A stretch of DNA of 64,000 nucleotides. Source: Hyphochytrium catenoides (lineage: Eukaryota > Protista > Hyphochytriomycota). The notes beneath the pieces were generated by a model that was given only the letters and a program-made list of their open reading frames with translations, was not told the origin of the DNA and did no database searches. Where the stretch lies: NCBI GenBank assembly GCA_900088475.1, contig FLMG01001299.1:83335-147334 (forward strand). The letters are read 5' to 3'. Shown piece by piece: positions 1 through 64,000 of the stretch (position 1 is its first letter; every line of letters starts with the position of its first letter). Made by a program: the position numbers and the translations under genes.

Positions 1-5030
<5,030 letters not shown>

Positions 5031-7940
5031 CTATGGGAGCGGTGTTGTGATTTGCCCTTTCCAGAGATCGGCGCGTTGTGTGCCCTTCATAGTTTTCTCT
5101 CATCACTTTTTTTGCTGTCATTTAGGCGAACAACACGGTAGTAGGGCAAAGCTGCAGCGGAGTACAGTCGACAAGGCCGTTAGTCGGTTGGCTTGGAAGG
5201 GTAAACTTCTCACTTCTCCTATCGCGATCCTTTTTTTGTTTGCCTTCGTCCCGCTGCTGCTGGACAGCTTGTCCTCGAGCTCCTGCTTCGCCCGGATAAT
5301 TACAGAAGAGTGCTTGCTGGTGTCTTAGGAGAACAAGAGGTTCCGCGCTGATGTTATAAATAGCATATGAGACCCAATGAGGCTTGCTGCAGTCGTTGAC
5401 CACCATCGCGGGTCGTCACCAGCGGCCCGTAATAATAATTGAGTGACGCTTTCCTTTGGTAGGGCCATCACGGCGGGTGCCGAGCTACTTAGTTGCTGGT
5501 TGGTTGGTCGACGAGAGGAAGAGGAAGAGGACTCAATACCTCGATCTATTAGTCTCTAAAGCTCGCCACACTGAGTGTGCACTCACTTCCATCACAGCCG
5601 ATATCCAGCTCTACGCAACAGACAACTTGACGGACTGATCGTCCCTATACTCGGTCCGTTCCTTTTTTCATGGTCAGACGATCCAATAACACGTTTACCA
5701 CCGCGCCATCTGCTCACTGCGTACACTTTTCAGCATAGAAGCTTCTTACTTCTCCGGGGCCAGCCCGTTAGAAGTTTCCTTTCATTTCTCCATTGATGAG
5801 AGTGCCAGTTCCTCTCTTACTATGGACAAGGACCTTCCTGCTATGGCTAGCAACCCTGTTCTCACTCCCACACATCCACAGTTTGTCAAGCAATAATCGG
5901 GCATTGGCAAAACGAAGGAACATGTATGTTCGCCTCACTCCTTCTGACTACCACCGGTCTCAGACGTCACCCATCAATCCGCCAACTAGGGAGAGAAAGA
6001 TCCGGAGACTCAATTTAGCCACCGTTTCATGCCCCTGCTCCCTCTCGGAAGCTATATTTCTCTCTTTTTAGCGGCTTCTGACTCCTTTGTAGACAGTTCT
6101 TTGCCATCTTTATCCATCGTTTATCTTCATATGGCATCAGGTGCCCAGTTGACAAGAAGGCACGAGATACCAGAAGCTGACAGATTCCTACCAACCTTCC
6201 GTGCACCTTGACATCGCGTCACATTATAGTGCGTTACTTCTTGAGCTCCTCTTCTGAAGTACTAGTGAGACGAGTCGCAGGGGAAAAAAGCTCAGTACAA
6301 GCCAACGCATGGCAGTTCAAAGCTTTTCGCCGATCATGGTTTACTAATGACTGTGTCAGTAATGAAGTTAGAGATGGCACCATGAGCTCGATGGAGGGCG
6401 ACGGCGTGCCGTACGGGGTGGTGGTGCTGCCATCAACCCTCTTCTCGGCCCGCAGTATCCTGCATGCACCCGGACTTTTTGCAGTCTAATATTGATTAAA
6501 GTTCATCTTCTGACGAAGCTACTCTAGAATAGAGACGCTACTGCGCTATTCTTTCATTGGGTAGTGACATAGAAGGCCGTGCCTACCCTAAAGCGAAAGA
6601 TCTATCGTCAATGCTCTTGTCTCTAATCTCTTTTATAAATGTTCCAAGCTAAAGCGTTCCATGCCGTGCAGTGCGCTGAGCCATCAGTGTTAGTACTTGT
6701 GCTTCGCGCTCGGTGGCTGATGTACCACCCGTTAGTTAAAACCTCTAATCTCCACAAGGCATTGCAACTATCCTCGGCTTCGTCCTTAAAGCCTACTCCT
6801 GCACGTCTGCGGACATCGCGTGGTGCTAAAAGCTCGCCAGCTAGCTTACTGGATGAAATTTTGCTTGTCCCTGATCGTATCCGCTGCGAGAACTATTCTA
6901 CCACCGCCATCATAACGTGAACCTAACACATGGTCCTTTGTGTGACAGGCTTACGCTGTATTCTCACGAAAGAGGTATGGCAATCATTAGACTTGCTCAT
7001 AATGTGCTTCTTGAGTTTGACTCACGGCACGGTCGAGCCGCAGACTCCAAGCAAGCAGTATTCATTTTAGCATCTTTCGAGGGTGGCAGGGACTTCAAAT
7101 CACTTCCGTGGGCATCAGACCTTTCAGACTGTTGAAGCTTTATTATACACGACGGAAGACAAAGGTCAGCCCCCTTACCATCGCTTTCCAACACCAGACC
7201 TGATAAACAAGCAAACCGTAGAGTTCTCTTACCCAAACCACCAGCAGCAGCACTGGCAACAGCAGCAGTGGCACAGCGGGCAACAGCACCAAGAGCAGCT
7301 CAACACAAAGAAGGGAAGTCAATGGCGTGCCTGCTGACATTCATCCTGCGTCAGAGAAGACAGCAACGAAGGCTCCCCGCCAAATGAAGCCGGCATAACG
7401 GCCATAAACCGCCTCTTCTGAGGTGTGCAAACACTCACTAACAGCGGCGACGCACACGCTGTAAATGCCGTACAGGTACTGATGTCGCAGGTGAGAAGCT
7501 CGTCTGTCTATGAAAAGCTTCCCGCGCTTTTTCTTCCCTACAAAGGAAGTTGGCGCCAGAAACTTCCGTCATCATCTGTCAATGAACTCTCCTTAGGAGG
7601 ATGTCAGAGCTCATTTGAAGGTTGGACCGCCTCCGTCTTCCTGAATCATTGAGATAACGCTGTCGTACTAGTATAACTTGCTTCTTGGCCACATGCTTTG
7701 TCTCGGAGTTCAATCTGAGGAATTGTCATCGTCGGCTTCGTTGAACTCTCCTTCCTCCGTTTTTGTCCAAGGCCTTTAACATGGAAAGATGAAGCATGAC
7801 CGAGGCAGGAGCCCTTGGACGAGCAGAGAACTACTTCATGTTCCGCCTATTAGGGCCCAATATGTGAAAGGAGGCTCGCTGCAGCTGAACCAAGCCACCT
7901 TTATCCTGTTGCGTAGACGAGGTTGACATCTTTGAAAAGG

Positions 7941-10445
7941 ATGGAGTTACAAGGTGCCTTCGAGCTTGAGGGCTTCTTGGATGACATGGGAGTTGGACTT
8001 GCTTCGCCACCTCGAGAGGTGGCGAATTCCTTACCCCAGTCGCTAAGAACGGGACTGCAAACGGTGTCAGAACTTGGAGTGCCTGTCACTGAGTCGTCCG
8101 TTACGATTAGAGCTTATAAGCGGCCTCTCAGTGGTCTATCTACAGAGCGCAGCTTTCAACACGAGCGAGAGGCCACTGAAGAAAATGACCATTTAGATTT
8201 CAAGACACATCTTCTTCTTAAAATTTCCTATCCGAAGAGGTACAGCTGCTTAGGCACTATCCTCTATGGAAAGCAGTTAGAGGATATAAAAGGTAAGAGA
8301 GTCAACTTCAAGGCGGTCCGGCCGGTTCTGATTATCTCCTCAGTGTCGCTGCTGAGAACTATCGACGAAGGAGTCAATGAGGCCTTTCTCGTGCTCGGTC
8401 CTCCTGGGTCTGGCAAGAAAACTATTTTGACTCAAGTACTCGACTCCATCCGCGAAGGGGAGAGGAAAGCCGGGCCAAAGATCAAGTTCTCCGTTGTCAC
8501 ATTGAACGGATTGTGGCATTCCACCAGTGATGATGCAGTGGCTGAGATCATTTTGCAGTTGTCCGCCGTACCGGATGGTTCCAAGAGGGTAATGAACCTT
8601 AACACTGACCTGAAAACCTTAACCCACCCCGGCACACCTCTTTCATGTTGGTCTCTCCTTATTTGGCTATCCTATGCTATGAAGAGTAACATCATGTCAT
8701 GCTGCCTTAGGTGGTGCCTCCATCCATAGACCGCCTGGGCCTTCTCATGGACATCTTGGAGTCCAAGAAAGCAGCGAAAAAGAGTCTTGTCGTTGTCCTA
8801 GAAAATTTTGAGCACTTTGCGAAGCAGCGGCAGGCCACTCTGTACAAGCTTCTCGACATGCTGCAGGTCGGGCCCTCACCCTCCTAATTTCGCGGGCAGC
8901 ATACTGCTTGCTGAGCGTGAAACTCCTGGAACAGGAATCAACAATAGCGGTGGCAGTCGTCGGTCTAACTTCGGATATTGCAGCGGTGGAGAACCTAGAA
9001 AAACGGATAAGATCTAGGTAAAGGCGCACATACGATCCACTCTTTACCATATGGGAAGGTCCAATGTGTCCAAACGCTCTGACTTAATGACCTTGACTAC
9101 CTTGACTGAAGGATTGCGTGGCTTATACTTTGTCATGCAGGTTTTCATCGCGGATAAGCCTCATCCCCTCTTCAGCTACGTTAGAGGACTATTTATCGGT
9201 GGGCACATGAAATTTTTTGGCTCCGGACGCTTATAGCTCAAACCCTGGATCGTGCTTGCGATTCTTTTGTAGGTGGTCCGTGGTTACCTGTTAATCTCGG
9301 ACAAGCTTATTCGGAGGCGCTGTCCATACCGGCTCTCCCGATATAACAGCTTGGTCGGGACGCTCATAGCCAGTAAACCGTTTCAGAGCTGGTTGGAGAG
9401 TCATTTGGTGCATTCGGGACTCACTGTTAGCTGGCTCATGAGAGTTCTCTACTTAGTTGCGTCAGGCCTGCGAATGGTTGACGGTAAGAGTAAAGCGCTT
9501 TCAGCCACAGAGCCCAGTTTGTCTCCTATGATGATGTCATGTTTAGGCACCTAGTTCTAAAGCAGCGGCGTTTCATCATTTCCAGGTTATTCTGCCCTAG
9601 ACCTTGCCGACTTTGAACGGTCCGCCCAGTTTGCAGGCCTCCCTTCTCGAACGACAGTTTTAAAGAACATCCTGAAAGGTGGGCATCCTGACTTCAGTCT
9701 AGTGTTACTGGTCATGTTTCGAAAACGTTTGTCTCACAAATCGTCTGTCAAACATCTTCACATGACGATCAGACCCATCTCGCTTGCGCTCTACCTTACG
9801 AGTCGCCTAACCTTTGCATTCTAGACCTCGCGGTGATTGAAATCGCACTTCTTCTGGCGCTGAGGCAACTCCATATCAAGCAGGAAATGTCGCCAGAGAC
9901 TCTGCCACACTGCACTTTTGAAATGATCTACCGCGAATATGTCCAACAGAGCACGATGTCCAATACTCATCCCTCTCTATACAGCAGAAGAGTGTGTCTC
10001 AAGGTAGGTCTGACGCTCCTCTTCTGTCTGTACATTCCTGCTCATTTAGACCATCTACTTCCATACTCCCTTCCCTGTGAGATGCCCTTTGCTTGCTATT
10101 TGTGGCTCCCACGCGTATGGGCTCCGCCTTGTTGAGAGTTCAGTTGTAAGCCTTAGAGCTTCTTTCTCTTGCCTAGCCTTCCTTCTTAGCCTCAGACAGT
10201 GGTCGACTCACTTTTCCCTTCGAAAGGCCTTCCAGAATCTTCTGGACCTGAACCTTGTGGAGTTCACCGATTTAGGGGAGCGAGGAAAGTCTCTATGCTT
10301 TGCCTTCGAAAGAAGAGGCGAGCATCGACTGCTTGGCCATCAGAAAGTCAACATAACCGTACCCCCTACTCTCCTGTTATCCATGATAGAAAGTGGAGAA
10401 ATCTTCTGCCCGCTGGAGATTAGAGTCTGGGGCTTAAAGGGCTAG
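7941..10445 (+). CDS. ORC4: Origin recognition complex subunit 4 (AAA+ plus winged helix), multi-exon; 5' end uncertain (possible upstream exon ~7789)
   Basis: LVLGPPGSGKK (Walker A region), VVTLNGLWHSTSDDAVAEIILQL, VVVLENFEHFAKQRQATLYKLLD, VENLEKRIRSR|FSSR (arginine-finger motif), and C-terminal EIALLLALRQL...TFEMIYREY...LKAFQNLLDLNLV. All match the ORC4 pattern. Confidence 0.85.
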
Positions 10446-10485
10446 GCCACATTTTATGCACAGGTCTGCCAATGCTTAACCATTA

Positions 10486-11299
10486 TCAGACAACCAGGCT
10501 CAGTGCTCTGGGTAATAGGAAGAGTGCAATTCCTCCGTGCAGGAAGTAACCAAAGGCTGCTCCTACTATCACATCCGAAGGGTAGTGATGGCCTAAGACT
10601 AACCTAGAGAAGCCAACCAACATGGCCCAAAGCCACAAGAAGGTCACAACGGTTTCCGAGAGTTTCAGAGAAGGGAACACTGACTTTATAACTGGGAAGT
10701 TATCTGTAGGGAAGAGTAACAAGTCAGGCAATCGGCTGCTTAAGCTCCTTAGATAGAGGAAAGGCCCACTGTACCTTGAGCTGTTCCTGCTAGCACACGC
10801 AGGATTGTGAAAGCGCGGGTTGAATGCCCTGACGGAAAGGAATGGACATCAACAGAAACAAATCGGGCATCGTGACGATGTGTCGGGGGTCGATGCCGTT
10901 TCACGGTAGCTTTGAGGATTGGGATAATGCAGATGTCAACCTGCATCGCATAGTTAGGCGTTTTACAGCTGGTGAGGAATAATTAGTGCCCTTACCAGCA
11001 GGGCCAGCCAGAAAGTGACGATGAACCGCTTTTGATCTTCGTTTAGATTGAAGCCAATGGCCAGCCAGTATAAAAGCGTCAGAATTGGAATCACGAGAAG
11101 ATATCTACATAGCAAAGACATGGAAGGTCAGCGCTTGGCGACACTCGTAAAACACCATAGCTCCACATGCTCACAGTATGCCGTCAGCAGTGAGCGCAAC
11201 CAGCTCCCATGCTAGAATAGCGACCCGCGAGTTGCCGAGAGCTTGATGGATGTTGCGGACTACCCAGAAGTCCCAGGCATAGAGATTCTTCACAACCAT
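10486..11299 (-). CDS. PAP2-superfamily lipid phosphate phosphatase (PLPP6/polyisoprenoid diphosphate phosphatase-like), 4 exons
   Basis: C1 KATVKRHRP, C2 DVHSFPSGH, C3 SRLVLGHHYPSDV; hydrophobic TM segments; ATG at 11299. Confidence 0.9.
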
Positions 11300-11937
11300 G
11301 GCGTTCTGCCTCCTAACGGCCCCGCCCTGCCGTGACAAGATTTCCCTTTTATGGTATACTAGTAGAAGGAGACGCAGACTCAAGAGCAGCGGGTGGAAGA
11401 CTGAGACTCACAGAGCCGTGATAAAGAGTTTCTAAACGGACTGATGGTCGCTCTCCGCGCTCCTCACGCCTACATGCTTGTATAAGCCTCGAGCAAGGTC
11501 ATTCATTGCCTGACCTGCTCAGCAAGGTCTGTTCTCCAATTCTCTGCCATCTTTTGCGCCTCATCATCACGATCTCACTCAGCAGGTAGTAGCCGCTAAC
11601 GCTATTACATGTTTCGCATGAGAAATAATACTTCTTTGGGAAAATTAAAACCTATTGTTAATACGCCTGAAAGATTCTAGGTAGAGAATATTCCTGTTTG
11701 TTTCGCGAGAGGTTTCAATAGAGAGGTCACAGCTTCAGAAGCAAAGAAGGCAAGAAACCAGCCAAGGAAGCTTCAGAACCCGTGATGCTTCCGCGCCTCG
11801 TCTGATTCTCAAAGCTCAACTGATGCTGGCCCAGCGCGATGCAGAAATGCATTGCCGTGTCATCCCTCCAGCGTTCATGAACTATGGCGAGGCACACGGA
11901 TCACGCTCTGTAAGGAAGACAACTCTCGGCGGAGGGA

Positions 11938-14465
11938 ATGATGGACTCTGACCTCAATCCACAGCAGCCTGTGGATCCTGCTTCCCACTCTTACCTTGGA
12001 GAGATCCCATCGGTAAGGATGTCTCTGACGCATCTAAAGGAGAATGCTGAAAGTAATCTAACTTGCAGGTAGAGAGACAAGCTATCTATGGCGATGGAGA
12101 TGTGTTGCAAGTGCCGCTGCTGGTACTGCCAGGGGTTGTAAGTATACCGATCGCCCAGCTGTCCTTGCTCATACGGTTTTCCGTCAATGGCGTCCTTCAC
12201 GGCATTCTTACGAGTCACGTATCAGGTCCTCTTCCCTGGCGAGACACTACCACTCAAGATGTTGACACCAACCGCGGTTGGAGCCCTTCACTCAATTCTC
12301 TCTAGAGAAAACCCAATTATCGGCGTGACGAACCACGACGAGGACCATCCAGATGCCGATGACGATAGGACAATCAATCATATCCATCCTATACTCGGAA
12401 TGCGCTCCCGAATCTCCCGTGTCGGGACCATTGCAGAGATTCAGCAGCTCAACCTTCCAATAGCCATTGAGGATGAAGGAGGTACCCAAACAATCAGGTG
12501 GCTAAGCGGGGCCATCGTTGACCCGCTGGGCCCAAGTAACCTCGAAGTCTTGGCCCTTTCATCTTTTATCTTTCTTATGATAGCCAATGCTATATTCAGA
12601 GTAGCACTCTATTCTATTATTTGAAGGGTCTGAGCGGTCTCTTCAAAGTTGCCATCTTCGTGAGAATCATTGCGCGGCTTGCTGCGTCTACTGCACGTGT
12701 GTTCTGTTGACTGGACGCTTCCACCGTCTCATCTTTGCCTTCTTCACCTTTCACTTCTCTACAGCTGCAGTTATAGCGAAGGGCCGTCGCCGCTTCATAA
12801 TTCGTCGACTTTTGCTGCGAACCAATAGTATGAGTTCTTTACTCTTTCGTATGGTGGGAAGCTTCTTAACAAGGGCCACAGTGGAAGTCTTGAGAGATGA
12901 GCCCCACAGCTGCCCTCTAGCTCCCTTATATCTCACTGGCGCAAACCCAAAGGTATCTGCAAGACTCATTTTTGTTTGTTCTTAACAGTAGATTAACCCC
13001 TCTTTTATTGGCTAATGAGAAACCCCAAGCCAGCCTGTTAGCTCTGCTTAACTCGGCACTCTCTCGTGGTTTCTCATGATCCCATCATGGCACCGCTTGC
13101 TCTCACTTGCATCTTTATGATAGAAAGAATTGGGGGAGATGCAAATGATAAACCGGCCAGCAAGGATTGCCGTCTCTGTTTCGACTCTCCCGTGGTGGCT
13201 CTTCTCTGTATATAACTGTCAGGCGCTCAGTGCAAAAATTCTACTAGTGCTGAAGTCCTCTTCTCGTTGGAGTTCATTGGTCCAGAAGTACAGACCTCAC
13301 CGCAGGTTGGTACAGCATGAAAGAGCCACAAGTGAGCTCTCCCAATTTCAAACTCCAGGGGAAGATGAAGGACAAGGTGCGTACCTACTGAGGACCAAAT
13401 CTCAGGATGGCTAAAGGTGGACAGGACCAGCTAGGAAGCAAGAGAGGAGGGGACAGATGAGCAACAGGGAAGTAAAAGCTGCTTGGAAGCTATTAACGCT
13501 GTCTCTCTCTCAGGGTCCACAGATCAGATAGTCCTACCTCATGACCCGACCCTCTTCTCTTACTGGGTGGCAGCCAATTTGCCTCTCTCTGATTCTGAGA
13601 GACAATTGCTCTTGGAGGAAGACTTCACGGTTGTGAGGCTGAAAAAACTTCTCGGCATCTTACTGAAAGCAGAGAGCTCGCTCGACTGTGCGTCATGTGG
13701 GACACTACTCAGCCAACAAGAACATGTGTTCACCCTCAGTTCAGAGGTAGGTAGGTCTAATGGTCTCATGTTGGGAATTATAGCCGAGCAGACAAACCAC
13801 CGGCCAGACAAGGCAATCACCATCAATGTTTCAATATGACATTATCCGTGATTTTCCTTAGGGAGCTGTAAGCGCCTACGTGAATCCACATGGATTCGTG
13901 CATCAGATTGTCACACTCAAAGACGTTAGGGACAACGCAGTGGTCTACGGAGAGAGCTCGGCTGAGAACAGCTGGTTTCCTGGTTACAGGTGGACCATCA
14001 TTTCCTGTCGGTAAGCATTTAACGGCTTCAGCTTCATTCAGTCACTCTCTTTCTTCTACCCGCAAAACCCAGATACACTTGGGCTTCCCTATTGGTTGAG
14101 GTGTTGTCGCCTTCCTATACCTTCTCTGAACGCGCGTTATCTAGAAACTGTGGAGTTCATTTGGGCTGGAAGTTTACTGCCGAAACCGACAGTCTCAGTC
14201 TCAGGTGCGTCGATGGTAGCATTCGCATAAATCTCAGTGGGCCATTACTGTTACCCCATGGACGGTTCCGTACTTCTTGTCTTTCTCGCCTCTAACTATC
14301 TCTCCTCTCTCCCTATCCAGAGCATTTTGGGCCTTAAGACGAGCCATTGTGCGGACGAGTTCATCCGACCAAAGAGAAGATGAGTCATTATCCTCCCCAA
14401 CTTCTGGCTTGGAGGAAATGGGAAGTGGAGAGGATTTGGCTTCCGATTCCGACGAATCCTTCTGA
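11938..14465 (+). CDS. CRBN: Cereblon (LON N-terminal domain + CULT/thalidomide-binding domain), multi-exon
   Basis: N-terminal DPASHSYLG; LPGV|VLFPGETLPL; VGTIAEI; AKGRRRF; DPTLFSYWVAANLPLSDSERQLLL. CULT domain: CASC...YVNPHGFVH...ENSWFPGYRWTIISCR|NCGVHLGWKF...FWALRR. Confidence 0.93.
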
Positions 14466-14537
14466 CTTGAGAGTACGCAACTTTCAGTTGGAGCGTTGTC
14501 TAGAACGAGGGGCATGAACTAGACTCATAGCGATGCC

Positions 14538-17500
14538 CTATTGGAGTGTGCACGTCTTGCTCTGAGCCCTTTCTCGCTCAGCCTCTAGTCGTCTTGCCTC
14601 TTCCGCTGCCAGCTGAGTCCTCAGCTTCTGGAGTTCTGAGAGAAGTTGGTCTTCCCGCCTCTTGCTCTCCTCCATTTCGGCCTGCATATGCTGAATGGAA
14701 GTAGGAGTTCAGGTTGCAAGGCTTTCCAATGTCGGACTGGCCGTCGTGTCCATCCATCTCTCATCCCTCTATTGCGCGCTCTTCTTTTTCGTCGACTTCC
14801 GCTGCCCTTCTTCTTCAAGCACCATAGATGACTTCAAATGGATTGTAACTCCCTATTTCTACGTTACAGTGTATGAAGCAGACATCGCTATGTTTACCTT
14901 TAAAGCCTCTTCTTTCTGCTTTAACGTCTCTCCGTGGCTGCTCTCCTTCTTCTCAAGCGTCGACTTCATGTTCTCTAGGTCGGCATGTTCCAAGTCCAGA
15001 AGGTGCCGAAGTTCCTGCAACTTGGCCTCCGATTCTTTGCGTAGCCTGTCCGCTTGCTGAGACTCACAAAGAAAGGCTGTTTGCGTTTCCTCAAACTTCT
15101 CATGAAGAGAAGATAGGGCTTCCGCAGAAGTCTCAATAGGCATATCCAAGGGAGTGGAGAGATGTAAGGCCATTTCCTCAGCCTGTCCTGTCTCTGAAGG
15201 GTCGCCGCACAGGAGCTGCGGCAGGAGTGTGGGAATATGACGAGAGTAAATGATGATTAGTTCTGACGGTTGAGGATACCAAGCGGCGGGAGGCCGACTC
15301 AAAGCACAAATTCGTATGGCATCCTGGAGCTAGGGATCAAAAACTGTACTACGAGGAACCAATATGTCCTACAGCTGAGATATACCTCCAGCGTCATTGT
15401 ACCCGTCTCAATGTAGTTCACCAGTTCCTCGGTCACCAGTAACTCTCGCTTAGCGGTGTACTGGAAGTCGATGACCTTGTTCTGCAAATTTGAGCAGAGA
15501 GCCCTCTCTGTGCAAAAGCACTCTGGTACCGTGAAGAACTGAAAGCGGACATAAGGGTAGCAAAGGTGTGCGGAGGGCCCACCAGAGCCGCAATTGCGAG
15601 CAGAGGCAGGAAATGCACCCAGTTTGACCTTCGAGATGCAGAACTTCAGGGAGACTTGTGAACCGATCAGGTCCTTGACTGAAGACTGCGAGAAGCGGTT
15701 GATCTCTGACGCCACTTTGAACTACATGGGAACGATAGATGGCTAAGTGACTAAGTAACGCAAAAATGTAAATGCCGAATGATAGCATTCCTGGATCCAA
15801 TTTGTAGAGCGAAGTTGCCTAAGAAATAGAAGCCTTACCTCGCCCTGTGGTGAGCGTATAAAAGGGGTGATTGAGAGGGATAAGGTCCCGACGGTTCTCC
15901 CTTCACGGTCCGTAAGAACTATCTCATCATTAATTTCTATCAGGTAGGAAAGCCTTTAATAGACGTCAAGTGATTGAGGTTAGGAACTGGGCTTTCGGGG
16001 ATAACGAATGTAGGCTCAGACCAATGTAAAGAGACAGGCTATATCGTGGTGGTGAAAAAGCAGGTGCTATAGAGCTACGGATGCCGCTGAAAGGCGCAAA
16101 GCAATGAGCCATAACTGTATGCTTTAAAACGGCAAGCATATAGGAAAAATAGGCCAGGGAATCCTGACCAAGCGATAAATCTCCACTTACGGCTCTAGGT
16201 GAACGATCGCCTCTGCAACGAGGATGTCTGCCCACTCAGGCCGGAACGGATCTAGCCCAGCCCAATTTTGAGTCGCCTCACTCGATCCTCGGACCATTGC
16301 CTCTTCAAACATCAGCCGAAGAGATTCAAGACGAGAAAAGAATAGAAAGGGAGACCAGAGGAAAGTCCGGAGAGAGCTGCTGCTAATGTCTTGCAACCGG
16401 ACTAAATAGGACTAGAACACAAGGACAACCAGAAGTTGGCAGTCATCAGCCCCGACAGGAAGGCAGGAGGCGACAACTAAGGTAAAGTAGAGAGGGGACG
16501 GTAGAACCATTTGGGCTACACGCGCCAATAAGGACTAGACAATGTGAAGGTACAAAAAGAGGGAAGGGCATAGAACCGGCGGAACAAGGTAGAGAAAGAA
16601 AATTAAGATACTCGGGTCCATGAAAAAGAACGCGATCTCTGTGTGCCCTTATATTTACATCTTTAGGTTTACCTCAGGCTCCACTGCAGAGACGAGGGAC
16701 GCGGTGTGATTGCCTTGTAAGGCCGTAGAAAGGGCGTTGAAATGCGCCACATCCATCTGCATTCTCTCACTGGCATCACCTTCCCAGACATCGTCATAAA
16801 ACGGATGGAGAGGTCTTCTGAAGGTGGGATTTTCTGCTTCCGAAAGGCAGACAGAAGAAGGCTGTTCCGACAGGCAAGAAGGGATAAAAGCAGTGATAAT
16901 TGTGATAATGAGCCGGGATATAAGTCCACTGAGGAGAGAGTACACAGAAACAGAGAGCAACAAGGCCAGACTTTCAAACACTATCTCACTCTTGAAATGG
17001 CGTCCATCTTTTGCTTCTTATCCCCTCCAGGGTGTATCAGCAAAAGTGCCACTGATTGGCCTAGAGTGATGACATCGCCTGCCGTTCGTGTGATAGTCAG
17101 GTTAAGAAATGGGAGTTGATGTACACCATAGACCTGAGATGAAGGAGAGCAAAGTGATGCAGGTCGCCCTACCAAAATGTGTAGGCCAGTTCTTGGGAAA
17201 AGAAGTCTACTTCATGAGGGGACGAAAGGAGTGTGCACCGACAGGTCTTGGGGAAATGGCAAAGAAAGAGGACCATGATTGGTAACGACAGAATAGGAAA
17301 CCGGACATGGTCGGCATGGTAAAGAGACATGAGTTCTACGCACCATCCTTGATCTCCTTAACGTCGTCGAGGCCCATAGACTCGCCATTGAGGGCAAGAG
17401 AGGTACCTTCAGCGCTGCGGAGCATGAGAACTGGAGGGACGAGAGCACAAAAACTTTAGATAGAAGAACAAGATTCGAAAAAGGGTACCACCAGTACGAG

Positions 17501-20500
17501 GTATCCAACTTGAGAGAGCGGAGTGGCAATCCCTGCAGCAGTGAAAGAAATGGCTGTTTGGGAAGATCTATTGGGGTTGGGCCTTACCTTCTTTCCGCTC
17601 AATATAGCAATGCACACCCTGTATTCCCAGGGCTCTCAAGACAATATGCCTGGCTGCCTCGTCGCCACTTTCCTCCTCAACCTCCTCTCCAAGTGCGGAG
17701 TTGGAGCCGATGACATTTGTCCCTAAAAAGGCAGGACGGGAGTTAAGGAGTCTGGCAGAGGTGACAGCTATGTAGTAGGTGTGGTGAGTCTGGCTGCGGA
17801 AAGAACTCTTCCGAGGTATAGGACTTTCCTGGGGCTATACGGAAAGCGACTCGTCCGTCCAGGACGGTGCTCCCCACGAGAGGGAAGAGTAAAGGTTCCG
17901 ACTGGATTGTTAGTGGTACGAAGAGCCCCAATCTCCGATGAAATCGTCGCCTGCTGGCATTCTTATCGTCTCCTAACGCCAGTCTATCGCGTATAGGAGT
18001 CTACCAGATGGTGGAGAGAGTTGGGACATTGTCTTAGCAGAGAATCAATAGGCTCGTACCACAACCACGTCGGATATGTTCCTATCGCTCAAGATACGGC
18101 AGGTAGGAGAAGGAAATAGTGCTCAGCCGTGGCCAGAGGGCTCCACGTTACCTTCAACTCACGAAGAAGGTTAGAGGCCAGTGCCTTGGCTTTGTCCCTC
18201 GCTCTGCCTCGCTCACCAGGCGTCTGAATTGACCGCCTTGTCCCAGCAGTAGATTTCCTTCTCCCATCGCCTCCTCCGTCACCTCCTCCAAGCTCTTCTA
18301 GGGTCTTCAAGTACTCAGAGAGACGAACTGTCACCAGCCTGGGGCCGAATTTTTAGCCCATCATTGGAACTCCAGGTAGACAAGCCAATAGGGATGCACC
18401 ATAAAAAGCAGATAGAGGGAGAAAGTGTTGCCATTTAGTCTTTCATACCGTTCTCCTAACGCGGGCAACGGGAAAAGGACCCGGAGCCGCTGGGAATATT
18501 TAAGGGTTCGAGAAGTCTCCTAAATAGAGTGGCTTGTTAGATGCCAGAGGCTTTGAGGTCGTAAGTTCAAGACGAAGACATACCTGCTCACATTCTCCAT
18601 CAGCAAGGATATGACTAAGGAAAAGCAACATGGACGAGCCTTCCAGGGCATCCTTCAACAGTTGGTCCTACATTATTAAGACAGAATTAGGAGAGGACCA
18701 GAGGATGGGACAAAAGTGCGAGGCAAGCTGAGCAGGCGCGAAGTATGCGAAGTTAGGCAGAAGAGAGTAGGAGGAAGAGGCAGATACACATACGCCAAGG
18801 ACGGCCAGAGGCTTCTTACAGTCACACCTATGGGCTGAAATCTAGCTAAATAGTCAACAAGGAGATATAAATTGACCGGTTTGGTAAGAGCTAAAGATAC
18901 CAGGAAAGATGGACCCAGCATCTCTTCCGTCCTTTGCACTGCCTTTAGACCAGCTTGTACCATGGACCTCTGAGCCAGATATTGATGGATGGGCAGCATT
19001 TCCTGCCAAATAGCAACAGGACACGTTCGTGATGCAAAAACATGAAGAGAGAATTGAGAAAATAAACACAGACGCGTCGTCAGCTTTGGGTTATGGAGGA
19101 AGTCAGTCGAGCCAGGCGCAGACCGTGAAAGTGGCAGAAGAGGCGAGAAGCAAAAAAAGAAGAGGCATCGTTTGGACGCTGACATTTGAGGGAATCCTTG
19201 ACTCTTACGGGTAACTCCTTATTCATAGAATTGCTGCGCCCCTTGTGCTCATCAGAGATAAGGGGCATTGATTGACTAGAGGAAGAGCGATCGACGTTGA
19301 TAGCATATGGGAGGGGGCAAGTGTTGGCAGGACTCTCAATGAAAACGAATCTAGATTGCATTCTTTCTTGAGGCGTCTCTCGCTCTCTCCTTGCGCAAGA
19401 GAGGATGACTGCTAGACTGAGGCGGTGCTCCATTATATCCCCAGCAAGCAGTTGGAGAAACAGTTCAGCAAAGCCGTCATCTACAACCTAAAAAGATAAT
19501 ATAGAACGGAATGGAAGGGTCCGTTTCAAATTAAAAGCCAGATCTGTGAAGGCAAAACAAAGCAGGACGGTAGCCTTCTTTCAAAGAGACAACTATAGTG
19601 GATAAGCATGAAGCTAGACACCTGTTGTTGACGGACAGCCAAGAGACAGCGAGGGGGCTAGACCCGGAACATATAAGGGAGATGAGAGGATGCAGAATGA
19701 GGGAGTGAATCCTTGACACCTTGATCGCCTCGCTATAGCTCCCAACTGTGATGGACTCTGCTCCTTCTACAACGGAGCCCACAGGGGGACATGTCGTCAC
19801 CCTGATTGACTCATTTGATGAAAAGAGAGATCCTGTTCCCTTGGGCTGCTGACTCGCTTCTTTCCCGGATTCTGCTTTCAGGAGATCATGCGTGTGACCG
19901 TTATAAAGGGAGAGCATGGTGATATCGAGAGTCATTTGTTCCTCTTCTCCTCCTCCACTTTCGCGTGAAAAAATTTCTTCCAAGAAGATCTGCAGAAGCC
20001 CTGGTTCGCATCCATATCGACCCCAAAGAGTGGTCGACTTTCCTGCGCGATGCTGGGATCACCCAGAAATGAGAGAGAGACGCTGAGAGGAGAATGCAAC
20101 ACCATAAACGGATAATCCCATAGCAATGGCTGAGACATAATATCACTAGGCGACCATTCAATGGCGAAGGTCAAACGAGATAGAAAGCACATTTTCAAGA
20201 AAGAGGAAGGCTTACCTGTCCGTAGGCCAGGATTGTGACATTCCTTCCTAAAATGTTGCGGGTTAGCGGGCCCTTGTTAGGAAAGGAGGAACACAAAGAC
20301 CACTAGTGGAAGTGCAGCAGAGTTTCATACAGAGCCAGTATGTGCAGTCGTGCAAAAGGACACAGAAGGTGGCAGGATCAAAGAGACGCTCGAAGCCAAG
20401 GAGAACAATCTACCCGATGCACAGGCCGCCCATAGCACGGGAGATATATCCACCCAAAGCGAGTGGACGGATCCTCTCTCCTTATTCTGTCTCTCTCCTT

Positions 20501-21112
20501 TCTCCTGTCTAGCTTCCTCTTCCTCGCTTTCCTCGATATCTTCTCTCTGCTCCCAGACCCAATCAAAATAATACTTTTGCCCTCGCTTGTTGGCCTTCCC
20601 TTCAGAGTCATTGGGGCGGAGTATACAAACGTTGCCATCGACCTCCAGACAGCTACGAAGAGAGAAGAAACAGCCGGAGCAGGTGCCAAGACAAAGGAAT
20701 AGATGGGAGACCAAGGCAGCGAACCTTAGTGCGAGATGACACGAGGAATAGTCGACGACAAAGGGGAGGACAGTCGAGCAGAGAATGGCTTCTTGATCAA
20801 GTCAGAGACGCAAGGCGGGGTAAGACTATGACAACGGACACCAGAAAGGCGCCCCTAGGCGAGCTTCTGCAGAGAACGCGACAAGTCACTTGGACATAGA
20901 GACGCGGACCGAATGGGAGGAGGATGTGGCGTTGAGAGACAGAAGGGCGAAAACAGAGAGAGAGAAGAAGGGAAGGGAGGGAGGAAAGATGTGGAACTCA
21001 GGAGGAAAGCTTGAGGTCCATACCGCTTCCTTGTCTGCTTTTTATTTCGGAGCCCATATTGGCGAACTCTCGCCCCGAGATAGACTCTTTGGCTGTCTAA
21101 GTCGCTAACCAT
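14538..21112 (-). CDS. Kinesin-3 / KIF28(KLP-6)-like protein with degenerate motor, FHA-like domain, C2-like tail, coiled coil and C-terminal CaaX; many exons
   Basis: RVYLGARVR; YYFDWVW; NVTILAYGQ|HRAGKSTTLWG; SFL|DQLLKDALEGSS...ETSRTLKYSQRLR; FHA-like IVLRALGIQGVHCYI...GDVITLGQ; tail LDPFRPEWADILVAEAIVHL, DLIGSQVSLKFCI, VTEELVNYIETGTMTLEV. Last exon 14681-14538 ends SKTCTLQ*. Confidence 0.8.
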
Positions 21113-22675
21113 CGCGCGCTCTATCACTCACTCCACAGTGAGTGAGAGACAGCAGACGACAAATGGGAAGAAAGCAAGTCGCCAGCAGAGACGGCAGACT
21201 TTCTGCTTTTCTTAGATTGGATGGTCACTTCACCATCGTCTGCTCTTTCATAGCGTGAAGGTGAAGGTCCCCACCACCCATAAAGTAGAGGATCCTTTAG
21301 TGTGCTCTTCCGCCTGCATCTTGGCCCCTCGGTCAGCTTTACTCATAACCCGCGATGATGGTTGAATATAATCTCTCCTCCTCCGTGATCCCCCGGCTTG
21401 GATTCCTCAGCTGAGCGTGTAGTAGTCCTCCTTATCGTACAATCCCGGCTATTAGCAACGCCTTATCCCTCTTAACTGAAGCCTGCGGGCCCTTTCTCCT
21501 CTCTGTCTCGTCGTCTCTCTCGCTCTCTCTCTCTCTTTCCCAGCTCAATCACTCTCGTCCGCACGTGCCTCTCTCTTTCCTTTTTCTTGAGCTTCTCTTT
21601 CGCTCTGCGCTCTGTCTCCATCACCATCCGCTCTTGGCCTGCCCGTGAGCGCATCGGAGGCCGCGGCCGCGGCCGCTCCGTTGAGAGGCGAGCAGGAGAG
21701 ACGATCAGAAAAGTGATCAGACGAAAGGGCACAGATTTACGTGCAGAAATCCCCCTGGAGCTTTCAAACGAGCAAGCCGTTTTGCTAGTTCAGTCACTGT
21801 GTCAGGGCGGCAGAAGCGTTAAAAGGGCGAGCAGATGAAAAGCTTCAAACGTTAATTTTGGGGAGGTTCTGATGGATCTGCATTATCACTTCTGAAGATC
21901 ATTGCCTTTGGCTTTCCAACGGCCGGCGGAGTGAAGGAGTCGAGCTGTATCGCCAGTCGCCAAGCGCTGTCTATGCTTCACACAGAGTCCCATGTCGTGA
22001 GGTTGCCATCATGAGACTTACCACTTGGCTGGTGTGCGCTATTCACAATCTCACTCGCGCCACCTCTCGGATGCAAGTGGACGACAAACTGCAGTGGCTA
22101 GTCACCATGGTCCAGTGAGCAACTTCGCTCCTCTGCTTTGCTCGGACGAGCTACCGCGCTCAACTATATCTCGCTTGGATATTCGCTTATCTCAGCAGAT
22201 TGGTTACAAGGGACTCCGCAGTCTCTAATGCCATGCAGTGCGCAATTATCGCTCGTTTGTGTGCCACAATTGGGTGTACTCAAGGCGAAGTCTCAATAGC
22301 AAGAGGGTAAACACACCGTCTGGATGGGTGGAATCTGGTCCCAACTGAACAGTCCATCAATGCGGCTCTTCCTTGATGCACTAAGGTGAACTAAGAGTAG
22401 AAAGGTTGCCCAAGAGAAAGCATCATGGTACCTCCTATGTGTGATAAAGTCTATTGCCTAATTAACTTTATAATAATGAGCTCTAGCGCCTTCAGTATCG
22501 CCCCGTGCAGCTAGTAGAGGAAGAAAGTTGGGCGCCGACGCTTACTTCTCATGGGATGAGAATGGACCAGAGAGGAAGTCATTAAGAGACCCAGGGAGGG
22601 AGAGACAAAAAGAGAGAGAGAACTATTTGACAGATTTGGGCAGCCTACTTGCGGCGATCCTCTCTCTTCGCTAGC

Positions 22676-25600
22676 TTACAACTGCGCATGCTCTCCAACG
22701 ATGCGTTGGCCAGAGCCAACTTCTCCAGGAGGAGTCTCAATGACTGCAATATCTGTCGAGAGTCGACCAAACGGCATACTGGGAACAAAGGTCCGGCTCT
22801 TTCTCGAAGAAGTTATCCTTGTCGGTAGTTTCCTCTCACTTGTTCTTTCGGACGATCTTCTGGTACTAGTGCTTCGCCCCATAGGAGAAGAGAGCTTTTC
22901 TCGAAGAAGAGAAGAGTGCCGCACGTTGCTGCGTCTTCCAGTCCCTACTGATACCATGTCAAGAGAGACTCGTCCTAGGTCGCCATCCGTTACTCCACTC
23001 GTCCTCAGAGGAGTCTCGAGTCCGATCCACTCCGTCTCCCCGCAATCAAAGAATGAGTCATCGCGAGGCTTATAACTCACTGCCCCAGGGTAGATGCTCG
23101 CAATGGAAGAGGAGAGACGCTCTCTACCGCTCATTCTGCTCTTCCTACTGGGCCTCCCAGCGGCAGCAGGGCTCCTGCCCGTCAAGTAAGAAAGGCGCGG
23201 GTTGGTGTAGGAGCTACGGCTTCTTGGGATTGAACTGCGAAGTTCTGCTCCGGAAGTGATCGAGCTCCGTCTGAGCTCAACCTGAGATCTAAAGAGGCTA
23301 TCTGCATTCGGGTTTCTGGCGATCGTCATTGAGAACTTATCAAGCTCTCCCATCATGCTTGCCCGCTCCTCATATGGTTGAATCGTGCTCAGAATCCAGG
23401 CAAACTCTTCCTCTGGACCGCCGGCCTGCTCAGCGGCACTGGTGACGTCTCTTCTCGCCAAGCGGACTTGGCTCATCCTATTGGCTATCCAGAGTTGCTG
23501 TTCGTGGTTAGAGCAGTATCTTCCTATCGAGAAGAACTTGATCAGCGTCTCTCTATACAGCGAGCCCCAGCGCTGTCTAAGAGCTGTGACAGCTGGATCC
23601 AGCAGACGTGCTGTTAGCTTCTCTGCCGTCCACTCGCCAGAGTTCCAGTCTATGGCAGGGAGGCCGCCTCCCAACTCACAGATGGTCGAAGAACATGCGA
23701 GCACCTCCAGTTGAGCTCTTCCAAGGGCGAGAGGCTCTACCGGCGGGACTACGCCGCCAAAGTTGCCAACAAGATCCTTCGTTCCACCTGCGTCCGTGGC
23801 CGCAATAGGTAGCCCTGCCAGCCCTGCTTCTATAATGGCCATAGGTAAACCCTCCGAGATAGAAGAGTTAACAAATATGTCTCCCTGTGCCAGTACTTCT
23901 AAAGGCTTTGCCAAGCCCATCAGAGAGACGTGCTGGGCTAAGTCTAGGTCGCTTATTGCTTTTTCACAGAGCGCTGTGTATGCCAGATCCTTCGTCTTCG
24001 AGCCATAGATGAACAAGCGATAGCACTTGATGCCGTGAATGTTAACAATGGCATTTGCTGCATAGATGGCGTTCATAATATCCTTCAGCCTGTAGACATG
24101 AGACAGCATCACCGCGGTGACGTAAGCATCGTCCCTGTTCTGCCAGGTGTTCAGTTTGATGTGTGCGGAGTTTTGCCCGTTGACAATTGGAGAGATACTC
24201 CTTTGCATCTCAACTCTCTCTGCTGGAGAAGAGTACTCTGTCCCGATAATTCTCTTTTCCCAATCCACATTGCTACTAACATTGCACGGGGCCACAATGT
24301 CTGCTTTCCATAACACTACCTTGGAGCACAGCCGGATCAGCCCCAGCAAAGCGCTTCGTACAAAGAGACTCTCAGAGTGCAATTCGGAGACTGCCAAAGC
24401 TCTCTCTCTCCATAGAATGCCGTGGTCCCATACAACGAGGCTCCAGCCTGCTAACTGCTTGGCAATCACACCCAAAAGGCCCTGAGGACCGTGATGGGAG
24501 CAATGCATCATCCCGGTATTATCCCGGTTCAGCGTAGGGAATGGTACTTGCAGGCACATCAAGTGGCAAACCCAGAGCTCTAGAGCACGGTCCAGGTCAG
24601 CCAGAGCTGGAGGCTCAGCCTCGTAAGCCCTGTAGCCAGAGGGAGGGAGGAGCCATTGCCTTGACCAGCATTCATGCACAGCTCCATTGGACCAAGTCTT
24701 CTCCCAATCAAAGACAGTAAAGTAGACATAAAGCTCCGTGAATGCTTCAGCCGCATCTTCAATATCGCTGATGGAGATCTCATGAGCTCTTGAGAGCTCG
24801 ATGATCCTCGCAAAAGCAGGGCAAAAGCGCTCTTGCGTGATCTCCATTGTAGTTCTATGGCTCTTGACACTCACCGTGAGAGCAGATTGGAAGGCCAAGA
24901 AGTTCTCCAGCGCTCCACCCAGGTTAGGGCTCCATAGAGGTGTCACTAGCAGCTGGCTGACGTTAGGTTCTATCTTCTCGTTGGGAGGAATTGGTGCGAT
25001 CCACCCCGCCTCTGCAATGGCATGCCAGCGTATTCTCTCCATAGTGCCCTGCACCAATTGACCGCGACAAGTAGCCACACCTCCCCCATTTAAGGGCCAC
25101 GTACCGGAGTCTAAGCAGACGACGTGCAGTTTAGAGGTGTCTGTCCGCCGTACGATGCTCTCATGGATGTTCCAGTTACCAGCTGTGGCCCCTCCTCTGG
25201 CGAACTGTCTCAGATCATCCCACTGCGTCAACTCATAGACGTTTGTCTCTGCAAGGGCAACTTCGATAGTATCCTGAAGAAGGAATATCTCATCCAATGC
25301 TTCCTGAAAGCGCCCTGAGTAGCGAAGAGAGAAATAGTACAGGAGAGACGGCTCCCGCTCAAGAAGCCAGAGCTCCAGACACTCTGCAGTCGTGGCGGGG
25401 ATAGCTTTAGAAGTCATAAACTCTACCAGAGCTTTTCTGCTTGTCTGAAGCCACTCCAGGTCAAATGACCTCCCTCCTTCCAGATCTCGTCCACTCTGTC
25501 TCTCGCCTTCTCCCACCACCGAGACAATCTCTGCTCTTCCCCCTTCCCCTGGAGGGGTGACAACAGCCTCCTCAGTGCTCTGCAGCTTTTTTCTCCTGGA

Positions 25601-28600
25601 AAGGCACGGCAGAGAGAAGAAAGAGCGACGGGTGGTATCTACAACTTTCTTTCCTCTCCCGCTGACCCTCTTACTAACGAGACTAGGCTGTGGTCTAACC
25701 TTAGCGAAGAACTCTTCAACGAATGGGTCTCCAGACCAGATGAGCCAGTCCATCAATAACCATCGGATCACCGACGCGAACCGATGAAGCATACAGAGAG
25801 TCTTCTTCGCTGCTTTGCCTATCTTTCTTCCTCCTTCCCTTTCTACCTCGAAGAGATCCTGAGAGAAGCAAACGTCTCCGCAAAAAGTGGCGAAGACGAG
25901 CGGAAGCCATGGATTCACCTCTTTCACTGCCTCTTTGAATAGCTGGTCTTTGTGCTGAACAATCCATTTGGTATTTTGCATAGAAGAGGCCCATTTGCTG
26001 CTTCCTAGTTGGCTCTCCACACCGACGGGTATCACGTTGCTTACGAGCCTCTTAGCGGCCTCTTCCATTACGCAGAGGGAGAGGCCAACCCGTAGAGAGA
26101 GGCGCGTCGCCGCACTCTGAATGTGCCTCTCAAATGCCTCAGGAGAATAAAGATATTTGTCCTCAGATTGGTGGAGCTCTGCCCACGTCTCCCTAAAGAT
26201 TCTAAAGTCCTTGCAACCGATAAGTTGGCACAATTCCTCACTGCTTTGGATCACAGAAGACACATCGGAGCTGACATCATCAGTGGGCAGGCGGTAGATC
26301 AAGCGGATGGCCATCTCTCTGGCCGAGGGTGAGAGGGCCATCCACCTTCCAGAGTTGACGGAAGAGCAGGATAGCACACTGGCCGCGCAGGAAGGAGTGC
26401 GATCAATGAAGGAGAGAAGTGCCGAGGCGTCTGACCACCTGTTCACCTGTACCAGCATGCGAGACGGAAGTAGAGCAGCCTCGGACCGCGGAAGGGAGAG
26501 AGCGGCTGGGGCGAAGAGCTCCGCCAAGACGCCCAGATGATGCCTCCCCGTCTCCTCCTCTAAGGATTCGTGGATCACTGCCTCCATCCGGGTCAGCTCA
26601 TTCTCAAACACTGTCTTCGCCATATATAGAAACATCTCCTTTTCTCTCTCGCGGACAGCCAAATGTCTATGACTCAGCAGACAGCTATCTGGGACCACAG
26701 CAACCTTCCAGGTGTACCTCTTTCCCTTTAAAAGACCATCATAATCCCTTAGGGCTGTTTCCACTATGGGTGGAAGTAGTGAAGGGCCAGAAGGGAGCTC
26801 CCATGTGACCTCTTGAACTATAACGTTCTCTTTCTCTGATTGTTCGGCAAGCCAACCCCTACAAGCCTTAAGAGCTAGACTTTCCGGCCGTGATAAGAAC
26901 GTTTTATCTATCCCTAGGAATCGCTGCCCACTGTGGCCAATGTCAGGGTTTGCCATCAGAAGACCGGTTGATAAGCCATTGTTATACATGAGAGAGTGCA
27001 TCCCTCGCATCAAGATGAACGAGAGAAGAGCGTACAGCACCCCTGTGATAGGAAGGGCAGTGAACGAAAGATCCCAGCACGGCCCAGGACTGGTTGGAGA
27101 GAGACAATCAGGAGCATTTACCACGTAGGAAAGAACGACATTGGCGACAACTCCTCCACTTAGCCCTATCAGGGTAGAGATGGCGGCCAGAGCGATGCAT
27201 CGTCCCTCATAAGCCTTTCCTATGCAAATCTTGTGTACGAGACCAAATAGGATACCGGTATATCCCACCAATTTAGAGGCGAAGAGCGTGATAGAGTACC
27301 ATGACCAGTCTCTCGCAGCTAATAGGGCCAGCAAAATCACACCTCCTCCAACCGCAAGGCACACGTAGCCAAAGGAGGCCATCGCTTCGTGATACCAGCT
27401 TTCGAGGAATTTAGTCCCTCTTTTCGTAGCTTCTTCTACGGCTTCATAGGTGTCAGAACGCACGTGCAGCCAGTCTGCCCTCTTGGCATGCCGGATCAGG
27501 TAAACACTTTCCAACGCTACAGAGCAGAAAATCAAATAGACGACTGACATAAAGTCTGCAAAAGGCGCGTTGGGATCTGACACAGGGGCGCCATATCGGG
27601 TCCAAGCTCTGAGAAGAAGGTCTGACATGATCATAACCATGTACACTGTGCCAAACACTGCGTCGTTTTTGATCAGGTTCCAGAGGGTGCGAGCCATCTC
27701 CATACGAACCATAGCATTCTTTTCCAGAAGGGATATCTGGCTTCGTACCTGTGCCAGAAGAGAGGGATTCATTAGCAACTGAGGCAAAGAAGACAAAGAT
27801 GCGGAGGACAGATAGAAATGAGAAAAGCCAAGCGCAAGGAAAGCAAGAGAAGTTGCCAGAAAGCCACCGCAAAGGTTATGTTGGGCGAGCAAGTATAGCC
27901 AAGGAACTGAGCTTGCTCTCAATGACAAAAAAAGGCCGAAACAGAAGCGATCAAATGCAGCAGACCTCAAGAACCTCACAGAACAGATAATACAGAAAGG
28001 AGAAATAGCCAACTTCCTCGCAGCTAAGTTGCACCTACCAGGTACTCATCCCAAAGAGAAGTGTCTCTTTCAGGCATGTCCAAGCCTCTGACAATGCAGT
28101 CATACTGGATCAAATAGAACTCCATGTCGCGGTCGAGGAAGCCCCAACGGCGCTTAAACAACAGTTTGTCTGTCATCCAGAGCCCTTTCCGCAGCTTTTC
28201 ATAGAATAAACTCTTAGCTTCCACCTCTGTTAGCGTGGGATGCCTCTCATACCATTGCTTCCATTCGACGTCAGTCAGAGTAACAACTGTGCCTTTCCTA
28301 ATTGAGTCCTTAAACCGCTTGATATTCCGCAGCCAACCCCAGATAAGGAGAAGCATGAAGAGAGAGAGTCCGGAGAAGTAGACAATCACATCCGCTGTCT
28401 TAGAAAGGACGCCACACTCATGAAGGATTGGCGACACTAGAAGGAGAGAGGTGGCGAATATGACAATTCTACCTCCGAACGTGCTCCAGTGTCTTCCACC
28501 GTTTGTGGCGCTGATCAAAGAAAGGAGCATCACATAGACGCCCGCTATTCCAAAGCCGCCAATGAAAACGAGTGACTCTATTGGTGTCCAAACTGAGAGC

Positions 28601-31600
28601 GAGATAAGGAAAAGGAGGGGCAGAAGGAAGGCGTTGAAGATGAGGAAGACTGTCATCACGAGCACTTGTGCCACTGCTAACTTAGTAATGAGCCACCGAT
28701 AGTAGTTGTATGCCACAATCTTGGCTGCAGCAAAGGATATACCACCATAGAAAGCGATAGAATGAATGATGGCGAAGGTCAGCACTCTCTGATGCTCTAT
28801 AGAAATAGCATGCGGACTCACAAGAAGAGACGAACCCAATGCCGCACGCAGGATAAGCTCCAAAGCCATAGGAATAAGGAAGAAAGAGATGGACACGCCT
28901 CCCTGGAGAGCCAGCTTCAAGTTGTCCTTTTTGAAGACTCTGTCTTTTAGCTTCGTGAAAGGGTTAACTTTGGTCAGGAGAGGCTCTTCTAACTTCTTGG
29001 AAGCAAAAGCAGCCCCTGCAGTTTGTTCATGATAGCCCGCGGAGTGGTCAAAGGCAACTGCTTCTTGTCTAACCACTTCGTTGACCACTTCTCCGATCGT
29101 GTCGAGGTCTGACTCGACAAAGTCTAACATGAACTTCTTATGGTCCCCTCTCATCTCCATCAGCACCATCTGAACATGAGGATCATATGCAGGGAAAGGA
29201 GAGGCAGCTCTGTTGGCGAGGACGAGGTAGCGAACCATACCGACAGCGCCGTCTTTCTTAAAGACATGCTCGTACAGCCACTGGCAGCCGATAGATGAAG
29301 CGAGAGGGGCGAACTCATCAGCATCCTTTGGAACCCGGCGAAGGAAGGTGGCCAGGACGACGCATAACATGTTAAAGATATCACGGGCTTGGCTGCTCCA
29401 GGGCATGGCCTCCCATAGTTCCGTCACCGTCGCTCGCTTGTTCACTTTGGAGGTGATTTTTCTAAAGGTGCTTGTCTTTGCCGCCCCTGCTGTAGACAAA
29501 GAAGCACCGGTCGTAGATTGTACCGCATAAAGAGATTCTGTCCACTTCTCTCTCTGGGCAAAAGTTCTAGTTCCTCGGAGAGAAGCTACCACGGCCTTCC
29601 TCAGTCCCACAACTACCCCATTGTAGATAACCTTCTCCTGTGGATGCTGGTACGTCGCTTGGTCGAGAACCCCTGATGCTATGCGCAGGAGCCAGAGAAA
29701 GGATGCCTTGTCTTGTACGCTCATAACTTTCTCTAGGTCAAACAGAGCTGTGGTAGACTGATAGGAAAACGGCCGGATAGACATACTTCCTTCCTCATGG
29801 CTCCCTTCTGTCTTTATGTGCGAGACACAGTCTACCATTGAATCTACTGCGTGACAGAGGAAGAGGGGTGCGCCCTTAGCCCTCAGGAAGCTCCAGACTA
29901 CAAGTGCTGGCGGACTAGGATGATCTCGGTTGACAAAAACATAATAGTCTCTCCTCCCAAAATCGTCTAGCCTGGATGACATCACCGCGTGGAACTGTAC
30001 GAAGCAAGCCTGAGAGTCTGTTCCATCGTGGTACATGAGGGCACGAGGATCCACTGGAAAGACCATCATCCGCTCTGTTACGTCACCTCCCAGATCCTGA
30101 GTGCCACCAAGCAGGAGAGAGTGGAGCACCGCAGGGAAACGATCAAGATCCCCGTAACTCTTGAGGATGTCATAGACAGTCTGTACCTCCTTCGGAGCGG
30201 CACTTTCCGTAGTAAGGCGGTCCAGAGAGCTGATTACGGTCAGCATCTCCGCCCACAGGGAGCGATTTAACGCATCCTCCGAGTCTGGATGTAGAGCCTC
30301 GATACAGTCACTGTCTAGCAGGTACTCGCAATTGGACGTGACAAGGTCAAATACAGAGCGCCTCACCTGGCAGCCCATAGTATGCACACCGGTAGAGCTT
30401 TCCAGATAGCTCTGAAAAAGATCTTCCTCTAAAGGAGACACATTATCTTCCTGCACACCGTCCACTTCAAGGAAACTATACAGCTCATCTCCCCAGATGG
30501 CCTTCTGAGAGAGAGAGGAGACAGGATTGGGAGCTACAGCGGCAGAGTGGGACGACTGCATAGCCATTATTTCTTCCAAGACAAACACCAAACTGGCACC
30601 ATACTCGGCGCACCAGAAAGGCTTTTCGTCCTCTCCGAGGAGCTTCTCCACTGCTTCCTTAGTCGCCAGTAGCCACTCAGACTCGACACAATCCAAAGGG
30701 GAGACGCTGTCAAGATAAAGGAGAAGAGACTTAAGGTCCGCACAGTTGTCGCGGATCTGGCCAATGGGAGGGCAAAACGATCTAATCGGCTCTCCTCTCC
30801 TCTGCGCAGCTGCACTAGCTTGCGGTACCTTCTCTCTAACATCACACCACGCCTTGTGGAAGAGCTTGATATCCTCTGCACTAACTAGCTGGACAAAATT
30901 TAGAGGCTGGTACTCTCTCTTCCCATATACTGGAGCCATAAGACGATCATTTCTTTCATAAATCCACCGTACCGCGCCTCGCATGCCCCAACCCTCAACG
31001 GTACTAAGAAAGAAGCTCACATCTACGTTAGAGTAGAAGCGATAGTCGAAGAGAGTCTTCTCTGTCCAAGGCACATAGTTAGTTTGAGGCACATAGCGCT
31101 GATCGTCGGGCACAAGCTTCGGGTCGAAGGCTGTGAACTTGATGGCGCTGGTGGCGTCCACAGATTCATAGGCAAGCACTATTAGCTCCTTGTCTTTCTT
31201 CTGTGCCTCTTGCAACATGGTGGTAAAGGAGGTCCGGGACTTGTAGATCTCATTGCTATGAGTGAACTGGAATCGCCCTTCGATATCCAGGAAGCGGTTC
31301 CGGATGACTACTCCAGCAACATCTATGCCATTCAGTGCCTCAGAGTCCATGATGAAGGCGTCTCCATTCTCTAGTAAGATCCTATAGTCTGGGGCTTCAC
31401 CTGCAAAAGCTAAGAGCCATTCCCGAAGATGGTTCCACTGTGTTCGAGTGGCCGATGAGGCTAGGACGGGAATGTGCTGCACCAGTATGCCATCAATATT
31501 GCTGGACCGTGACATAAGATGGCTTGCCAATTGCCCAGGAAGCTTGTCGAGGGCAGCCAGCTGCACTTCGTGCTCAGGTGCGGCTTCATTAAACCCTGGC

Positions 31601-31836
31601 AAGATGTCATTAACCGAAACCTGCAAGATCCTATAGAAGCTGCGCCCCTGGCAGTGCCGGCAGTCGATAACATTGCCTTCCTCTTGCAACTGCTTTTCCA
31701 ATAGCTTCAGCGGCACGAAGACAATATCTGCTTCTACCTTGTCCACGTTGTCATAAAAGCCAAAGCTGCGACAGCTATGCCACTCAGCCCGACGCGCTAG
31801 GCACGAGCATGAAGCAGCAGGGATCGAATCCTTCAT
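22676..31836 (-). CDS. Giant (~2,956 aa) membrane-integral GT4 glycosyltransferase, Gtb3/PelF-like; two exons (31836-28039, 27748-22676)
   Basis: The 1270-aa and 1778-aa ORFs join in phase 0 across intron 28038-27749 (CTG|GTAGGT...GCTAAT..pyrimidine tract..CAG|GTA), giving WDEYL|VRSQISLLEK. About 12 hydrophobic helices lie in the middle. GT-B motifs: HCSHHG...VVWDHGILWRER, MLSHVYRLKDI, FVNSSISEGLPMAIIEAGLAGLPIAATDAGG (EX7E). Confidence 0.9.
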
Positions 31837-34617
31837 GCTGAATGATGCGGTCAGATGGAGGTAACTATTATTGCCTCCGTTCCACAGCTCTCAGCATGTC
31901 CATCGGCCTTACACTGGAGATTGCGCAGAGCTTAATGTTGTACCTAGAAAGCTTCAGCCAGGACTTGCTGACGCAAAACCTACCCCGATAGACGATTTGT
32001 CGACTGAGGGAAGCTTCAGCCAATAAGCACAAGGCCTCCGCACCTCTTAGTGCGGTATCTCCAATCGAGGCAGACTAACCGTTGTGACAGCTGTGCACAG
32101 GAGCGGGGACGAGCTTAATGCAGAGCGACTGCGGGCGGTGCATGTCTATCCCGCGTCACCAAGTCAAGCCACACAAGATCGACAGAGATGGAGACGAAGA
32201 CGGGAAGGGAGGTTAGGAAGATAAAGCAGGATCATAGGCGTAGGCGTGCCTGAGACTGCAGCTGGTCGCGAACAATCAAGGATCCTCTGCTTCTCTTCTT
32301 CTGAGAGGTGGATGAGGACAGGAAAGCGGAGAAAGAAAGGTGCACACTTTGGCCGTCTTCTGCTCCTTGTGTCCAAGCTGCTCAATGCTGAGTTTTACTG
32401 CCGATGATAGACAGACAGAGTGAGGGCACGGCACCTATATACCCCTATATACCTCCATCGCTAGATAGGCCTGCCTTTGCGACCTGTGGTGTGGTCGGAC
32501 CAGTGTCCCCTCACGTTCTGCTGACATTTTGCTTCTCAATTCGACTCCATAAAGGAAGGGCTGGTCCATCTCTCTTATCTCTCTGTCTCGCAGACGGCTC
32601 AATTATATAGAGATAACACAATATATTACTTCCTCTCTGTCTTGCCTAATCTGTTGATGCCTGTCAAAGAAATCCAGGTCTCCGTTTCTCAAACCTTCTC
32701 TCTGTCTCTTCGTGCTTTGGGGTCTTAGTCCTTTATCCCCTTGGATCTGTCTAGTACTCCGTGAAAATACTCGCTCTAATACCAATGAAGGAGTTACACA
32801 AAAGTAATATCTCTTGCTTACTCTTTCTCCATAGGTCTGGGTTCTGTCGTCTGTCTCGCCATCATCAAGAGTCACTCTAATAGGAAAGGACATACTGTCT
32901 GGACCTAGACTCTACCTATTACTACTTCACCCCCAACCTTGAACATCAGCAGGTTTTTCACCCACAAGCCTTGCATACTACTAGAGGCCATCTTGTCCAA
33001 CTCAAATAAAAACAATATCTCCTACCACGAAAGAATTGAAACCTATGAAACAATGCTCCAGTCGATTACAAGCTTGATTCGATGAAAGAATTCAATACTT
33101 TCAGGGAATGATTAATGATCTAGAACGGGAATCGGGCTGGCTTTTTCCAAAAGAGACAGTTCAGCTTCATTCTGCGCTGTCATTGGTCAAGGCGTCTCAT
33201 CTTATTCAAAGGCTGGAGAAACAGTTTTGCGTTGGTTTATGATTGTAGGTCGTAACGGTAGTGCATCGCTACAGTAGTAACATACTGGCATGGCACCACC
33301 TCCATCATCAGCTCTACTATTATCGCATTATCGCAGCTATCCTCACCGCGCCAACAAGCTCGTCGACTCATCGATCATCGCCGTCCCACTCCCTAAGGAC
33401 GACTCTTTGTGACGATGAGGGTTAACTCTAGGCTATCTTAAAGAACCTTCTGGCACTTGATTGCTGCTCGTCGGTAGCGGGCCGTGTAGTATACATAGAA
33501 CTATATATCGATGACGTAGTAGCACAGGTAGAAATGGCACTACTCTCTGTAGCAATAACTGGCCTGTGCTTGTCTATCTTGTATCACGTTCCTCCATAGG
33601 TACAGGAGGTGGTCTGCACACGTCAACTGGGTGGGGCCGCTTTCCTGGCCGTTGATGATCAATGACGATGATTGATGTAGAATGTCCTTTGCCCGACCAT
33701 TTGTCAAGTACTGCATCTACTGGAAATAGAGTAGGTCAATCCCTAGGTGCACTTGATGCAGCTGATCTACAAACTCTACGTGCTCTCGAACTTCCAGATA
33801 CGTGTAGAGCTTGAGCTAGAAGGATTGTCAACCTGTTGCCCTTTCAAGCGCTGTACAAGCGCTGTACAATACTGCACCCTTTTTTAAATTACAAGCACAA
33901 AGAAGCACTAGTTAGTAGGGTGGTGGAGTTAATATAGTGACACATTTGCTATGCGCGAAACACAATTACTACTTGAGTCCTGCACCGCTTTCGTTTCTTC
34001 GTAATAATATAAAGACGAGGTAAGAAGATGACTTAGCCGAGCTTCATGATGATGGACAGTTCCGACGACAAGGGCTACGACCAGCGAGAATAAAAAAAAG
34101 GTTGATGCTACTGACCTCTTCGTGAATCTCAAAAGTGCCCAAACTGCCCTCACACAGTCCAACTCGTCGGAGACATTGCAGTGCGAAGAGAGGCAGGTTC
34201 TCGACCCATTGCTATGACGCATAATCATGAGTACATCATACCGCTGATGAGCTGTAAGTAGTACTGGAAGCAACAAGCAAGGACGACGAACGACGAGCAC
34301 GAATCATAATTAGTGGCCTCCTCCACTACTACTCATCTTCCTTCCTCCCTAGGGAGTACCATGGACCGTCAGTCATGACATTCGGGACTACCTCCTCCAC
34401 TGGAGTCTTTCTTATTGGCGGTAGCATTATTTCCGGCAGAGCCTCTTCAAACTTATAAAGCGTCTATTAATACAGACGCGTGCTGACATTATCATCAACG
34501 CCCCAACCAATTGCACATATGCACTTCATCAGCCGCCACGATGGGACGGATACCCCCCACCCTAGCACCACCAGTAAAATCTATATCTAATAGTGTGTTG
34601 ACGCGACCTATCGAGAT

Positions 34618-34963
34618 TCAATACCCCCCCGATGATGCTCCGTCTTCAGATGCTCGCGTCCTCAACAGTTTAATTCTCCTATCTCTTAGGATAAGCGAGG
34701 AGACTGCTTGATGGTTGATTCAGAGATCACAGCGGCAACCGTTATCATCCGTCATTCTCGCTCAACCTAGCTAGTAGTAGAAGAGAAGTATTGTCAATCA
34801 TCTCCATGAAACGTCAAGAGTAATGTAAGAGTGGAGTGTTGCTTGCGCTCACAAGCCCCCGTCTGATTGGCCTGCTTTTTCGTCGTCAACACCTATGCAT
34901 TGATCTTTAAGTAGCTGGAGATACTGGACGAGAACGCGACAGCCTCGTGAGCTCGTATTAGAA
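34618..34963 (-). mobile_element. Possible degenerate Ty1/Copia 3' remnant (RNase H end + polypurine tract)
   Basis: Frameshifted minus-strand translation resembles IRELT...VLVQYL..KDQ.A*VLT.K (cf. Copia HFIRE.V..G.I...Y..T.DQ.AD.LTK). About 250 nt downstream lies GGGGGGG-TATTGA (34630-34618), a PPT/LTR-start-like junction. Needs frameshifts, so weak. Confidence 0.35.
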
Positions 34964-35010
34964 TGCTTGTGGGGACACCTGCTTGTGGGGACACCTGCTT
35001 GTGGGGACAC
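34964..35010 (+). repeat. 16-bp tandem repeat (TGCTTGTGGGGACACC) x ~3
   Basis: Directly visible: two full copies and one copy short by one base. Confidence 0.95.
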
Positions 35011-35539
35011 AACTTTTGGGTACCAAGGGTATCGCCGTTGCGTCTCTTCCCGATCGTAGCAGAAACAATCGTCAGGCTCCCTGTTCTCGAACATACTTTC
35101 ATTTCCTGTCCCGATCACCAGTTGTCAGTACGCGGAAGTATTACGCCACTGGCCGGATGGATTATGCCAATGTAGTGATCACAACATGCAACAAGCAACA
35201 GTCGACAAAACACGAGAAGGTCAGAATTTGTATGTCTTCTTGCATTTAGTTCTTACCTTGCGGCCTCTTGGCCTGCTGTCCTTCTCGGTAGCAGCACCAC
35301 AGTCACCAAAAAAGGAAGGTGAAAGAGGTCCACGTAGGTCAATGTATCCTATTTACTACTAATCGACTTTAGTCGATCGAGATGGAGGAGGAGGGCAATG
35401 TGATGAATGTGGGCCCTTATTAATCATTCTCTACTAACTGCAGCGCGCACTCAAAGGTCCAAGCAAACGATGGATTGGGGGCCAAGCTGTGTCTGCTTTA
35501 ATCATGCTCTTGCTAAAGCGGGCTCTCTTTCAGTCTAGA

Positions 35540-36460
35540 TTCGTGAAGACTACAAATGCATGCCACCACTTCTACAAACGATGGGCATTACCTAATCGGA
35601 GGGCACTAAGTCATCAACAACGAACTGCCACCAGAAATCTGGGCGGTGGGTTTGGGACGGAGCACAGTGCCTTACCATGAGGGAAGCATTTTTCATCCAC
35701 AGTCTACCCCTCCGTGCTTCTTGGATTGGTCCGGATCCTTTTTCTTCCTGCGGTCTAGCTAGCTACGATTTTGACAATGCTCTTCTTCTTAATCTGTGAT
35801 GGGCTAATATTATCAAGTAAGATATCTTGAACGAAGTACAAGCGATCCGCTACCACCCACAAACAACAGCCATGTCCTTAATGCCCTCCACTATAGGAAC
35901 CCGATAGACAGCTAAAATGTGTAGGTGGAACTCCCGCTGGAATAGTCTTCTGGACGCGAAAAGAACAAGAAGTGATCATTTGAAAATTTAGCTCCCTGCT
36001 TATCGTATTACAGCAGGCAGGGATTGGAAAAACGTGCAATGCACAAGAACAGATACTAGTGAAATATCTCTCTCTGGGTGCTTGTCGCCGCTTCCAGTAT
36101 AACCTGCGAACTGAAAGAGGACAATCGACCTGCACCACTTCCGCCGCCGTTGCTAGCTTTGCGTCGATCCCATGCCCTACAATCTTCACTGCAAAGCACT
36201 CGTCGTTTTAGAGTGCCCAACAACACTGGGTCAACGCTTGCATCATCACACTCAACATCGCTTTACAAGTCTCTTTGTGGTGGCAGTGTGTCTCCGTTGG
36301 AGAAGAGCCAACTTCCCTCCAGGCAATAAAGCTCAAGGCTGTCGATCAGGGACCCCACAAGCAACGCAATAAGGAAAGCTGGAAGGATCAAGATATCATT
36401 ATTATCCAGTCAAGAGTACTTCAAGGTTTGCAGAAACAAAAATATTCCCAGGGTCGGAAG
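35540..36460 (+). mobile_element. Possible degenerate pogo/Tc1-mariner (DDE_1) transposase relic
   Basis: Broken-frame fragments HHFYKRWALPNRR (HTH end-like), TERGQSTCTTSAAVASFASIPCPTIFTAK (cf. ERG..VTV..A..A.G...PP..IF..K) and KESWKD...I. Many stops; no TIRs identified. Confidence 0.25.
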
Positions 36461-39244
36461 TGTCACAGAAGATCGGCCGGATAGTTTATTACGACCAGCG
36501 TGGGCCCTGCAGCAACAAGATTCTATTTTTCCGTCCCTGATGACATGCAGGGCCAGAAACAATCAACTAGCTGCCGTAGTAATGGACAAGAAGAGAGGAT
36601 GCTCAACTTTGCTTAGTACGATGTAAACCCTGTCACGCACAAGATCTTAGAAGATAACTTCAAGAATCACTGAATGCGTCACAAGAACAGAGTTAAGGTA
36701 AAGCCAAACGATCCATCATGTGTGTGGCCAGAAGATTATGATCGGACTATTGACGGACTTTCTACAGGCAAAACTTTTGAGCTTCAAGGTTAACCTTATC
36801 AGACTAGCAACCGTCATAACATTGATCATGTCCGACCTTTATTAGGGGGGACAAAGATAGTGGGGCGATGGAGCACGAATGCACAAGTATGCTTCTTCAA
36901 GAATTGCCCTACTAATATTGACTGGTGGAAGAACCTTGTATGCCAAACTACAGACTGACTTACTTCCTGCCCCTGTATCTGGGCGCCATTGCTCTTCTTG
37001 AAGTTCAGGTGTGGCAACACAAAGGAAAAGAGAAGGGCCAAAGGCGAGACTCCATCTTCATTGGCGTCCGCTGAATGCTATGGCCTTGTATCTAGAACTG
37101 CACATTCTGTTGGCAGCAAAAAATCTATCATCGTACTTCTAGTATAGCAGAATAATGGAGGCATCTCTTGCTGTCTCAGGCTCTCCCTCTCTAGAACTAG
37201 GGGTTACTGTGGAATACCACTTCCAGTCTGGCGCAAGCAAAGAAGAGAGAAACAAGAATCAGAAAATTTCGCTGTGCCAGGATGTTGCCCTGTCATCCCT
37301 AGCACATAAGGGCTTTGTATTGCAGGGGGCAGTTTTTATCTTCAATATACAGTACCGCCCGCAGTTGCAATGTGACCAAAGATGGTTGCTACACTGACTC
37401 ACAGAAAATTGGAGATAATTCAGTTGTATGATAAAGCGCGTGTCATCATGTCTGCAGTCATCATAATAAGCTCCAGAAGTCCTGCATTTCAGTCACTTCA
37501 AAGGTAGAACTAGATCGCCCTTGTAGCGCTATAGTGGGAATCGTTTTATGACCAAGTATTATGAGATTCCGTCCTAATATATCGCAATCTACAGGTATAC
37601 CCAACCACAACAGTCATTATGACAGAGTGGTGTGAGGTTAGCCCTTATGCTTCTAGTGGTATGGGGCTAGGCGAGCCCAAATGGTAAGTATAATTTCCTA
37701 TTATATTCGCAAAATCCATCTAGCTTTGACCTAAAAGACAAAAGACCTCCATCTACAAGGCTACAAGAGACACTACAAATGTACCTACAAAATTATGCTT
37801 CGTTCGGGAGAAGGTCCTACCGTAGGTCCTACCGCTTTGGGCATTGATGACTGTAGAACTCTACAAGCTTCTTACCCCATCGGATGGAGCCAACTCCCAA
37901 GCTTCTTTCGATAGCACAGCGGTATTGTAAGTTTGGGCTTTGAATTCTCTACAGCAGTCCAAAGATTGCGCCACCTAACACGGACACAATGTGTTTGCCC
38001 TGCAAGTTATTCTGACTTGCTACCAAAAGAAACATTTCTCTCCGCGCTTATAGGGCCATTTGTTGTAAATCTTTCATACAGTTCTACCTTTGGGCAAATG
38101 GAAATATTTGAGGAAGGTTTAGGTCTTCCATTGCAACTTCGACATAGCAGCCCAAAATGTCCTAAAATGTGACCTAAACTACCAATGCGCTGAGAGGTAT
38201 CTACCAATCAGAAACAAGGACCTTTCCGACTGCGAGAGGGCTAAAAAAAGAGGTTTTGGCCAAAGACGCTATGTTGTTTAGGGGCAAGTGAGAGTGATTT
38301 AGGGAATAAGACCTTGAAAGCGGGAATAAACATAGTGGTAGAACCGTGACAAAATAGAAACCATGATTCCAAGAAAGGTTCTATTGAACAGGTCTAAACA
38401 TAGGGCCGAGAAGGATTACTTACTATAGCAAAGGAAACGGAGGCCCCTCAATCATGCTTCGTGTACTTTCTAAAACTCTAGCGGGGGATAAGACGGAATG
38501 GGAGCAGCGATGCAGCGAAGCAGTACAATAAGATAGTAGATAACACTACGGAAAGGGGAAAAAGCCAGAGTGCTTGGATTGTGGAAGAGCCTAGAGGCAT
38601 GATGATGGTTGATGACCAACACGCGTCAATGTGAACCAGCCGTGGACCTGGCGGGAACAATCTCTGTCTCTTGAAGCCTCGTCATATATGTCTCTTCTTA
38701 TAAGTCATAGTTCCTCAGGATAACCAATCACTCTGTCTGAATGTTTCCTGGCTCTTTCTTCGTCGGAGCCCCTTTCTCTACTTGTCTTAGGTGAGCTTTG
38801 TGCTGTGTGCAGTCTTTCGAGGTGTGATGACTGAGGGACTAGACGTGCCTACGAGGCAAGCCGCAGCTTCACATCCTGCCTGCCTCTTGGATGATGGTGA
38901 TGATCACTAAGAAGGAAAGAAAGGATGATGAGTAGCGTTGAACCTGGGCAAGATAAACTAGAGAAGGGAATGTGGCAGCTGGAGGACCAGGGAAGAAACG
39001 GCAAGGTGAGGTGAGGCAGCTTTGGAACCCTGTTTATCTCCCGAGACCGGTTCTGACGAGACTCTCGTCTGCCTCCTCATCACCTCAACCAGTATGCTGG
39101 AGGTCCATGTTCCAACCACATGATGATAGGGAAAGGTCTAAACAAGAGGGAGGACAAGTGGAGCCATCCCTATCAACCCTTGCTTGCTGGCATTGATTGA
39201 GAGCTTCCGCCAAAAGCTGGACCGGCAAAGTGAAAAGATAGGGA

Positions 39245-39265
39245 AGAGAGAGAGAGAGAGAGAGA
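39245..39265 (+). repeat. (GA)n microsatellite abutting assembly gap 39266-39322
   Basis: Visible dinucleotide run followed by Ns. Confidence 0.95.
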
Positions 39266-39663
39266 NNNNNNNNNNNNNNNNNNNNNNNNNNNNNNNNNNN
39301 NNNNNNNNNNNNNNNNNNNNNNTTACTTATATACTCCGGAGTAACAATTAGTCCTTCGTCTATCAAAGTTGATGCCCTTGACTCCACATTAATATTGTTC
39401 CAGCAAAGTAAACGACATGGTTCGACATGAGATCCTGCGTAGCTAAGGATGATTGATCAGGACTTCTGAGACGTTCCTCACAACCAATACAGAAAGATTC
39501 TAAGGCAGGAGTCTCGCTTTTTGTCCGCCACAACGACAATAACCAGCACGGGCGCAACCCTCCGCCCGCGTTATCCACCGCTCTCCACTCCCAACCGCCA
39601 TCCTGTTAAATTATCCTTATCCTTCAATTCCTACAGAAGCTTGGCAGGAAGAGATCTAACAGC

Positions 39664-40572
39664 ATGTTATTATCTATGGCTTATCGAAGAACGCTTCCAA
39701 ATGGTTCTTCTATGGGGTACCACAGAGAGGCGACGCCAACACCCACCGGCTTGCCACAGATCTCAGGCGATGAGCTTTCCACCCTATTCGACATTCTTGT
39801 GGAGGATCACCAGCAAACCCATCTCCCAATATACCCTGCATCTTCACTTGTCCCACAAGCGGCGGTCACTGCCACCTTTCCCGGCAAAGCACCTAGTTAC
39901 CATGAGCTTTATACCATGCAGGTGCAGGCGCCATCGCCAGTCACTGCCAAAGAAATGGCTCTGATGACTCCAAACATGCACTATGTTATCCAGCCACACT
40001 CTATGGCTGCTCCCATCCCTCCTCCGCGGAGAAAAACTAGGCGGAACAGTAAGCCATGCTCTTTCGAGAACTGCAAGCGAATGGCAAGATCGAAGGGTCT
40101 GTGCAAAGCACACGCTGAGAACACTAAATGCAGCTTTGGAGACTGCACAAGACAAAGTCAAGGCAGGAACCTCTGTGTGAAGCATGGAGGCGGAAGGAGG
40201 TGCGAGGTGGAGGGGTGCAGCCGAGCCGCACAGAGCAAGAGAAGATGCAAAGCACATGGCGGCGGGCCAAGGTGCACGTTCCCTGGTTGCACAAAGAGCA
40301 GCCAAGGAAGTGGCAAGTGCCGCACTCATGGTGGTGGCCCCAGATGCAGGGTTCCTGGATGCAACAAAGGGGTACAGCGGCTAGGCCGTTGCGCCTCCCA
40401 CAGCGCTTTGGCAAGCGAACAAGGGCAACACCAACCTAATAAGGAGTCTGTAGAAGGACAAGGCGTTGTGTTTGAACAGGAGCAAGAGCCAGAGTTCGAG
40501 GAGGAGGATCAGAGCCCACCAGCGTCAGACACCTCCGAACTCGCATGGGAAGGATCGGACTTTGACTTATAG
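39664..40572 (+). CDS. Intronless protein with ~5 CxxxxC-x9-CxxHGGG (WRKY19-like) zinc-finger repeats; putative nucleic-acid-binding regulator
   Basis: CSFENCKRMARSKGLCKAH, CSFGDCTRQSQGRNLCVKHGGG, CEVEGCSRAAQSKRRCKAHGGG, CTFPGCTKSSQGSGKCRTHGGG, CRVPGCNKGVQRLGRCASH; basic NLS-like PPRRKTRR; acidic C-terminus. No WRKYGQK motif. Confidence 0.88.
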   Translation: MLLSMAYRRTLPNGSSMGYHREATPTPTGLPQISGDELSTLFDILVEDHQQTHLPIYPASSLVPQAAVTATFPGKAPSYHELYTMQVQAPSPVTAKEMALMTPNMHYVIQPHSMAAPIPPPRRKTRRNSKPCSFENCKRMARSKGLCKAHAENTKCSFGDCTRQSQGRNLCVKHGGGRRCEVEGCSRAAQSKRRCKAHGGGPRCTFPGCTKSSQGSGKCRTHGGGPRCRVPGCNKGVQRLGRCASHSALASEQGQHQPNKESVEGQGVVFEQEQEPEFEEEDQSPPASDTSELAWEGSDFDL

Positions 40573-41216
40573 TTCCGTCATCCTCAGCAGTCTTTACAAT
40601 TATTTATTGCTGCTAGTCAGTCATGTCTTCTGTCTGTACAGCTTGTACCTTCAGCGTTATATTTACCTTCTTGTTGATGTCAAAGATTGTGGAAAAGGTC
40701 TGACCGTAGACATTAGTTGTCTCATTGTCCCTGCTAGAGCTAGTCTTATTCTCCTCATATTCCACGTCTAAGTTTATAATAGAGATCAGTTGTCTCTGTT
40801 TAGGTTAAGGGCAAGTCAGTTCTTGTGTATCCATGCTGTTCTCCATAAGTGTCAATAGTGTGAAGGATTGCCCATAAGACTTCTCACCTCGGAAAAGTCT
40901 TCCGGCCCAAAGAAGCGATTCAAAGCACAGAATGGAATGGTAGAAGTGAGATCCTTTACCCCTGCAACTGCCCTGGACCAAAAGCTGTACCCCGCAAAGG
41001 GGAGAAAGTTGCAGTTCCTGTGTCTTTATCACCTTCCAGCTTGAGAAAACGCAGTGACTTTCTTTCTATCTAATAGTGAGGGACTGCGGGCCGTAGCACA
41101 AACAAGCCATATAGAGAACTAGACGAGCAAAAAAAGGATGATCAAAATTTGATCCTGGGATATGGGCCAATCCCTTGCTGCTTTCATATCCACTATTCCT
41201 AACAACTGCCATCCGT

Positions 41217-43238
41217 CTAACCCAGCGACTTGTCTAGAGGTAAGGCGCTTTCATCCTCGAGAAGCTCAGCTGTGATTTGGGACGAGTCTATTCTACTCTC
41301 CTCCATAAAGTGTGCGTAGGAGTGAATGGACAGGTCCCATTGGTGCCCGCCTTCGGTGTTGGTTAATCGATGCTGCTGAAACCGCTCGATTATGGACTGT
41401 GCCTTCTTCTTGCTTCCAAGATGCACCAGTAAGCTGCTGCTATCTACCCAGCTATGAGTATGGACCTGTCCTCCATCTAGACCCAGAGAGCTGAGGTATG
41501 CCATTATGTCCGGCAGGGCCGTCTCCGCTTCGAAGCTCCCTCTGAGATAAATCACTTCTTCCAAATCTCTATCCTCGTTCGGTCCCGGTAGGCCAAGATG
41601 CCCATTTGCCATCTGCATTAGGTATACTTTGTTCAGTGAGGAGAATAAGGTCGTTGAAGAGCTAATGCCAGATGGAGAAGTAGGAGCATCTAAAGATGTA
41701 GGGTCAGAAGGAGGTAGATTTGGCTCCATTGACTTTGATTGTTCTTCCGATGTTGCCTGTTGCAGGGAGAGTATCTCACTAGCCCTGACGCCTTGCTGTC
41801 CAAGGGCCTTGACAAAGACCACGCCTGTCATGTAAGCGTCGTAACCTGCCTCGTGCGGCTTGCTTACTTTCTCATACAGCTCAAAATCTGGACTTAAAAC
41901 AACCGGTGGTTCTGCTTCAGATTTTAGCTGTTTGAACCAGGTGCCTAACGCGAAGCTTCGACGTTTTTCCTTACTGGAAGATGCAGAGTCAGCCAGTTGC
42001 CGTATAATGTACTTTGTATCAAAGACATATGGCAACTTCGCATGAAGGCGTTTTGTGAACTCTCCACAACTGTCCGGAGCAGGACCCCAAAAGCGGTGAA
42101 AAGTATGAAGGAGGTCCAAGGCCCCATTGTGAGCAATCACCGGTTTCCTGAACTCTGTGATAACGTCTAGCACCTTTCGGAAACCCACCTCTTCAGAGAT
42201 TCTACGATGCAGCATTTCTCTCTGATACCGTTTCAACTGCTGTCGGACGTCTTCTCTCTCCTCCTCGGAACCTAGGTAAACGAGTCTCATGCGTAGAGGC
42301 CCATCCTTTGGCAAATCCTCATTATCCTTATCCAGCCTAACGGCCTGGACGAAGTCCACCATACCCGGCAAAAGAGTATAGAGAAGATGTCTCTCTTTCG
42401 GAGTGCAGGGCTCTAAAACGCTGAAGGGTCGCCCCAAGTCATCCTTTTGTAGCGACTGGTCACCATCCGCGATTTTCTGCTGAAGATTCCGGGCCATCTC
42501 ACATACTTTGGCCAAGAACGCGTGATCCTTTCGACCATACCCTTCTCGTTCCTTTGACGGAGTCGAAAGGTACATTTCCATCGCCTTGCGGCTAGTTTCC
42601 TCCTCCTGTTCACTAAGAAAGGGAATTCCTTCTTCTATCCACGCGTTAAAGTTGAAACCCGCTTGACTCAAATAAGCAAGCGTCGAGCTCTGGCAGGCAA
42701 AGTCCCTATCCTTGAATAGCGGTGGTCTCTCAGGAGTCGCAGGGGTAAGGTAGAAGTTGTAGGGCTGCGCTGTGAAGCAGGCGCCTGCTGGGTCCCACCC
42801 AAAGCAGCAAACACCATACTGGGTTGGCATGTACCTTTCGACGCTTTCCTTAAGTTTCCCATATCGCCCCTATAATGAAGAACTTAGACCGTGCAATAAG
42901 CAGCGTACCAGATACAACGGTACGAGCCCGGAACTTCATCAGGTGAGATAGAGTGGAGCTGGGATAAGAGGGGATGAATAGAAGAGTTCGTCCTACCTCG
43001 TATGAGTCCAGAAAGGCGATATTTCTCCTGCAGTCGGGCCAATCAGGCAAAAAAGGCAGAAATAAGAATTGATGAGGCGTGGCAGCTCCTCACTGAGGAC
43101 TAATTGTAAAGTGGCCACTTACTCTGGTGAGTGAAAGAGGCCAGTAAACTCCAAATCAATAGCTACAAAGGCGCTCTCCTCAATGTGCTTGGTGATATGC
43201 TTGAGTAGCTTTGGGAAGGTTGTCCGTGTCACATTCAT
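41217..43238 (-). CDS. PARN: Poly(A)-specific ribonuclease PARN (CAF1/DEDD family), 3 exons
   Basis: MNVTRTTF...FVAIDLEFTG (exon 1), DSYE|GRYGKLK, GFNFNAWIEEGIPFL, R3H-like ERHLLY, VGFRKVLD, HNGALDLLH, FDTKY, HEAGYDAYMTG, and RRM-like SWVDSSS with the cap-binding-position Trp. Confidence 0.93.
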
Positions 43239-43841
43239 TGTGACGGCCTCAGACTCTCCTGGATGGCTGGTGTTATAAGGGCCACAGCCTTAGGTTCTGC
43301 TTGGCTAGATTTCGTGACTTACGTCAATATGAGTGTCCGTACACCTCTACGAGCGCACGAGCTCTCATATTCCCAGGTCCAATCGCTTGACCATGGCCGT
43401 GATATGCAGAGACTAGCTCACTAAGGGATGCGATGTGAAATGATGGATGCAATGATGGATGAGTGATTGATGTTGACTTTTAGAGACGCGATGACTGGTC
43501 TTCAGTTCTGCTGCCTGCCAGTGACACTCACCGCAAAACACTGAAAGTGATTTGCGACATTCCTAGGAGGACTAAGGGTCCAACTCCTCTGTAGAATTCT
43601 ATCATAAAAGAAACCCAGACTAGCCTTCTGTGATCTATAACCTAAAGCCCCTGAAAGGCGCTAATCTTAGGAGGGCAGGAGAATAATTTGATTATCAGTA
43701 GGGCTTCTGTTATTAGTCACCAGCCAGAATGATCTATTGGGCGCTTTGCATTCTGATTTTCCTGGGCAACCAACTTTGGCCACTCTGTCTTGGGACGAGG
43801 GAGGACAGGACTGACAAACCCACAGCTTCTTGTTGTCTATT

Positions 43842-43866
43842 TCTCTCTCTCTCTCTCTCTCTCTCT
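43842..43866 (+). repeat. (TC)n microsatellite
   Basis: Visible dinucleotide run. Confidence 0.95.
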
Positions 43867-44372
43867 TTCCTGCAATCGTGAAAAGGGTACAATACTGCGT
43901 AAGTCTAGTCGTCTCTGTCTCGTTCTTAGGCTCCTCTTTCTCCTTGAACTTCATGGTTCTTTGTCTCTCTGTCTGTGTCACAAGCTGCATCGAGGCTTGG
44001 CGCTCGTTATCGGAATCAGAAGCTGCGATGTACGAGGAGAAGATGATCTTGAGATAAAGAGGTCATTGAGATCTGAAGCTCCCAGATATCGGTTCTACGG
44101 CCCTAGACTTATTTATTTTTGGCTCCTCAGTCTCTGTTCCTCGCGCCTTTCTCTCTCGGTGTGTGTGTCGCGCTTTGCTTTCTTTCTCTGTCTTTCATTG
44201 CTTCCTGCGGGCATCTTTGCTTCCTCCACGATCCCTTTGGACTCCACTTCTCTTGGCAATGAAAGCAACGCGACTTCGTGGCTAGAAGGATGTATAATAT
44301 CAACAGTACGTAAGCAACTCAGTGGTGAGATTGTACGGAGTATCTCTGAAGGAAAAGAGGTGAAAAGTAGCG

Positions 44373-47169
44373 ATGAACGTACTTCAGAAACTTCATGGAG
44401 GTGGAGGAACTCCCAGTGCTGATCCAGAGACTAGCACAGTGCCTCCCGGATGGCGGGAAGTGAAATCTCGCAGTACGGGAAAGAGCTACTTCCTACATGT
44501 TGCCACAAACACAACGCAATGGGATCGACCGACATCATCAGAGCCAGTAGGAGCAGCCGGTTCAAGCTCAGCCGAAAAGAGCCCTCACGAGAGCTCTAAG
44601 GGAGGAGATTCCAAGAGTAAAGGTGGGCAAGCGGCATCGTTAGACAATGCTTGCATTAAGGCTTCCTTAAGATGGAGAGTGTTGCCCTCTCATCCTTTAG
44701 CACTCTCATATATTAGGTCGTCTATCACTCACCTGCTAATGTTCTCCATGGTTTGGACTTCGTGGTTCTCGTAAACCATCTCCGAACTGTGCTTTCCTCT
44801 CTTAACCTTATCATACGGTCCGAGGGAACACTATTAGCCTCTGACCGCCAAGGCCTCTGCTTCAGAAGGATGGCTCTCCCCATATCTCCAGAGATAGTCC
44901 CTCCCTCTACGTCTCTCCATCATCTTCTTCATTGAATGGCACTACTTTCATCTACCATCACACCGTTGACCGTTGACTCTTCTCCTACTACTCGCGCTTT
45001 GCACCATTTCTTTGCTTGTAAAGAGCATAATCTCACTGCTGCTTTCTCGATTCTTGCGGCAGAAACAGTGTCAGCAAGATTGGCTGCTTCAGCACTGAAC
45101 AAGGCCAACGACATGAGCTCAACCTTCAGCTCTATGCTAAACAGCACCAAGAGCACATTGACCGCTAAGTTTGCCTCATCTACTACCGCTGCTGCAATTG
45201 TAAATAACGGCTTCGCAGCAGCAGCAAGGGAAGCCATGGGTAAGAGAGGTCCTTTCTGTAGGCAGCTTCTAACCTGAGCGTTGCTTTGAATCGTACGGCA
45301 CACTCAGCTTTTCGAATATGTTGAGGGTTACTTCTGTTTGCCTAATGTCTCTTTATTCTGCATATGTCAAAGGAGGATACGGCTCAGTCTCGTCTCTCTT
45401 TCCCTGGCCATTCACCCTTTCCTTCAGTGGGGATTCTACATCTTCGTCAATAGCCCATCAACCTATGCGTCTTCGTTGCATTTGCATCAGCACTATTGCA
45501 AAAGTCTGGTCATTCTGTACGAAGCTTGGGTTTGGGTGCAGGGGCTTTCCTGCCCATAGCCCCTCCCCATACTAGCTCCTTCCAAACTTTTCTCCCATGG
45601 CTTTGTCTGGAGTAGTGCTCTGCTAGCGGATTGTAGGATTCCACTCATTTCTTGCCTCCGTGGCTCTCTAACCTGCATCCACTCAGGGCGTGATAAGACA
45701 GAGTCTGCCAAGCAAGGCCAAGTCGTGGAAGAAGTGTTCGAAAACCAGCGGTTGAATGGTGACCTTGGCGTAAATGACCCAAAGAAGTACAGCACGAGAG
45801 ACCCAATCCCTTGCTCAGGAGTTGATGACTTCCCTGAGGTGGAGGTTCCCCAGGGCTGGGAGTGGACAGGAGAGTGGTCCATTGACAGGGACTACACCAG
45901 CTGTGATGCGGATGGTAGGCGGTTAACTCTTGTTCTGGGTGCCATCTGCCTTCTATCCTTATAGTGTTGTTGGCAGACTAACGCTCGGAATGTCCTTATT
46001 CCATTGCTCTTATTATGCATACAACTATTTCTCACTTCTTGTGACACGCGGTCCTTTCACCGATTCCACGTCTCTTGTTAGTGCTTGCCTCCTGTCCTCA
46101 GTGGTTATTCCACTCGCAGCTCAAAAAAGGGAAGTTTTGCTGTAATGATGCCTCTGTCCTTGCCCCCATCTACGTCATTGCTCTTCACCACCTGCAGGTT
46201 GGAGCTATGGCACGGACTTCCAAGCCCTAGTAAATCTCGCTGCAGATGAACTGAGCCATGCTTCCCGTCATCCAAATGACAACGTTAGAAGACGGCGCTG
46301 GGTTCGCTTTCGCCAGCCTGTAGGCTATCAGACAATTCAGACGTCAACCAAGGCCCCCATTCAACAAAGCGCACCTGTCAACCAAGCCCCAGTCTATGCT
46401 AACGATCCTTTTGCCAAGACGCAACAGAGAAAGCAGGATACGGGGTTTAAAGCCCTGAAGTTCCTTCCGCAGGGAACCAAGGATGCGACCAAAGAGTACG
46501 GAAGCTTTGAATTTAGCCAGCTCTATTGGCTTGTCACAGGAAAGGATGCGAGTCTGACATCGAAGGACGATGTCGCGACGAAAGATCCCAACGATATGCA
46601 GGTAATGCAAGGGCTCCATAGTTAAGGAGAGGAGAAGGCCGAAAGCAGATAGTCTAGTCAGTGAAGGTGCAGTGAAAGGCCACGGAGACCATAGGAGAGA
46701 TGCCCATGATCTGCAGAGTGGTGGAGCCCGGGGACTCCTTTCTTTTGTAATTAGCTTGGAACCAGAAAGCTACCCAGGGGCTCTAATGTTCGTCTATAGG
46801 AAGGAATCCGCAAGGCGACAGCTGATAGCGAGATGAGGGAAAAGAAGCTGGCGGAACAGAGTGAAAAGTCGGCTAAGCAGCTCCAATACCACCGACAAAG
46901 GCTTCGGCTGCTCGTGGCAGAGTTCAAGCGCTCTGAGCATACCCGTAAGACCCTATTGGCAGACATTGCCCAGGCCAACCAGGCGGTCAAGCAGCTCCAG
47001 GAAGACGTTGTAAGTGATTTACGGGGACGATGAGAGAAGGAAGGGAGGGAGAAGAGAGACCCACACATTATAGAAAATCACGAGTAGAGAAGAGCGAGAA
47101 AGCTGCAGCTCGCTAGACGGACGACGATGACGGATCAGAACACAGAGAGAGGGAGTGCGTAAATCAGAC

Positions 47170-47207
<38 letters not shown>

Positions 47208-49133
47208 GGAGAACGTAAACACCCTTCTCTAGCATAACTGACGAAGAACTTACCTTACAGGATAAGCTGGACAACGAGCTGGTAAAAAATTCATGCTTGG
47301 CAATCAGCGATAACAAGTCTTCCCTGACACAGTTTTGTTTTCGTGTCCTGCTATCCTCTTGTCGCAACATTTTTGTCTGACGTGTCCCATTTCGTCTGGT
47401 CCTTTCCCTGTGGTTGCCACTGTCTGTTGCTCTGGGTTATTTTCCAACCTCCGTGTTCCCGTGGCAGAATGAGGAGCAGAGAAGTGTCAATGCAGAGCTG
47501 GAGGCTGCGAATCACGCACTCGAGAACAAGGCGAAGTCTCTACAGGCTTCTCGCTTACGATATCAACAGGACAAGCTCAACCTTTCACAAAGCTTAGAGT
47601 ACGCTGCACAGCGTCTGGCAGAAGTAAGAACTTAGTTGGAGGAGGGAAAGATCCGTAGAATGGAGGGGAAAAGAAGGGGTCATCTTACTCAAAGCCATAA
47701 GAGACGCGGTTAGAGATAATTGGCTAGAAGCCTTCTCAGAGCTGGTGATAGAAGAAGGATGCTTAAATGCTTTACCCTCAGGCAGCATCTGCGGAACGAG
47801 GGAAAGCTTCCGCTCAAGAGAGCCCAGAAAGTGCACGACTCCGCCAGGGACTTGCGAGGGCTGCTCACTTACAGACCAAGCTGCAAGAGGCTCGACAGCA
47901 CCGACAGGTAAGCAAACATTGCTCTACAAGTGCAAGGAAGCTATCAGAGAAGGATGGGACTCTCGCGGGACGGGCCTACCAATGACCCTAAGCTGTCCGT
48001 CTTACTTTTCTTCTGAGCGCTAATCAACATTAAAGATCTGGACAACGCCTCTGCGGTGCCTCGTGGCCATCGTTGACCTCATAGTGATAATCTGCTTGTC
48101 TTCTTGTGTCTACTCCTATTTACTCTATGCACTCTGTATATTTGTTTAGCGGCTCGAGGAGGAAAGGCGGGACTTATTGAAGGAGCTGGTGGAGTCCAAG
48201 GCGACCATCAAGTATCAGTCCAAACAGCAGGTACGATCTTATCCTACAGTGGACAGCTTTAGTTAAACCTAGCGGGCTATTCTTCTGCTTGGCCATAAGC
48301 CTTTGTTGAGAGACGCACCTCGGGCTATCTTTTAGAACCTTTCCCTTGTCTCTTTTCCTCCTTTCGCTATTCCCTCTTTCCTCTTTGTCTAGAAGTCACT
48401 GCCATGGGTAGTCGCCGTACACTTCCCTGTGGCAATAGACGTCCCCGTCTCATCGGTCTCTTTGGTCTACTTTTAGGCGGAACAAGCTCGAGAATCTATC
48501 GAGCAGCAGATCAGTGTCCTCAGACAAGAGCAGACACGGCTGGTGGGAGAGTTGACAAGACTAAAAGACGCGGTAAGGCCCACTCTATCGGCTGGTGAAT
48601 GGACTGCAGTCAGCAAGTGTCAGCAAGAAGTTGCCCTCAACTTGACCGTAGGGATCTTCATAGCTGCTCTTAACCGCGCCACATCTAAGGAGCTTCCCGT
48701 TCGCTCTTCCTATCACAATTGTCTGTGTCTGCTATGTAAACCGGGCCTTCCTCTATGGTTCCCTGTCCCGCGTTGTCTCATGTTTTCCCTCGCTCTTTCC
48801 TGCTACGCACGCGGCTGTCGAAAACAGTCGCCAGAGCAAAAGGCAGCTCTGGAGCAGAGGAGGCAGGAGATCCGGCTTGAAATGAGTGATTTGAAGCAAA
48901 GGCGGTTGGTCTTGCAGTCAGGGATGGCTGAACCAGAAATGAGAAACATTCAACACCTAGGACAGGTAGCGAGGAGATTCGTTTTTCATCTTCATTGCTA
49001 CTCTCCCTTGGTTGCTTTCCATGCTGAGGTTTGCTTCTTGTCTGAAATAGGGCCTGCTTCCGCGGCTGACGTACGTTTTTCCTTGTTTTAGGTGGGCAAA
49101 CAAGGGTCCATGTCTAGAAGTGCAATTAGATAA
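44373..49133 (+). CDS. WW-domain + dysferlin (DysF/Pex24-like) domain + long coiled-coil protein, multi-exon; 3' end uncertain (49133-49375)
   Basis: WW: VPPGWREVKSRSTGKSYFLHVATNTTQWDRP. DysF: EEVFENQR...PQGWEWTGEWSID...DADG|WSYGTDF...DNVRRRRWVRFR. Several short heptad-rich exons at 46800-48966. Confidence 0.8.
47174..47205 (+). repeat. Intronic (GA)n microsatellite
   Basis: Visible dinucleotide run. Confidence 0.95.
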
Positions 49134-49839
49134 AGCCAATTGACCTTCCAGGGAGTCCCGCCTTCTTTTCTCTTTGTCTCTTGGCCTTGTCTGGTCAGAA
49201 GCAAAGAAAGCTGCACGAGTGCCACAGGCGGTAAACCGCAAGTATAAAGGTTTTCATAGGATAAGCTTCTCGCACTCTTTTGCATCATCTGTCGCGGTGT
49301 CATCCTCCGATCAAAAAAGTGAAAGAGGGCAACACAAGTGATCTGACTTGACCTGCTCTCTCAGCCAGCGTGAGCCTGGAAAGACATCGTGGGGAAAGAG
49401 AGAGAGAGAGACAGAATGTGTGTGAGAGACATAGAGAGGGAGAAAAGTAGAGCACACGACGAGCTTGTGAGACGACAGCGAGAGATCGTTATCGCCTCGA
49501 ATCAGAATCTCCATTGTCAGTCGGCCTCCCTCCATGCAGATACCAGAATGTGGCTCCAATTGGTGCCTCCTATAAGTAATATCAAAGCTATAAATTTGTA
49601 ATCCGTACACCCAAAGAGTTTTTCCATTAGCGCTGCCACAAAATCTTCCACACCCCTCGAAATGGGGAGAGATTGGCAATGGCTGATGGTCTGGGAAGGA
49701 CAGACGAAGGTGCAAGGCCAGACGGACCGGTGCCAGAGCCAGTGGCACAGTGAGCTAGGCAGCCTTTGTTAGCAGGTATACTAGCTGGAAGTCAAACGAC
49801 AGGCGACGCTGGACAGGAAAGGACGAGGACAACGCGCGG

Positions 49840-54654
<4,815 letters not shown>

Positions 54655-55253
54655 GGACCAGCAGCAAAGAAAAGCCTCCCGGCAAGCCTTTGGCCTGACA
54701 AGAGGCAAAGGACGAGAGTCAGACGGACCACTCTGGTTATGAAGGGTGGTCCTCAGACGAGATCAACATGTCAACACAAGTAGGAGAACTTATCATTAAG
54801 AGTAGGGAGGGAAAGGCATGTCTACCTATCACAAAATGTATCTGATATATATTCATATAGCTGTAAACTAAACTCTCCTTCCATGAATCAATTGACCGAG
54901 GCGGCCGGGGCCAAGCAAAAGAGCAAACACCCGGTAGTCTAATGCAAGAAGAAAGAAACAGACTAACGGCAACAAAAGGGTGAACTATCGGTGCCTCCCA
55001 GTGGTAGAGAACAGATCTAGAATGTACGAGCAAGCGAGTGCAGGAGCGCGCTTCCTCAAACCTGTGACCCAAGTGTGCAAGTCACAGGGAGAAGAAAGGC
55101 AGATTAACTCCAAGAGCTCGAGGGCCAACATAAGGATTGAAGGCTTAAAAAGAAGGGCTGGATGCAAGAGGGATCAAGAGGGAAGACAGATGACACAGAT
55201 GAGAGTAAGGGGTTTACATCCACCAACTGCCATCTGCGGTCTCCGCTTGGCCA

Positions 55254-58061
55254 TTAAGCGCATTTGGAAGAGACAGAGTCCACCTTGCATCCGACGACTT
55301 CCAGTCCAGCGAATGGTTGCAGACGAGCTAAACTCTCATGTTGTCTCTTCTTGTCCAAAATATCATCTCTTCTCTTCGCTCCCTCTTCCAATTTATGCTG
55401 ACTTTGCTGCAGCATGGCCAGGGTTTTCGCTTCGTTCAGTTCCTTTTGGGCATCAGCTACAGCCTTCGCATGCTGCCCTTTCTCCGCCGCTTCTCTTTGC
55501 ACCGCATCAATGCTCTGTCTCCTCCTGTCAGAAGCGGATCGAACGTGATTGTTCAGCATCTGTGACTTTAGACTTGCATGCGCCGCCTCCTCCGCCCGCT
55601 GAGTGAGTTTGATTAGCTCAAGACGCTGCTCAAACGCACGAGCAGTCTCTCCTTTTTGGCGGAGAAGAGCATCCTTTCTGCTCTTTGCCCTATGGAGCTT
55701 GAACTCCTGGCGCAGAGACTGTAGACGAGTCTGCGTCTCTTTAATTGATTGCCTTTCCTGAACGCGAAGCTCTCGTTCTCCAATGCGAAACTTCCTTTCT
55801 TCCTCCTTCAGCGATCGGCGAATGGCCGCCAGTTCTTGGGTCTTCTGCATGGTATTATTATCCAGCTCTCTCTTCTTCGCCAAGTGCTGCCTGGTGGCTT
55901 CACATCTGTCAAGCACCAAGCGTGCAGCGTGGATTTTCTGCTCTTCTGCTGAAGCTCGACGAAGGGCAGCCAACTGTTGCTCCAGCTCCAAGGTCTCCTT
56001 GGCAGCCTCCTTTCTGTCTTCGTTGTATTTGCGCACCTGAGAGACCCTTTCTAGGTCCTCCTGGACTGTCGCTAGCTTCGAAAAGAGGACGTTGAGGTAC
56101 CGCTTGTCCCTCCTTTCCATCTTTTCATGGAAAGTCGCGTCATAGTGCAGTGCTTTCATGGCTGTTATCTCCTCTCTTCTCTCAGCAGCTTGCTTCTGCT
56201 TCTGCTCTAACTTCGCAACAGCCAATGCTTGCTCCTTCGCGAGCTCCTGAGCTCTCTTCTCTTCCTTCTTCAGCTTCTCAGCGAGGGCGGCTGTCTCTTT
56301 CTCCTTCTTGCTTGCGACATTCTCACGTACTTTTCGGAAGCATTCCTCATTCCTCTGGGAGAATCCAGGGCTCTGCAGCCTCTGTTCTCTGCGAACGACG
56401 GCACTCCCCTGTCTGTCCTCGATGACCTTTAGCGCTTGCTCCGCTTGCTCTTTAGAAGCTTGTTCAAAGTCATTGTGGAGCTTCTTGGCCTTGTAAACCT
56501 GAGCAGCGGCTGCGCTTCTCCTTCTATGGAGGAACAGAGCGTGGCGCTGGCAGGCAGCCTCTAGCCTCTGCTTCAGGCGCTGCCTTGCTTCTCTCTGCTT
56601 CTCTTTCTCACTTAGGACCTTCCGAGAAGCCTTCTCCATTTCACGCTGCTTCTCCAAGGCAAACTTTGCCGCGAGGGCCTCCTCTCTTCTCATCTCAGCT
56701 GCCCTTAGCCTGCTGTTAAGGTTTCTCTCCAGCGTCTCCTTGTTAGCCATGAGATACTGATGCATAGAGAGCACATTCTTCCTCTTGAGCTCTGCCTCCT
56801 TCAATCGGTTGAGCAGTGACTCTTTAGCCAACTCTCTGCGCATCTCTGCAGTAGCTTGCCGGGAGTTAGCCTTCAAAGCTTGGTTAAGCCATCCCGCGTC
56901 ATTGAGTCGGTGTGCGCAGTAAGTCTTGAAGGTGGCATTAAGCGCAGACTGACGGGCTTTGCTAGCTTTCTCCTCCAGGATAAGCGCTCTTCTGAAGCCG
57001 GCAGCCTCAAGCTTGTACTTCAAGATCTCAGCTTGCTGTTTAGCCAAGTTCTTGCTGCTTTCTTTCACTGCTTCAACGTATTGAAGGGTACGGGAGGCTT
57101 GCTCCGCTCTGTCCTTCAACAGAGAAGATCTCCTCTCGTCTGCAGCCACCAAACGCTGGAGTACAGCCTGCTTGGCTTCTTCGGCTTTCTTCAGCAGAGC
57201 GTCTTCCATTTCTTCTCCTATCTCCTTCGCCGCGAGGACAGTCTCAGAGGCCCCTGCCGCTCTCGTCTTAAGAAATGCCCTGCGACGGTTCTCGGCTTCT
57301 TTGAGTCGGTTCTGGATGGAAAGAAAGGGAGACTCTACCCCGTGCTCATTCTCCTTCTTTGTTATCTTCATCGGCGAGGGAGAAGGAGTGCTACCGCGAA
57401 GAAGACGTGCCTTCTCCTGCTTCTCTCCAAGGAGATTCTGCCTCCTTTGCTCTGCCTCTACCAGCTTGCTCTCAGACTTTGACAGAAGCTGCTTCTTCGA
57501 GGTAAGAGCGACATCTGAGGAGACCGAGGAGATATGCTTGGCGGCATGTAGTTTATCAGATAGCTTCTTCTTGAGCTCATCCAACATTGTCTTTCTCCGC
57601 CAGTCAGCCGCCTCGAGGCGGACGTCAAAGCTCTTTGAAGGAGGGGGCGTCCTTGCCTCAAGAGAGGAAGCGAGGCGCCGAGGGATGAGTTGGCTGAGAG
57701 GTTTGGCCCACTTCTCTGCCGCCGCAGCTGTCTCTTCTTCTCCCTTTATAGGGATTATCCACCCAGGGGAAGCCGAGGAAGGAGCAGGTGATGACAAGGA
57801 GAGAGCGGGCTTTTCTTCTCTTTCCTCCGCTTCCAAGACCGCCTTCTCCTCTCGTAGGTCCGTCTGCAAGGCTTCCGCACTTTCTCTCTCCTCATCCTGA
57901 TTGCTCGACTCCTCCTCAGGAGACGGATGGGCCTCAGGCTGCCGATTGGCATCGACCTTCCATGGCAAAGGCACGTCGTCTCCCTTTACCTTCTCAACTG
58001 TCTCAGGATCCTGATGGTTCTCCGCTGGTGGCGAAGCTTCTTTTTTTAGCCACCGGAACAT
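55254..58061 (-). CDS. Intronless 935-aa alpha-helical repeat protein with ~15 stathmin-like [KR]LxxAxxRR repeats
   Basis: Long open frame rich in E/K/R/A. The motif recurs at 47-53-aa spacing, six times exactly 51. Acidic/Pro-rich N-terminus. Confidence 0.85.
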   Translation of the reverse strand: MFRWLKKEASPPAENHQDPETVEKVKGDDVPLPWKVDANRQPEAHPSPEEESSNQDEERESAEALQTDLREEKAVLEAEEREEKPALSLSSPAPSSASPGWIIPIKGEEETAAAAEKWAKPLSQLIPRRLASSLEARTPPPSKSFDVRLEAADWRRKTMLDELKKKLSDKLHAAKHISSVSSDVALTSKKQLLSKSESKLVEAEQRRQNLLGEKQEKARLLRGSTPSPSPMKITKKENEHGVESPFLSIQNRLKEAENRRRAFLKTRAAGASETVLAAKEIGEEMEDALLKKAEEAKQAVLQRLVAADERRSSLLKDRAEQASRTLQYVEAVKESSKNLAKQQAEILKYKLEAAGFRRALILEEKASKARQSALNATFKTYCAHRLNDAGWLNQALKANSRQATAEMRRELAKESLLNRLKEAELKRKNVLSMHQYLMANKETLERNLNSRLRAAEMRREEALAAKFALEKQREMEKASRKVLSEKEKQREARQRLKQRLEAACQRHALFLHRRRSAAAAQVYKAKKLHNDFEQASKEQAEQALKVIEDRQGSAVVRREQRLQSPGFSQRNEECFRKVRENVASKKEKETAALAEKLKKEEKRAQELAKEQALAVAKLEQKQKQAAERREEITAMKALHYDATFHEKMERRDKRYLNVLFSKLATVQEDLERVSQVRKYNEDRKEAAKETLELEQQLAALRRASAEEQKIHAARLVLDRCEATRQHLAKKRELDNNTMQKTQELAAIRRSLKEEERKFRIGERELRVQERQSIKETQTRLQSLRQEFKLHRAKSRKDALLRQKGETARAFEQRLELIKLTQRAEEAAHASLKSQMLNNHVRSASDRRRQSIDAVQREAAEKGQHAKAVADAQKELNEAKTLAMLQQSQHKLEEGAKRRDDILDKKRQHESLARLQPFAGLEVVGCKVDSVSSKCA

Positions 58062-58401
58062 GTCTACTGACTGGTGTCCGGACGAGAGCTAACAGCAATC
58101 TTTATGAACCATTCACAGTCCAGTCAGAATCTAACGATCTTTGAGCAGTTCGCTCTTCTTGCTCCTGGTATTCAGAGTTACACGCTGTCGATGATAAGGC
58201 TCTTCGCAGATGTCGTCTGCGTTTCTCGGCTTTTGAGCGCTTGCTCGAGCTTCACGCCTTCTGCCTGAACTCTTTGGCTTCTCTTCGCCGACGAAGCCCG
58301 TCGCTGGCGCCCTTGATCTTTGTCATTTGTTCTCTTTTTCTCCCTCTTTCTTCTCTTCTCTCTCTTGTTCTCTGTCNNNNNNNNNNNNNNNNNNNNNNNN
58401 N

Positions 58402-58440
<39 letters not shown>
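58402..58440 (+). repeat. (TC)n microsatellite abutting assembly gap 58377-58401
   Basis: Visible dinucleotide run after Ns. Confidence 0.95.
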
Positions 58441-58444
<4 letters not shown>

Positions 58445-60169
58445 GACGCTTCTGTACAGGCGGGACAGGGACGGGCTGGGCGCTCGTCCAATGGCGTCCT
58501 TTCACAGAGAAGAGACAAAGTCTAACATCACAAACTCCGTAATCTGCTTCCCATACTCAAACATTAAGAAAGCCATTTACCTAAATAATGGAAAGCGCAT
58601 ATCGCGGAGTCTGGAAATGTAACGCTTAGAAATACTGACCAGCAGATCCTCCTTATTGCTAATATCGCCGGTCCGATCCTGGATGTGAGCGCTTATCAAA
58701 GGTCACAAGATGGAGAGAAGGAGGAGAAGGGAAACAGATTGAGAGACAGAGACAGAGATGGAAGACAAAAAGACTGGAGAAGAGAGAGAAGAGACAAGAG
58801 AGAGAAAGACACGATTGAAAGCCAGAGACATAGAAAGACGAAGCCTTGCGAAGAAGAGACAGAGAAAGAGCAAAGACCTGAAGAAGAGAGCTCAAGAGAG
58901 CGGAAGAGCCAGAGCAGCAGAGAGATGGACAGAGAGACCAGAAAGAACAGTCATCAGGTCCCCTTCCCTGATCAGCGGGCACACAATCAAACAGATGGGA
59001 CGAAGATAGAGAAGGCCATCAAAGAGGGGAGAAACGTCAGGAGGAACGCTGATTGAGAGGAAGGGAGAAGTGAGAGAGAGAGAGTCCGTGCACAATCCTC
59101 CGAGAGATCTTTCTCTGCTGGCTTGATGATAGTGCACGGACAAGTTTACTATTTCTCAACGGCCTACGGCACGCCACACAGGAAGAAGGAGAAGACACGT
59201 CTGCCATCTGAGGAGAGAGAGCGGCGAAGAACTTGAGAACAAAGGCAAGACTATCACAGCAACAGAAAGAAGAGGGAAAGGGAAGAAGAGAGCACTGGAA
59301 ACAAGGTAAGAAACAGAACAACTCTTGCCTTGAAAAGGCGAACAAATCACTTGCAAGCCGGACCTGCGACATTTAGAGAGAGCACGAAGGAAGCCTGCCG
59401 CTTTATCGGCATCCGGCGAGATAGGGAGCGCGAAGTTAGCCTGCGAGGCTTCCTCACCTGGTGAATCCGCGACAACGGGGACCAGCAGGATGACTGTGGA
59501 CCAGAAGATGAGAGTTCTTTCGTTGGGAGAGTGGGCAAAGAATACTCTTAGGATCACTTTGCCCTTGAAGATCATGGTCAAGAGAAAAGATCAAAGAGTC
59601 AATTCTATGAGCAAATAGCGTCTGAGAATCTCTGATGTGGCCCAGTTTTGGCGGTGCCTAACACTATTACTAAGCAGAGAGCTAGTGATCTGACCCGCGA
59701 TTGTAGTTCTTCTCTTTGAGCTTCCGCTCCGTTCTCTTATGTAACGAGACAAGATAGCTCTGCCCAAAGAGTCCTTCTTGACTACTTGGCTTGTATAAGC
59801 CCCTAGGCCCTTAGCAGGCCTTTTCCTTTGCGATACCGTGGCATGGCTTTGCCTCGTGAGACGAATTTGGTGCTGGTGCTGTGAGAAGCTCAGCTCTGGT
59901 TGTACTTGTGGGGCTTGTTGATAACTTGGAGGGGCTACTCTGTCCATCCCTCTTGACGTAAGAGCATACATAAACAGCTACTCCTAATTCTAGACCTCTT
60001 TCCCGTAGGCTCCCGTCTGATTGTCTTTCTCTCTCCGCTACTCTGTTGCCAGCTATGTGGAGCTTGACCTAACGGGATTGACGTATAAAAAGATCGTCTA
60101 TGGTGCCCTCTTGTGGGCTTTAATGTACACTACCAAGGCTGAGTCGGTTAGCCTGAAGTAAGATGAGGG

Positions 60170-62799
60170 CTATGACGATAGCGGAATCGCTATTTTTTCC
60201 AGCTTGGGCTTGACTACCCTGACTACACTAAGAATGGCTTCTGGGAGCTCTTCACAGGTCTCTCCCTGAAGAACGAAAGCAATGTCGACCGCGATGTAAG
60301 AAGCATAGCCTCTACAGATCGAGCAAACCTGTCAGGAAAGAAGCGCCAAGCGGTGCAAGTGAGCAGTAGAAATTTTTTGCTCTCCAAGAAGTTCCAGGAA
60401 GGAGCCATAGAAGAAAGGCAGACAAGAAAAGAGTGAGGGTGTACAAGGCAGAGCTCTAGCTAGAAGACAAACAAGCTCGTAGTGCCTCCGTCTACGAAGG
60501 TAGACCATAGAGAGCCCATAAATACTAATAAGAAGGATATAGCATACCGTGCAGGGAAAGGATGCGAGTTAAGTTAGTACATAGAAAAGAAAACCCAGAG
60601 AGGATGGCTTTTGCGTTGCCTAACCTGTCCCGCGACTCTTGATGAAGAGATGTCGACGTCAATCTCAAAGTAATCTTGTTCCTTTGCATAGCTCACTGAA
60701 ACCTTGTTGCCCAGTAAAGCGGGCTTTGATCCCACGGCATTCTGCACTATCCAGGGTCCCGAGACAACAGACGGAATAAGCTTGAACCTAGAGTTCCGAT
60801 ATTTGTCGTTGCCTGATATAAACTGTTCATAGAGTCCCGCAACAGCCTCTCCTGCCCTCTCCTTAAGCTCCTGCATTGAGGGTACACCAAAGTAGAACAC
60901 CATTGAAAGATAAGGAGAGCCAGGAATCTGAAAGTGAATGAGAAGGATTGAAGAGTGCTTTTCTCTCTTAAGCAGCCGTTGTATGCGCCTCTGCACTTTT
61001 GGCAGATGTCCAATGCGGAGGATGGAGGTAGAGGAAGAAAGAAACTCTGCATGAGCAAGTTTCAAGGCGACGGATGAGGCAGCGATCTGTTCCAAGGATG
61101 ACATGGACGATAAAAGGGATGTGTTATATTAAAATTGATGATGAGTGGCAGGCGCAAGAGAGGACATCTAAAGAGACGGAAAGAGGAAGCAGAGAAGGGA
61201 ACAAGGCAAAATAGAGGAAACGAAAGGGAATGAAAGCGTCATTGCCTGCACTCATCGGAGTCACACCTTAATATTGTCAGTCATGTACGTCCCACCACGC
61301 ACTTGAAAGCTCGCAACAGAGTTGGGCTGATATAGAACATCCCCAAAAGTGTCATTGGCATCTTCAGGATCCTCTTCAGGCTGCGGTACTACAACCTCTT
61401 CTCCCTTCGCAAGCTCTTCTTGAGGCTGCGGCTCTGCCTCTTTCTCGGTCTGGATAGTTGAAGAGGCCCCAGCCACTGCTTCCTGATTGCTAAAAGTTGC
61501 TTCTTGGGACACTTCTTTGCCGCTGTGTATTGAACCAGCATGCAACACTTCTTCTCCTTGCAGCCCCTTGTTGCTTATCGAATTGGAGACAGAGGAACTT
61601 TGAGGTGCCACAGGAAGATGGAGAGTTTCATTCCTTCTCTCAAGCGGCGGACGTGAGGATACTTCTGCTGGGGGAACAGCTGGAGCTTCTGAAGCAGCAG
61701 CAGTGGTAGTTTGGTAAGACCCAGGAGCAGAGTGACGACCAAATGTCCTCTCTTCTTGTCCTGCGGTTAAAGATCGTTGATGGTGATAGGGTTTCAACAG
61801 GTCTGAGAGGAACTTTTTAGGGGATCGGTGAGCGCGGTGCTCCTTCTTCTCTTTGGCACCTGGCCCATGAAGTAGCGACGATAGCACGCTTAGCTCTTTC
61901 TGGATGAACCTATGAGGATGATGGCTGCGACTACCGCTTCGTGTTTCCCTTGCGGTCATCTGGTCTCCCTCTTGCTCGTTCACTTCGTTGACGTCTTCAT
62001 GTTTTGACGAGCGTTTGAGACCCAGAAGTTTTGCTAGCTTCTTCATTTTACGCCCTTTCTGGCCTCTCTTTCCTTCAGGCGTCTCTTCGTAGGAGTCTCC
62101 TCTGGCATCTGGGTTCTGATTGTCCTCTTCCTCGGCGTCTTCAGGCTCACTGAACTCGACCGGCAGAGTCACCGCTCTTTCTTTGGCTTGGTTGTTCGGT
62201 CCTCTTGATACCGTTGCGGTATCTCCCTTACTTTCCCTTTCTTTTTCTACCCAGCTTTTGCTTGAGGTCAGCGTTTGGTCACTCAAAGAGCGTGTCAGCT
62301 CTGGGCTTGCCAGCCTGGGTAACTCTTTCCTGGAGGAAGAGTGAGGAGCGCCGCTTTTATGGCCCTTCTGTGACTCTGCGATCTCTGGCGACCTACTTCC
62401 TGCAGTATCAAGAGTGGCAACCTCTTGTTGCTGGTTGCTGTTGCGGGTGCGTAGAGGCTGGTTTCTCTCTCCTCTGAGGCTAGAGGATGAGCTAGAGGTG
62501 GAGGTCGACTTTGCCAAACTCTTCTGACTAAGGTTCTGCGCATTTCCCTTGTTTCCAGCCAACATCATGGTAGTGGGCTCTTGGCGGGGACTGAAAGCCT
62601 TTTCTAATTCTTCGATGACGTTGTCCGCGGGCTCTTCCTCTTCTTTGAAGTAGACGGGCGTGGCTGCACGGCTTTCTAGACTGTCAAACACTATGACTTC
62701 GTCTCTGTCCGCCGCGGAATCCATGCTGATTCTAGGCGAGTAAGGAGCAGTCTCCGTCTTTTCAGCTCGCCCTCCTCGTAACCAGGATAAGCTCAACAT
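60170..62799 (-). CDS. EDR2 C-terminal (DUF1336) domain protein with long low-complexity N-terminus, 3 exons
   Basis: FQVRGGTYMTDNIK|IAAS, LIHFQIPG, RNSRFKLIPSVVSGPWIVQNAVGSKPALLG, YFEIDVDISSS, VDIAFVLQGETCEELPEAIL; stop at 60172-60170. Confidence 0.9.
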
Positions 62800-63915
62800 T
62801 TTGTCCTCCTCTAGATCCGTGACCACTAGTGGCAATACAAGTACTGAAGCGTTAGCCTAAGAGATCGGGTTGTTATTGGCGGTATCAGAAAAAGAGAGCA
62901 TACAAGAGTAAAACCAAGCTCTGATGCTTCCACTTCTGTTGAAGCGGTAACTATGGAAATGAGAGTAGCAGGTCGCGGATGAGGAAATCCTTATTCGCGT
63001 AAGTCAGTCAAGAGTTTGGCAAGAAGTTTAGGTCGCCGAACGATATGTTATTATAGTTTGACTGAGCAGAGGCGTCAACGGTGATGGTCCGCCGGAAGAA
63101 TAGGCTATAAGCACGTTTAGTCGACGAGAGAGTGAGAAGAGCTGTGAGAAGCCTAGGGAGGCAGGCGTTGTGGACTTGTGTATGTGTCAACCCTTCCCAC
63201 TTAGATAAGCTGGTACGGCGTGGCTAGGTTATAGTGACCAAATCCTAGAACATCTGTGGAAGCTCCCAGTGCTTCTAGCCAAGGCTTCTTGCATGGAAAG
63301 GTAGCTAAATAAAAATAAGGGAAAAGGGGGCGATGAGGAAGGAAGGTGCACAAACAGGAAGAGAACCAAACAACAAGGTAACCACCGCATTGGTCTCTGT
63401 ACGTTATCCCCGTCGTGATGGACGATCCTCCAGCCTCCAGTAAGGAACTAACCTTTAGTATGACAGCCAGAGGAGGAGGATAGAGCGACTCACAGCGGAT
63501 GACAGACAAGACGATAGCAGGGATGAGTGCATGAGGAGGCACCAAAGCGACGGGCGGGCGGAGGAAGTGGAAGGATTGACCCCTGTATACAAGGATCCCA
63601 CTGATGATAGATTGGCACATACAGTCTGATGATGGTGCAAAGGCGGAGGGAGGCGAAGAGCGAACACCAGGCGCGAGGGCAGCAGGGCGAACACCAGCCG
63701 CCGCCTCACAAATCCAGGCAGAGAATCATCAACAAATAACTGAAACGGACAGCGAAACCAATAAACGCTCAGGATACAACGTATATTTATTCATGATATA
63801 GACCCTTTAATACTCTCATATTTGAAATGCTTTAGTGACGCACCAGGGAGGAGGGATTGCCAGCCATTAGTCTACCGATATGACCCAGACTTGTCACTCC
63901 TTTCCTAACCAGGGA

Positions 63916-63988
63916 GCTCGAATGGCTCAGTTGGTAGAGCGTCGGTCTCATAATCCGGAGGTCCTGGGTTCGATCCCCAGTTCGAGCA
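63916..63988 (+). tRNA. tRNA-Met (CAT), elongator type
   Basis: 73 nt. Acceptor stem GCTCGAA/TTCGAGC + A73; D arm GCTC-AGTTGGTA-GAGC; anticodon loop CT-CAT-AA with a U31-U39 pair; T arm CTGGG-TTCGATC-CCCAG. The TTC T-loop and G1-C72 pair argue against initiator tRNA. Confidence 0.96.
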
Positions 63989-64000
63989 ACAGCTCCCCAA

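Follow-up and report, generated by a model that had tools for sequence, protein, structure and literature searches.

The window, a 64,000-nucleotide stretch of a Hyphochytrium catenoides contig, carries at positions 55254..58061 of the minus strand a complete single-exon gene of 935 codons and a stop, read as one open frame. All features described below lie on that strand. An artefact in the form of an antisense ORF was considered and rejected, the minus-strand frame being confirmed by orthologues. The gene is collinear with its full-length orthologues from a conserved start (MF-R-L) through a conserved C-terminal LQP[FY]AGL motif. Between sequenced haplotypes or strains, 5 differences were counted over the 2808 nt of coding sequence (3 synonymous, V>I, and D>E), compared with about 17 over 600 nt of the upstream flank. 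Three organism-labelled sequencing runs covered the gene and its flanks evenly and were thus taken to be genomic, bearing no evidence on expression. Two short near-identical pieces of the gene also occurred in one plant metatranscriptome, which is at most a hint.

The product consists of an acidic head, predicted to be disordered, followed by a basic helical repeat array, with a pI of 4.7 for residues 1-141 and 10.0 for the array. Residues 1-95 (57777..58061) are acidic, poorly conserved, and gappy in the orthologue alignment, and were predicted to be disordered with a pLDDT of about 30. A conserved Trp-rich motif, GWIIPIK...KWAKPL (residues 100-122, 57696..57764), lies about 30 residues upstream of repeat 1. 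Orthologues carry it as WI[IH]S[WF]DKxxxWP, and W101, I102, W118, and L122 are invariant among 7 sequences. While AF2 with the family alignment predicted no confident structure for this motif, it may be considered a candidate cap or targeting element. The Pro/Ser-Pro segments that had been claimed are present, TPPPSKSF directly ahead of repeat 1 and both TPSPSP and ESPFLSIQ ahead of repeat 3. They belong to two linkers. The Pro-rich Ser/Thr-Pro linker RTPPPSKSF (residues 137-145, 57627..57653) adjoins repeat 1, while STPSPSP...ESPF (residues 221-247, 57321..57401) breaks the helix in the AF2 model and is the sole inter-motif segment of variable length among orthologues (40-53 residues). The latter linker is a candidate for a phospho-regulated hinge. 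After the last repeat follows a conserved C-terminal peptide, LQPFAGLEVVG (residues 914-924, 55290..55322), identified in the alignment.

The repeat array spans residues 142-935 (55257..57638) and comprises about 16 in-register slots, as delimited by motifs, periodicity, and AF2. Its consensus is [RK]-L-x-x-A-x-x-R-R-x-x-x-L-x-x-[RK]-x-x-x-A. The motifs numbered 1 to 5 are RLEAADWRR at residue 148 (57594..57620), KLVEAEQRR at 199 (57441..57467), RLKEAENRR at 252 (57282..57308), RLVAADERR at 303 (57129..57155), which is placed on alpha-tubulin in the complex model described below, and KLEAAGFRR at 350 (56988..57014). Motif 6, RQATAEMRR at 401 (56835..56861), is followed 19 residues downstream by an off-register extra motif, (R)LKEAELKRK at residue 420 (56778..56804), that is kept in orthologues. 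Motifs 7, 8, and 9 are RLRAAEMRR at 451 (56685..56711), RLEAACQRH at 499 (56541..56567), and RQGSAVVRR at 550 (56388..56414), respectively. Further along, KQKQAAERR at 621 (56175..56201) lies off the 49.5-residue register, and degenerate in-register slots were found near residue 598 and at residue 647 (KMERRDKRY, 56097..56123), the latter being canonical in orthologues (RQRGAELRR, RLRSAEIRR). The array ends with EQQLAALRR at 694 (55956..55982), TQELAAIRR at 741 (55815..55841), KLHRAKSRK at 788 (55674..55700), HVRSASDRR at 839 (55521..55547), and KLEEGAKRR at 890 (55368..55394).

The original prediction had listed 15 of these motifs as a stathmin-like series. All 15 were found where claimed within the single 935-residue frame, and the hand-counted spacings of 51, 53, 51, 47, 51, 50, 48, 51, 71, 73, 47, 47, 51, and 51 are exact. 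The proposed count of about 15 repeats in a 51-residue register was revised, as the long steps of 71 and 73 residues contain degenerate slots and the motifs at 420 and 621 do not fit the register, which results in about 16 slots with a mean period of 49.5. The pattern is above chance and the period is real. A-x-x-R-[RKH] occurs 14 times, all within the series, against 1.95 occurrences expected from shuffles (maximum of 8 in 2000). BLOSUM self-correlation of the protein peaks at a lag of 51 (z 4.0), and Arg periodicity shows a sharp peak at 49.5 residues (z 8.1).

An exhaustive search identified 13 full-length, collinear homologues with 26-31% identity in Saprolegniales and environmental eukaryotes, all currently annotated as hypothetical proteins. 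The family thus appeared in this search only in the hyphochytrid-like genome, Saprolegniales, and a few environmental eukaryotes, and was not detected in other flagellated stramenopiles. Word-indexed searches were uninformative on this range: the protein as query gave no match, and the family alignment returned a TCP11 protein only, missing even known orthologues, since the index is saturated by low-complexity words. Across the orthologues, the columns that are invariant fall almost exclusively on A-x-x-R-R positions. The inter-motif distances in all 7 sequences are 51, 40-53, 51, 47, 51, 19+31/32, 48, and 51 in the first part and 70/71, 26, 47, 47, 47, 51, and 51 in the remainder.

With the family alignment, AF2 predicted helices at residues 144-220, 245-439, 441-561, and 567-905, the longest of 339 residues, and the pTM of 0.21 means that no bundle was predicted. 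A Foldseek search with the single-sequence model gave no match in the PDB, as expected of bare long helices. Heptad a/d occupancy in the best register was 0.413, compared with 0.398 +/- 0.012 in shuffles, and 8% of windows reached an occupancy of 0.625, which equals the shuffles. A classical coiled coil was therefore set aside. The original prediction had named a self-associating coiled coil as one of three outcomes that would speak against it, and what the models gave instead were very long single helices. The other two, a lack of profile similarity to stathmin and a lack of tubulin binding, did not arise either, the latter as far as the complex model described below goes.

Sequence similarity to stathmin, which had also been proposed, turned out to be specific but below the family threshold. 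Neither a Pfam search of the whole protein (no family at E<=10) nor a phmmer search of the PDB returned anything useful. Two-repeat pieces scored 10.7-11.4 bits against Pfam Stathmin (PF00836), and the orthologue P0002 scored 16 bits (E 0.012), each under the curated cut-off of 24.7 bits. When 30 two-repeat units were scanned against Pfam, 5 of them matched Stathmin (best E 0.0073), and no other family was matched by more than one unit. Profiles were also searched against 177,635 distinct PDB chains. The top two matches of the single-repeat profile were stathmin-like domains (E 0.068 and 0.13), and all 21 matches of the two-repeat profile were stathmin/RB3 (best E 0.044), with both repeats of stathmin-4 aligned in motif register. 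When TCP11 N-terminal units were added to the profile, 22 of 22 matches were stathmin with a best E of 0.003. The statement that animal stathmin spaces its motifs by 51 residues holds for stathmin-4, with KLEAAEERR and KMESNKENR starting 51 residues apart in a PDB chain. The match is specific and reciprocal best, but homology to stathmin is borderline.

As the best E-values of 0.003-0.07 concern a short, low-complexity helical motif, convergence has to be weighed. The protein might then be a basic Ala/Arg/Glu-rich helical filament or spacer that resembles stathmin by composition only and serves another periodic partner or self-assembly, for instance in a striated fibre, a flagellar root, or a cortical lattice. 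Besides the missed Pfam threshold and the borderline E-values, this reading would agree with long charged helices being common among cytoskeletal fibre proteins and with local hydrophobic periodicity at 3.4-3.6 and 7 residues, which mildly exceeds that of shuffles (z 2.4-3.4). It is made unlikely by the selectivity of the PDB searches, in which only stathmins were matched although the PDB holds many charged helices and coiled coils, by the a/d occupancy that does not differ from shuffles, and by the lack of detected paralogues and of Pfam matches to fibre families for the 935-residue protein. The tubulin model presented below, which passed while its controls scored 0.00, argues in the same direction.

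Across the whole 61-Mb genome, the repeat profile matched only the window gene and the N-terminus of a TCP11 protein, whose gene (L003:5030-7720) encodes a Tcp11 domain (PF05794) at E 4.6e-65. The similarity to TCP11 N-termini that had been suggested is thereby borne out. This N-terminus matched the two-repeat profile A5 at E 3.4e-5 and 29.6 bits over profile positions 4-90 of 102, spanning both motifs. The same profile matched TCP11 of Chlamydomonas eustigma at 26.4 bits, against a noise level of at most 5.7 bits, and profile A2 matched the C. eustigma TCP11 P0032 at E 7.5e-5 in a search of 5.8 billion sequences. The window protein carries no Tcp11 domain (Pfam, whole protein, E<=10). The repeat could be a module common to TCP11 proteins that binds a partner other than tubulin, such as the Tcp11 domain or a signalling protein, in which case the window protein would be a multivalent platform. 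TCP11 N-termini are indeed its strongest outside profile match, with 24-30 bits compared with 17-21 bits for stathmin. However, nothing else in the genome matches Pfam Stathmin as well as this TCP11 N-terminus does (E 0.021, or 0.0038 when searched as protein). SLD-TCP11 fusions are on record, including entries of Rhodosorus marinus, and such regions are annotated as SLDs in databases (PMC11238091). The link through TCP11 therefore runs towards stathmin. It is visible to profiles only, as the TCP11 N-terminus searched as a single sequence against the PDB matched no stathmin and only spectrin at E 0.39. Since the conserved stripe of the repeat also fits the tubulin surface in the complex model, a partner other than tubulin appears quite improbable. 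A literature search on TCP11L1 and microtubules found nothing usable, as did one on stathmin in oomycetes and on stathmin-contacted tubulin residues.

A complex of residues 244-345 with the organism's own alpha- and beta-tubulin was modelled, as the original prediction had proposed. The three ipSAE values were 0.64, 0.65, and 0.64, compared with 0.00 for the best of 3 controls, and they refer to one repeat pair on one dimer, a job unlike the calibration set of the tool. Applied to 78 solved complexes, the pass mark was attained by 51, and among 108 mismatched pairs, 2 attained it. Contact agreement among runs was at least 96% and the pLDDT of the partner at least 77. The model thus passed against its controls as a prediction of binding. 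Residues 289-332 (57066..57197), corresponding to residues 46-89 of the 102-residue partner piece, were predicted to touch first alpha- and then beta-tubulin, and each of the seven best-conserved positions of the repeat is a predicted contact (Mann-Whitney p 0.0009). In the model, A-x-x-R-R rests on H3, H4, and the acidic H11'-H12 loop of alpha-tubulin and the next ~25 residues on the same face of beta-tubulin, and the chain passes from alpha to beta in the N to C direction, like that of stathmin. The basic array (pI 10) faces an acidic tubulin surface. Going by the names of the contacted helices, the predicted site would be that of stathmin. The alpha 410-414 region, which is contacted in the model, belongs to the outer face, on which the binding sites of SLDs and kinesin overlap (PMC7491153). 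The pass may perhaps stem from solved tubulin-stathmin complexes that the predictor has memorised, and it indicates likeness rather than binding. Several hundred tubulin-RB3 complexes have already been solved.

Taken together, we see about an even chance that the gene product is a natural multi-repeat stathmin-like tubulin binder, with binding resting on prediction. The original interpretation is supported in part, and its suggested roles as a sequesterer of a curved protofilament or as a ruler are conjectural. Past the acidic disordered head, some 790 residues of very long helices would present about 16 copies of a unit of ~50 residues. The conserved stripe of each unit would lie along one alpha/beta-tubulin dimer, with one dimer per repeat, and jointly the repeats may hold a longitudinal row of up to ~16 dimers (~120 nm). 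The repeats are read as acting together because deep divergence has left their spacings unchanged to the residue. The period of 47-51 residues equals the 51 of stathmin or falls below it and is too short for the straight 8.2-nm repeat with an unbroken helix, which favours curved tubulin. Whether the bound tubulin would be a curved sequestered oligomer or a microtubule protofilament is a matter of inference.

The latter would apply if the protein bound tubulin as a structural MAP or inner protein along the straight protofilaments that make up stable microtubules of the axoneme, rootlets, or spindle, setting lengths rather than sequestering. Exactly conserved spacings suggest a lattice register, helix breaks at 221-247, ~440, and 562-566 could absorb slack, and both the organism and Saprolegniales form flagellated zoospores (PMC5795050). 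In contrast, the 49.5-residue period would measure ~7.4 nm as a helix and fall short of the 8.2-nm straight lattice repeat, and the tubulin that stathmins bind is soluble, not assembled into microtubules (PMC12130871). No Pfam match at E<=10 to known filamentous microtubule inner proteins (TPH-domain, RIB43A, and similar) was found for the protein, its pieces, or its orthologues, and the family's lack of detection in other flagellated stramenopiles weighs against this role as well. We therefore regard straight-protofilament binding as distinctly unlikely.

Within the preferred reading of a multi-repeat tubulin binder, a more specific proposal is that a single molecule serves as template or store for curved tubulin arranged in a closed ring or a shallow spiral. 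Curved tubulin rotates by 9-18 degrees per tubulin subunit (PMC7491153), and therefore a full turn needs 10-20 dimers, a range that ~16 slots would fit, at a period below that of the straight lattice. The protein could act as a tubulin-ring chaperone or tubulin store, with release perhaps triggered during flagellum formation in zoospores by phosphorylation of the Ser/Thr-Pro hinges. This proposal is speculative, and we assign it a low probability.

To our knowledge, the accepted picture of stathmins is that of small tubulin sequesterers with two repeats, confined essentially to animals and related lineages, and arrays with more than two repeats are known to us only as engineered crystallisation scaffolds. 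The present protein would be an uncharacterised natural stathmin-like kind with many repeats and, most probably, a tubulin binder, given borderline homology and predicted binding. If this is true, the stathmin repeat would reach the stramenopiles, from a hyphochytrid-like organism to Saprolegniales, as a natural 16-slot array, and would be tied to the unexplained N-termini of TCP11 proteins. Saprolegniales include pathogens of fish, crayfish, and legumes. A reagent for building defined tubulin oligomers would be at hand, together with a simple test of repeat spacing as a code for protofilament geometry. If the ring proposal also holds, the stathmin repeat would be an ancient tubulin-binding unit of pan-eukaryotic range, which TCP11 proteins also carry, and not an opisthokont invention.

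Among known systems, the stathmin family (STMN1-4/RB3, STMND1; PF00836) shares with the window protein a long non-coiled-coil helix with an internal repeat of ~51 residues, [KR]-[LM]-E-A-[AN]-x-E-x-R, and a Ser/Thr-Pro-rich linker ahead of the helix. The two are reciprocal best sequence matches, and the window protein is likewise predicted to run along alpha- and then beta-tubulin on the outer face. In contrast, stathmins have ~150-190 residues, two repeats, and a 2:1 tubulin complex, while the window protein has 935 residues and ~16 slots with a mean period of 49.5 (47-51) and a Pfam score under the threshold. Its array is Arg/Ala-rich and stathmin is Glu/Lys-rich, and no cap hairpin like the N-terminal one of stathmin could be demonstrated here, as no beta-hairpin was predicted (pLDDT <50). 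SLD-only proteins have been reported from Opisthokonta and two ciliates (PMC11238091), whereas the window protein occurs in a stramenopile. TCP11 proteins with an N-terminal SLD-like region contain repeats of this type, two of which align in register, but have 2-4 repeats followed by the Tcp11 domain, which the window protein lacks while carrying many more repeats. Nebulin, the actin thin-filament template, is built of 35-residue repeats that match the 5.5-nm actin subunit. Without sequence relation, it may serve as an analogue in being a giant array of short helical repeats with a conserved basic motif and strict spacing, one repeat per polymer subunit. The closest designed counterparts are the stathmin-like domains R1-R4, reportedly made by Mignot et al. 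in 2012 (PDB 4f6r, 4f61). These tandem SLD repeats bind one tubulin dimer each, with one to four in a row (PMC7491153). The repeat profiles ranked R1 with their best PDB matches and picked up R4 too. While R1-R4 were engineered on the basis of RB3, with a cap and with repeats of identical sequence, the array described here is natural, with ~16 diverged repeats at fixed but unequal spacing.

The repeat gene occupies positions 55254-58061 on the minus strand of the window as one open frame of 935 codons. Since its orthologues are collinear with it in the family alignment, from an MF-R-L start to a conserved C-terminal LQP[FY]AGL peptide, it is a complete single exon. The CDS (2808 nt) carried five differences among genomic runs of the same organism (three synonymous, V>I, and D>E), and about 17 were found in 600 nt of upstream flank in the same runs. 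Heterozygosity in the flanks was about 2.8%, next to a SNP frequency of about 0.0275 in the published Hyphochytrium catenoides assembly (PMC5795050). At 58008 (codon 18, in the disordered head), contigs of runs X2 and X3 have two pieces that share this position and are separated by 35 additional letters. Relative to the window, this makes an in-frame insertion of 36 nt (12 codons), which reflects an allele or else a difference in assembly. A 1-nt deletion in X3 at 58038, at low depth, is probably an error.

A GA/CT microsatellite lies at 58331-58460, some 300 nt ahead of the start codon; an assembly gap, filled with N, interrupts it, and many contigs end there. The downstream neighbour on the opposite strand (53218-54654, plus, several exons) resembles, judging by its translation alone, the C-terminal portion of a DEAH-box RNA helicase, and no functional link to the repeat gene was apparent. 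On the plus strand, 55338-57900 holds several long ORFs antisense to the gene, the longest of 242 aa. They were rejected as genes, as the stop-poor Ala/Arg/Glu/Leu-rich composition yields them and the orthologues back the minus strand. In a metatranscriptome associated with plants (run X4), two 151-nt contigs matched the gene at 55500-55650 and 55788-55938 with an identity of 99% or more. They are a hint that the organism, or a strain close to identical with it, lives on plants and transcribes the gene; DNA carry-over is another possible source.

All fifteen motifs of the original prediction were recovered, at residues 148, 199, 252, 303, 350, 401, 451, 499, 550, 621, 694, 741, 788, 839, and 890, the hand-counted spacings matched exactly on recount, and the Pro/Ser-Pro segments ahead of repeats 1 and 3 were found as described. 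The motif pattern is beyond chance. A-x-x-R-[RKH] occurred 14 times, all inside the motif series, whereas shuffling gave an expectation of about 2 and never more than 8 in 2000 trials. BLOSUM self-correlation was strongest at lag 51, and Arg showed a peak period of 49.5 residues (z 8.1) across all 774 residues of the array. The 49.5-residue register provides about 16 slots, two of them degenerate in this protein, with the motifs at residues 420 and 621 as off-register extras. The consensus of 83 in-register units from six orthologues was [RK]0 L1 A4 (94%) R7 (87%) R8 (92%) L12 (72%) [RK]15 A19, whose positions form a helically periodic stripe. The head (residues 1-141) is acidic (pI 4.7), is predicted to be disordered, and holds a single conserved Trp-rich motif some 30 residues ahead of the first repeat; residues 142-935 are basic (pI 10.0). 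By analogy with the phospho-serines of stathmin, the Ser/Thr-Pro hinges may be regulatory sites.

Exhaustive HMMER searching of 1.84 billion representatives returned 13 relatives with 26-31% identity, all of them proteins without a name. Full-length relatives (865-972 residues) came from Achlya, Aphanomyces, Saprolegnia, Thraustotheca, an MMETSP transcriptome, and environmental eukaryotic scaffolds. In the seven-sequence family alignment, invariant columns were almost exclusively the positions of the consensus stripe, and inter-motif distances were 51, 40-53, 51, 47, 51, 19+31/32, 48, 51, 70/71, 26, 47, 47, 47, 51, and 51. Length varied by more than one residue only in the Pro/Ser hinge after repeat 2. 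Spacing this rigid at below 30% identity argues that the repeats act jointly on a periodic partner. On environmental scaffold L012, orthologue P0009 (6001-8274, 757 aa) is directly followed at 8344-9132 by a 262-aa ORF with repeats (P0010); both probably belong to a single gene of about 1020 aa that a frameshift or short intron interrupts. RING and Thioredoxin-UBA-PUB genes lie upstream on both L012 and a second such scaffold, L010.

AlphaFold2 with the family alignment predicted four very long helices (144-220, 245-439, 441-561, and 567-905), and a pTM of 0.21 gave no helical bundle; Foldseek found no fold match for the modelled protein. A self-associating coiled coil had been named as an outcome that would count against the original prediction. 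Hydrophobic occupancy of heptad a/d positions in the best register was 0.413 versus 0.398 +/- 0.012 in shuffles, and windows at coiled-coil level showed no excess over shuffles. A convergent periodic helix that serves another partner or self-assembly is an unlikely alternative to the proposed tubulin-gripping array.

The naming of the protein as a 'poly-stathmin' was borne out in part. The whole protein had no match in Pfam, and its pieces scored 10.7-11.4 bits against Pfam Stathmin, which by the cut-off rule (24.7) leaves it outside that family. Among all 177,635 distinct PDB sequences, the top two matches of a single-repeat profile were stathmin-like domains (SLDs; E 0.068 and 0.13), and all 21 matches of a two-repeat profile were stathmin or RB3 chains (best E 0.044), aligned with both stathmin repeats in register of the motif. 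When 30 two-repeat units were searched against Pfam, 24 families were matched, all but Stathmin by a single unit each, and Stathmin by 5 (best E 0.0073). Orthologue P0002 matched Stathmin with E 0.012. In a language-model feature search, a cluster with partial Stathmin annotation came third (score 0.90), which is a lead only. By these comparisons, stathmin is the specific best match of the repeat in both search directions. As far as computation can tell, the protein works like stathmin, formal family membership not being established.

The pointer to TCP11 N-termini proved correct. The two-repeat profile found only two loci in the 61-Mb genome, the repeat gene and the N-terminus of a TCP11 protein (E 3.4e-5, 29.6 bits, spanning both motifs), encoded on the plus strand at L003:5030-7720 (G000:C3462, about 171029-173719) and assigned by its Tcp11 domain (E 4.6e-65). 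Two stathmin-like repeats open this protein, with the motifs KLSSAEKSR and KLEEAKFRR separated by about 49 residues. Its N-terminus, not the repeat gene, was the best match of the Pfam Stathmin model in the whole genome (E 0.021; as protein, 17.7 bits, E 0.0038). Against 5.8 billion sequences, the family alignment matched a TCP11 protein of Chlamydomonas eustigma (E 7.5e-5), whose N-terminal repeats scored 26.4 bits with the two-repeat profile versus noise of at most 5.7 bits. Joining TCP11 units to the profile improved the stathmin E-value in PDB to 0.003, all 22 matches being stathmins, engineered R4 included. SLD-only proteins are reported from Opisthokonta and two ciliates, and SLD-TCP11 fusions in a red alga were mentioned, then set aside (Deng et al. 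2024, PMC11238091). Similarity runs from the poly-repeat family through TCP11 N-termini to stathmins, the first link significant and the second borderline. That the repeat is a TCP11-type module for a non-tubulin partner seems improbable.

Modelling with tubulin, as originally proposed, used the organism's own alpha-tubulin (1-438) and beta-tubulin (1-428), whose genes lack introns, with residues 244-345 (repeats 3-4). The ipSAE was 0.64, 0.65, and 0.64, and none of the three controls scored above 0.00. The mark is one that 51 of 78 solved complexes attain, as do 2 of 108 mismatched pairs. Contacts agreed by at least 96% between runs, with partner pLDDT of at least 77. As the tool warns that a pass may reflect memory of solved look-alikes and that the job is unlike its calibration, what the pass shows is likeness rather than binding. 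The predicted interface covers residues 289-332, of which residue 289 through motif 4 (RLVAADERR) contacts alpha-tubulin 104-112, 152-163, and 410-414 (the acidic GEGMEE loop). The beta-tubulin side comprises equivalent positions (106, 150-161, 194-195, 402, and 404). Low-error pairs were listed for alpha only, and reading the later partner residues as beta contacts would give an alpha-to-beta chain polarity, as in stathmin. All seven of the most conserved repeat positions were predicted contacts, as were 12 of the top 14 (Mann-Whitney p 0.0009). The modelled contact with the H11'-H12 region is consistent with the overlap of SLD and kinesin sites on the tubulin outer surface (review, PMC7491153).

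In the proposed mechanism, the most probable of those considered and held at about an even chance, each unit of ~50 residues would grip one alpha/beta-tubulin dimer in the manner of stathmin, and the whole array would line up as many as about 16 dimers lengthwise. The period of 47-51 residues, which as a helix measures about 7.4 nm, is no longer than that of stathmin and does not reach the straight tubulin repeat of 8.2 nm; this would favour a curved sequestered oligomer over a microtubule protofilament. Curved tubulin would also be favoured by the behaviour of stathmins, which bind tubulin in its soluble form and not in assembled microtubules (PMC12130871). A ruler bound to the lattice of stable microtubules is given little weight.

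The family is without any characterised member. The multi-repeat SLDs known to date are all designed and bind one to four tubulins (Mignot et al. 2012, cited in PMC7491153), whereas the protein described here is the product of a natural gene with about 16 slots.
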